Positions 1 through 64,000 of a DNA stretch of 64,000 bases are shown piece after piece. Origin of the DNA: Tubulanus polymorphus. Its lineage: Eukaryota > Animalia > Nemertea. Location: positions 11,892,275-11,956,274 of the forward strand of contig NC_134032.1 in assembly GCF_964204645.1 (NCBI RefSeq). The letters are read 5' to 3'. Position numbers and translations under genes: made by a program. Each line of letters begins with the position of its first letter. The stretch's first letter is position 1. Below the pieces are notes generated by a model. It had not been told where the DNA came from. It did no database searches and was given only the letters and a program-made list of their open reading frames with translations.

Positions 1-1597
1 GCTGGCAACGTAGACATCGCGACACGGCCGTTTTCGCGGGTGGGAATCTCGCCGCTGAATTCCCCGCTGCTCCAGCGCCACCTACTGGCGAAATCGCCGA
101 CGCCATCAAACTCAGTAAATTATTCGAATTTGCCGTTATTAACCGTGCGTCTGTCGATTGCGTTAATCGCGAGTCGATCACCGGCGGTGGTTTTTTCGAC
201 TTGGACTTTTCGTAAATTTTCCGCCGCGTTTTAGCTGCGACGCCATCGCGCGCGGTCGCGTCGTTCAAAAACATCATCTGCCCGATCGGGTTATTCTGGT
301 TGCCGTACGTCCCGTAGTGGTACATGTGCTTCAGTGTTTTAATGTACGCTTTGAATTTTTCGCACTCTTTCGTTTTTTCGCGCAACGACTCCTCGAATTG
401 TTGCAGTTGAAGGTGAAGGTCGCGTATCGTCTGCTCCTGAAAGCGCGAGTGTTCGAGATTTTTCAGCGGTTGGATTTCGGCGATCAGTCGCACGGGTCGG
501 TCGCCGCCGGTCTTGTCGCTCGTGCGAAAACCGGTTAACGCGTATTGCGGAGACGTCGTCTGCCCCTCTTTGTTCTCGTCGTCGTCATCATCATCGTCGG
601 CAACTCCTGTCATTACAACGCGAGAATCGTTGGTCACCGCGCTGATATCGTGCACGACGACGACGTTCTGATTCGCGTTGCTATCTACGACGCGATTTTT
701 CGACGGAGCAGTTTTTCGAACTACGATTCTCATATTATCGACATTTTTCGCCTGTTTTTTCTGTCGTCGCGGCGACCGGACGGCGTCGTCCTCATCGACG
801 GGCGCTTGCCCGATTTTCCGAACGCTCAACAACGGCGGGCTGTACGTGCCCTCGCTTTCCAGAGGCAGCGGCTCGATCGGCGACGGCGCTGCGTTTCTCT
901 TCCTAGACGGCGCCGCCGGTGTCGTTTCGACGTCGACCCCCTCCAGATCTTTGATCGCGAGATCTTTGTCTTTCAACTCGCGTTGCAGTTCGAGAATTTC
1001 CTGTTCGAGATTTTCGAATTTGCCGTGAATCGCGTCGGACAGGCAGCCGTACGACGCCAGTTCATCGTCGGTGAATCCCAACGCGAGAATACACTGATTC
1101 CTCTCTTCCATCACGTAGCGAATCGTGTCGCACGATTCCTGCACGGCCTGCTCGAGATTCGCGACGATCGCCGATTCGTCCTCGTTGATTTCGTCGCGGT
1201 TTTTCGTTTTGGTCGCGTAGCCGCACGCGTGCAGGAACTCGGCGAGCGTCTCGCTCGCGTTTAAAACGCGTTCGCCGTCCGTCAGTTTGGTTTTTCGTTG
1301 CCGGTCCATTTCTTTCAACGTCGCGTCGAGTTTTTTCTTCCAGCTCGAGCGTTCGGCGGTTAACAGCTCGATCACGCGCTCCTCGGCCAACGCCAAACGC
1401 TGCGATTCCGTTCGGTCGACGCTCAACTGGATTTGCTCGTCGACGAAATTACGCGCCAGGTTTCGGATGTCGACGTCGACGGTCCTGGTCGCGGTCCGTG
1501 GACTGGCGACGTTCGCGCGGACTGCGACTCCGTGGGTCTTCAGGTTGTTCATGTTTCGTGGCGCCACTTTTTGTTCGGCCAACATCTTTAAATCGTT
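1..1597 (-). CDS. Large coding exon of a coiled-coil protein, 3'-partial; ends at the window edge in a CxxC motif (...SRCLRCQ)
   Basis: Acceptor tcattcttttcag precedes 1597. The frame NDLKMLAEQKVAP...LEQEILELQRELKDKDLAIKDLE...LHLQLQQFEESLREKTKECEKFK...TAVSRCLRCQ is open to base 1; it has no stop in the window, so it is absent from the ORF track. A phase-compatible start exon ATG GAG|gtgagt lies at 3054-3049. Confidence 0.85.
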
Positions 1598-3545
1598 CTG
1601 AAAAGAATGAAAGATGATGAAATACTTAAGATGATGGTAATCATAATTTTTATTTCGCCATCGATTAAATTTAGGTTACAAAAAGTATATCATAGAAATA
1701 GAAAATTGATGAAAGTTCGATCAGAAAGGGCGAACTTTCGTGGTGAGCCGATTAGAAGCTGAAGCTGATAATCCAACGCGCCATTGTTTGCATGATATCA
1801 CTGTTTCGGCCATCTTGGAACTAGGTCGGAACTAATACAGCGATCGTGCTTATGTGGATTCTTCAAATATCTTACCCCCCATGGTGGTACCTGCTTGTCA
1901 GGGGTTTTTGGTGTACCTGTGTTATCCTTGACATGTTATCCCTTTTCATTTAAACACCCCTCTGCCCATTTTCCTAGATCAGCCACTGTTATGTACTAGG
2001 TATGTTATAACAAATGGAAGGGTTAGTGATGGTATGATATACCCTCGTCAGTCAGGGTGATGTTAGATTTCGTAGCTAGTCAACTTGTTGTCGGAGCACA
2101 TAACCGAACGCACTTTAGTTTGGTTTTACGCATTTCACAGTGTCGGTCATTTTGAATCTTTTAGGTCTGAACTACTGTGACTGCGCTCAGTCGCGTGGAC
2201 GACTATTTTCGGACTGTTGCTCTGACTTACTGAAATTGCGGTTTCCCGAAGACACAACTAACTCCGATAACCAAGTTCACCAAGGTTATACAATCAATAT
2301 ATAGGCATTCATTAGATAATTATGAATATGATCTGATAGATAATAACGAATAATTATAAGCCTAATAGGGAATGCTAAGCATCAATGATTATATTCTTGA
2401 TCGAAAAATCTTCTGACGATTAGTTCGTTATATCCGGCAAAAGATTAATCATACGTTCCTACAATTATTGAATTTCTTAGATCTGTATAATTCTTCGTAT
2501 TTGCGAATTTCATTCGTAGATTTCTTAAAACGGTGAAAAGCATTAATCAAAAAGAGCCCTCAAGTCGGATTAGGATTTTGTAATTGCGCTTAATCCCCCG
2601 AAAAACGCATTTGAAGACACACGTCTTCATAAGGGCATTAAGACAGATTTATTTGTAGGTATTTAAGGGGTATGCCTTCTAATTCTAGGGCTATTATGTT
2701 TGACTGCGCTAGTCTGAATCGGTCATTACAGACATATTAATCGCCACAATAGCCATATACACCGGTATATATTCTTTATAACGGTTATTCATTTTATTCG
2801 ACAGTCCGACTCCGGAGTCAGGTGTCCACGAGATAGTACTTGACTCTCAATATTTCAGCTCAGTGAAGCTCAGATTTTTAAGATCGGAATTCATTTCCTT
2901 AACTATATATTGGAACTAAAGATTTAAATTTTTTTAAAAATTTTGGTCGAGCTCTACTGTGGTTATGTCGATTTAGAAAATGGCCTCAAATGAGTATTAA
3001 CTTAGATTGATTGTAAGTTTTCAGTACCCGAAATTAGTTTAAACTCACCTCCATTGGTGATAGAACCAAAACTGGGCCCAATAGTTCAGTTATGACTTCA
3101 GGCCTTAAGTGGTCTCAAATTATAATAGTCTTTTTATAGATTTGCTATCACATCAAAATGCTCGTAGACTTTTGTCTTAAATCAAAACAATGACCGTGCA
3201 ACTGTCCCCTGGTCTCGAATCTGAGCCTGAAATGCGCAACCGACCTCAAGAATCCTAAATTCACCCGATGACCTTATATAATTTTAATATCTATGAATCT
3301 GCGGTTTATGGTAATTGCCCCGTAGCCCGGCGGCCGAGACTCCGACACGAGACAAAAATGTAAATCAATTATTAACTGAATGTGAGTACAGCGCGATAAA
3401 CTCGTATTCACTCAGTATTATCAGCCTTAAAGCAGAAATATTTTGTCCCGACCCAAATCATTAAAAATTCATTCTTAGTACATGTATTCAGTTCATCCTT
3501 AGGTTCAACAGTTTCGGAGTCTAGTTTCACAGCTATGATGCTAGG

Positions 3546-3838
3546 CAGGCCCATAGCCGGGGGAGGGGGGTGCGTCGGGTGTGAAAGAGAAGGTCCCCAA
3601 TTTTACCAAATAAGAAAAAGTGCGACTTCACAGTGACTTGTAAAGTAATCATATGTCATTTTCATATTTTATATTCAGTGTTTTGATGTTTTCTGATCAG
3701 AGTACCGGATATTGACACCAAATGAGAGCTGACCTTGCATCAAAACTCCTATCATTCGCAGCTTGGCTTAACTGATGCGGTTTTGGTCCACTTGTAGTTT
3801 ATATCGCGCCCCCCTCGGGGGCCTTGGCTACGGGCACT
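3546..3838. mobile_element. Small non-autonomous TIR element (MITE-like)
   Basis: Ends caggcccatagcc ... ggctacgggcac are imperfect inverted repeats, each with an inner G-run or C-run. Confidence 0.5.
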
Positions 3839-4526
3839 TGTTTTCGATTTTCAAATACTTAGTGTGTATGGCTAGGACTTTGTGATGCGTGGCGAATGAT
3901 GACTAATGTCTAAGTCCCGCAATCAAAATACGATATGTCGATATTTTAACTTTATAAATTTACATAACTTGTGCGGATGAAAAATTCGCAGCAACAGTAT
4001 TCTAATAGTCAGATGTTTGCGTTTGCTTTCAATTTGTGGGAAAGGTTTTGAATATTTTATTTCGCCTGAACAGAAAACAATGTTTAAAACAATGAATCAT
4101 GTTCATGGTTTCTTTGTTTGCACTCTCAGCACAGACCGGTGGTGGTGAGACCGACCGTCGATTTTAGTTTTAACTATTTATCGTCGATCGTTAAATTTGA
4201 TTTATGATCCTATCGACTGGTTTTACGGCGCAATAAACACCGGGCTGTGATTTCATTATTAAAACTCTTTGTCTCACTCTCTCTGCCCTTCACTTTTTCC
4301 CTCGGTTTCCACATCTCTACCCGAGTCGCCAGTTTCTTAATGCCCTACGCTTAGAACACTGGGAAACACAGAAAGCGGAGATACAGAAGATACAGAAACA
4401 TGTCTAAGCGGTTCCCTGTATTGTGTGTGTTAACACCAAATGCGAAACATGGTTTCAGGGAGAAAAAATTTTTCCAAAATAAAACATGTTTGATTCTGGC
4501 ATTTCCCCGAGTTTCTCTGTCTCCCG

Positions 4527-4709
4527 CTCTCACTACCCCCTCTCACTACCCCCTCTCACTATCCCCTCTCACTATCCCCTCTCACTACCCCCTCTCACTA
4601 CCCCTTCTCACTATCCCCTCTCACTATCCCCTCTCACTACCCCCTCTCACTATCCCCTCTCACTATCCCCTCTCACTATCCCCTCTCACTATCCCCTCTC
4701 ACTATCCCT
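4527..4709. repeat. 13-bp minisatellite (CCCTCTCACTAYC)n, about 14 copies
   Basis: Tandem array read directly; it explains ORFs 4400..4789 and 4486..4809. Confidence 0.95.
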
Positions 4710-4967
4710 GCTCTGTCTCTCATTCTCCCCTCTTTCTCCCTTTCCTCACTGCCTTACACCTCTCTGTCGCGGGTCGTATGGGAATCTAATATCGTCATAC
4801 ACCTGTTAAATTGTTTCAGGTATTTGTCATTAGGTCACACACGAGGCAGGACGTGAAGCATTTAATGAGTGATACAACACAGTGAAATTACTCAACGCTG
4901 TTAACTACTTGTCCATTACCGCTAGTTCTACGGTTCCACAATCGTAGGTTCAGTTTAACTCTATCAT

Positions 4968-5238
4968 GTTGATCGCACCATCGCACGGAGACGATTTGGC
5001 CTGGGCCAAATTGGCAAACTCGGTCAAATTTAGCCCGTGCTTTTTAGAGATTAGAGATGTGCCTAACACATGTAAACCAATCATTATAAAACGATGCATA
5101 AACAAAGCGAGGTGGGTCATTTCCGGTACCAGTTGCAATTTGAACGCAATCATTTGTCCTGTGCTAAAATTGGGCTCAGGCCTGGTCCCCAGGTTTTGGT
5201 CGGGCCAAATTTGGCACCGGTGCGATCGCAGTGCGAAC
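4968..5238 (+). mobile_element. Dispersed repeat with imperfect inverted ends; second copy inverted at about 62648-62950
   Basis: aaacaaagcgaggtgggtcatttccggtaccagttgcaatttgaacgcaatcatttgtcctgtgct (about 5100-5165) matches the reverse complement of about 62779-62844. atcgcacggagacgatttggcc matches the reverse complement of ggccaaatcgtctctgtgtgat (about 62928-62949). Confidence 0.75.
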
Positions 5239-5905
5239 TGGGGTTATTTGGAGAGGAGCCAACTCCGTATCAAATCGAAGTGAAGAAACACCGAAAAAAT
5301 GCTTCATTTTCTATTCAAACATCGCAACAATTAATTACTTTCGAGGATAAAATGACGCGCCGAGAAAACCTTGAAAATGAAAAGAACTCACACGAACGTA
5401 CCTGCGGAATTGTTGATCAATCTGGTTCTGGTGAATCCTTGTTTCAGTGATTGATAATCCACATTTTCCCGTTTAAAAGGGTTCCCTGCAAGCGAATGTG
5501 TGTGTGGAAACACCTGTACTGCTAACACACTTAATAGGTGTATGAATAGAAACACTGCTCTCACCTGCACACGCTAATAGGGACTGTCTCATAGAAAATC
5601 ATCGCCGTTTCTAAACTCATCTAAAAAGGCCTCATTTAGAAATATTTAGAATCTGATAACCACTGTTTTCATTTTGATGATTTGTGGTGTCGATGGCTCG
5701 ATCATTCTCGGTTTTGGTCATGATTTTACTTCACAAAAAACAATTTGTGTCTTGAGTTTATTTGTTAGTTTTCTAGTATATTTTTCGATTCGAGAGTGAA
5801 ATTTAGTAGATTCCGGTAGGACTAATGCAAAACTAACTTGGTTTCTGGTTACTCATCAATCAAATTTATACTCGAGTTAAGAAGTCGATTTTCGATCACC
5901 TCTGT

Positions 5906-6040
5906 GGGGCCAGTTCCGTAGTCGAGACTTGATAAGCCCGACAGTGGTCTTAAGACACTGGTTTAAGTTATTAGATTGCCTATAGAATTGAGATGGTCTT
6001 AGATTAGTTTTAAGTCTAAGCCATGAGTAAGGAACCGCTG
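5906..6040 (+). mobile_element. About 130-bp MITE with GGNCCAGTTCC/GGAACCGGNCC-type TIRs
   Basis: Same ends and interior as 29233-29362 (ggggccagttgc...gcaaccggcccc) and, inverted, 34170-34308. Related TIRs occur at 13158-13243, 20544-20653, 23861-23970 and 27005-27113. Confidence 0.7.
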
Positions 6041-7319
6041 GGTTATTAATGCAGTTGTCAAAAGTTTCCCTTGACTCCTGTCAAAGTTTTTGATTGTGAC
6101 TCCAAAAATTGATGGATTTTTGATTGATTTAATTTCCCGGTTTGTCATGAATTTTTGATTGCATTTACTGTGAGGGAGTACATACTCTATATTTGATGAT
6201 GGCAACACCCTTACCGCCGACCCCTACCCTAAATGACTCCCTAGTTAATCCCTATCGTGATAACACAGCGACACGCAATAGCAGACGGAGCGATGCTGAA
6301 ATATTGATTTGCCATCAATTGATTTTCAGTTGATCACACAATGAATTGATAGATAAATATTGATAGGCAGTAAACTCTGCCGGTCACAATAGTAAAATTG
6401 ATTTCGAAACACGGCGTACTTTACATTTAGATTTCCTACAGGACGGCCAGTTCCTTAGGGAATAAAAGCCATTTTATTGCTTGATTTTACGAGGCCAGAG
6501 AGAAAGTTTTCTTGTATCGACCAATTTGAAAAAAGTCTCGAGTCAGCTCTACATTTGTTTGTTTATCTAGCTTTAGGTTGTTGTTGGGATCTTCGTTTCC
6601 TAAGACTAAATCTAATTGATTATTTATTTAACCTCACGACAGGACCACTGCCTTTGAAGTGTTGCCCGCACACAGTAAAGCAGCCAGCAGGACTCGGGGC
6701 GGCTTGAGCGGCCAATGTTCAAGAACTTGTTACATCCAAGATCGGCACTTTGATGTCCAAAATGGCAATGTTAGAAAAAGGGTACTAATTTTTATGGACT
6801 TGTACAAGTCTCTCTAGTCCCCCAAACTCTGCAGCAGCATCACTCCTTATCCCTCATAGACTCGACTTTGAACTGCCACTAACTTCTTGTAATAAAATCA
6901 GTCTTTCCGATTAGAGATTCTGAATTGCTATTTGAATCAGATCCAAAGTTGCATCTGGGGTCTATAAAATCTGAAAACTGAAATTCCGGCTACTGACCGG
7001 CGTTTAGGGGGGGGGGGGTTGAACAGGGTTTTGAGAATTTCCCTGACGAAGTTTCAAAACAAACCTTTCATAATTCATTCGATTCTAATGATATAAATGC
7101 ACCTGTCCTAGTTACATACATGTCACGACTAAAGCTAGGCCCCCTAACTGTGCCGAACTCTCCTGTGGAGTTGTTTTCTTTGAACGACAGACGAATTACA
7201 TATTTTTCTAAAGGTTCTAATTATTGACATAAAATAACCAGTTTTTAAAGAGATCTGAAGGAATTCCTAATGGGGTTCCGCTTTGAAGATATATGCACTA
7301 ACTTGAATAACAACTCTAT

Positions 7320-7935
7320 GGAAAATTTCACCAGTTTCAACTTAACCATAGGTGACAGAGTCTACTGTATTTCTCAAAATCTTACTCAGTATTTGACACC
7401 GACTCGGGGTAGAATTTTACCAGTTTCAACTTTACCACAGTAAGAGACAGAGTCTACTGTATTTCTCAAACTCTTACTCAGTATTTGACACCGACTCGGG
7501 GTAGAATTTTACCAGTTTCAACTTTACCACAGTAAGAGACAGAGTCTACTGTATTTCTCAAAATCTTACTTGGTATTTGACACCAACTTGGGGTAGAATT
7601 TTACCAGTTTCAACTTTACCACAGTAAGAGAGAGAGTCTACTGCATTTCTCAAAATCTTACACGGTATTTGACACCAACTTGGGGTAGAATTTTACCAGT
7701 TTCAACTTTACCACAGTAAGAGAGAGAGTCTACTGTATTTCTCAAACTCCTACTCAGTATTTGACACCGACTCGGGGTAGAATTTTACCAGTCTGAGCTG
7801 TACTGCAGTAAGAGACAGATTCCTACTGTATTTCTCAAAAATCTTACTCAGTATTTGACCCCGACGTGGGTAAAATTTAAACTCCCAACTTTACCACAGT
7901 AAGAAATAGAGTCAAGTGTATGTCTCAAACACTTA
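7320..7935 (+). repeat. 92-bp satellite array, about 6.5 copies
   Basis: gtagaattttacc recurs at 7409, 7501, 7593, 7685 and 7777 (period 92). The reverse-complement family lies at about 49335-50005. Confidence 0.95.
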
Positions 7936-8154
7936 TTCTTTGTTTGACAGATACAATAATAGTTTTTAATTTGATCAAGTAATGGTTGTAAGGTTGTTTA
8001 CCCAGCAATCAAAATCTAGGAAACGCTTCACTCTACAATTAGGATTAAAGAATTTAACTCTTCAGTGATTTGACCAAATACAAAAGTTGAATTAATTTTG
8101 CCATCTGAAATGTTGACAAACAACAAACCATTTCAGTGACTAATCCTGCCAAAT

Positions 8155-8495
8155 AAGCCACAGTAAACCATTTTTAGAGATTGCTTCTAAAAATCTGGGG
8201 AGAGTAAGATATTCTTGGAGCTGATACCTCACAATCCGGGGACAGTTAACTATTTTCAGGGATTGCTCCTGAAAATCAAGGCACAGTGAACCCTTTTCAG
8301 AGACTGCTTCTGACAATCAGGGGAAATCAAACTATTTTCAGAGACTGTTCTGAACAATAAGGGGATAGTAAACCATTTTCAGAGACTGTTCCTAACAATC
8401 GGGGCACAGTAAACTATTTCAGACATGGTTAACCATTTTCCTGATAATCAGTGGACATTAAACCTCTATACCCAGACACTGTTCCTGACAATCAG
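8155..8495 (+). repeat. Degenerate tandem repeat, about 45-46 bp unit (cagtaaaccattttcagagactgttcctgacaatc...)
   Basis: Recurring aaccattttcagaga / gacaatc motifs. Confidence 0.75.
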
Positions 8496-8803
8496 CAGAT
8501 AATAGACAAATTTGGTTGCTGAATAGATGTATGGAACCATACGTTGCACCAGATTTGACTCATAAAGAGTTAAACTGTCATCACCCGTAAAAGACCGACA
8601 GTATTGAATACTCAATGAAAATCTGTTACACTGATGTTTCAGAGATTTATTTGAAGTAGACCTCTACAGATGAGTTTAAAATGTTAAATTTTCAATATTC
8701 GTCAGTCTTTTATATAAATAGACACTGTCACTAGTTGGCAACACCTGATTATTCCACCAATTTTTCTCAATCTAATGAACAGTTTTATGTACACTTTTTT
8801 CAG

Positions 8804-11800
8804 TTGAAGAAGCGGTAAAACTTATGAAAAAGCTGTCGTACATCAACGAACACCAGAAGTGCACGGCAACGGCGCTGAGGAGCGAGGTCGCGTACCTTAA
8901 ACAGCAGATAACCGGCCTCAAGGTCAAATTAGAAATTGCCCCGACCGACGTCGTCATAGCGATGGCCGATAAAGACACGAAGATAAGAAGCCTTGAAAAT
9001 CGTGTAAAAACGGTAAAACAGGGACTTTTCCTATGAATTAGGCCACATAAAGAAATACCCTAGTTTCTCATCAGACTTTTTTCCAAAATGTGACGAGGGC
9101 GGGCAAATTTTGTTTTTATTGCTTTTTTTTAAATAAAAAAATTGAAATAAAAAGCTCAACCTGAGACTTACAGAATATACGCGGGAGGGAAGTTTTTTTT
9201 ACCAATGCCAAACAAATACCAGTAATGCAAGTAAAACATATGCACAAACTTTATTTAAAATTAAGTAGCCACCAAAAACCTATAAAAACAAACTATATCG
9301 ACTCATTTAATCGAAACTGAGACGATCATTTTCGCTATTTTCGCGCTTCCTCGAAATGAAGTAAAAGGAAACGAACCTGGCGCTGTTTTTGTCACCGTAA
9401 ATGTGGATATTACCAGTACGTCAAGGATGAGCATAAAAACGCCTGTAGGAAATCACCATCGTACCACTATACAGCTATGCGGGCGAGCGGGTTTTTAATT
9501 TTATCTAAAAAGAGACAACTGATGCTTTGCCAATGCGGGCATTTGTTTTTTTAATTTCAATTAGGGACTTTCTTGAGAAACTAGGGTATTTCTTTGTGTG
9601 GCCTAATAGACCAATGAAGGGCGTGCGGCCAGGGGTTTGTGTTGGTGGGAGGCAATTGAGGATGGGGGGGGGGTAAGAGACAATCCACATCACAATCACC
9701 ATCATCCTTATGAAAAACTGATCTCCAATATTCCGAGGATGCTCTTGTGCCGCGACTACTCGGTAATTTAGGTTTGTAACAGACATCTGAGGTTATTTTG
9801 AACGAATTGGCAAATTGTTTTGAAAGCAGAAATTATTTGTCAATTGATTTTGTTCATTCCAGTAAAACTGATCTGATTTGTTTAAGCGGGATTGTTCATA
9901 CAATTAATAGATAGATTTTGTATGAAAAAAAGAAACAATTGCCTAGGATTTGTAGGATCATTAAGATTTTGAAAACTACCTACGGGCGTACATGCACGGT
10001 CCCCGCTCCGAAATGTCTTTCAATCCAGTTCAGATAATTGCTCGTAGCTCAATCGTAGCCCGTTGACAGTTCGAGGAAATTTTTATGAATGGTTAACGCT
10101 CGAAAATAACATCTTTGCCCGGAGCAGTCCGAGGAAGTTCATGTAATTGCTCGTAGGATTGAGCTAGTGTTACACACTTATATCGAGACATAATGATCAA
10201 AACCGACAACTTATTTCATCATTGAGGAGATGCTCTGAATATATATCTCATGTTTGCATCAGCTACAAGTTCAAATGTCAAGAGCCAAATTCTATATGAT
10301 TGTATAAATGAAAAATGGAAGTATATTAGTACGGCGCTTGTTAAACAAGCCGCTCTTGAGAACTCATGATTAGACCAGTTTGTTGTGCTCTAGTATATTT
10401 TCCTTGTAGACATTTTCCAACCTGTACAAACACGTGTATCCGTTTAGAATGAATTCTTTAATGCATAGGCCTATCTATTCTTGATTTAGTAAGTTACATC
10501 TATATATTCTACACAATGAGAGACTTTCACAAAATCTGGATTATGTTATTATTAGATTTATGAGAATTGATTTTTGGTTTGATGCGAACAATAAATTGTT
10601 GTTAGCTGAAATAAGTGAGACATAATTTGTAAATGAGGCTTAACTTGTATCAGTCTATTGAATCAGTTATTCGCACTTATCCTCGCGTATTATGAATTCA
10701 ACTGAGATGCGGATTGGTCGAACCTACAACAGTTACACCATTCTCAGGTCTGTAATGAACAGATTTGGAAGCTACCGCACTGTATCACTGGTCATGCTGC
10801 CTACATTGTTTCTGTTAGGAGCCTTTGGAAATTCAGCTACTTTCCTCGTAATGATAAGTCGTAGATTTCGCAGTTTATCTTACGCGAACTATCTTATCAT
10901 TTTGTCTATCAGTGATTCTATGTTCTGCCTTAATTCTACGCTGATGCCCGTTTTACAGTTCGTTCTTTCGCATCCAGGCGTCGGGCCTATATTCATCATG
11001 AAATCATTAACCAGTTGTCAAATTTATGAATTTACAATGGGGCTTACAATCATCAATAGTTCGTGGTTTATCGTTGTAATATCTCTAGAACGTGCGGCAG
11101 TTGTTCTCTTCCCATTCACATCTCGTTTGATATGCACACCGAGATTCGCCAGATTTACTATATTCATTATCATTGCAGTGAATGTAACGTTTCTATACTT
11201 CTCACCGATTTTGTCGATACATTTTCCCGACCGGTTTTTCGGATGTTACTACAAATTACTCGACCAAATATCATATTTCACTATATTTGTCATCCACTCT
11301 TATATTCTACCATTAACTTTGATAATAACATCAAATTCTCTGATAATAATTCAGTTATTCAGAGGTTCGAAAATGGTTTCGTCAGATCAGAAAACTACAA
11401 AATCAAAACGTACAACAATAATGCTCGTAACAGTTTCACTCGCATTTGCAATTTTCACACTTCCGACCTCTATTACTACATATTTACCAGTCACCCCGGA
11501 TCAGAGAAATTTTCTATATGACATATTTATTCAGTTTCAAGTGTGTAACTATGTCACTAATTTCTACATATATCTCTTACTGGGACGAGAAATTCGTGAA
11601 TATTTCTGCATGAAAATTCGCTGTAACCAGTCAGTCAAATAACCGTTCAATTTCGAGGATGGTTCACTTCACACAACTTGGGAAAATATAACAATTAATT
11701 CCAAATAAGGGTATGTAGTTTTCCACTAGCTCCCGTTGAAAGTTCCTGGCAATTGGACCTGTGATTAGGGGCATTGTTAGTGAATAGCCACCACACCTAC

Positions 11801-14800
11801 CACTGTAACCTGTAACAAAGTTGACGAATTCTATCGTATAAAATTCTATTAGGCCACACAAACAAATACCCTATACACACAAAGAAATACCCTAGTTTCT
11901 CATCAGTTAAAATAAAAAGCTAAACCTGAGACTTATAGAACAGACGCGGGAGGAAAGGTTTTTTTTACCAATGCCAAACAAATACCAGTAATGCAAATAA
12001 AACATATGCAAAAAAAACTTTATTTTGAATTAAGTAGCCCCCCAAAACCTATAAAAACAGACTATATTGACTCATTTAATGGAAACTGAGACGATCATTT
12101 TCGCACTTCCTCAAAATGAAGTAAAAGGAAACGAACCTGGCGCTGTTTTTTTTTTTACCGTAAATGTGGATTACCAGTACGTGGAGTATGAGCATATAAA
12201 TGCCCACAGGAAAAAAAGCCACTTTCGTACACTATACATCCATACGGGCGAGCGGGTTTTAATTTTCATTAAAGAAAAAGACGATTGATGCTTTGCCGAT
12301 GTGGGCGAGCGCATTATTTGTCATTTTAATTTTTATTAGGGACTTTTTTCATGACGCGGGTGGCATCTGACTTTCTTGAGAAACTTGGGTATTTCTTTGT
12401 GTGGCCTGAAAGAAAATTCTTAGAAATTTAAAGACATTCAATGAAAAATATTTTTAAGAGTGTTTTTCGCTTTTAGTTAGAGGAAAGAAAGGCTTCATTA
12501 GAGGAAAGAGTTCAACAAATGAATTTACAGAAAAAAGTAAGATTCACTATGTAGCTTATAATGACTAGAGATTTCAAAACCATTCACTATTATATATGGA
12601 ATTTGAGGAGGCTTGAAATTCTGGGACGCCTGAAAATTTTTGGAATTTCCTCATGGCTGCCCCTCGCAGACCCCATTATCTTTCATCAATGTTTCATCAG
12701 TGTAATCATTGCAATATTCACCCTAATCTGGGTTAAATCCCTAATTTTTATATCCTCTCTCCTTATTTTGAGTTGACATGCCCTGGATCCAAACCCGAGA
12801 TTTAAGATTGGCTAAACCCAACTTGGTGAATGGTCTAAAATAACAATTTTTGGTTAATGTGAATTGTTTTTAAAGGATTTGTTGAATTCTCTGGATGGTT
12901 CGCACCGGGTTATAGCCGACCACGTCTCCTGCAACGAGAAACAGAGGAACGAAATCGATAAACTATCCATCGAGAGCGCTGGGTTTAAAACTCACATCGA
13001 TGAGCTTAGTCGGGGTCTGGATACAAAGACTAAACAACTACAAGAACAAGAGGATCTACACGAAGAGGCCTTGATCAACTGGAATCAGAAGGTAAAGATT
13101 TGTAATTTATTCAAATTTCGGTCAGTCTGATCATCTAGAGTCAATTTATAGTTAACTGGACCCAATTCCAAAGATGGGGGTTAGAATTTTACTCTGAGTT
13201 TTTAATAACTGTAAATCTAACAGGCAACTGTGGAACTGGGTCCAGGAGTTGAAACCATATTAAATAAGAATGAATTGACTCCAAGCAAAGGAATCAGAGT
13301 CAAAGTCAATTTTAGAACTCTGTGATTCCTGATTGTTCTATAGGAAAAAGATGCACAGGTGAAGTTTGACGAGTTTAACGTTGAATTGGATGACCTTCGC
13401 AAAGAATTCAGTAACCTTGAACAGGTCCGTTTCAAATTAACTGAAAATAATTCACAGTTACAACTAAATCTACAGAAATACAAGGTTTGTAAAGTCCTCT
13501 GAAGAATTGTTTTCTCGAAAGAAAATGACTCCCAAATTCGTTAGAAATCATTGTCATCATTTTTAAGGACCTGTTGAATTGTGAAAAACGTGAGAACCAA
13601 GTTCAGACTGATTACGTGACTGTGGTTGCTATTGAGGTGCAGACGGATAGTGACTGGTTGGAATCTGTTTGTCGCATGACTAGAGAACTTGAAGAAAGTC
13701 AGAATAAAGGTAGCAATGTCTTTGGGGAATGGATTCTTGAATTTGGGAACAAATTCATCCAAGACTTATCCCATGAGAATAAAGCCAAAACTAAAGGGGC
13801 CAAGCTTAAGGATTTATCTCTCAGGATTTCAACTTGGATACCCAGACTATAAAACCTGGCCAATAGAAGGATTCATCTGTAAGGATCAATTTGACACCTA
13901 GTCGTTAAAAGCTGACCCAGATAAAAGATTTAAAGCTAAAGACTCTAGACGAATCCCCCAAGGATTAATGAAAAAAGAACTTTCATTTTTCATGGGGTAT
14001 AGAGTTTGTGTTATTGGTATCTTTTTCATTTAAAATGTTCGGTTTTTTTTTTTTTTTCATTTATAGTGAAAGCATTGCTGAATAAAGTTGAGAATTATGA
14101 AGATCTAGTAGCGGACAGCGAAAAATTGACGAAACAGTTACAAGATCTAAACAAATCTTGTGAACCTCCTCCTGAACCAGTTCATACTACTACAAATTCA
14201 ACACAAACTGAATCCAATTCTGAGAAAATTCTACCCCAAATCTATGAAAATACATTGAAAGCTTTGAAAAATCCTTCTGCAAATAGTTCTTTAGTAAGAT
14301 CTGAAAATGATAGATCTCTTCCTGAAAAGATTTGTAGTTCATCTTCAATTGATGTCCAACTTTCTGATCTTGCCTCCATTCCTTCGATCAAATCTGGGAC
14401 TGATTCAAACTTTCCAGATTTCAATATGGATGTCCAACCTTCTGCCGTTACCTCTGCTTCTTTGAACAATTCTAGAATTGGTTCTAATGCATCTGATTTT
14501 CCAAATTCTATTTCATCTTCATCTGATGTTGGCCAACCTTCTCACCTGGGTTGTACTTTGTTATCAAAATCTGAAATTCCGTCCGAGCAACTTCCAGGCC
14601 AAATCTCCAATCCATCTTTGATGGAAACTGGCCAAACCTCTGACGAGGACTGTTCTGCAACAAAATCTAACACTGGGTCCAATCAACTGCCAGACCAAGT
14701 CTCAAATTTGTCTTTGATGGAAGGTCAACAATCTCCTGATCTATTCACCACCAATAGTCATCTGGCTGTGAAAGTTCATATAAACGAGTCTGATGATAAA

Positions 14801-17139
14801 TCTGCAGAACCTCTAAATGAATCCCATCATAATTCATTTAATGGTCTTAGTTCAGGTCAAACTGAAGTCACTGAAACTTTTGACATCCCTGAGACTCCTC
14901 CTGAAGTCACAAAGACTGTTGTACACTCTGATAATGCAATATTGTCTGATGTTGAAATCGCCAAAGTCTCTTTGCTATCGCCAACTAAGGACGTAGCTTC
15001 TAGCAATAACATCGTTGAAGAAGTTTCCATAAAGGAAAAACTTAATGTCAACAATATTCAGGTTAAAAATCCAAGAATTGTAGCTGATTCTGATTCTAAA
15101 TCTGATAAAGAATCCTGCACTAGGGATTGTCTCAGCTTCTCACCCCAGAACAGAAACGAATCCTCTGTGAATTCTTTTGATTGTGGTAGCAATTTCTCTG
15201 GCATTTCTACGACTTGGAAGGGACCGAATGAATGTTTTACCAAAACTCCAGTTCAAAATGATCCTAGCATTACAACAACTTTGATAGGACCTGGAGTTTC
15301 TTCAGTTACAAATGATTGTACCATTTCAACACCTCAAAATGTACTTCACAATTTTCCCATTTCTTCCTTGGTTCCGGACAAACTCTACCATTTTGCTAGT
15401 ATTTCTTCGAATGAATGCAGCATTTCTTCCGAGATTCCCACAACTTCGTTAGACATGCTTCCTAATATATCTGAAGAATATAAAGCTAAAAGCAACTTGA
15501 ACTTCGATTTAACCGATAGCAAAATTGTTGAAAATACCGTTGCTAGCACAGAGGTTCTCGAAGAAGGACCTGTTTGTCCTAAGTCTAGATCTTCCTCAAG
15601 TTCTAAATATCCAAGCAGATCAGAGTTTGATACCGCTAATTGTGAAAAAGGTTGCAATTCAAACGTCGAAAATCAATCCGCTCCTAATTTGAAGTTGGAC
15701 ATGCGCAAAATTGGAAATTCTTCGGAAATACCAACTTGCAGTAAAGGTTTAGAGTCACAAATCTCGGGGAAACCTGATTCGAAGCCCTCATGCGTGGAGA
15801 AGATCTTCGTACGCGAGCAGCCGATATTGTTATCCAATCTTACAACGGGGATCGGTGCCAAACCGTCTGCTCTTGGAACAGCAGCGCCCTCTATGGCGAA
15901 GATACAGCGAGACGTTATAGCATCATTTCTCAATAAAATCGCTCCGTCTTACGATGGGCGTGGAGATGAACCGGCTAGACTCAACACCACTGGTAGAATA
16001 AATCGTGATTTCAACTTAAGAAACCTTTTCTTTTCAAAAATGGAAAGTCTTTTGAATATTCCTTTTCGTTGTAGGTGCCGGGAAGGTGAAACAAGATAGA
16101 CCACGTTTGACGTCAGATGTAATGTTCTTTAAAAACGAAAATCTGAATATTGTTTCAGCAAATGACGCAGTGGGCAGGAATTCAAATGTACGACCAGAAA
16201 GACCAGGTTTTGTTAAACCTATAGGGCTAAGAAAAATTATAACTAGTTATTGATGATGATTTTCTCATTCTCGATAACTCAAACAATTAGGTAAAACTAT
16301 GAATTCGGAATTTACTTTCAGAGAAAACGTCAATTTGTACCTCCAACTGGGAACAATCCGGGAATTTTGAATGGTAAACGTTTTAACTAAAAAAATAAGT
16401 TAATTTTCAACCAAAAAATTGACAACCTGCAATATTTGTCTGTGAAACTGAATTTCAGATGATGCGATCAGTAAAACAAGGGTTAATTCCGAGAAAAAAG
16501 TGCGCTTTAGTCCTTGCAACGATACTCAATCTAAAGCACAGGTGAGAAAAATGAAAACATCGACTGGAATAATGAGTCTGACATGTTTCCTTGAGCTAGT
16601 AGTTTATTCATATTTATTCTACAAATATTATTTGATAAGCTATAAAAGCAATATTTCATTCATAAAGTGGGATTTTCATGTTATCATTTTAATCTGGAGA
16701 GAGTGTATGTATAAGCAATGGTCATAACATCAGTGGCGTTGGAAGCGCAGCGGCCATAGCCATGGCAATAATTTTACTGAATGAAGTTTTTTTTCTTTGA
16801 ATACCACGTTTTTGAAGAAATTAAGTACCAGTTAATGCGCCGCGGCAATATTTAGAACCTGTCCAAAATCAGCATCTGGCCGTGGCAATCAAAAATTGCT
16901 TCCAATGCCCCTGCATTAACCAGTTGACTGCAAGGGCTTTTCCTGGGGAGGGCGTGAAAGCTGAGATTAGCCGAATTAGAAGATTCTTTGGTGTCCCAGA
17001 GAGTTCCGTCTGAAAAGAGAAACAAGGTAACAATTTCTTTAGCCTAAATGTTTGATTTTGACTTATTAATTCACTTCAGCGGAAACAGTTTACTGGGGAC
17101 GATTCATTGTTTTCGGATGATGATTTCAACAACAACTGA
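8804..17139 (+). CDS. Multi-exon protein: N-terminal coiled coil plus long Ser/Asn-rich low-complexity region; 5' exon not located
   Basis: Phase-consistent GT-AG exons 8804-9011, 12477-12536 (LEERKASLEERVQQMNLQKK), 12876-13091, 13344-13484, 13568-13709 and 14067-15992. Further exons at about 16075, 16322-16373 and 16459-16541 (EKKVRFSP), and a last exon 17080-17139 (RKQFTGDDSLFSDDDFNNN*). The 3' junctions between 16075 and 17030 are not fully resolved. Confidence 0.8.
9041..9603 (+). mobile_element. About 560-bp non-autonomous DNA transposon, about 30-bp TIRs, TA on both flanks
   Basis: ta|ggccacataaagaaataccctagtttctca ... tgagaaactagggtatttctttgtgtggcc|ta. Confidence 0.85.
10692..11642 (+). 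CDS. Intronless class A (rhodopsin-like) orphan GPCR, peptide-receptor-like/chemoreceptor-like, nested in an intron
   Basis: 316 aa with 7 hydrophobic segments; GN in TM1, LSISD in TM2, SLERA (DRY-equivalent), LP in TM5 and TM6, NFYIY (NPxxY-equivalent) and helix 8 GREIR. Confidence 0.92.
   Translation: MNSTEMRIGRTYNSYTILRSVMNRFGSYRTVSLVMLPTLFLLGAFGNSATFLVMISRRFRSLSYANYLIILSISDSMFCLNSTLMPVLQFVLSHPGVGPIFIMKSLTSCQIYEFTMGLTIINSSWFIVVISLERAAVVLFPFTSRLICTPRFARFTIFIIIAVNVTFLYFSPILSIHFPDRFFGCYYKLLDQISYFTIFVIHSYILPLTLIITSNSLIIIQLFRGSKMVSSDQKTTKSKRTTIMLVTVSLAFAIFTLPTSITTYLPVTPDQRNFLYDIFIQFQVCNYVTNFYIYLLLGREIREYFCMKIRCNQSVK
11852..12406 (+). mobile_element. Second copy of the 9041-9603 TIR element, same orientation, with a partially duplicated left TIR
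   Basis: ggccacacaaacaaataccctatacacacaaagaaataccctagtttctcatcag ... ttcttgagaaacttgggtatttctttgtgtggcc. The interior (gaaactgagacgatcatttt, gtaaaaggaaacgaacctggcgctg) is shared with 9041-9603. Confidence 0.85.
16731..16913. mobile_element. Intronic MITE
   Basis: Inverted ends cagtggcgttggaagc ... gcttccaatgcccctg. Confidence 0.6.
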
Positions 17140-19117
17140 GTGCCATAGCGACGACAATGAGTAAACATTGAAGCCATAGATGATCTTATGCTTGTTGTGA
17201 AAATTACTACAGTCAACCCTTCCGATATAGCGCCCACATCAGCAATTAAGGGTTTTGGTAAAATAGAAAGTGGTGGTGTATTAGGGATTAGTTGTAATTA
17301 TAGTAAACTCTGCCTATAGTGGTAGCTAAATGTTACTGGCCAAATTTACTGACAATTTATTGATAAAACAGCTGTATGCATAGATTTTCAATTTTTTTCA
17401 CATTGGCAAACGGTAGGGACAGAAAATTACTGATTTAAACGGATTACAGAATCGACCAGTACCATTTTGGGTGGAGTCTACTCATGTTCGAAAGCAAAAT
17501 ACAGATGCTCTTTTCTCAGAAAAAATGGGGTTTGGGGTTTATCAGGTGTTGTCTACCAGGGGTTGATTGTAATTCTAATTATGTGATAAAGAAGAGAATT
17601 TTACCTCATGTGCAATTTTGTTTTGTTTATTCTTAAATGATGTTTAAGCTTTGATTTCGATTTTGTTCATCAATTGTTAACATTTTTTGTTAATTTTTCA
17701 ATAAAATTAAATTTTGGCAATGGCTATATTCTATTGTTGATTTCTTATTGATCATTTTATTGAAAAAAGAACCAGCAACTGCCAGATGGGATAGACCCAG
17801 CCTATTGATGCTGATGCTGAATGGTGATAAACAATAGGAGTCCCAGCCTAATCTGCTGATTGCGATAGGTATTTTCAGGACGAAGAGAAGATAGGATATC
17901 CTGGGTCCAAAGCCAAATAATCTGGATGCTGAAAAGGAGACTAATGACAATTCCGATGTGTACGCCATCTATTGGAATTTCGATGAACTGTCTAGTTGAA
18001 TTCTCACTGCCCTGTCTATTGATAATTATTCCGCTTAGTGACCTGGATGCTGAGTAGAGGATAGACGCTGGCGGCCAAGTTCCAGACCCTTATGTAAATG
18101 ATTCTGAGTGGTCTGGATGCTGGACAGGGGCGTCCCAGGTTCGAACTCCGTCTATTGTTAGTCATTATGAATAGTTTGGATGATGCAAAAGGGATGTCCC
18201 GAAGTGTGGATTCATTTCCAATCCCTTGCAGAATGTTAAGTTCACTTAATTCTCAACAGAGGAATCCATTCCCGTTTGTGTACCGATGTATTAGAAATGC
18301 TATCAAAATCAACATAAAAGATTTATTGTGATTTTAGTTCACTGAAAATCCGATAGATGGCGACTATCAATTGAAAATCCCTTTAGACACCAATCAGAAT
18401 CCTCAAAACCCCCCGAAATGAAAAATAAACATTGTCTAACATGCATTTATGAATTCAAAAACATTTCAAATTACATGTAATTTAGTTAGTTAGGCAACGT
18501 AATTATTTGTCCATCGTTATTGACCTTATCTAAAAACGACCGTATACTTTGAATGAAAGAATTCAGAGCCTCTGGGGTCTAAATGGCATTTCGATGCTTT
18601 ACCCCTTCTGGTGGATTTTCAATGAACTAAAATCATAATAGCTCCTTTGTATGGAATTCATACTGTTTTTAGAGTAATATGAACGTACACTGAGAATATT
18701 ACTGTGGCAGTCGATGGATTCCATCTCTGGCAGTCGAGTGTTTGGTAAGAGCTCACGGAGACAAAATTAGTTTTCAAAATTAAATACTGTTTTGAGATGC
18801 TTACTTCTATCTATCTATCGCCTAAGTAAACCGTTCAGTTGTTTTTGAAAAAATATTTCTTTTTCAGAAATCTGCTTTTGGGTAAAATGTATGATGGTGA
18901 GCCAAGTCAAGTCGTCTTGTTATTTGGTTTTGAAAGCATTCAAAAAACCCTATTGTCAATTCACCATGAGCTGCATTAGAACGTCTGGTTGCAGAAAAAA
19001 AAGATTCAATTTCATAGCTCTATATTTCACACACATAAAGCTTTTAGCAGATGAAATAGATAAAATCGCCAAGTTAAGAATTACGGATTAAAGTAACGAT
19101 AGCTTTCAGCAGACTTA

Positions 19118-20071
19118 ATGGCGATCAATCAGTCGATTGCGTTAAGACTATACAGTTTGGTAATTGCGGACGTGAAGTTTATTCATAGGAAGCGATACCC
19201 GACGGCATTCATAGCGGGTACAGGCGCCAATATGGTTCTAGTCGCTCTGTTCGGTTTAGTCGGCAATGCGTTGATCATGATGCTGATGTTGACGCCTAAA
19301 TTCCGTAAACGATACTACGGTAATTTGTTTCTGATTCTCGCCGCATCCGACAGTAGTTTGATATGTATCTATCTATTGATCCATCTCAATGCAGTTTATC
19401 ACCACGTGAACGGAACTATTTTGATTAACATACGTCGCAGCGATTCCGTTTGTAAATTAGTATCACTGATCTATGCAGTTCTGGTGTCATCGGGACCGAA
19501 CCTTCTTAGCCTATTGTCTCTGGAACGAGCCTGCATCGTACGGTTCCCGTTTCAAGGACCTCGATTCTGGAATTCGAACACGGCCAGACTTATTTCTGCG
19601 GTATATGTTTTTGCTATGGTCAGCATTCCTTCATCTGAAGCGAGCGATGTGCTGTACATAAACGGAACCGGATGCGTCCACACAACCGACCAAACCGTAA
19701 ATAAAGCACTTCAAATTGTATGTATTTTATTCATACCGTGTTCGGCGATTATAATCTCCACGACGTTGATAGTTGTAACTTTAATGTTCAATCGTTTGAA
19801 GAAAATCCATTCGTCCGCATCAGTATCTCTAATGGTGGCCACTACGTGCGTACTGTACCTACTGTTAAGTCTGCCGGCCAATATCATTTGGATGAGGTCT
19901 TGGATCGATTCGAACGTCACACAATCGCAGATCGCATTCAAAATAGCCGACACGATTTATAGTTGGAATTGGGCGGTGAATTTCTACATCTATGTACTGA
20001 CGGGTAGAGAAATACGCGAGACGTTATGGCGTTATTTACCTCGCTTCCGAAAAAAATTACAAAAACCTTAA
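19118..20071 (+). CDS. Intronless class A orphan GPCR, copy 1
   Basis: 317 aa, 7TM; GN, LAASD, SLERA, LP and NWAVNFYIY motifs; same broad family as 10692-11642. Confidence 0.92.
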   Translation: MAINQSIALRLYSLVIADVKFIHRKRYPTAFIAGTGANMVLVALFGLVGNALIMMLMLTPKFRKRYYGNLFLILAASDSSLICIYLLIHLNAVYHHVNGTILINIRRSDSVCKLVSLIYAVLVSSGPNLLSLLSLERACIVRFPFQGPRFWNSNTARLISAVYVFAMVSIPSSEASDVLYINGTGCVHTTDQTVNKALQIVCILFIPCSAIIISTTLIVVTLMFNRLKKIHSSASVSLMVATTCVLYLLLSLPANIIWMRSWIDSNVTQSQIAFKIADTIYSWNWAVNFYIYVLTGREIRETLWRYLPRFRKKLQKP

Positions 20072-20149
20072 AGGCCGACGAGCACTGTAAAAGACCAATC
20101 AATGTCAAAGATGGCAGTGTCCATGAAGCCATGGTACAGTAAAGAGCTT

Positions 20150-20259
20150 CAAGGCCGTCGGAAGGAGATGGGCCGTGGTGTCCAGGGCCAACCAACTTTT
20201 TGGGGTGCCAAAGTTTTTTTTCATCGAAACCATGACCTTTTGCTCTTCCGACGGGCCTG
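20150..20259. mobile_element. MITE 3' of each triplicated GPCR (also 23418-23577 and 26561-26720); copy 1 is internally deleted
   Basis: TIRs caaggccgtcggaag / cttccgacgggcctg, flanked by agctt / agctc. Confidence 0.7.
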
Positions 20260-21260
20260 AGCTCCAATGGCTGGAACTGGTTGGTTTTTCCCCTATTTTC
20301 CCCCAGTCAATTCGGATCCTTCTTCTTGTCAGACACATTTAGTGTTTATACGTAATACATTCATTTCTGCATTCGGAAATATGTTTAGGCTCACGCCTAT
20401 GAGATTATGAGCTATTTAGTAGGTATTTTCGTCAGAAGTTTAATCTTTGAATGGCATGAAGGGAGGAATTTGAATCAGACTAGTTTAGCTTGCATAGCAC
20501 AATGAACAGTTACGGTAGCGTCATGTACCATTTAGTGCGTGCTGGAGCCAGTTCCACAGTGTTGTGACTAGATTAACTGTGGGTTAGAATTAGTTCATTT
20601 TCAATGTTTTAACTCTGAGTCAAATCTTAACTCAGAACTGTGGAACCGGGCCCTGATGACTAAATCATTATTCATTATTCTCTCTAAATCAGATTTGGCA
20701 AACAATGGACTTAAATCATTATGAAAAAAACACTGTGGTGATGATGGCTAAACAATCATCCTTTACATTCTCTAAATAGAAATATCTATATGGAAATAGA
20801 ATAGTGATAAAACGATGGTGGTGGAGCGACAATCAATCCTTCATAGGCTGAAACATGGGTACAATTATCATACAAAAACCAATGCAATTTTCGAATTCAT
20901 AAAATTGACGATTTCGGTGTGTGCGAATATGACGTTGTTGATCAAGAATGTCTTTATGTCTCAACAAAACCTTATGTTAATTATTCTTAGCCGCCTGGAT
21001 GCTGCACTGGGGTATCCCAGGTTCGAATCCAGTATAGTGTTCCCGATTCAGAGCGGTCTGTACTATGCTGTACAAGGGAGTCACAAGTTCGAACCTGACT
21101 TTTTTTAGTGATTCTGAATGGTTAGGATGATGCAAAAGAGATGTCCTGAAGTTTAGATTCATTTCCACTCCGTTCCTGAGGGTTAAGTTCCCAGTTTAGA
21201 TTCCCACCGGAGGGGACCATTCACACCGATGTATTAGAATTGCTATCGAGATCAACATAA

Positions 21261-21761
21261 AAGGTCTATTGTGATTTTAGTTCACTAAAAATCCGATAGA
21301 TGGCGACTATAAATTGAAAACCCCTTTAGACACCAATCAGAATCTTCAAAACCCCCGAAATTAAAATAAACATTGTCTAACATACTTTTATGAATTCAAA
21401 AACATTTCAAATTACTTGTAATTTAGTTAATTAAGCAACGTAATTATTTGTCTAACGTTATTGACCTTATCTAGAAACGACTGTATACTTTGAATTAAGA
21501 ATTCAGCCAGAGACTCGTTTACTTGTATCAGGGAAAACAGTCGTTTCTTTATAAGTTCAATAACTTTAGACAAATAATTACGTTGTCAAATTAATTGTTT
21601 TACGAGTAATTTGAATATGTTTTGAATTCATAAACATATCTAAAACACTGCATATTGTCATTTCGGGAGGTTTTTGTAATTTTCTCTGGGGTCTAAAGGG
21701 CGTTTCGATGCTTTACCCCCTCTGTTGGATTTTCACTGAACTAAAATCACAATAGATCTTT
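21261..21761. mobile_element. About 500-bp foldback element with long (about 220 bp) imperfect inverted arms; copies at about 18322-18645 (deleted), 24571-25071 and 32056-32500
   Basis: Outer arms aggtctattgtgattttagttcact...aatcc / ggattttcactgaactaaaatcacaatagatct. Inner arms caacgtaattatttgtctaacgttattga / tcaataactttagacaaataattacgttg. Confidence 0.85.
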
Positions 21762-22385
21762 TGTAAAGAATTCATATAGATTTCCATAGAGTAATAAGAT
21801 ATAAGATACTATTGTGGCAGTCGAAGGATTCCTTCTCTAGCAGTTTATTCCCGGGATATTTTCTTTTTTTCTTACGAAACCTCAATCGAATTTCACCATA
21901 ATGGTTCGTTCAGAGGCCAGTCTCGATTACATTATTTGATCTCATTTTTTTGGCCAAAGCGAACTCTGTGGCCAGTGGTTTCAGCTGAGTGTCTTGTAAG
22001 AGTTCAAGGAGATAAGATTAGTTCTCGAAATTAAATGCTGTTGTGAGATGCTTTTTCTATCTATCTATCTATCGTATTATAATAAAGTAATAAACCTTTC
22101 AGTGGTTTTTGAAAAAATATTTCTTTCTTAAATCTGCTTTTGAGTAAAATATATGATGATGAGCCAAGTCGTCTTGCTATTTGGTTTTCAAAGCATTCAA
22201 AACCCTATTGTCATTTTAACATGTGCTGCATAGAGCGTCTGGTTGCAGAAAAAAGATTAAATTGAAATTCCAAAGCTCTATATTCCACATACATAGATAA
22301 AGCTTTTAGCATTGGAAGAAATAAATAAATTCGCTGCTAAGTTAAGAATTACGGATTAAAGTAACGATTGCTTTCAGCAGACTTA

Positions 22386-23333
22386 ATGGCGATCAATCAG
22401 TCGATGGCGTTAAGACTATACAGTCTGGTAATTGCGGACGTGAAGTTTATTCATAGGAAGCGATATCCGACGGCATTCATAGTGGGTACAGGCGCCAATA
22501 TGGTTCTGGTCGCTCTGTTCGGTTTAGTCGGCAATGCGTTGATCATGATGCTGATGTTGACGCCTAAATTCCGTAAACGATACTACGGTAATTTGTTTAT
22601 GATTCTCGCCGCATCAGACAGTAGTTTGATATGTATCTATTTATTGATCCATCTCAATGCAGTTTATCACCACGTGAACGGAACTATTTTGATTAACATA
22701 CGTCGCAGCGATTCCGTTTGTAAACTAGTATCATTGATCTATGCAGTTCTGACGTCATCGGGACCGAACCTTCTTAGTCTATTGTCTCTGGAACGAGCCT
22801 GCATCGTACGGTTCCCGTTCCAAGGACCTCGATTCTGGAATTCAAATACAGCCAGACTTACTTCTGCGGTATACGTTTTCGCAATGGTCAGCATTCATTC
22901 ATCTGACGCGAGCGATGTGCTGTACATAAACGGAACCGGATGCGTCCACACAACCGACCAAACCGTAAATAAAGCACTTCAAATTGTTTGTATTTTATTC
23001 ATACCGTGTTCGGCGATTATAATCTCCACGACGCTGATAGTTGTAACTTTAATGTTCAATCGTTTGGAGAAAATCCATTCGTCTTCATCAGTATCAATGA
23101 TGGTGGTCACTACGTGCGTACTGTACCTACTGTTAAGTCTCCCGGCCAATATCATTTGGATGAGGTCTTGGATCGATCCAAACGTTTCTCAATCGCAGAT
23201 CGCATTCAAAATAGCCGACACGATTTATAGTTGGAATTGGGCGGTGAATTTCTACATCTATGTACTGACGGGTAGAGAAATACGCGAGACGTTACGGCGT
23301 TATTTACCTCGCTTCCGAAAAAAATTACAATAA
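22386..23333 (+). CDS. Intronless class A orphan GPCR, copy 2
   Basis: Near-identical paralog of 19118-20071; true ATG at 22386; AAA>TAA removes the last 2 codons. Confidence 0.92.
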   Translation: MAINQSMALRLYSLVIADVKFIHRKRYPTAFIVGTGANMVLVALFGLVGNALIMMLMLTPKFRKRYYGNLFMILAASDSSLICIYLLIHLNAVYHHVNGTILINIRRSDSVCKLVSLIYAVLTSSGPNLLSLLSLERACIVRFPFQGPRFWNSNTARLTSAVYVFAMVSIHSSDASDVLYINGTGCVHTTDQTVNKALQIVCILFIPCSAIIISTTLIVVTLMFNRLEKIHSSSSVSMMVVTTCVLYLLLSLPANIIWMRSWIDPNVSQSQIAFKIADTIYSWNWAVNFYIYVLTGREIRETLRRYLPRFRKKLQ

Positions 23334-25545
23334 CCTTAAAGGCCGACGAGCACTGTAAAAGACCAATCAATGTCAAAGATGGCAGTGACCATGAAGCCAT
23401 GGTACAGTAAAGAGCTTCAAGGCCGTCAGAAGGAGATGGGCCGTGGTGTCCAGGGCCAACCAACTTTTTGGGGTGCCAAAGTTGTTTTTCATCGAAACCA
23501 CGAAAAACCTTCCCAGAACCCCTTCATGTTTTAGATTTTGGGTCGGCCCATGACCTTTTGCTCTTCCTACGGGCCTGAGCTCCAATGGCTGGAACTGGTT
23601 GGTTTTTCCCCTATTTCCCCCAGTCGATTCGGATCCTTCTTGTTGTTAGACACATTTAGTGTTTATACGTAATACATTCATTTCTGCATTCGGAAATATG
23701 TTTAGGCTCACGCCTATGAGATTATGAGCTATTTAGTAGGTATTTTCGTCAGAAGTTTAATCTTTGAATGGCATGAAGGGAGGAATTTGAATCAGACTAG
23801 TTTAGCTTGCATAGCACAATGAACAGTTACGGTAGCGTCATGTACCATTTAGTGCGTGCTGGAGCCAGTTCCACAGTGTTGTGACTAGATTAACTGTGGG
23901 TTAGAATTAGTTCATTTTCAATGTTTTAACTCTGAGTCAAATCTTAACTCAGAACTGTGGAACCGGGCCCTGATGACTAAATCATTATTCATTATTCTCT
24001 CTAAATCAGATTTGGCAAACAATGGACTTAAATCATTATGAAAAAAACACTGTGGTGATGATGGCTAAACAATCATCCTTTACATTCTCTAAATAGAAAT
24101 ATCTATATGGAAATAGAATAGTGATAAAATGATGGTGGTGGAGCGACGATCAATCCTTCATAGGCTGAAACAAGGAAATACAATTATCATACAAAAACCA
24201 ATGCAATTTTCGAATTCATAAAATTGACGATTTCGGTGTGTGCGAATATGACGTTGTTGATCAAGAATGTCTTTATGTCTCAACAAAACCTTATGTTAAT
24301 TATTCTTAGCCGCCTGGATGCTGCACTGGGGTATCCCAGGTTCGAACCCAGTATAGTGTTCCCGATTCAGAGCGGTCTGTACTATGCTGTACAAGGGAGT
24401 CACAGGTTCGAACCTGACTTTTTTTAGTGATTCTGAATGGTTAGGATGATGCAAAAGAGATGTCCTGAAGTTTAGATTCATTTCCACTCCGTTCCTGAGG
24501 GTTAAGTTCCCAGTTTAGATTCCCACCGGAGGGGCCCGATGTATTAGAATTGCTATCGAGATCAACATAAAAGGTCTATTGTGATTTTAGTTCACTAAAA
24601 ATCCGATAGATGGCGACTATCAATTGAAAACCCCTTTAGACACCAGTCAGAATCTTCAAAACCCCCGAAATTAAAATAAACATTGTCTAACATATTTTTA
24701 TGAATTCAAAAACATTTCAAATTACTTGTAATTTAGTTAATTAAGCAACGTAATTATTTGTCTAACGTTATTGACCTTATCTAGAAACGACTGTATACTT
24801 TGAATTAAGAATTCAGCCAGAGACTCGTTTACTTGTATCAGGGAAAACAGTCGTTTCTTTATAAGTTCAATAACTTTAGACAAATAATTACGTTGTCAAA
24901 TTAATTGTTTTACGAGTAATTTGAATATGTTTTGAATTCATAAACATATCTAAAACACTGCATATTGTCATTTCGGGAGGTTTTTGTAATTTTCTCTGGG
25001 GTCTAAAGGGCGTTTCGATGCTTTACCCCCTCTGTTGGATTTTCACTGAACTAAAATCACAATAGATCTTTTGTAAAGAATTCATATAGATATCCATAGA
25101 GTCATATTATACTACTGTGGCAGTCGAAGGATTACTTCTCTAGCAGCTGAGTGTTTGATAAGAGTTCACGGAGATAAAATTAGTTCTCGAAATTAAATGC
25201 TGTTTTAGATGCTTTTTTTCTATCTGTCTATCGCCTTATGATAAAGTAATAAACCTTTCAGTGGTTTTTGAAAAAAATATGTCTTTCTTAAATCTGCTTT
25301 TGAGTAAAATGTATGATAGTGAGCCAAGTCGTCTTGTTATTTGGTTTTCAAAGCATTCAAAACCCTATTGTCATTTTAACATGTGCTGCATAGAGCGTCT
25401 GGTTGCAGAAAAAAGATTAAATTGAAATTCCAAAGCTCTATATTCCACATACATAGATAAAGCTTTTAGCAATGGAAGAAATAGATACAGCCGCTGCTAA
25501 GTTAAGAATTACGGATTAAAGTAACGATAGCTATCAGCAGACTTA

Positions 25546-26478
25546 ATGGCGATCAATCAGTCGATTGCGTTAAGACTATACAGTCTGGTAATTGCGGACG
25601 TGAAGTTTATTCATAGGAAGCGATACCCGACGGCATTCATAGCGGGTACAGGCGCCAATATGGTTCTGGTCGCTCTGTTCGGTTTGGTCGGCAATACGTT
25701 GATCATGATGCTGATGTTGACGCCTAAATTCCGTAAACGATACTACGGTAATTTGTTTCTGATTCTCGCCGCATCCGACAGTAGTTTGATATGTATCTAT
25801 TTATTAATCCATCTCAATGCAGTTTATCACCACGTGAACGGAACTATTTTGATTGACATACACCGCAGCGATTCCGTTTGTAAATTAGTATCACTGATCT
25901 ATGCAGTTCTGACGTCATCGGGACCGAACTTTCTTAGTCTTTTGTCTCTGGAACGAGCCTGCATCGTACGGTTCCCGTTCCAAGGACCTCGATTCTGGAA
26001 TTCGAACACGGCCAAATTTATTTCTGCGGTATACGTTTTCGCAATGGTCAGCATTCCTTCATCTGACGCGAGCGATGTGCTGTACATAAACGGAACCGGA
26101 TGCGTCCACACAACCGACCAAACCGTAAATAAAGCACTTCAAATTGTATGTATTTTATTCATACCGTGTTCGGCGATTATAATCTCCACGACGTTGATAG
26201 TTGTAACTTTAATGTTCAATCGTTTGAAGAAAATCCATTCGTCCGCATCAGTATCTCTAATGGTGGCCACTACGTGCGTACTGTACCTACTGTTAAGTCT
26301 GCCGGCCAATATCATTTGGATGAGGTCTTGGATCGATCCGAACGTCTCACAATCGCAGATCGCATTCAAAATAGCCGACACGATTTATGTTTGGAATTGG
26401 GCGGTGAATTTCTACATCTATGTACTGACGGGTAGAGAAATACGCGAGACGTTACGGCGTTATTTACAAAAACCTTAA
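25546..26478 (+). CDS. Intronless class A orphan GPCR, copy 3
   Basis: Near-identical paralog; in-frame 21-nt deletion in the C-tail (RYLQKP vs RYLPRFRKKLQKP) between ttac microhomologies. Confidence 0.92.
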   Translation: MAINQSIALRLYSLVIADVKFIHRKRYPTAFIAGTGANMVLVALFGLVGNTLIMMLMLTPKFRKRYYGNLFLILAASDSSLICIYLLIHLNAVYHHVNGTILIDIHRSDSVCKLVSLIYAVLTSSGPNFLSLLSLERACIVRFPFQGPRFWNSNTAKFISAVYVFAMVSIPSSDASDVLYINGTGCVHTTDQTVNKALQIVCILFIPCSAIIISTTLIVVTLMFNRLKKIHSSASVSLMVATTCVLYLLLSLPANIIWMRSWIDPNVSQSQIAFKIADTIYVWNWAVNFYIYVLTGREIRETLRRYLQKP

Positions 26479-28028
26479 AGGCCGACGAGCACTGATGTAG
26501 AAAGCCCAATCAATGTCAAAGATGGCAGTGTCCATGAAGCCACGGTACAGTAAAGAGCTTCAAGGCCGTCGGAAGGAGATGGGCCGTGGTGTCCAGGGCC
26601 AACCAACTTTTTGGGGTGCCAAAGTTGTTTTTCATCGAAACCACGAAAAACCTTCCCAGAACCCCTTCATGTTTTAGATTTTGGGTCGGCCCATGACCTT
26701 TTGCTCTTCCGACGGGCCTGAGCTCCAATGGCTGGAACTGGTTGGTTTTTCCCCTATTTTCCCCCAGTCGATTCGGATCCTGCTTTTTCTCAGACACATA
26801 TAGTGTTTATACGTAATACATTCATTTCTACAATCGGAAATATGTTTAGGCTCACACCTCTGAGATTATGAGCTATTTAGTAGATATTTTCGTCAGAAGT
26901 TGAATCTTTGAATGGCATGAGGGAGGAGTTTGAATCAGACTAGTTTTGCTTGCATAGCACAATGAACAGTTACCGGTAGTGTCATGTACCATTTGGTGAG
27001 TGCTGGATCCAGTTCCACAGTTGTGACTAGAGTTAACTATGAGTTAGAATTAGTTCATTTTCAATGTTTTAACTCTGAGTCAAATCTTAACTCAGAACTG
27101 TGGAACCGGGCCCTGATGACTAAATCATTATTCATTATTCTCTCTAAATCAGATCTGGCAAACAATGAGCTTAAATTATTATGAAAAACACGATGTGATG
27201 ATAGCGAAACAATCATCCTTTACATTCTCTAAATAGAAATATCTATATGGAAATAGAATAGTGATAAAATGATGGTGGCGGAGCGACAATCGATCCTTTA
27301 TAGGCTGAAACGAGGAAATAAAATTGTCATACAAAAACCAATGAAATTTTCGAATTCATAAAATTGACGATATCGGTCTGTGTGAATATGGCGTTGTTGA
27401 TCAATAAAAACAAAAAATAAAAAGACAAAACAAAACAACAGCAAAACAACAACAAAAACCATTTAAAACCTGATCTATACATATTTTCTATGTAATGATT
27501 TGTATAAAATCTCCACCCGATGGTGGTGCTGCTGAAGCGGCTTCAAAATTTATACTTAGGAAATAAACTACCAATTCAGCAAAATGATAAACGAAAGATA
27601 AAAAGTTTGTTTGTTTATATCAGCCCGAATGCGGGCCATTGCTCAAAACAAGGAAGACTAAAGCTGCGATATAACCAGGTATATATATATATTCAGGATA
27701 TTAACTATTGTCAGTTTGTAATTAGTTGTATCCGCCTTGATGTCGCCCATAGACTTCTGACGTGGGTAGAGAGGCAATGACGAGAGGGAAAAAAGGAAAT
27801 GAAATTACCACCAAAAACCCGGATTTCGTTATTGCATATTGTTTAGAATATTCATTTATCAGTTTTATTTATAAGTTTAGTTTGTCAGAGAGCATCCTGG
27901 TGGGGAGACAGGTGATCTCATCATGAAGCAAGTTCAGATTTAAACAAGGAAGTGAAATTATTATAAAAAAATCAAACCAACGCAGTTTACTAATATTCAT
28001 AATATTGATTCTATCGGTCTGTGTAAAT

Positions 28029-31000
28029 ATGGAGTCGTTGATGAAGAGTTTGTTTCTGGTCGCTGTATTTTCATACAATCTAGGTAAATCTCTAGGTGAG
28101 CGCGCAAAAAATATCAATATAAATGAAGAAATCCCACACTTCGAATTTAAAATTATACGATCAAATTTATCATTATGAAACTACAAAGTTTCGGCTGTTG
28201 ACTAACAGCCATCATCAGGTGGAATGATGATGGCTGTTAGTCAACAGCCGAAACGTTGTGGTTTCATAATAATAAATTTGATCGTATAATTTTAAATTCG
28301 AACGGTGGGATTTCTTCATTTATCTACAGTATACACGGATTATAGTGTTTATGCGACAACTAATATCAATATTACTTAACATTTTGTTGATTTAGATGAA
28401 TTTTAGGAAAACTTCCAAACGAAACTGTTCGATCAGTGCTGTCGCGCAGGTGCTGATCTGGGGAACTCTATATTGAAAAATTGTCTCAAACCGTGCAATT
28501 TTACCTCATTTAACAGCCAGTATGACGCGTTGTTCCGGGACCCTAGCTAGGAATTTTCAAAGACAGCTGTGTATATAAAAAAGGAATACATCTCTAAAAA
28601 GAAAATGAACTTCTTGAGCCTAACAACCAAAAACCTAGCTTCGAACCCGGGCCTTCCGGCGTATTAGTCGAGCATGCTAACCGCTAGACCGTCATGATCA
28701 TGGAATTTGTATGTGTGTCTGGTCAGTCTCGTGACTATTTAGCTGTGGTGACCAGTCAGGTGTGATGACTGGTGGCCAGTCAGGTGTGGTGACTGGTGAC
28801 CAGTCAGGTGTAGTGACTATTCACTAACAAATATCATTTCTCTGATTACAATAGTTTCTAATCAGAACCTATCATCAAGCTAATCAGACCCATTTCACAA
28901 GGCAATTATCAATTCCGTGTTAAGTAGCAGTTTTATATAAGTTCACAGATGCGGGTAAATCTTCAGTATTTACTTGTATACTACAGTATCGGGAGACGTT
29001 ATCGACTCGACCTGTAGTAGAACACCTAGAGTACAGAATGGCACATCGGGCATCATCACAAGCCCTAAACATCCGAACAACTACGATGATAACCTGGTCT
29101 GTTACTGGTTAATTCGTACGCCCGAATACACGGTAAATATACAAATATTTGTGAAATGTTGGTCTTAAAAATCATTTCGTCGGGTTTTCTTTACTAACTC
29201 GTAGGGCTAAGATAAGTTTTGATTTAAAACCAGGGGCCAGTTGCCAGTCGTGACCTAAGTCCAAAAGCGGTCTTAAATCTTAAGACTGGTCTTAAGTTGT
29301 TAGATTGGCTATAGAACTAATTTTCAACATTAAGTCTAAGCTATGACTATGCAACCGGCCCCTGGGTTTAGTTCAATTGATTATTCTGGGTTAAAGTTGA
29401 GAACGGATCTTTTCAAACGGGTCCTGAACTCTGTAACCAACACGATTTGCTCGCTTAAGAATTACAATTAGATTCTAAAAAACATACATTTTTTGCAGAT
29501 GGTTGAAATATCATTTTACTCGAATTTTCGTATAGAGTCCACGAGTAGAGGTGGTTGTTTCGACTCGATATCGATACAAACCGGAAAAGGTAAAAATCTA
29601 AACACTGTTCATCACGCGAATGATTTTATTTACGACTTTAGTCTTTTAAGATATATTTCTTCATCAGCGAGTATATCAAATATTGCGGTTTGACTGCTCC
29701 TGATGATGGATGTATTTTTACGGATCCAGCTAGAAATTCTTAATTGATTTGTGTGTTTATCTTTACAGCATTTGGTGCTGAATATTGCGGCAGTACAGCG
29801 CCTACTAAACGTTACTATTCCGGTTATTACGTGGGCATCCAGTTTGTATCAAATGGCGCTAAAAGCTATCGAGGGTTTAAACTTTATTGGCGGTTATTAA
29901 AAGGTAGCTTATATAGTGAGAAGTTGATCATAGAATTCACAGGATCATGGGATCACAGATTACATAAAAACAATTCTATATATCTATTTATAGTTGATTC
30001 ATCATGCAGTAAAACACCTATAATACAGAATGATACATCAGGCATCATCACGAGTGCAAATTATCCGGGCTACTATTTTAACAATTTGAACTGTAGCTGG
30101 TTGATTATAGCACCCGAAAATATGGTAAATGCGTGTGAGATGTTGGACTTAAAAAAAATGATGTTGTCGGTTTTCTGCACTATAGCGCAGGAGTTCATCT
30201 GACCTGTGTAAACTGATCCTGCACTCCCGTAGACAACGCGATTGTTCAGTTTTTGAATAATAATTCGATTCCTAAAATTTTTTGCAGATGGTTGAAATAT
30301 CATTTGACTCGCATTTTAGTATTGAGTCCACAGTACGCGGTAATTGCTCGGACGCGTTGACGATAAAAAGCGAAACCGGTAAAAATCGAAACTGTCTTCA
30401 CAACGATTTTCATGATTCAAATGGTTTTATCAGATTTATTCTTTTATCAGGGAGTAATCGATATTGTGGTGTGGCTGCTCCCCGCAAACGAGTCCACGCT
30501 GGAAATGTGACAATCCAGTTCACATCAGGCAAATATAGAAACAAAGCCGGGTTCAAACTGTTTTGGCAGTTTGTACAAATCAAAGGTGCTTAACAATAAA
30601 ATTTGTTGAAAATGAAATATATGAACTGAAGTCTTAAATTTGAAATTGTTGGGTATAGTTTAGTTTCATTATATACTATATTTCAGATTCATATACGAAC
30701 AGTGTTTGGCCAGCAGTTGGGATCGGTTTACTACTCGCAACAGGCGTTACCATATCTACCATCCTCGTGCTCAGACGCCGCAGGAACCTGAGAAACAGAA
30801 AATCTGGTTTGTTAGCTATCATTTTACCTGAAACGGGGAAGAGTGGAAGGGGTATAGGGCCCCATAATTGTGTCGAATAAGATTTGATAACGGCGGTGTA
30901 CTGAGTCTACCAGAATATAATTTGACCGATGATTTCGGGAACAGGGAGTTCTAGTTTGAATCAGTGATATCTTATCTCACGTTTATCTAATCATTGCATA

Positions 31001-31711
31001 GGTAACAACAAGACGACCGATCCCGGGGATTTTATCTACCTCCAGGTTTGTAAATATAAATACATTTCCATTGTTTTCAATTTTTGATTTGTGAATATTT
31101 TTGTACATTGTTTACCGAATTATTTTTAGCCTACACCCGTTGGTGGTGATGACAGAATTTACACTACTCAGGGTACTGTCTACGAAGACATAGAAGACGG
31201 AGAGGTCTACGATAATGTAAATATCGTAGATGTTGTTAATGTCGCTGATATCAGGAACGTTACAGAAGATGACTACATTGTCGCAGATGTCAGAAAACCT
31301 CCAGAAGATGAATACGTTTTCGCAGATGCCAAGAACCCTCCAGAAGATACCTACATCATCTCAAACCCTCCAGAAGTTACCTACGCTGTCGCAGATGCCA
31401 GGAACCCTCCAGAGGATGAGTATGTTTTCGCAGATGCCAGGAACCCTCCAGAAGATGAATACGTTTTTGCAGGTGTCAAGAACCCTCCAGAAGATGAGTA
31501 CGTTTTCGCAGATGCCAGGAACCCTCCAGAAGATGAGTACGTTTTCGCAGATGCCAGGAACGCTCCCGAAGATGAGTACGTTTTTGCAGGTGTCAAGAAC
31601 CCTTCAGAAGATGAGTACATTTTCGCAGATGTCAGGAACCTACCAGAAGATGATTACATTGTCGCAGGCTCTGATGTCCTCGCCCACCAGATCACTATGT
31701 CCCGTATATAG
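28029..31711 (+). CDS. Type I membrane protein: signal peptide, 2 CUB domains, TM, cytoplasmic tyrosine-repeat tail (509 aa model)
   Basis: Ten phase-consistent GT-AG exons: 28029-28083 (MESLMKSLFLVAVFSYNL), 28987-29132, 29499-29589, 29769-29903, 29994-30124, 30288-30378, 30451-30585, 30687-30806 (WPAVGIGLLLATGVTISTILVL-RRRR), 31002-31045 and 31130-31711. CUB motifs include SGIITSPKHPNNYDDNLVCYWLI, YCG, IQFVS..GFKLYW. Confidence 0.88.
28121..28361. mobile_element. Penelope-like retroelement remnant: inverted pseudo-LTR pair with hammerhead-like cores and 11-bp TSD
   Basis: About 100-bp near-perfect inverted arms at 28119-28323. CTGATGA-T-GGCTGTT-AGTC-AACAGCC-GAAAC is followed by aataaa in the plus arm. 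AATATCAATAT is directly repeated at 28110-28120 and 28362-28372. Confidence 0.75.
28633..28698 (-). pseudogene. tRNA-derived sequence (SINE head or tRNA pseudogene)
   Basis: Reverse strand reads gacggtctagcggttagcatgctcgactaatacgccggaaggcccgggttcgaagctagg: A-box-like and B-box-like motifs and an anticodon-loop-like CT-AAT-AC. The stems are broken. Confidence 0.6.
28730..28818 (+). repeat. About 24-bp tandem repeat (tggtgaccagtcaggtgtgRtgac), about 3 copies
   Basis: Read directly. Confidence 0.8.
31250..31670 (+). repeat. Coding 39-bp tandem repeat, 11 units, encoding (NPPEDEYVFADAR)-like peptides
   Basis: The GAAGAT-type unit start recurs at 31265, 31304, 31343, 31373 (one 30-bp unit), 31412, 31451, 31490, 31529, 31568, 31607 and 31646. 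Confidence 0.95.
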
Positions 31712-32756
31712 ATCTATTTTCATCGTGTAAATTATAAAGCATTTCTATATTGTATAAACTAACAATAACAAATAAAAGAGAAATATACTAACTTAAATAC
31801 CGAATTTGAATATAACAATTACAGTTGTTTTGTTCTATCTACTTTTTGTCGTTTTGGGGCCAATTGTCACTATATCAACTGTCCACCGGTTTACTTTAAC
31901 CATCAACTCCAGAGTCCGTGGTCTGACCAATGTTTGAGCACCTGGGCTATGGTTTTTGATGCACTGGGCACTGGCCAAGTCCATATTTGCCGCAATCGTG
32001 GGCGGTGCGTTTATTCATCTCTTATTCATGCGCTAAACACGTACATACTTACATTATAGTTCACTGAAAATCCGATAGATGGCGACAATCAATCTAAACC
32101 TTTTTAGACCATTAAGAGAATGTTTAAAATCTCCCGAAATCAAGATGAATATATCAACGAATTGAAAATATGTTACTCGTAAATTAGTTAATGAGTCAAC
32201 GTAATTATTCATCTAACGTGATTGAAATTATTCATGACTGTATACTTTAGTCATGGATCCCAAAATTACCCGATTGAGCTGGTATCAGCGAAATAACAGT
32301 CGTTTCCTAATAAGTGCAATAACGTTAGACAAATAATAACGTCGCCTAATTAATGAATTTACGAGTAATTTGAATATGTTTTGAATGGATAAAGGTATCT
32401 GAAACACTAGATACTTTCATTTCGGGAGGTTTTCCTCATTTACTTTTGTATTTAAAGGGTATCATTTCGATGTCTTATCCCCTCTGTTGGATTTCCAGTG
32501 ATGGAATTCATATAGATTTTTCGTATGAACTGCGACTCCTATTGATTAGGGTGCGAAACGGTTAGCCTAGTATTAGGTTCGGAAACGGCCTGTAAGCACT
32601 GATTTGGAGTGATATGGATAATGGACGGGTGTGCAAGGTTCGAATACGTTCTATGATAATGAAAATCGAGCATGACAATTCAATGGTGTACCCGTGATAG
32701 AAATAAAATCAAAGCAAAATTTATTTGATCCGTTTGATCGAATTACGAACAGTTGG

Positions 32757-35700
32757 TCATTCTGAGTCTAATTCCTTCAAAGTGCTGTCCATTAATTGCA
32801 GCTCGGTCTCCTGGTCATACTTATCCCTAACCGACAACCGATTCCGGTCTAGGGGGCGCTGCAGTGTAGTACTTGTTGATTGCGGGTGAATGATTGGACT
32901 TCCGCTCGATGGTGGCGTCGCTGGCGGCTCACGTTCAAACTTAAGCCGGCGTCGAGGAGTTTGTGGAGTAGAATCACGTGACTCCGCGCTATAATGTTTG
33001 CGATGGTTTTCCACAGACGCTTCCAGGGTGGGGAATGCCCCAGACGAGTGAGCTGCCGGTGCGCGACCCAATTTGCGCATTACCACGATGTAAAACTTCG
33101 GACAGAACTTGATCCCGGTTAACGTTAGTTGCGTTATGGCTAACGTAAGCGTTAGTATAACTATTCGCGTGTTGACCGTTTCAACAATGAAGTAAATAGG
33201 CGTTACCGTCGCCGTAATTAACAGATATATATAACACGAAGCGTTGACGTACGGTAACTGAGAGGAAGTGACGTCACCGATCGTCTGCGTCGATTTTTCT
33301 GTGAAATAAGAGGCCAACATGACGACACTCATCGAATAGGAAAACGCTATCAGTTCGAAAAGGTGAAACGGGTCGTCGCAAAATCGCAAGGTCAAGGTCG
33401 TTTTCGGAATGTCGTAGAGCTTGATGCCCGATTTGTCGACGTAAGTGCTCGCTAGGTGGAGCGCTGCGCCGACGGCTGAGAGCGCATGTGTGAATAAAAT
33501 CGGCGCGAAAAACTCGGCGCCACGTGCGTTGCAAAAATGGCGTAGCAGTCGCCTAGCAACGAACCGTTTAACTTGAAACGTCTGCGCGAGGAGCATGACG
33601 GGATGGACGGTGAACGTGAATTGAAATAGGAACGGTATCACCCGGCAGATGGGGCCGTCTGGTGGTAGTAGATACAACAACGGATAACAATAACCGAAAG
33701 CAGTCAAATAGACGAACGTGAATTTCAACTGTATCGATTTGATAGTCGGTAAATTCCGGAAAATTCCGATCGTCACGAGTATGATGAGCAAACTCAGATA
33801 ACCGATGATGACGATGATAAGAATGACGATGTTTAGAGGACAGAGTTTACCGATTGTGATATCAGTGTTTGGTCTACACCAGGTCTGGTTATCACTGGGG
33901 TAGGTGTGCTCCGGGCAATACGTGCATTCGACGGACATTGACATATTGGACACGTGACCCTCGGCACATGGGCGACACCCCCAGCAGCATTCAGACGGAC
34001 TGGGCAGCACTTCCTCACCTGGCGGACAGTAATCACTACATATTGATACTGGAACTGTGTTATCTGGAAAAGATCGATCATACACATTGATTAGGCTCAT
34101 GATGAACAGTTCGTTTATTCCTGCAAACCGTCTATAGTTTTAAACCCTATTTTGAAACAATATTCCATAGCCGGTTTCATAGTCATGGCTTAGGCTTAAG
34201 ACCTGTCTAAGGCCATCTTAGTTCTATAGCCGATCTTATATTTAACTAAATACTCATCTTTAGATTTGAGACAACTTTCTACTTAAGTCCCAACTATGGA
34301 ATTGGCCTCATACCATTTAAGGCTACCGTTACGCCATCTATACATTCTTAACCCTTTGTTATATACTTTGAGACCCGATCTCTATCTCTATGACTACCCC
34401 GTCGCTTGCGCCATCTATACCTACCTACACTGTTCCACTGTATTTTACTTTCGTCGAACTTCAGCGATGATCCACCATCATCTTGCAAACTCCAATTCCC
34501 GATCATAGCGAATTCCAACAGACCCGTGACGGCATTCTTTTGCACGTTCAGTATTTCGTATTCCGCCCGCTGGAGGTCGCCGCCAGGCCGGAAATTGATT
34601 GTTATACCGCCGAATCCTGGGAAGTCGGCTTTTGCAACGAACGGTAAAATGTCTCTATGTGTCAACAAACCGAGTTCGTGTTTGTGCCAAAGTTGTCTGT
34701 CGTTCAGGGCCATTATGAGAGCGGTGAGGAGAACCATTAGCGCATTGGCTGCATTTATGGGGGCTAACAGGACTCGAGTTTTATCTACGAGGTCCTCCAG
34801 TTTCAGCTCTTCCGAACAATTAGCCACGAAACCGTGCTCGGTGAAATTACACTTCCGGTGTATACCGACCGGAAGCGATCGCTTACGCCAATGCAAACGT
34901 TCGAATACGTACTGGCGCAACCAAGGATTGCCGTTGATCGCTTGACGTATAGTGCGGTCTTGCAAGAACTGTAGAAAGTCGTTGTCCCTGTACATCGGTA
35001 GACCGACCCCGATTATGCCCTGAACAACGCTTGCTTCCATTTCTAGCACGTTGGCGTTCGAGGCCCACGACTCGCAAGCTATCCAAGTGATACCTATTGG
35101 AACGTGAGGAAAAAAATACAAATTAGACAAGTCTATCAAAGTTATTTCTTTTACAAAATTAACTTTCTATCTTCTGTCTTCTTTTTGAATATTGTAGAAA
35201 CCACTTTAAGTGCACACATCCCACCAACTAGTGTTGATGAAGAGTGAATCCGGGAACACTGACCTATCATGGAGCTTCACCGGGGTCAAATACCCATGAA
35301 ATACCATAAATACCCATCACATCAAAAAAGTTATTATTTGTACATGTATAAATCTAAAAAAGGGGCAGTAGCATTGCTTTCGGGAGTATTGTTAGAAGAT
35401 TCGACTTTCGTTGTGAGTCAGGAAAAGAGCGATGGTTAACATGATTCGAATGCGGTGTCCTTGACGAATAAAATGAATTCAACGGGACTTGAACCCACCA
35501 CCTATCGTTTATGAGTCAAACACTCTATCCCCCAGGCTACGGAGACCTGACAGGTGTAATGGTGACAGGGTTTTTGTTGATCCGTGATAAATCAACACGA
35601 TCATATAAGATTCGCAATTGTCTCTTCAAAATTGACGCCCGTATTGATCGGAATGTTCAAAATACATCATTTTACTTACGGCGAAGATTTTGTCTGGACG

Positions 35701-38700
35701 CTTCGGCCAGTATCTGTTCGGCATGTTGCCAGTACATGAACAGTACGACGACCTTGACATTGTCGTCTTGTTTAAGGTGGGCGACGATCTTGCGCACTTG
35801 AGATTCCGCCTCCGGCGAGCGAGGGTTGTAAATCTCATCTCTGGCAAGACAAATCTCGCGTGTTTTCAGCTCCCGTTGCAGAGTAGCGATACCTGAAATC
35901 GTAAATCAAACATGAATAAAAATGAAGAAAAAGGTGAACACAAATACATTCGCTTTGTTTAAGTCTCGGCTGGTAAGAAAGCTACTGAAGAAGCCAACGC
36001 AATAACATAGAGACCAGTCTACGCTCGTGAGAACCAGACTAAGCTCAATTTGGTTACATTGCCAATCGAAAAAGTTCAAACCATAGTCATTTGTCCAAAC
36101 CCGATCTAACAATTTCAGAAAGAGTTTTTTTGAGTATCAAAGTATTTAAGGGCTAATTTCCTGAAAAACCTGAACTTGTCGACCTAAAAAAAGAATTGCA
36201 CTAGCAAACGTTGCGCAAATTACTAATGGGTTGGAATTGTTATTTCGAAAGCGGAAAGTAAACTTACAGTCTACTGTATACACACATAAAGTATACCAAA
36301 TAAATATTACCTGAAGGGCGTGTTGAGAGGGAGTGTTGAAAGTACCCTCTTTAGGACCAACCGATAAATTCATTTATCTCGATTGTTTTGTTCTAATGGA
36401 ACAAAGGGTTTATTTTGTTATCGAAATATTTGCGGTTTAAAAAAATGTTTGATATACGAAAAATACATAAGTATGTTTATCAGAAAAAGCCTGGCATCTG
36501 TGGTTTTTGCGGTAAAAGAAATGAGATAAAAGTTCGTGATAAAAACGAACAATGCGAATTTTCCAGCAGGCGATAGGGCGGTGGGCAATCTTCCAATTTA
36601 TAATCGGGGTACAATCATGTGGGGCAGTTTCCGACTGACTGAAAGGCAATTCTTTATATTTAGAAAATGTATTTTTCTGAGGGTGATGGGCAGCACATTC
36701 CGTTTGTTTATGCCGAGAAAAATCTTCGAGAAGAGATTTCAAGGAAACTTCTTCTGGTCAAAAGCCCTTCTACTAAACGAGATGGCACCCAAGAAGTGCC
36801 CTGACTCTTTTGTGCTGAGCCGGCCATCTTTAGGTAGGGAATTTTTAAAACCGCTGTTGTAAGTATAGTTTTAAAAGATAACTCGTTAAGTGGAGAAAGA
36901 CAGACTTATCGTGATGCATATCCCTGCGGTACTAGAGACACTTATGATAAATGGCAATACAGCAGGAAAGCAGGTAAGTGCGAGAGAGAGAGAGGAGAAG
37001 AGTGGGAGAGCAGCTGATAAACCTGTCTATAGGTCAATGACCTTGACATTCACTTGAGCATGTTTGAACGAAAGAAAATGTTCGTCTACTACTGAATAAT
37101 CATTTTGCTCTTATCACAGTCCAAAGTCAAATTCAATCCGCAATCTTTTTAAGTAAAAAAGATATTTTGGAACTCCGAGTTCTTACAAGGACGTTGAGTC
37201 AAGGTTGATACGGTTGAATAATTCATTGTAGCAGATGTTGCATTGTGATAATTAAAAGTAAATTGTTTAGACAGAAAAAAATGCGAAGCACGGTAGAGCG
37301 ATGGGATGGATGCATTTATAACCACAAATTGTGCCACACGCATGTTGAATATCCGGAGTGTCTATTCATGATCGAATGTCTACTAGCGCACCTGGTGGAT
37401 CATCACTTGCTGCAAGTGGAATCCTGTCGTTGTAGTTGATATTAGGATTAGGATTAGGATTAGGATTTTATTTACACTCCAACCATTTCTATGGTACATG
37501 GAGGGAGACTTATACAAAGTATACAATATTTACAATTAACAGAAAGTATAAACTTGTTTTGATAAAATATAACAAAGTTATTAACAATATATACATACAC
37601 TATTTACAACATACTAATTATTGGAGGGATTTATATACATCTAAGCCTTTTTTAATGAATTTTGCAAGGTGGATTGTAGGATTTCTTAGAATATCAAGAT
37701 TGCCAAAAGAGTTCAGATTCAGAATATCCTACTGCACACTAGTGACACCTGGTGAATCCCACATATCACAAGATTAATCCCCTGTTGCCACAGTTGCACT
37801 CCCCGAAGCCAATTCTTTATTGATGAATGATTGGCAAATATGGTACTGTATTTGTTCTCCGCAAAAGTGCTGCTGTGCTATTTTTTCGCTAAATGCAAAC
37901 ACAATAAATCGATTAATGTTAAAGGGTCGTCTGTTATCTGTAAGTGACGTATAAATCGGGTTCTGACGGCTATAAATCGCAGGTTGTACATGTACCATCA
38001 TTAGGGAAGCACTAAATCTAGTGAATATAATTGCATTGGCACATTTACATGTTAAGAATAAATTTCATCATTAAGATACCCTGGCCTATCTCGGGATTTC
38101 TAGTCAAAGCCAAGAACTGACGATGAAAAACCAATCCACCTGAACTGCTGAAGTTTATCTTTCCGTTCAAACGAACCGTTCACACAGTTTACACGGTTAC
38201 AAGTATTTTTGTATGCGTTTCTCAAACCTAAGGATTATAAGTTGTGTGTAGTAAGTAACGAGCTTAAGTATTTCTCCTCTAAAATACCAGAACTAGTTTA
38301 CTATCTTTCCGTGGTTTGTTGGAGAACATTTCTATGAACCACTCTACCGTAGGGCGAATTTATCTCATTTTTACAAATCTCAAGATCTTTTCGCTTAAAT
38401 TCGAAAACACGATTATCCGATGATTAATGGCCATCTCTCCAATTGACGTAAAATGCGGTATTTCATTCAAAAAGATTCGTATTTTTCACACAAAGCGCGG
38501 CGTGTGTAAAAATTGTTCCTCTTACTCAAATATAAGGAGAATCGTGAAGGGTTTTTGAAAATGTAGAACAGAGACACCAAGTACGCACTTGATAAGTTAA
38601 ATGGATTTCTGAAAGTCCATTTATCATAGTTATGTGGCTTTTAGAATGACATTTTGACAGCTTGCAATATCAGTGAGTTTTGAAATTTTCCGGAACTAGT

Positions 38701-39961
38701 GAAATACAATAAACGATGTAATTAAAAAAGTCGAAGTTGTTATATTTTGGCTTTATCGGGAAAATGTTTCGCGTGCATTAGCAAAACGTTTGCTACATCA
38801 AAACAGAAAAACACGTTTTTTCACAAAACGTTTTGAGTATCAGTTATACGTTCTGGGGAATATTCTACTCAGAATTCTATAACAGAAAATTTAAAAAAAG
38901 ACCAATTCAGAAATACTTTTCGATCAGTCTCATCTCGAAAACTTCGAAATTTAATATCTAGGTTTCAATCTAGTTATTTCTGATTTGTGTGTGACGGGCT
39001 TCGCTATGAAGGGGTTAATGAAATACTTACCCTCTCTACTGTATTCTAAATCCGTTGCTATGGTGGACACGTAATTCCATTTGAAGCGTTCGATAATTTC
39101 CGCCATCGCCCGGGCCTGATTGTCGTCGGCCGGAATCGTTCGGAAGAACGACGAATATTTCCGATCGCTGAGCAGCACCCTGGTGGAGAAATAGCTAACT
39201 AATGGAATATTGTATATAGCGAATAGGCCGGCAACCGCCGCGCTTATAAAACTTGACGAAGGACCTACTAATCCTACGATTGGTTTATTCAAACACGGCT
39301 CTAACGTTTTTTTCTGTTTCCTATATCTCCTCCTAGAGCTCGTGGTTCCGTTCGTCTCGCTGTAATTCCCGTAAATTGGCGCCGAAGTCGTCATTTCCGA
39401 TTTCGGTGACACGCTAGGTGGCGCCATGGTTGCTTTCTCCCATCGATCCTCGCGAGAACAATATGGCCGACCGTTCACGAGGCGACCTTGAACTTCGGGC
39501 ATTTTGAATTTCGTTTGATTGAACGTACAATAACATTTATTCGTTTTCGGATGGCCGCAAACTTTTTTTGCTTCGTCGGCGATTTCAGCCCATTTTTCGA
39601 TATCGTTAACGAATCCGACCGCTTGGTGCATGGCGGTGGGCACGTGCATGCACGTGTCCCGAAAATCGTAACCGATCCGAATTTTACGCCGACTTCGTCT
39701 GAAAAGCCGTTCCGAACGCTCGTTAAATTTATCGATTATGTAAATCATCGCCTCGACCGAAATGATATGCGACAGCGCCAACTGGCGGCAAACATTCGAC
39801 CGCTCATAAACGTCCGACATCATCCTGTTGTGTATGGGCAGTAGGCCACCGATTACATAGTCGCCATCTTTGTAAACTCGCGTGTGCTTTCCGTTAGCCA
39901 CCGCTGACCGGAAGCAGGCGCACGCAACAATGAACGTCAACGCCGAATGCACCGTTACCAT
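32757..39961 (-). CDS. Class C GPCR (mGluR/CaSR/T1R-like): Venus flytrap, Cys-rich domain and 7TM; 1039 aa model
   Basis: Exons 39961-39031, 35892-35680, 35093-34425 and 34063-32757, all GT-AG with phase-1 junctions. Motifs GDYVIGGLLPIH, IGYDFRDTC, VGLVGPSSS, IPLVSYFST, FFRTIPAD, WNYVS, PVSICSDYC...CCWGCRPC and FCPKFYIV. Confidence 0.93.
35478..35546 (-). pseudogene. tRNA-derived sequence (Met-like anticodon loop), degenerate
   Basis: Reverse strand reads ctccgtagcctgggggatagagtgtttgactcataaacgataggtggtgggttcaagtcccgtt. It has a T-arm with B box and a CT-CAT-AA loop, but the anticodon stem does not pair. Confidence 0.5.
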
Positions 39962-40978
39962 GGTAAAAACGGTCGTTAATATTCGAACTATCCAATTGCG
40001 AGCATTCTCCGCCCAATTACGTTATCCATGTATGTACGTAAACACAAGAGCGGCAAAGGTCTTCATAACAGTAACGTGCCTATATAGCGTGGAAACTGAG
40101 TCACCTCATATACTCACTTTTAACAAGACTTATATTTCGGTAGCTTATCTAATCCAGTTGCAATTGCATCGAGATGAAAAAAAAATATACGTAAACCTAG
40201 CTCTATTTAATAGTCGCTTGTGTTCTGCAGTTGTCAAAACAGACAGCGATGCGGGTACAGTTTCATCCGCTCTTCCTGCTCCCCAATCCTTCCTACCTTC
40301 CATCCACGCTCACATTATTACTATGAAACATGCGGTTGTTTTGATTCATCGAACAGGATGGGTTATCGGTATCCTCCGTATTACAGTGCTGTATGGTGTA
40401 AATATTTAAATAACGCCAGGGGAAGCCAACAGTTACAAATTCCATCCGTATTAACCGGCATGGAATTCTTTTTCTAATTGAAAATGACGAATTCCATATA
40501 TCATGCTACTGGAGGGCTCAAATAATAGCACTTCAAACCTTAATGAAATCCTGTGGTTGTTGGTATTCTAAAAGCACAGCTCTTGAACTATAGGACACGT
40601 ATTCATCGTAGAAAATGACCTATTGCGTGCTTGGTGTATTAATTACCCCGATAATTGTATAATTGCCCTAAAATACTTGTCTCGACTTTTTAGCATCGTG
40701 GTGATAGCTGGCATATTTTGTATATATGCTTACTGAAACAACAAACATACCAATGTCAAGGACATGTAACATTTGGTAAGTTGAAAGTTCGGCAGATGGC
40801 GCAAGGGTAGCAAAGATGCCGTCATCACTAAAGCAGAAAGTGTTAATATATTTTGACTGGTAAACTTATATGAAAATTTCGATGTTCGAATATAATAAAT
40901 TATGAATGTAATCAATTTGAGAATATACGTTGATTTGATGAATTGAGAAGTCCCGTAATAGAATTTTTGAATAAAGCC

Positions 40979-42549
40979 TCAGACGGATGGCGTTGTGGAC
41001 GGTACGTTGGGCGTCTGGCAAATGAAATGTATTTCTCTGTTGCAATCGCCAACGCCCCACTGAACAGAAGTCGTATTCTGCGTTATCGCTTTGTAATAAA
41101 CACAGCCGTCACGTGGTTCGCCGGCCGACAAATTCAAGTCGTACTCGATCAACCGTCTCGTGCTGCCATCTTTATTCACCCAGAACAACTGTCCGTCTAT
41201 TCGTTTGGCACTGATGAAGAAATCAGCTGAAATATATAGATATGACAGATTGTATCACAACGGGTTGAATTTCCGTGCATCTAATTTGGAATAATTACGC
41301 GCAAGGCGAACTTGAGAATGGCTGGCGGGCAAATTCTGGGCCATTCTTTTTAATTCAAGATAGAGACCGGCAACCAGTCTAGATGAACTCTAGTGCCACT
41401 TACTGAAAAGCTTTATGAACTGCATAGGTAAATGAATGACCACCAACCATCTTAACCCCTAATTGCAACAACACGAAGCACCATACAACTTGCGCAGTGC
41501 CGCACCAGCATTGCTCAGTTGAAAGGTTCTAAATTCATACGTATATATACAAAACAAGGCTAACTTGGTTCACACTCGCACTACCAAGCGGATCCCTGAT
41601 TGCCACAGTAGCTTCGATAATAAATTCAAATGAAATTCTTTTAACAATATTTTCCTCACCTTCGTATTCATTTTCCCAATCAATAACGCCCAATCCAGTA
41701 GCCATATATCGTGCGATTATATTATTGTCTTCGAGTGTCGGGGGTTGCGCAAGTATTGCTTCGTGATAGCAGTAATGCTGTAGCGCCTCCTGGAATGTTC
41801 TACGATCTCTAGCCATTCGGTAACACAACGAACTGTTTTCTGGACACATGGGGAAATACGTCCAATCATGAACCTCTTCTGTATAACAGTATTACAAGCA
41901 TAACATGATATATTAAGTCAAGTCCCAGTTCAGTTGCGGAGCAGTCAAAAAGCGTTCTTCAATCTTTACGATTGGTTGTTACCTTTACCTTTTGTTGTTA
42001 GACTGTGTATCATAGAACTAAAATGACCTTAGCGTCATTACTGAGCAACCGCCCCTGGGAGGGGGGTAAGAATTATATTTGCCACATGTTCTGCTATTAA
42101 ATTCAATTCTATTGAGTTTGAGATATTCTGTGTAGTTTTATATTTGATCTTTCGTAAAAACATTGAATTTCAAGATGCAAATTGTTCAAAAATGAACTGA
42201 TTTCTACAGGGAGTAAAACATATCTTAATTGAACTGCGTCCAGTATTGAAATTATAGGTTCACGTCCAAACTCACCGGAAGAAGAGAAATAAATGAATCT
42301 TGCTTCCTCCGCATGGGGGCGCTCCGAGCTCGATCTTGGTATCTGGCAGCTTCCGTCCTGATTGACAGAAAATTTCGAACAATTCGGTTTAGTCGCTGCT
42401 AAGCACATGCGTGCGCAACTGATCGACGGATAGGTGTATTTCAAATCCGCTAGGGGTCGCTCGTGCGACTGTTTGTAAACGTACAGTCGTCCTTGACACG
42501 CGGCCAACAGAATCGACGTCATAACCGGTAATACGATGAACGAAGCCAT
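40979..42549 (-). CDS. Secreted PAN/apple-like plus C-type lectin domain protein A (246 aa model)
   Basis: Exons 42549-42276 (signal peptide; CARMC..C.KF...C), 41878-41660 (CY...TFQEALQHYC..AILAQP) and 41226-40979 (FFIS..FWV..GEPRDGCV..WGVGDCNREIHFICQ), with phase-1 junctions. Confidence 0.82.
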
Positions 42550-44910
42550 AGTTTCCGGTATAATCTCACCCGATACTTAACACGATATCACGCTACAGCG
42601 CGCACCGGAAGTTATATGAGAAAACCAATAGAATATGGAGAATATAGTTCCAAAATTGCGATCGTGCAAACTCTTAGATTGAGATTCAGAACAGTCCTAC
42701 CTAGCTTCCGTCCCTTCTCTCTTTTTCTCTCTTTTTCGGGCCGAAAAGGCTAAACAGCATCTTGTAGACTTATAGACTGATTTTGATAAGTTACAGGTTG
42801 TGGCCGTCCTCGATCAATTTCTACCCCTTTTACTGTAATATATACCCTTCGGGTCAGTTTAAACTATAATTTTTTTTCCGATTTACTCGTTGCTTTCAGA
42901 CTCGTTCGCTATCCGATGTAATGTTGATTTCCACTGAATGAGTTTTAAGTTTGCACTACATGTATATTGTACACGAAAACAGTATTCAAAACCAATAAGT
43001 TTGAATATTTCATTAATGATCGCAAAGTGAAGTGTGCAGTTGAATTCGATCGACAACCACTCTCCTCTCTGTTTACTGGAAGATAACCTTTTACCGTTTT
43101 TAGTGTAGGCTATTTAGTACATCTTGATTAAATTCGGTACCTATTTCCGTTTCTAATCTAATCCACTGTGAACGAGTTACTTGAGACATTACCCTTCTTT
43201 CTTAACATAAACGTTAATCCATTGAAAGTAGTAGTAACTACCTAACGCCATCTATTGAGAACTATCATTAGTAACACCAGATGGCGCTTTCGTAGAACGT
43301 ATTGATAACGATATCTCATCGAATACGTACCCGGACTATTTTCAGATCAACGAAAACTTTAATAAGTCTTTGACAACTGTTTTGAACCGAATTCAGAACG
43401 CTTTTGAAACTATTTCCTTTCGATCCGAAATCGTTCAGGATATCAAGCCCGATTCAAATACGCGCCCGTGTTTTCAGAAATCCAATCTCGGAATCAATAA
43501 ATCCGAATTCTCGAATGCTCTGGTACGCGCCGAAGATAAAATCAGCATCCATGACGGCTGCGGAATCCGAGGCGAAAGAAACCATTTCATAACTTTCATC
43601 TCTCAATTTCTATACGGCTCAGCGCCTCCTGTGAGCGGATATGACGTCACAGCCGTTAACTCACGAAGTACCTGACTCGCTTTGACGTCGCGAAATTTCC
43701 GCATTTCCGCCGAAGTATATCGTATTTTTACGGTAAAATCGATGCGAAACACGTTTAGCCAACAAAGCTCGGCTACAGAGTAGAATTTATTGTTATTAAC
43801 TACACCTCGCGATAAAACTTATACCTGAGGAATAATAATGTCTTTTCGTAAGTAATCACATCGTTATTTCGCGGTGTAGATATTAAACGATCGTTTTATT
43901 CGGTGGAAAGCTCTGTTTATCCCCAATTAACTATCAAATAATGATGCTATTTTATAGACTACAAGGTCGAATTGGGTTTAGTCCGTCTGGATAACGAGCA
44001 ATCATCTCAACGATAATCGGGGACCAGGACACTTGGACAAAGAAGACAACCAGGGTCCAAACGAAATGGAAGGACACTTTTCGGATTAAGTAGCCACGAT
44101 GAGCAAGTTGAGGATGAATGGCAAATATGCCAGATTGTGACAATCACTGTAATGCTATGGACAACTTAAATTGCAAGGCCGGGCCGAAACCCTCCTAGAT
44201 CCACCCATGCCCAAAAAGGTCAAATTATATACAAGAATAAACAACTGTTAGATATATGATATGATTTATTTGCATGCAAGATCGCTACATTTAGTTTAAA
44301 TATAGATACAGAGTTTAAGTAAAACAATGAACCCAATAAATTATGCGAGGAATTACTCGAGAAGCCACTCTTACATACACACAGAAACGCTGATTCACAT
44401 TCATTCCTTACCAAACAAAACTAATACATGTACATGTACATAGAAAATCGTTAGAATATATACAGATGAATAACACGGAATGTTTCAATGCATAATGAAA
44501 TATGTTTTAATGCAGAATAAGAAAGCATCAGTCTAAACAGAGTTTTACATCGATAACTGACAAATAAAAACACGATTTATCTTTCTGCGAGTTCGATATA
44601 ATGGAAAAAACTTGATGAAACTTGGATATGAATAAAATTAAGGAAAAAGCTGTAAATTCTAATTGTGAAAGACCATCGAATCAACACCATGGATGACCTC
44701 GAAAAACTGGCCTCAAAAATTTTGAAAGCGCTATTCAATAATGGGAATTCATACCAAAACAACATACGACATTAACATCGAGGAATAAAAATTATGTAAG
44801 TTTTGCGAAAGGCAAACGCAGTAAAGTCGTAATTGGTGACCGTCACTGCTATGCTGATATGAGATGTATTGTTAATGCGATTATGTTACTTCTGGTTTTG
44901 CATGGTTTAG

Positions 44911-46467
44911 CTATTTTTTAGCAGGTTTGGTCTCAGTAGTTGTAGTCGGGTCTGACGTAACAGGAATAGGTGGTGGTGGTATCAACATTGGTGGATCCGT
45001 TGGTTGGGGCCTGTACATTCCGCTACCTACCGCCGTCCTAACACCACTGGTAGTTGTGGGAGGGTCTGCAACTGGCGGCATAGGTGGTATTAACATTGGT
45101 GGATCGGTTGGTCGGGGCCTGTACATTCCTTTACCTACCGCCGTCCTAACAGTAGTCGTTGTGGGCTGCGGCGAATGGTTTTCTGGAAAATGTCAATGAG
45201 GCCTAATATAGACCTGCACTTAATTTGAATGAATGGAGTTAAACCACTCAAAATAATCGACTTTTTGAGTACCGTCTCCTAATCAATTTAATTCATCGAT
45301 TGCATTGTTGTACCGGTACCGCATTGAATTCCTATAGTGCCCTTTTCATTGTGGGATTACTCATTTATTACGTATGCATAGAATTAGAGATTTTCAACCG
45401 CCTGTGTGCAAAACCAGCCATTTTTTCATAATATATTAAGCATTAGGCTACAGTACGCGATTACTCTTGCCCATCCCCCTCCTACTCTGACCGATAAATG
45501 TACGCCAAACTGGTAGTATTATTACCCTCCCCCTCAACCTATAACTCTTAACCATGTATCAGTCATCTTGGTGTAATATCTATGAGAATGCTTCGAATCC
45601 GAAGGGTAATTTCAAAATATTTGGATTAATTGTCTCGATGTTCGCTTAAATGAGTCACTATAACTCATCACATTTGAAATAAAACTTTAGGTAAATTTAT
45701 GTTTTTCATAACTTAACACCAAAGCTATATTTCCCAGGAAAGAAGCTAATATGTTCAAATCCAAGAAATTTGACAAAATGGAGGATTTTCTCTCTCATTC
45801 AACTGGACTTAAGGAGTCTTTTTGCCAATCCATCTAATTGGTACAGAACTGGAAATATATCGGATATTCAGTTGTTGTCCGCGATTTTTGGCATTCTGTT
45901 AAGACATAAATGAGGTATGTACCCCAAAAAGTAAGCAAAATATCCCAGAAAAACAGGTCTCATCAATTAATAAATAGACATTAGACCATTGTGGATTTTG
46001 TTTAGAGTCTAGTGCGAGTCGGGTTGCCAACTCCATGCGCGCCTTTCGTGCACTGGATCTCATCAAAATGGCGATTCAAGATGGCTGCTTCGATATGAAA
46101 ATGTGTATAAATGAGTAACTTTGAACTACACATAAAACTTACCATTGATGAATAAGACTTGGTTTGGTGGTATTTTGGTTGAAACCACCACCGCCATTTG
46201 TTTCGAATCGAAAATGTCGCATCGTTTTTCGTCCTCCGCATATTTGAATCCACCGCAAGCATTGTTGGCCGTATCCATGCAACGAACCGCGCAGCCAATC
46301 AACGATACGCTTTTCGAACCGTTATCAATCTTCGCAGGGGTCGTTGCTTGCATATTTCCTCCAGGGATTTTCTTGAATAGGAAATTTTGACTTTCGATTC
46401 CCGGCATCAGCGATGACGTCAAAAGCAACAAACACCAGCAGACGATCAACATAAGCACTGACGTCAT
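44911..46467 (-). CDS. Secreted PAN/apple protein B with duplicated Pro/Thr-rich tail and no lectin domain (198 aa model)
   Basis: Exon 46467-46143 (signal; SLIGCAVRCMDTANNACGGFKYAEDEKRCDI; G|gtaagt) joins in phase to 45182-44911, which has two copies of VRTAVGxGMYRPxPTDPPMLIPP. Confidence 0.75.
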
Positions 46468-46966
46468 TTTTTTGTGTATATACTAGTCCTGCGCGAGTAA
46501 ATTTTCCGCAAGGAAAAGTGAAGCCAAGCCGGACTATCATATATCCTGTAGTGAGGATGTGCCTTCTCGCTTTAATGATCGGAAGTTCGAATGACAGAAA
46601 AAACCGATATAAAGTTTGAGAACGCTACGCAGCAGCCACCTCTTGTTTGAAGTGTGGTTCATGAATAGATTATTAGCTACGTGTAAGAGTCCCGTGCGGT
46701 TTTTCTTCCAATAAAATCGAATTTGACAAATGAGACAAAAATCATCGAATATTCGAAGGTTAATACCGATTGGCACAATATTTCATTCCAGTCCATCGCC
46801 ATACGTAACCACATATTTTTGCTGCAGTAACAAATGTTTTTCAATAGTTTTTAGATTTGACATACAAGTAGTTTTGAAGCCGTTAAAAAACTAGTTAATA
46901 TCGCAAATACAGCGGTGCAGAAGATCTATGTCGAAATAAAGTTTTGAATCCAGGATTCTAAAATTC

Positions 46967-48130
46967 TTAATCGGTACCGGTATATTCACAGATATAGTAG
47001 AGATTTTCTTCGTTTGTTCCTGTGTCCCAATCACCTGATGCCTTCATAATAGCAGGCTTGTTGTCGAATAATCGATCTTTATTTGAGCTAGCAGGCTCGT
47101 AGCGTACTGGTGAATCGTCAGATAACCACCACCACCACCCTTCGTAATAATCGGACCCCAAGTACACAGATTCGGCTAAACAAAAACAAAAAGATAAGTT
47201 TGTAAATAAGAGCGGACACATTTCAATGGCAATAGAGGATCTACCAGGTGTGGGTGTGCTGTAGGACATCGAATTGGTAATGTTAGTTGCATAACCTAAT
47301 ATGTGCCCCTATCCTCCTAATGAGGCTGGCTCCCAACACGAATGAAGAATATTTTGAGGTGAGAGAGAGGGTGGTAAAAGTATTATTCAATGAAGATAAT
47401 CTCGATTCAAGAGAACTAGAGGAACGTAGGCCTAGTAGGGTTCGAACATCACGCTTACCATTCAGTCCGCGCTGGCTGAATTGATTCAGAACGAAGTCCC
47501 GAAGTTTGGAATTTTCCTCGATTGTTTTGGGTTCCGCCAATTTACCACCTTTTGATTTACAATTGCTTTCTGCTTCGTAGGACGTAGCCATATCCCTACT
47601 TAGCTCATATTTGGTATTCCCTCCGTTTTGCGGTTGTGAGGTGGCTCGAGAAGTGTTACATTCTATTGAAGCAAATGAAAATGAATTCAATTTATATAGG
47701 CCTATATGCCTTATGAGAATTTTGAATATAAGCTAATGAATAAATCGCACCAGGTGCGCTAAATGTTCAGTTTCCAAATGCGACGTTTACGTTCTCTAAA
47801 CTTACCTTTCGATTTGGATACTTTGATAAACACAACCTGATTCGTCGAAGTTTTAGGTGATGATTTTTTCGAACGAATTGCTTGTCTCAAATTGAGAATG
47901 TCACACTGTTCTCCCTCGCGCGTATATTTGAATCCATGACAAGCATTGTTGGTTGCCTCTACGCAACGAACGGCGCAACCAATCAAAGATGAACTTTTAA
48001 AACCGCTGCCAATCAACGCCGGTATAGAATTGGTGTAGAATTTTTTGAATTCGAAGTTCCGAACTTCGATTGCACGAGTCGATGACGTCACAAAACAGCA
48101 GACGACCAAAGCAATAACTGACGACATCAT
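46967..48130 (-). CDS. Secreted PAN/apple plus C-type lectin domain protein C (245 aa model)
   Basis: Exons 48130-47806 (SLIGCAVRCVEATNNACHGFKY...C), 47662-47459 (AESNCKSKGGKLAEPKTIEEN) and 47175-46967 (VYLG...WWWLSD...WD...YYICEY). Confidence 0.85.
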
Positions 48131-49334
48131 TGCAATGATGTTAATTTTTCTGAACTAATGAATTTCAAAAAATTAACAAAAATATCTTGAATACATAAGC
48201 CTAATCCTTTGCCTTTTTGCTGCGGAGAGTTTTGTCGGTTGACATGTCGTTTAATTCTGATTGCCGAATGTAAAACATTTCATCGAGCACAGTGTTTGAC
48301 AACACTTGCTGAAAATATGAATTGCATCATTTCGGATACGGGGAGCTCAGGTACCATTAGCTCAAATGACGTTTTCCATCGCCGAAACTCGATTGGAGTT
48401 GACCTATTTCCGTTTTTGCTGAAGTCGTCAAAATATTCCGGTGCCAATATTTCCATACCCTAGGTGTCAAGTTTAAAATGGTCTTTAGGATTTCATCGAT
48501 CTGCAGTACCGGAAGTGCCCGCGGCATGAGCACGGGTGAAATTTGAAACCATCAATTTGGCGCGCTTGCCTCGAAGCGGAAGGGGAGTGGGACACAAACT
48601 ATACCTGGACTGTTCCTGCCAGCCCTGCTAAGTGAGTGCTCATAAAATACTAGGCAACGTCCATTAGTTACTTAAAGTGGGTATCATATGAAGCGCAAGT
48701 ATTATTATTGAGGAAAGCGAACGGAAGTATGGATCACTGATGATGAACCCTGGAAAGCGAGTACAAGGAACGACTTCCAGATGATATGTAAACCTTGTCT
48801 AAATACTCGGTTTATCACTCGTGCATGAACGTTATCATTTTTCTGATTTCTAACGTATTCCCTTATACGCCTTAGTCGGACTTCGCTTACCTCGGACCGA
48901 TTTCACCGGTCCCAGTTTGTCTTCAGTTAAGCGAGCTTTACTGTATCATGGTTGAACAGGCACTGGCAAGTGGTGGTTTCGCAGGTAAGCGCGCGCGCGC
49001 TAGCCGACACCTGTAAGCGAGTATTTGCAGCTGTCCCGTTTTTGAGTGTTTGCATATAAAGATTTTTATTATTTTATCTGACGCGCTGATAAAATGAAGC
49101 GATAGTGCATTAAGCATATCAAATATACGTATACCGAAAACTTAAACGTATAGGATTTACTAAAAATAACCCCATCCTAGTTCTGCCATAACGAAGTAAG
49201 TTTTTGTTGCAGCTTTCTGCAATCACGTATTGACGTATCACGTATTAATCATATAACTTAATTACAAAATACATAGGCCTAGCTATATGATTTATATCAT
49301 ATGTATGTATGTGGTCGAAGTATAGTCGGGCTCG

Positions 49335-50005
49335 GTAGAATTCTACCTCGGCTAGTTACATACTGAGTAAGGGTTGAGAGGGAGAGGGAGAGGGAGAGGG
49401 AGAGGGAGAGGGAGAGGGAGAGGGAGAGGGAGAGGGAGAGGGAGAGGGAGAGGGAGAGGGAGAGGGAGAGGGAGAGGGAGAGGGAGAGGGAGAGGGAGAG
49501 GGAGAGGGAGAGGGAGAGGGAGAGGGAGAGGGAGAGGGAGAGGGAGAGGGAGAGGGAGAGGGAGAGGGAGAGGGAGAGGGAGAGGGAGAGGGAGAGGGAG
49601 AGGGAGAGAGAGATGATAGACTTTGCGTGTCTCTTATTCGGTGGGGACTGGTAGAATTATACCTGAGTCGCTGTCAAATACTGAATAAGAGTAGAAATAC
49701 AGTAGACTCTGTCTTTTACTGCGGTCGAGTTGAGACCAGTAAAATTCTACCCCGAGTTGCTGTCAAATACTGAGTAAGAATTTGTGAAATACAGTAGACT
49801 CTGTCTCTTACTGCGGTCAAGTTGAGACAGGAGACTCACAAAGCGGTAAAGTTGAGACTGGTAAAATTCTACCTGAATTGGGGTCGAATAGTGAGTAAGA
49901 GTTTGAGAAATACAAACTCTGTCTTTTGGCAAAATTCTACCTCGACTTTGTTTCCAGTACTGAGTAAAACATCTGAGTAATACGAAAGACTCTGGAGTTT
50001 GAGAA
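49335..50005 (-). repeat. Diverged, inverted copies of the 92-bp satellite found at 7320-7935
   Basis: gtaaaattctaccccgagttgctgtcaaatactgagtaag...gaaatacagtagactctgtctcttactgcgg is the reverse complement of the 7.4-kb monomer. Confidence 0.85.
49376..49612 (+). repeat. Perfect (GAGAGG)n microsatellite, about 39 units
   Basis: Read directly. Confidence 0.98.
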
Positions 50006-50879
50006 ATGATAGGAGTAAAACATAGATTGATGCTTCATATTGTCAATTCATCGATTAATCGTTATCGTTAGTTTTTAACTGTGACTGAGTCAATAGAGAT
50101 TGATCGCAGGAGAAGAGCTATGAATATCAATAAAGGAGACGGTTTAATTAAACAGATGTGCCGAGAACAATTTACCAGCTATACACAGCGAATATACGAT
50201 CTTAACGCAGATGCGACGTACAAGGGTGGCTCCGTATGGAATTATGGGTGGCTCCGTATTGAATTCGATCTTCAATTTCTTAAACGATTGCAATTTAAAA
50301 GAGATCGCGTACTTCTGATTGTATAATTGAAAATGAAATGCCAGATATTAGACATTATCATTGTTGCAGCCGAAAAAAATTAGAAATTAACCCAATCAGA
50401 AAAAAGCAATTGTCACCTGTCCAACGATATATAACTTAAGTTTTTGCGGAAAAATGGGAGATGGATGACGATTAATCGCGCTAAAGATTTTAGTGTAAAA
50501 AATGTTAGAATCTGTTCTACGATGCGGGAACTGCAGGACTGAAGGCGTGGTTCCGGGTTCCAGATCGATGGCTTAGGGGAGCGGTGTGGGTGATGTGTGA
50601 ATTTTATGATAACCACCCGCATAAATCAGAACAGGGAGGCGGGAGTGAACCTCCCTGATCAGAACAAGAAAACTAACTTGAAAGATTATGGACGCCTTGA
50701 AAAAAAGTGCATATATTGCTAAATGCAGTTGACAATGAATAACAGGATCGATAACATTTTGGGATTTGAATATACCGATTATTATCCTCTCAAAAATGAT
50801 CATCAAAATTTATCAAATATAACATAAGAGTTATGAAATGCATTCAATTAGAAAACAAACACAAACATTCAAAAATTTC

Positions 50880-51005
50880 AACTGTTATTTGAAACGCCAA
50901 TATTGATGACGTAGTGCACATCTACTTGCACAGAACCCCTTACATAACGGGTACGGTATCAATGTATATAAACGTTATTTTAACGACTTTTACGGCGTCA
51001 AAAAG
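50880..51005 (+). repeat. Dispersed repeat shared with about 63455-63602
   Basis: gaaacgccaatNttgatgacgtagtgcacatc ... ttttacggcgtcaaaaa is present at both sites. Confidence 0.7.
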
Positions 51006-54000
51006 GCATATTTCACCCAGAAAAACGAACATGTCACTATAAGCCTCGTAGAAAATAGTCGATTATAAAACGAACAAATAGCAGCTAATATTCCGCGGCA
51101 GCTGTGTGGGTAGATATAGTACTGCAGGGAACTATAATATAGAACCTATATATCTGCTGTCTCTTTCTAAACGGCTGTTACCGCCAGCTCTCTGATTGCA
51201 GACGACCAGCAATATCAACATATTCTGCTTCAGTGCATTTTCGGAATAATTCGTTTTCCAGATCGCGTAAGTAACAAAACAGCTCTATTCTATTCAGAGA
51301 TATCCACTACTAACAACATTGTCCTCCATATTTGGAGGGAGGCTCGGATTTGGCAGATGGTTCAAACCGTGGTCGCAATATGTGCGTTCGTAAGGCCGAA
51401 AAACACTTTTCACATCCTTAGAATTTCATACCATCTTTACCTGACCCTAAACCCTACATGATCGTAGAGGTACACAAAGTGTTGTCATAATAATATTCAT
51501 GAAAGTAAATTCGATGAGGCCAAAATATTATCGGTATCCAAAATTGTCGTTAGCCAATGTTTTTCTCAAATTGTGAGATTTCACAGTTAAATATTGAATT
51601 TGCTTTTGGGAAAAATTGTCCGATATCCACCGGCGTGCTTTTTAAATACCATGTTGTTTTTCGTCTGGGTCACGTGATCTTCACCGGAAGTGAATACAGG
51701 CGGTATTATTGCGCCCACGTGGTCTATCGAAAGCCATTCATTACTTATTTATTGTTTTGCGGTAATGTAAATTGGAAATGAACTGACTCGGCGCCAGTGC
51801 GCTATATTGCACGTTTTAATTCTAATATTAATCACGTACGCGCTTGTTAATGTAAACTGTAGAACCACTTCCAGCTTAGTACATTTCAATTAGACTGATC
51901 AAATAAGGAGGTTCGTTCCCGGCGCCGGATGGGAGGTTGCGTAGGGTTAAATTCATTATTTGCTAAAGAAAATGTACGTTACATTAATGTTTCAGTGACT
52001 TTGTTATATGAAATATTGGCTGGCTGGAAATGCATACACATAAAATGCTTCAAATTTTCTTGAGGGAGGCACCCCAAACCCGTCCGCAGGGATCGCCACA
52101 CCTATGCTATGGCACTCACTTTTCTAAATTTGTACCTTCCTAGAGGCTGCGTAAAGGGCTGAGGTTCGTTTTTTAAAGGCAACAGGCCTTTTGTCGTTTC
52201 GGAACGAGGTATGATGTACGATGTTAGCGCTTCAATTTTTAGTTGGGAGTTTTGAATGAATATTGATTACTAATTTTCTCAATAGCCTAATTCTTAAATC
52301 GTACTCGAGACCCTAGAACTGGGTCTAGGATTATTGATAGGGTTACCGGTTTAGGAACCGGGATGGGCCTCGTTGGAACTGGCGGTCATATTCACGGTTG
52401 CCAAACCTCCAGCTTTCGGGTATGTTCCTCGAAAAAAACATGGCCGACACGGGAAGAAATCGATTATTTCATATGAGCCGTTATAGACACAGCAATTCTC
52501 TCTCTCTCCCTCTCTGTCTGTCTCTCTCTGGACAAAAGATGAAGAACGAATACATGTAACAACTGACAGATGTCTAAAGCATATATACCATAACAGACGA
52601 AATCACATCCTGTCTACAAATCAATTAGCACGCACCTGTTTCATCGTCAGCGGATCGATATCGAGCACCTGTTTCCATTTGGCGAACTATTTTTACACGC
52701 GATCGGTTTTATGCAAATTAACTCTACTCGCGTTCAAAATGGGCCGCAGTGATTAGACGCAATTTTCATTTTCCAGATTTTTCAACGATTTCTTTCAATG
52801 CTGATAATACAGGTGCAATAAGTGCTTAAAGATGCTGATTTTTCGCGAATGACCAAAAATTTTATCGAAATGTCATAAAATTAAATTATTCGTTTTCAAT
52901 TTTGAAATCTTACATTTATCGTACGTATAAACCTTTACTTGCAAACAAATATCAAACCAAAAATTGTATCCTAAACGAAGACTTTAGCGAGGGCAAATCC
53001 GTGTTTAAAAATTGATCCGTTATTAAAAACTAGTGTTACAACAAATTATGTAAAAAACGGCGTTAGATTTCAAAATTAGCAAATGCGCCTCGTATTTCTA
53101 ATGTTCTCATCATGTGTGCCTGGATAGGACGAGTGTACAAGGTCTACATTTTCATATGTAGCTATATCGCGTATGCTAATTTTCAACCGGCTGAAATATT
53201 TCCAGCAATGAAATGATCGATAATAATAACTGAAATTGAAATTTGAAATTCAATGAGATGCTTATCAACGACTCAAACGAGTAAATTAGAAAATAATCCC
53301 CCATTTTAGTCAATCTGACTGATTTGATGTTTTTTTATTCGGCCCTAGCAGGTGTTTTCGCAATTTCAAATTCAGATTACTTTTTGCACAATTTGAGTGG
53401 GCATTGGAGGACGTTTTATGGGAAAATCATGGCGAGGACGGCTTAAATTGTTACTACGTGTGTATATAAATATATGATCATGAAAGTAACAGAGGTTTAA
53501 CTAACGGCTGTATCCTTGGGTATTGAACAAACAAGAGTTATATAGATTGTGAAATAGAATCCGAGTGACATATGGCGACAATCTAACTATCTGGTAACCA
53601 TCATACTCGACCGGACAGCTAAAGTATTTCGAATAAACGTGTACAAGCCTTAGGTCAACGTCAATGCCTAGGTATAGCTAATTTACAGAATGTTTCAGTA
53701 TGTCGGCGTCTCTTAACCCTTGCTTAATTTTCATCTATTTAAGCTTCCCCTACTGATCTGACTTACTTGATAGATCTATTATCCTTGGTTTCAGTATGGC
53801 TGCCAGATCATATATACTATGACATCAATAAATCTTGTTTTCAAGACCCGCGCTTTGAGAAAAAATGACCACCTCCATAAATCCCCCGATGAGGATTACT
53901 TATAGTAGTAATTTCATCTAGATGCCTATGAAATGAATTATATTCAAGTATTTTCAAATTTGTATTTTTCAGCGGAAATTTAGCATCAATTTCGTAGAAT

Positions 54001-55229
54001 AGAATGGTCATAAATACAAAACTGTGAGTAACATTTCAAAACAAAATTCCTCTTCTCTACTAGCGCAATCGTCACTGAAAAAGCTTTGAAAGCTATATTC
54101 AAGCGAAAAAAACAAAATCTTACAAATCTCCAACACAATACAAGTTTTTGGATCGATGCATCCCTTATGTTAGGGGTAGTTTACGCAGGCAATTTTGTTT
54201 ATTCATTTTCATTCATCACCTTTGACCCTTCCCGTAATAAACAAATAGATCACAACTGTGATCATCACGGATGAATAATTGGGATTGACACGACGCGCCA
54301 AATTATTTCTTCCTTAATGTCTTTAAATACGCCTATTTGACATTAAGGCGGCCATCTTGAATCGTGAGACTTAAGGAAAGATGTTAACTAAGCAAACCAT
54401 TTTGCCCGAGTCTCGCGCTTCACTGAAAAAAATCCAAGATGGCTGCTTTATTGTGAAATACACTGTATACATTATATTGTGTATCTATAAGAAGTTTATT
54501 CCATTTTCTAACCGACGGTCGTTTTTTCTAACCCGCAGTCGTAGATCGGTCGTCGGCTGACTATTATGCAGAGTGGTAGGTCACGTGACCAGAACCTATC
54601 AGAAAGCAGCGACGATAACGTCTGGTCACACGAGGTCATTTTTCCCATCACACAATATTCTTACTGATTTAACAAACCATCATAATAAAGTCAACTGCTC
54701 TTCCTGTTGCTGGTCTAAAACTTATTCACTTTCCTCGCTGGAGATCCTCCATTCCCTCAAGACTACAAACACGATACCGTTGAAGTCCTTGCTTACGTCA
54801 TCACAGTAAAAACTCTGATCCGTTATCTCGCTGTAATAATGGAATTGGTATTTTAAAGAATCGTATTTTCATTCAATTTGTATTAGAGTTGGCAATTAGT
54901 TCTCAGAAATTAAGTTCTCTTATGTGACACTATTACAAGGATGTCGTTAGCTTGGACTTTCAATGTATTTCTCATACTATTCCTCGGTGTATCTCATGTG
55001 TCCGCGCGCAGGAGGCAGAATTTCCATTTTCTCGTACTTTCCTTCGTTATCTAATGTCGGTAAAATCTTCCAAAATAAATTCAACTGTCCGATCAATTTT
55101 CAAGATCTGGTGGAGTCTCGCATACATTTTTTCATCTGATGATTTTTGAAATTCTTTCCGCGAAAATGATGTATTTTGTGAAGATTTGGGGAAATATTGA
55201 TGCCATATTTTATGATTTCTATTTCACAG

Positions 55230-58200
55230 GTCAGGGGTAGGTCTAGAAACGCGGCTAGAAGGTTGAAACATTCATCGAGTGAAACACTAGACGACGAGGT
55301 GTTTGCCGTCGAAGAATCGAACCCGGGACGCCCGCCTCCGCAACGTCAATTATCAATCGAAGATCGGTTGCGAGAAATCGAAAATCGATTGTCGTCGATC
55401 GAAACCACTTCGAAATCGAAAACCGAATCGATACCGGAAGCGGAACTAGCCGATTTGTGCGAATTAATCCGCGGCACCGGTGCTGATCTGAACAGTGAGC
55501 AGGCGCAGGAACCAGCAGGGTTGACAGGTGTTCCTAGCGACCACAGCTACGATTCTGGACATCAAACCACGAAATTGAAATCGCGGCCAACAATAGCAAC
55601 ATCTGGAGACCTTTCACGAATCGATTTGTCAAATTCGTCTGTCATAAATTCGATCGATAATCCAAACGACAACCAACTGACAGATAGGCAACATGTTGAT
55701 GATACAATCGACCATTATTCGGCAACGTTGCCAGCGTACAGCCAGGACTGTATCCACCGAACTGACTACCAGGCGAGATCTGTGGCTACCGTATCAAACG
55801 GTAGTAACGGGTTCGAATTTAACGGCTTGAAACTGGATAGTAATAGCGAACACGACGATTGTACCGGACAACAATCGCAACCGTTAGGATCTAAATTCAA
55901 AAATATCAACGACGATAACAATGATAATATCGAAAATGAAGGTATTGTTAACGCTGAGTGCGAGGAAACGTCGCGCGATTCGAAAATAACGGATCAGGAG
56001 ATTTTAAACAATCTGAATACGGCGACATCTGTTTCTAGTTTAGATCCTGCTGATAAATGTTCGAATTCAATAGGAGACGAGCAACTAGAAAACGATAGTT
56101 TAGCAGCGGTAGATAGCGGAGAGGTTAATACAAGTAGTGAAAGCGACGTTGTCGATACCAGTTCAGCTGAACACAAACTAGAGGATACCCACTATACGGA
56201 CGATTCTTTAGAAAACTCCGAAAGCGACGATAGCAAGAAAATAAATCTCGACGACGAATTGATCGGGATCGAAACGGATAAAAAATCATCGGATAATCCA
56301 GTTGAAATTATTACCGCACTAGAAAATCCGGTAGGTGATAATCTGACCACTGACTCTGAGCTACCGCCAGAAGTAGATTCGGTCGTTGAGAATAAGGTGA
56401 TAGTTGAGAATTCTAGCCTTGACGAGCCAGCAATAGTTACAGAGGAAGCGAACAACAGTGAAATTGGCCCCGTCGATGACAACGACAAAAGCAGCGGCGA
56501 GAAACCGGAAGTAATTGGAATCGATTTGGAATCAGTCGAGGAAAGTTTTGAAGTATCCACTGACAAGCTGTCGATTGGGAACGAAGAATTAAAATCGAAG
56601 TCTACGGATGATACGGTTATTATCGATGAAAGTGCTGAAGTAGAAAATCCGGAATTCGATGAACAGGCTCTAAAACAAGACAGTGATGACCTGGAACCGC
56701 CGATAGATGGCGTCCCAGTAGATACTGTACTTAACATCGTCGAAAAACACGCAGAGACGATCGATAAAAGTAACAACGAAGTAGCCGGTGATATAAATCT
56801 AGGAGTTAAGGAGCCGATAGAAACTATCGACGAAGGAGCACTAGAAAAAAACGTTATCGAAAATCTATCAATCGAAGGCGCGGGTGAAAAGGAGGAAGGA
56901 GAACTTGAGGAAAAAGTTTTAGAGTTACGCGAAGACCTTCAGAACGAAGGTGAAAATAGCGAACAAACTGGTGGAAATCTTGGAAACGACGAAAATCGGG
57001 TAGACGATTTACTCAACGAGTTTGCACAGCGGAATCTTGATTTAGGAGTCGAAAAAGAAGGTTTTGCTCTCGAGGAGGAAATCGATGCCAATGATAGAGT
57101 AACGACTAATGATAATTCGGATGAGTTGAACGTCTTCCAAGAAGATCCGGAAAACGAAGACGAGTTTTTTGTCGTACATTACACGGAGAACTCCAAAGAT
57201 ATTCCCGTATCGGATAAGATCAAAGGCGTCAAGTCGAAGATCGTCAAACCGATATTACCTAAACTGAATAAAGTATCCGCGACACGTCTGAATAAGGCTA
57301 AAAAGGAAGAAACAGAAGATAGTCCCGCTTCAGTTGAACAGGAAGAGAAGGGTAGTAAAGTCAAAAATTATACCAGTGGTAAAAAGAAAAAGGCGACTCT
57401 TTCGGAAACGTTTAGATCATCGGGAGGTGGAACTAAAGACTTGTCGAAGAAAGACCCAGTCGCAGACAGGAAAGCAAGTTCATTGGTAGGTAAGAAGATA
57501 CCTACGATTAAAAAACCAACAACAATAACAAAAGATAAAGATAAAGATAAGCGAGCGAAGTCGCTAAATAGAGAAGCGGCTAACAAAGAGTTAAACAAAC
57601 CTCGTGCTAAGTCTTCGAATAGAGCAGAAAAAGCTGCACCCGTTACTAAAGCAACCCCGCAGGACGCGAGTAACGGCAATCTTCGAGTTGGGAGATCTAG
57701 AAAGAAAGAGACAGTTGCTAAGAACCAACAGGATAAGTCTAATAACATCAAGACCAAATCTGTTAAGATAATGGATGATCTGTCAGGTGTGGAGACTGAT
57801 ATACTTCGCGTTCAGGCCAATGCGCTAGAGGATATGTTCAGAAGTCAAGCTGCAGAACCAGACAAAGAAATAATAACAGATATCAAATTACCTAGCGATG
57901 GCCCCTCGATGGATAGTTTAGATTTGTTAGATGCCGAGCGCGCCCCCTGGGAAGATTCGACAGCTTCCGGGCGCAATAGTCTAGCTGCAGATGGCGCTAG
58001 TCACTCGGAGAGTTCTAGTCTGACTGGTGAACCCGTCACTAATCAAAACGGGCGGAAATCCTCGTCAGACGACGGGCAACCCCAGACGACCGATGCTGCA
58101 AGGCAACGAAGCAGTAGCATTCCTAAACCGACCTTCAAATCTAAACTGCCTTCGCCAACCTCTAAACTTCCCGCACCCATTCTGAACCGCAGTCCATTGC

Positions 58201-60609
58201 AAAGTCGGAATCAGTCGATTGATGAAGGAACGGAGGTGAATGGGAATGGAGGTTCCGATCCGGACAGACGAAAAAGTCTTCGTGATTCTAACAGCCCGGA
58301 CGCCACTAAATCACCCCCTATATTAAAGTCAGGGTTCGGCGACCTCGGGGAAATTAGGGGGTACGGTTCGGCGGCGAAACAATGGGACAACGTGTCCATA
58401 ATGTCAACCGCAACCGCCGGGTATCCGAGGGAGACGGTAAAATCGCGCATGCGCAGCGAAAAAATATTGTCGAAAACGATGAGAGCCAACGAGCCGGCGA
58501 CAGACGAATACCTGACCCCGATGCAACGAAAAGAACAACTGATCAAAGACCTGAAATCCGAGGTGAAAGAGATGCATAAATCGAACGAAGAGAAAATGTT
58601 GGAGATAGCGAATTTCACGTGCTATATGAACGCGAGAATTGACGAGATTACGCGAGACAAAGATACGACGATCGGTCATTTAGAGACGAGTCTATCGGAA
58701 ACTCAGAAGAACTACGAGTCGATGTCGAACGCCTATAAAGACAGTCTAACGATCATGAGCGAACTGGAAAAAACAGTCAACGATCTTAAGGTAATTAATC
58801 ATAATTAATCATAGAATTGATACTTATTGATTAAGATGCACTCGAATCAATCAAGATAAATGCATTCGATGCAGTTATCAATAAGTTTTTATGTTAAAAA
58901 TGAGTATGCAAATGCGCATACTCATTTGTGTAAAACAAAAACATGGCGGAAGCCGTCTAAAAGTGTGCTGTTTGCATTACTAAAAATGGCGGCACATTGA
59001 ACTGGTCCAGGAGGCATGTTTCTTGCATAGGTCTAAAAACAAAAAGTAAACTCAGGATGTAGGCAAATCCAATGCGATTTGTAAAATGTTTAACCAAGAA
59101 AAGCGATATTTGAGATATTTCAGTCCAAATTCTGCTCATTCGAGAGATCAAATCTGAAATAAGTGATGTACCGAATGTGGTCAGATCATGACTTCTAACA
59201 TTGAAATAGATTCATGCAAACGTGTAAAAACTATACGTGGTATCTAATTTGATATGTTGTTTTTAGATTCTATAATCATGTACTATAGGTAGGAGGGCCG
59301 AGCTGATAATATATTGATTAATCAAAACCATATTCAAATTGTATATAGACAAACATATAACATACATTGACGTTCGGGCTTCATTCATATACTAAGTAGT
59401 GTGCTGTTGCCATATGTTACGCCGAGATCGATAGTCACATTTCAACTGTTGTGTCATCGAGGTATGATTTTACAAAATGATTATCCAAAAATAATTTGTA
59501 TCGTATACATCATTAAGTCCTATCTCGCTGTTTTTCTTGCTTTGTCAGAAATGCCTTAGTTCTATCTACGAGCAATTATCTAACTTAGAAGATTGCTCGT
59601 AGGTTCTATATGCCGCGTGGTGTATTGCGTCACACTTGTTTATAACGCGTCATATTGCGTCATATTGGGCACAGTCAACCTTCAGTGAGCCGCTTGCGCC
59701 TGATGCCCAATATGACGCATTGTGATGTCAGGCGCGTTACCTCTGAACAGACTATTTTCGGGGAGTGCTTTAAGGTTGACTTTGATTTTCGGTTTTGACA
59801 CGTGTTACTGCCATAAAACAAATAGACTTTGCCATTAAAAATAACCTTGTTTACTAGAATGTGTCACCCAGTACATAGTTACGTGGCAATAAAATACTAA
59901 CCGATAGTCGAGAGACTTCTATAGTTACGAGTATGATAAAACGTGAAATTAACTATCAAATCCCGATCAACAACTGTTGAGTTTAACATGTAGACAGTTA
60001 ACTATCATCTGTCATTATTTTTCCTAGGATGAAATGGAACGGCGAGAAGAAAACCACCAAGAGATGTATTTGAATATGTACATCAAAGGACAAGAAACGG
60101 CTAAGTTTGAACGACAGGATGAGGTTCGTCTAGCAGATTTTATAGAATTCGTTTATTTTAAAATTCAAATTTCAACTCACAACTGATGGTCCTGTTTTTC
60201 CTCGTTTGCAATGACACTAAGCATGTATCAGTTGTAAGAATTAATCACCGATTGATTAAATTAAGCATATATTTCTAAATTTCAGATTGAGAAGATAGCT
60301 AAAGACGATCCGGATACCGTAACTAGGGACGAGTTGTTGGAGAAACTAAAATCTACCGAGTTGGAGTTGGAGCATTGGAGGAGCTTGAAACGTAAAGAAA
60401 TGTACGAAGAGGCTGAATTACCAGATACGGAGGCCGCCGCGACCTTGAGATTCATGAAAGACTCGATGTTTCACTATTTAACCGATAGCAAGGACCTCGA
60501 ACGCGAGTGCCACCTACGGGCGATGGTGAACATTTTTAAGTATTCAACCGTTCAAATGCGCAGCGTCGAAAAAGCGCTGAAAGAAAAAAAGAAAAAGGGC
60601 AAAACATAA
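55230..60609 (+). CDS. qtc: Quick-to-court-like protein: long acidic/disordered region, coiled coil and C-terminal GRIP-like domain; 5' exons unresolved
   Basis: Exons 55230-58790, 60028-60123 (HQEMYLNMYIKGQETAKFE) and 60286-60609 (LRFMKDSMFHYLTD...HLRAMVNIFKYS, a GRIP-like pattern), all phase 0. The MYxKGQExAxFE plus GRIP combination recalls Drosophila quick-to-court, from memory and not from a search. Confidence 0.72.
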
Positions 60610-62647
60610 ATATCCGAAAAAATTGGAGCAAAATAAGACTCAAGTATTTTTTAGATTGTCGATAATGCCGTGCCACGGGCCTTAACGGTTTTGGTCCGAA
60701 AAAACAATCAGAAGAGGTTGTATAGCGGCCATCTTAGATTTGTTTACTGTGCTAAACGTGACTGTACATACAAGGAACATCGTTTAACGCGTGTGGAATA
60801 TTCTGTCAAGAAAAAAAACTCATCTCAAGACTTCTATCGGATTTTACAGTTTAAAAATGGTGGTTGTTGAACTTTAAGTTTTTGATATTTTATTGTTTGT
60901 TGCGTCGATAGATGGCCCTAGTGTTTCAAATGTAGTTCAAATAGTGGCCGCATGGTGGCTTTAACGATGTAGACATGCGAAGGTTGGTCAAGGGGCAAAA
61001 TCCAAAAATATGTAAAATGGGAATTATGTAATCTAGTGCTTCTTCCCATCGTGTGGTGGCACTAGGAGTGTTACTGCGGGATGATGGGTAAGGGATGAAT
61101 GCAATTGGGAATTTCACCAATTTTTGGTAAATTCTTATCAAGGAATTCAACTCTCAGATAGTAAGCACTATCAAACAGTGAAGACAACGAAGGGATTGAA
61201 CTACATGCATGCAGCCGCTTCAATAAGTTTAGTTCCATATTCATATAGGTATCACTGTGTGTATGTCGGGTTTACCCCTGGGCCGTGGTTAACATTGTGT
61301 GCCAGATACTTAAATACTATTCTTACAATTACATTTCGACACTTTCCACAATACCTATGGTTCTCTGGGTAAGATGCAGTTGTTGTACACATTCGAATGA
61401 CAGCAAGCCCCACCTCAACCTTAGTGTCGAAATAGCCTATAAGATCAAGGTTATTACAAATCGATGTGTTTTTCTTACGTCAATCAAGACTGGTTGCTTA
61501 ATATCTGTCGTTCCTGTCATTACTGAGAATTTAGGAAATGTCAGAATTCAAACAATCAAGCTAGAAGATACAAGGAGTATGCTGTACCTTTTTTTCAAGT
61601 GACTTAATCGTAAAAAGCTGTCCAACCAAACTAGTCCGGTCAATCATTGTTTTTAAACGGTTTACTCTTTTTCGATCCTCTCTGGGCGGTGAGGGTGAAG
61701 AATCAAAAGATACATAAATATATAAATAAATTATGCTCAAGTGCTTTTATTTACAAGTTTTATTATTCTCTATCAAAACTATACGGTTTATTCCTATTGG
61801 ACACTTAAACATTTTACTTTTTGTGTCAAAAAATCTTTTCTTTCGCAACGATGTCTATACTACGATATATTATATTGTCTTTTGTTCGCTAAATAAAAAT
61901 ATATTTCTCGAAGATAAAATTTGAAGAAGCGTTATTTCTTAAGCCTTCTCAAGTCAGGATGCCGAGCTTTGCTTCGGTAAATCGACTGGGATCAGTGTTG
62001 AAAGATTTGCGGTTCTTGTGGCCATTGATGTAAATGTTGATTAATGGCAATGATATTTTTTGTATGAACAATATGATATTCATTTCGTCTCATTCATAGT
62101 TTGCCGGGCCCAAATAGTTCGCATATTCGCCGTCAATGGTTTGTATAGGGGCAGCACGTAACGATAGATATCTAACGCCGCTCCATAATCTTTCTGCGGC
62201 ATGCGAGTAATAAGTTAGTTCGCATAATCATCGTCGCTGACGTAGGGGCAGCACGTTACGGCTGAGATTTTATTAAAACCCTTTGAGGATTATCTCATAT
62301 TTAGACACAACAATTTATGGCGAACAGTAGGACCTTCTCAAGGCGAATAAAACAGATTCTTTGTGATCAACACCTTCAAAATACCGTTTCCACAATAGAT
62401 GCTGGCCCGACATACATTAATACATAATTAATACATTAGACAATACAAAAATGATATCAAATTAGAAAGATATATTAGTGAACATGGTGAAGCAAGGCAA
62501 CAATATCAAATAGGACTAAGTGTAGGCTATATTGATTCGTACACTTCAGGGCAAGTGGAATTCCAGGTGTTTTCCAGGTGAAAAGTGAAAAATTCCAGGA
62601 GTCACGTCAAGCAAAACGTTGGTAACATACTAGGCCTATCTATAGCC

Positions 62648-62950
62648 GCGATCACGCAAGCGTTTTTGGCCCTGTATGACCCGTGCCAAATTTGTACCGG
62701 AACAACTGTTCGCATGGGTAACAAATGGACCCGAGCTTGTTCGGCCAAAAATTTCAGACCAGGCTCAAGCCAAATTTAAGCACAGGACAAATGATTGCAT
62801 TTGAATTGCAACTCGTACCGGGAATGATCCACTTCGCTTTGTTTGAACATTGTTTAGTACCGAGTGAGTGGTTTGTGATGGCGCTCTCTAATTAGGCACG
62901 GGCCAGATTGGGCTCGAGCCTGATCCGGGCCAAATCGTCTCTGTGTGATA
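62648..62950 (-). mobile_element. Inverted copy of the 4968-5238 repeat family
   Basis: See the 4968-5238 entry. Confidence 0.7.
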
Positions 62951-63724
62951 GAGAGGCTATATTGATTCTGGTCTTGAAATATAACCGTCACTTGCAATGT
63001 CACCATATACAAAATCAGGTATCCCTGTTTATGGTTTTTCATTAACTGGGCTGTGTTGCCCAACCTCAATCGGACAAGCTGACCCAACATGCGCGCTTTG
63101 TTTCTAATAATACAACTTACGGTAAATGATAAAAGCTGCGCCAAAAAATATTTGAAGTGAACTTACTTTTAACGAAGGTTTATTGACGCCTTGGTGAAAC
63201 ATAATACATAATGCCTGATATCCTTAACAATGAGTAATATAATATCGTATTGATAAAGTTATTTTGAATTTCCGTACATCGACAATTGAATTGAATATAC
63301 CGGCAACCAGTCTAACCAGGCCCGGATATTGATGTAAGGTGTTCATCCATTCATAATTCATTTTTGAATATTTTTTCAAAATTTATTGAATCGAAAATGT
63401 GAGTCGCGAAATTCATTCAATTTCGAAAAACGCCAAAATTTACGACATATTCATAATTGTTATTTTGAAACGCCAATCTTGATGACGTAGTGCACATCAA
63501 CTCCACAGCGCTGTGCACATCGCCACAGTACCCCTTAGATAACGCATAGTAGTTATCTGTGTATAAAAACATTTCTGTAACGGTTTTACGGCGTCAAAAA
63601 AAGTTTTTTTCTGCTCAAAATGACGTTGACCACTGTCGAAAACTAACTTTTTTTTAACAAATGAGAAATTGACTTAATCTCTTTCCATTGCAGGTGTAAA
63701 GAGGAAGGTTATTGAGCGAAATAT

Positions 63725-64000
63725 TCACTTCCCAAATTTACATTTGAAAAGTTTTCGAGTTTCTTGGCGGAAATTCGTACTTAAAATGAAGTAAAAAACG
63801 CCATTGAAAGTAGAATTGATGGCGTTGGAATATTCATTCGTCACGTATTGAAGCGCCCATATCTGCGACCAGCGGGCCGGGTCGGATTCCCTGTTTAGAT
63901 TCATCAGGTGTGGAAATCGCTCCACGGTATTGATCACCATTTGCGGAAGGCTGCTGCAGATGAAAAAAATGGCGGCCGCCACGATCATAACCGTGCTCTG
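63725..64000 (-). CDS. 3' end (TM6, TM7, helix 8) of a class A peptide-receptor-like GPCR, 5'-partial
   Basis: MIVAAAIFFICSSLPQ (TM6 FxxCxxP-like) and NAINSTFNGVFYFILSTNFRQE (TM7/H8); the frame is open to the right edge. Confidence 0.85.
   Translation of the reverse strand, partial: QSTVMIVAAAIFFICSSLPQMVINTVERFPHLMNLNRESDPARWSQIWALQYVTNEYSNAINSTFNGVFYFILSTNFRQETRKLFKCKFGK

Follow-up and report, generated by a model that had tools for sequence, protein, structure and literature searches.

A nemertean tandem-CUB receptor gene with a tyrosine-motif repeat tail, a candidate docking platform for signalling proteins

The gene at positions 28029–31711 (+ strand) of the window, a 64,000-nucleotide stretch of the Tubulanus polymorphus genome, encodes a type I membrane protein with a tandem pair of extracellular CUB domains, a single transmembrane helix and a long acidic tail built around 11 tandem copies of a tyrosine-centred unit. 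The tail probably docks signalling proteins, and its motif content suggests that it is most likely a multivalent platform for SH2 proteins, for TRAF6, or for both. The full reading, given about an even chance, is that of a kinase-less type I receptor in which the CUB pair would bind an extracellular ligand and the disordered, strongly acidic tail would act as the docking platform. The gene is real and was present in RefSeq before this analysis, so the protein model is not new, but it is unstudied; it is an annotated and uncharacterised gene for which the proposed function is plausible.

Gene structure and domain organization

The gene comprises 10 exons and 9 introns, each intron beginning with GT and ending with AG, with the start ATG at 28029 and a TAG stop codon at 31709–31711. 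All exon translations are exact substrings of the 509-aa RefSeq protein XP_074656071.1 (P0002), labelled "uncharacterized". Exon 1 has two donors, at 28083 or 28095, and because the second lies 12 nt downstream of the first there are ten distinct junctions despite the 9 introns. Use of the longer exon 1 gives a match to the 513-aa RefSeq isoform X1 (P0046), labelled "neuropilin-1-like". The principal features are as follows.

28029..28083, + strand: exon 1, with the start codon and a signal-peptide-like N-terminus; isoform X1 uses the donor at 28095 and is 4 residues longer
28987..29903, + strand: CUB domain 1, on exons 28987-29132, 29499-29589 and 29769-29903; Pfam CUB, exon translations 26.1 + 18.0 bits
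29994..30585, + strand: CUB domain 2, on exons 29994-30124, 30288-30378 and 30451-30585; Pfam CUB, exon translations 24.7 + 13.2 bits
30687..30806, + strand: exon 8, with the single transmembrane helix followed by RRRRNLRNRK; hydropathy window 2.25
31002..31045, + strand: exon 9, a 44-nt juxtamembrane micro-exon (…DPGDFIYLQ) with one Tyr in a YLQP context; first exon of the tail cassette
31130..31711, + strand: exon 10, a cytoplasmic tail exon with 193 codons and the TAG stop, equal to residues 317-509 of XP_074656071.1
31151..31219, + strand: membrane-proximal multi-Tyr block, DRIYTTQ..VYEDI..VYDNV, conserved in paralogues
31250..31669, + strand: 11-unit array, every unit 39 bp long except one of 30 bp (31328-31357), with core [P/A/V/L]-x-E-D-x-Y-[V/I/A]
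31771..31776, + strand: AATAAA polyadenylation-type hexamer, read from the sequence 60 nt past the stop codon

The match of the exons to the RefSeq protein and the GT..AG introns uphold the gene model proposed in the initial annotation, and a type I topology holds as well. The splice-defined frame of exon 31130-31711 lacks an internal start ATG, as had been stated, and offers no ATG, GTG or TTG start until its last codons. The list of open reading frames therefore gives only two wrong frames over the array, and the description of the tail as hidden from the ORF track was correct. An ARAGORN scan found nothing, and a scan for bacterial promoters and terminators was set aside as irrelevant to a eukaryotic gene.

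Pfam detects two CUB domains (PF00431, 107.1 bits) in P0002, which belongs to the CUB domain superfamily; the exon-level matches of 26.1 and 24.7 bits exceed the gathering threshold of 21.4 bits. The same Pfam comparison finds no catalytic domain in the protein and no match in the tail. Hydropathy analysis of P0002 places a single hydrophobic helix near residues 270-291, followed by RRRR, and the CUB-CUB-transmembrane receptor without a catalytic domain that had been proposed is borne out. The nearest sequence matches of the CUB pair are cubilin (3kq4, 2.4e-30) and the neuropilin a1a2 domains (1e-19).

The cytoplasmic tail and its repeat array

The tail is 210 residues long and acidic (net charge -30), and is predicted to be disordered by charge-hydropathy analysis. 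Exon 10 contributes 14 Tyr, 48 Asp plus Glu and 13 Lys plus Arg, and exon 9 a further Tyr; the array supplies 11 of the resulting 15 tail tyrosines. Tandem Repeats Finder reports a 39-bp unit in 11.2 copies at 31242-31667 (score 467), and the splice-defined frame of exon 10 reads as 11 units of type NPPEDEYVFADAR. The 30-bp unit at 31328-31357 leaves the frame intact, and the repeat and unit tables agree with the 11 units, 15 tyrosines and in-frame shortened unit counted earlier. Ten of the array Tyr codons are TAC and one is TAT, and the repeat tyrosines lie in the contexts YVFA, YIVA, YIIS and YAVA. The central units are each other's closest relatives (92-95%), which points to local expansion with the core retained. 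Across the array, each of the three forward frames is open or close to open. The protein ends in …TMSRI.

The regularity of the units raises the question of whether the array folds as a beta-rich repeat domain, in which the Tyr and the following run of V, I, F or A would form a buried strand, NPPED would form a turn, and the conserved residues would be structural. In each unit a Pro-rich charged turn does follow a hydrophobic stretch of 6 residues, and single-sequence AlphaFold2 places a 4-7-residue strand on each unit. The confidence of these predictions is low, however: the best model of the tail alone reached a mean pLDDT of 47.7 (50-56 over the array) and the other four models 28-31, and in the model of the whole protein (mean pLDDT 32) the CUB domains themselves were not modelled. 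The net charge and predicted disorder also argue against a fold of this kind, and the mixture of 10-, 13- and 14-residue units would be poorly tolerated by a regular solenoid. Such a domain is the least probable of the alternatives considered here.

A family of genes sharing the tail

The window gene is one of at least 9 members of an undescribed family, so far seen only in Tubulanus polymorphus, which are located on chromosomes C8 (genes with multi-CUB ectodomains) and C2 (genes with discoidin-like plus FN3 ectodomains). The window gene and 8 C8/C2 loci share a cassette consisting of the micro-exon and the tail exon, with the DRIY[T/S]TQ..YEDI block and the E-D-x-Y-[V/I] array, and in 9 of 9 genes an intron of 79-89 nt separates the 44-nt micro-exon from a phase-0 tail exon. 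The occurrence of this two-exon cassette on two unrelated ectodomains is what would be expected of a self-contained signalling module. Repeat number differs among the genes, from about 9 to 32 units per gene, in agreement with the earlier suggestion of a Tyr-centred acidic array of varying copy number, as a difference between genes. Individual arrays mix units that are 10, 13 or 14 residues long. Alternative splicing within the array was considered, on the supposition that the repeats might contain donor- and acceptor-like sites, and was dropped, since paralogue P0003 has RefSeq isoforms that vary in the ectodomain and not in the tail.

When phmmer was run exhaustively against 1.84 billion representatives, it returned no strong match outside T. 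polymorphus. The weaker matches that were read (17 proteins, P0004, P0007 and P0011-P0025, including lungfish and Hyla sequences, together with P0009 and P0010) were rejected as unrelated proteins whose repeats have a period of about 13 residues; a further 20 (P0008, P0026-P0045; E 7.8e-20 to 9.4e-4) complete the list. Word-index searches of protein collections gave no match for the tail exon, only the protein itself for residues 262-509 of P0002, and no transcript-derived fragments. In a look-alike search of the ESM Atlas the best score was 0.79, under the tool's stated chance level.

Conservation and selection

When 141 units from the 9 genes are anchored on N-x-x-E-D rather than on Tyr, the Tyr is retained in 139 of them (131 TAC, 8 TAT), and the two losses are to Asp and to Phe. 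Position Tyr+1 is V or I in 137 of the 141 units, and positions -1 and +2 to +4 are variable. Glu outnumbers Asp at Tyr -3 by 87 to 3. Purifying selection acts on the proximal block in the tail frame only: comparison with paralogues gives pS 0.61 and pN 0.18 in the coding frame and in no other. The proximal-block pS/pN and the near-invariance of Tyr across 9 genes together show that the tail pattern exceeds chance.

Selection support for the tyrosines comes from the paralogues, not from the single array. The initial annotation had pointed to a Tyr kept in every unit, including one with a synonymous TAT codon; the counts are right, but pN/pS within the array is about 0.7 in each of the three frames and carries no information on selection, so the TAT argument is weak on its own. 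Even among paralogues, the near-invariance of Tyr in young repeats could in part reflect concerted evolution rather than selection.

The same observations bear on the possibility that the array is a tolerated coding minisatellite without a specific function, which stays in frame only because frameshifts would destroy a needed C-terminus or are selected out. A pN/pS of about 0.7 in every frame, forward frames that are all open or nearly so over the array, and a family known from one species only are consistent with this idea. It leaves unaccounted for a core that persists in 139 of 141 units, from 9 genes and three diverged unit types, beside positions that drift, as well as the retention of the cassette on two ectodomain classes and the purifying selection on the adjacent proximal block. 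A functionless array is accordingly rated as highly improbable, only marginally ahead of the beta-rich fold.

Conservation also separates the individual motifs of the tail. The family retains YEDI, YxxQ (as Y[T/S]TQ), YLQP or YQP, and the unit core E-D-x-Y-[V/I]; YEDI and Y[T/S]TQ are kept in both ectodomain classes and YD[N/D]V in the CUB class. The immunoreceptor tyrosine switch motif (ITSM, TxYxxI) that had been read in the tail does not survive this comparison, as TVYEDI occurs in the window gene only and the paralogue tails examined read GIYEDI or DVYEDI. A Grb2-type pYxN site at YDNV fares no better: C8 genes have YDDV and C2 genes are without that Tyr. The C2 genes carry 5 YVN[T/I] (Grb2-type) units each. 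A motif census of the tail found no ITAM, ITIM, PPxY or NPxY and a single YxxP (YLQP), and no ITAM, ITIM or ITSM is conserved in the family. Candidate FFAT-like (core VFADA), beta-arrestin-type ([DE]nFxxFxxxR) and LIR motifs, sought by eye, were rejected because they occur in only a window unit variant or fail at a key position; the paralogues conserve none of them.

Possible functions of the tail

A docking scaffold remains the most economical account of these data and is the part of the earlier signalling-scaffold proposal that stands; the ITSM and pYxN assignments do not, and the copy-number variation between individuals and the role in immunity or allorecognition suggested there are speculative. 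In this mechanism, clustering of the receptor by its ligand would bring the tail within reach of a cytosolic tyrosine kinase that prefers acidic residues, one of Src or Syk type. The kinase would phosphorylate the 11 tyrosines of the repeats (E-D-x-Y-[V/I]) together with four or five conserved proximal ones (YLQP, YTTQ, YEDI, YDNV), and the phosphosites would gather many SH2 adaptors and enzymes on one chain. The genome contains at least 36 SH2-domain exon matches. Peptide libraries of the Songyang type define pYEEI for Src, pYxN for Grb2, pYxxP for Crk and pY-hydrophobic-x-hydrophobic for SHP2 and PLC-gamma. The hydrophobic residues at +1 to +3 would best fit SH2 domains of the SHP2 or PLC-gamma class; the +3 residue of the units is mostly Ala, a poor fit to any textbook SH2 consensus.

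The tail might instead act without phosphorylation or TRAF6, either as an acidic disordered spacer or through sorting and endocytic signals (YxxPhi, acidic clusters) of a cubilin-like scavenger receptor. The kinship of the CUB pair to cubilin, an endocytic ligand binder, the high acidity of the tail, and the fit of YEDI, YDNV and some paralogue units (YVVV) to YxxPhi are compatible with such a role. The 11 window units (YVFA, YIVA, YIIS, YAVA) are not YxxPhi signals because their +3 residue is Ala or Ser, and sorting signals are normally not iterated 11 to 35 times. A spacer would leave unexplained the invariant Glu, Asp and Tyr beside variable neighbours. Sorting or spacing thus appears improbable, if less so than a functionless minisatellite.

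A stronger competitor, missed in the initial annotation, arises from the fit of each unit to the TRAF6 consensus PxExx(aromatic/acidic). TRAF6-binding sites have Pro or a small hydrophobic residue at P-2, Glu at P0, and an aromatic or acidic residue at P3 (PMC6125299), and TRAF6 site BS I of RANK is PTEDEY (PMC3309942). The window unit PPEDEY is one residue away from the RANK site, and paralogue units read PTEDDY and PTEDTY. By sequence pattern, the tail falls in the TRAF6-motif class (PxExxZ): it contains 8 matches to the strict PxExxY pattern and 11 to the relaxed one, where shuffling gives means of 0.2 and 0.8, and the ectodomain contains none. The repeat unit could then be primarily a TRAF6-binding motif rather than an SH2 site, the 11 units providing single-chain avidity for trimeric TRAF6 and innate signalling of the NF-kB/JNK type, with or without Tyr phosphorylation.

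Several observations are in line with this possibility. The strict preference for Glu over Asp (87:3) falls at P0 and looks more like specific recognition of an unphosphorylated peptide, for example by TRAF6, than like a general acid preference of kinases, and both Tyr losses among the 141 units (Asp, Phe) are allowed at P3. The genome has a TRAF6-type MATH exon (C11:4076033-4076383) whose best PDB match is human TRAF6, at 101.9 bits versus 73.6 for TRAF1/2, and which retains the pocket residues at the positions of R392, A458, F471 and Y473, with Arg in place of K469. A TRAF6_Z2 match at C2:22532734 was rejected as TRAF6, the MATH exon of that gene being closest to TRAF3. TRAF6 has also been reported, in the introduction of PMC6029619, to bind DCBLD2 through a phosphorylated PxExxY motif. 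Against these points, a shuffled unit carries the strict motif 6% and the relaxed motif 15% of the time, and the matches count as one event because the array derives from one ancestral unit. Position P-2 is Thr or Ser in about 26% of family units, and TRAF6 binding, which uses P-4 to P3, leaves unexplained the V or I at Tyr+1 and the conserved proximal tyrosines. A primarily TRAF6-directed unit is a possibility to be taken seriously, though we consider it doubtful. Within the docking mechanism, TRAF6 may also be recruited alongside SH2 proteins, since each unit doubles as a PxExxY site.

Comparison with known receptors

The statement that no family with this architecture had been described needs correction: the exact protein is in RefSeq, and DCBLD1/2 (PMC6029619) and CDCP1 are kinase-less CUB receptors with Tyr-motif scaffold tails. 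These are the closest analogues. DCBLD1 and DCBLD2 (ESDN) are, like the window protein, type I and kinase-less with an extracellular CUB domain; their disordered tails carry 7-8 iterated Tyr motifs that bind the SH2 adaptor CRKL after phosphorylation by Src-family (Fyn) or Abl-family kinases (PMC6029619), and the PxExxY motif reported for DCBLD2 in that source is a further likeness to the window unit. The window protein lies outside this family, as it has no match to the LCCL and discoidin domains that accompany CUB in DCBLD1/2 and its tail has E-D-x-Y-[V/I] units and one YxxP where theirs have 7-8 YxxP. The tails are not homologous, and a true 39-bp tandem array contrasts with dispersed sites.

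CDCP1 (Trask), a Src substrate, is likewise type I and kinase-less, and combines CUB-like ectodomains with a Tyr-phosphorylated docking tail. It has five scattered tyrosines in place of an array, and P0002 has no match to the CDCP1-type CUB families PF23665 and PF23668; a partial match is found only on paralogue P0003, under a stronger generic CUB match.

Other CUB proteins are more distant. The tandem CUB pair aligns to a1a2 of neuropilin-1/2 (E about 1e-19), but there is no match to the b1/b2 discoidin (FA58C) or MAM domains of the neuropilin architecture (CUB x2, FA58C x2, MAM), and the neuropilin tail is short and ends in SEA, whereas the 210-residue Tyr array tail ends in SRI. NETO1/2 have LDLa between two CUB domains and the membrane, for which no match was found, and the NETO2 match is weak (1.4e-4). 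Cubilin is the best match at the CUB level only; it is secreted or peripheral, with EGF repeats, 27 CUB domains and no transmembrane helix, unlike the two CUB domains and one helix found here.

In its tail motif, PPEDEY versus PTEDEY within PxExx(aromatic/acidic), the protein resembles TRAF6-recruiting receptors of the RANK/CD40 type (PMC3309942, PMC6125299). RANK has a TNFR cysteine-rich ectodomain and three dispersed sites, in contrast to CUB domains and 11 tandem candidate sites. Iterated Tyr motifs in disordered regions are likewise found in nephrin (3 YDxV), p130Cas (15 YxxP), LAT and bacterial EPIYA effectors. Nephrin YDxV motifs recruit Nck (PMC11247170, PMC6857567), and multivalent phosphotyrosine scaffolds support valency-driven adaptor clustering (PMC6857567, PMC9333988). 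The window gene has one nephrin-type motif (YDNV); it shares no homology with these proteins, its unit sequence is different, and its tail is an exon-level cassette common to two receptor classes in one species.

Significance

If the tail truly docks signalling proteins, the family would be a case in which a coding minisatellite encodes signalling valency and a two-exon cassette carries it from one ectodomain to another, unrelated one. Two well-studied codes overlap in the unit, the acidic tyrosine-kinase/SH2 site and the TRAF6 PxExxY motif, and the idea is therefore directly testable with peptides and recombinant domains. A more elaborate view, tentative and somewhat less probable than a primarily TRAF6-directed unit, combines the two: a nemertean-specific exon-shuffled cassette whose minisatellite unit would be a dual TRAF6 (PxExxY) and phosphotyrosine/SH2 code in innate-immune-type receptors. 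Joined to CUB arrays or to discoidin-like plus FN3 ectodomains, the cassette would let repeat number fix the signalling valency, at about 9 to 32 units, and a single chain could nucleate a lattice of TRAF6 or SH2 adaptors. More generally, this family could show how Nemertea, a little-studied phylum, build kinase-less receptors, possibly for innate immunity.

Gene structure and annotation

The window (chromosome C8, C8:11,892,275-11,956,274) belongs to a 268-Mb assembly of 77 contigs, and the proteins it encodes are in RefSeq under Tubulanus polymorphus, a palaeonemertean ribbon worm. Reading of the sequence between 27,800 and 31,900 places ten exons on the + strand, with GT..AG boundaries in all nine introns and exon phases that agree. 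An AATAAA hexamer lies downstream of the last exon, at 31771.

Exons of the window gene (positions in the window)
28029-28083, + strand, exon 1, with a second donor at 28095
28987-29132, 29499-29589, 29769-29903, 29994-30124, 30288-30378 and 30451-30585, + strand, exons 2-7
30687-30806, + strand, exon 8
31002-31045, + strand, exon 9
31130-31711, + strand, exon 10, ending in the stop codon TAG at 31709-31711

Domains were searched exon by exon, and whole-protein analyses were done on the database record P0002. The tail exon (exon 10), used as query in an exhaustive phmmer search, retrieved this record, XP_074656071.1, 'uncharacterized protein LOC141909528 isoform X2' (509 aa), which contains each exon translation as an exact substring. 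The 509-aa model put forward in the initial annotation is therefore correct, and it is the existing RefSeq annotation rather than a new gene model; the observation of a CUB-CUB-TM receptor with an acidic tyrosine-repeat tail is likewise confirmed. Isoform X1 (P0046, 513 aa), named 'neuropilin-1-like', is made with the 28095 donor. The gene had been described as hidden from the ORF track, which is true of a bacterial-style ORF list, where two wrong frames cover the array, but not otherwise, since RefSeq annotates it.

Ectodomain, topology and intronic elements

Exons 2, 4, 5 and 7, taken singly, match the Pfam CUB model with 26.1, 18.0, 24.7 and 13.2 bits, and the Pfam search of P0002 gives two CUB domains (107 bits), no other domain and no match in the tail. 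The nearest sequences to the CUB pair are cubilin CUB5-8 (2.4e-30) and the neuropilin a1a2 pair (about 1e-19). A signal-peptide-like N-terminus and a single hydrophobic helix (about residues 270-291 of P0002, hydropathy 2.25), followed by RRRRNLRNRK, predict a type I membrane protein with its tail in the cytoplasm.

Intron 6 (30379-30450) is 72 nt long, in frame and stop-free, and an ORF at 30282-30593 runs across it. If translated, the starts of intron 6 and intron 3 (29590-29650) would give the peptide GKN(L/R)N…NDF. Of the RefSeq isoforms of P0003, the protein of a paralogue, X1 and X2 contain this peptide and X3 and X4 lack it, a pattern suggesting that the CUB module has a conserved alternative donor. 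Intron 1 holds a near-perfect inverted repeat (28119-28323; 99-nt arms, 95% complementary, 7-nt spacer) and a tandem repeat of 24 bp x 3 (28746-28818), upstream of which a tRNA-like stretch at about 28620-28700, without an ARAGORN call, may be a SINE remnant. Intron 2 carries a MITE-like element (29219-29376), whose terminal inverted repeats of 26 nt match at 85% complementarity and lie 106 nt apart. Elsewhere in the window, tandem repeats at 4522-4708, 7324-7929, 8126-8423, 49376-49613 and 49651-49828 comprise 13 bp x 14, 92 bp x 6.6, 41/82-bp and (GAGAGG) x 40 arrays; a 92-bp x 2 copy near 49.7 kb, in opposite orientation, looks related to the 92 bp x 6.6 repeat.

A cytoplasmic cassette shared by two receptor classes

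When the tail exon was searched against the genome in six frames, the same tail was identified at five further loci on C8, at 14.87, 15.10, 15.56, 15.87 and 16.28 Mb, and at three tandem loci on chromosome C2 at 4.37-4.39 Mb. In the C8 paralogues, one of which is named 'cubilin-like' in RefSeq, CUB domains number from three to at least six and are assembled from the three-exon CUB module that the window gene also uses; the 20 to 32 units of their tails are distributed over two or three copies of the tail exon. In the C2 genes (C2:4366500-4394500) a discoidin-like domain is combined with three to five FN3 domains, together with a TM helix and the shared tail; Pfam detects no phosphatase domain in them, and their RefSeq names, 'LAR-like' and 'PTP delta-like', are misleading. 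The window gene, with two CUB domains and 11 units, is the smallest member, 3 Mb away from the main cluster. Common to all nine genes are a 44-nt juxtamembrane micro-exon, an intron of 79-89 nt and a phase-0 tail exon opening DRIY[T/S]TQ..YEDI, so that the cytoplasmic part is a two-exon cassette combined with two unrelated ectodomains.

Among the phmmer matches that were read, all but 20 of the weaker ones, no homologue beyond T. polymorphus was found, the weak matches being unrelated periodic-repeat proteins; two word-index searches and the ESM Atlas also gave none. A weak match to the repeat region at C10:11000585-11000974 on chromosome C10 (31% identity, E 3e-4), within an 827-codon open frame, is probably another acidic repeat protein.

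Composition and evolution of the repeat array

Proline makes up 9% and tyrosine 7% of the window-gene tail, whose net charge is -30; by its charge and hydropathy it plots with disordered sequences. That it is simply a sorting signal or acidic spacer is unlikely. Fourteen tyrosines are in exon 10 and one is in exon 9. TRF finds 11.2 copies of a 39-bp unit at 31242-31667 (score 467). In the splice-defined frame, the array reads IRNVTEDDYIVAD, VRKPPEDEYVFAD, AKNPPEDTYI (30 bp) and ISNPPEVTYAVAD, followed by six near-identical units, (A/V)(R/K)N(P/A)(P/S)EDEY(V/I)FA(D/G), and by VRNLPEDDYIVAG; the repeat Tyr codons are TAC ten times and TAT once. AlphaFold2 places a short strand on each unit, as a folded beta-rich repeat would have it, but does so in only one of five models and with pLDDT of at most 56, and such a fold is very improbable.

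Between units of the array, pN/pS is about 0.7 whichever of the three frames is used, so the array by itself is no proof of selection; a tolerated minisatellite is a quite improbable account of it. In the proximal block, the multi-Tyr stretch near the membrane, 33 codons compared with the paralogues give pS 0.61 and pN 0.18 in the coding frame, a figure that represents few independent comparisons because four of the C8 copies are identical there; in the two non-coding frames pN equals or exceeds pS. When units of the nine genes are anchored on N-x-x-E-D, Tyr stands two residues on in 139 of 141 (131 TAC, 8 TAT), the two others having Asp and Phe. The residue after Tyr is Val or Ile in 137 of the 141; variation is seen at -1 and from +2 to +4. 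Among Tyr-anchored units, Glu outnumbers Asp at -3 by 87:3, and Asp occupies -2 in 86 of 90.

Unit types differ by lineage: the window gene has PPEDEYVFADAR, the C8 cluster has PPEDTYIVAGVR and PPEDDYVGPDVM, and the C2 genes have PTEDDYVNTNIRKATEDTYVVADVM, a double unit of 26 residues. The central units of the window-gene array are nearest to one another (92-95%). Together, these patterns point to local expansion and homogenisation of arrays with retention of a core [P]-x-E-D-x-Y-[V/I].

Candidate docking motifs

Two specific motif assignments in the initial annotation do not extend to the family: TVYEDI, taken as an ITSM, is confined to the window gene (paralogues have GIYEDI or DVYEDI), and YDNV, taken as a Grb2-type YxN site, is YDDV or missing in paralogues. 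Kept across both ectodomain classes are YLQP or YQP(P/S) in the micro-exon, Y[T/S]TQ and YEDI, while YD[N/D]V is kept in the CUB class. YEDI resembles the Src-SH2 motif pYEEI, and YVN[T/I], present as five units per C2 gene, is a classic Grb2 pYxN context. YD[N/D]V fits the nephrin/Nck-type motif YDxV (PMC11247170). A motif census of the tails contained no ITAM, ITIM, NPxY or PPxY; SH2 exon matches in the genome number at least 36. The chance that the tail docks SH2 proteins through phosphotyrosine is about even. The window-gene C-terminus, …TMSRI (31694-31708), ends in S-R-I, which fits the class I PDZ-ligand pattern; paralogues end in …GTMD, …GTVD or …NYKR, so this ending is no family feature.

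The array might instead mainly bind TRAF6, a possible but doubtful reading. The TRAF6 consensus is PxExxZ (Z aromatic or acidic), in which P-2, P0 and P3 contribute most to binding and small hydrophobics can replace Pro at P-2 (PMC6125299); RANK site BS I is PTEDEY (PMC3309942), and TRAF6 is reported to bind DCBLD2 via a phosphorylated PxExxY motif (PMC6029619). The window unit is PPEDEY, and paralogue units are PTEDDY, PTEDTY and ATEDTY. Eight window-gene units fit PxExxY strictly, and all 11 do if V, A or L is allowed at P-2 (means of 0.2 and 0.8 in shuffled tails); the ectodomain has no PxExxY. TRAF6 binding would account for the strict Glu at -3, for Pro at -5 and, weakly (n=2), for Asp and Phe as the sole replacements of Tyr. 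The genome also has a TRAF6-type MATH exon (chromosome C11, C11:4076033-4076383), which among PDB entries matches human TRAF6 best (101.9 bits vs 73.6 for TRAF1/2). Its peptide-pocket residues are conserved at the positions of R392, A458, F471 and Y473, with Arg in place of K469. A second TRAF gene (C2:22532734-22534648) matches the TRAF6_Z2 zinc-finger model, with a MATH exon closest to TRAF3. However, the whole array goes back to a single unit, which makes the PxExxY match one event, and a shuffled unit yields the strict motif 6% of the time. Furthermore, P-2 is Thr or Ser in roughly a quarter of the family's units, and the conserved V/I at +1 and the proximal tyrosines are left unexplained. 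SH2 and TRAF6 docking are compatible, as DCBLD2 illustrates.

Relationship to known receptors

The best reading is a kinase-less CUB receptor with a putative multivalent, Tyr-centred docking tail. The initial annotation knew of no described family with this architecture; precedents exist in DCBLD1/2 and CDCP1, which are CUB-bearing scaffold receptors, but the window gene lacks the domain make-up required of DCBLD, neuropilin, NETO, CDCP1 or cubilin, and its tail is homologous to none of theirs. VNTR tuning between individuals and a link to immunity or allorecognition, also proposed there, are unsupported. We class the group as a species-restricted family with a shuffled, minisatellite-encoded putative docking cassette.
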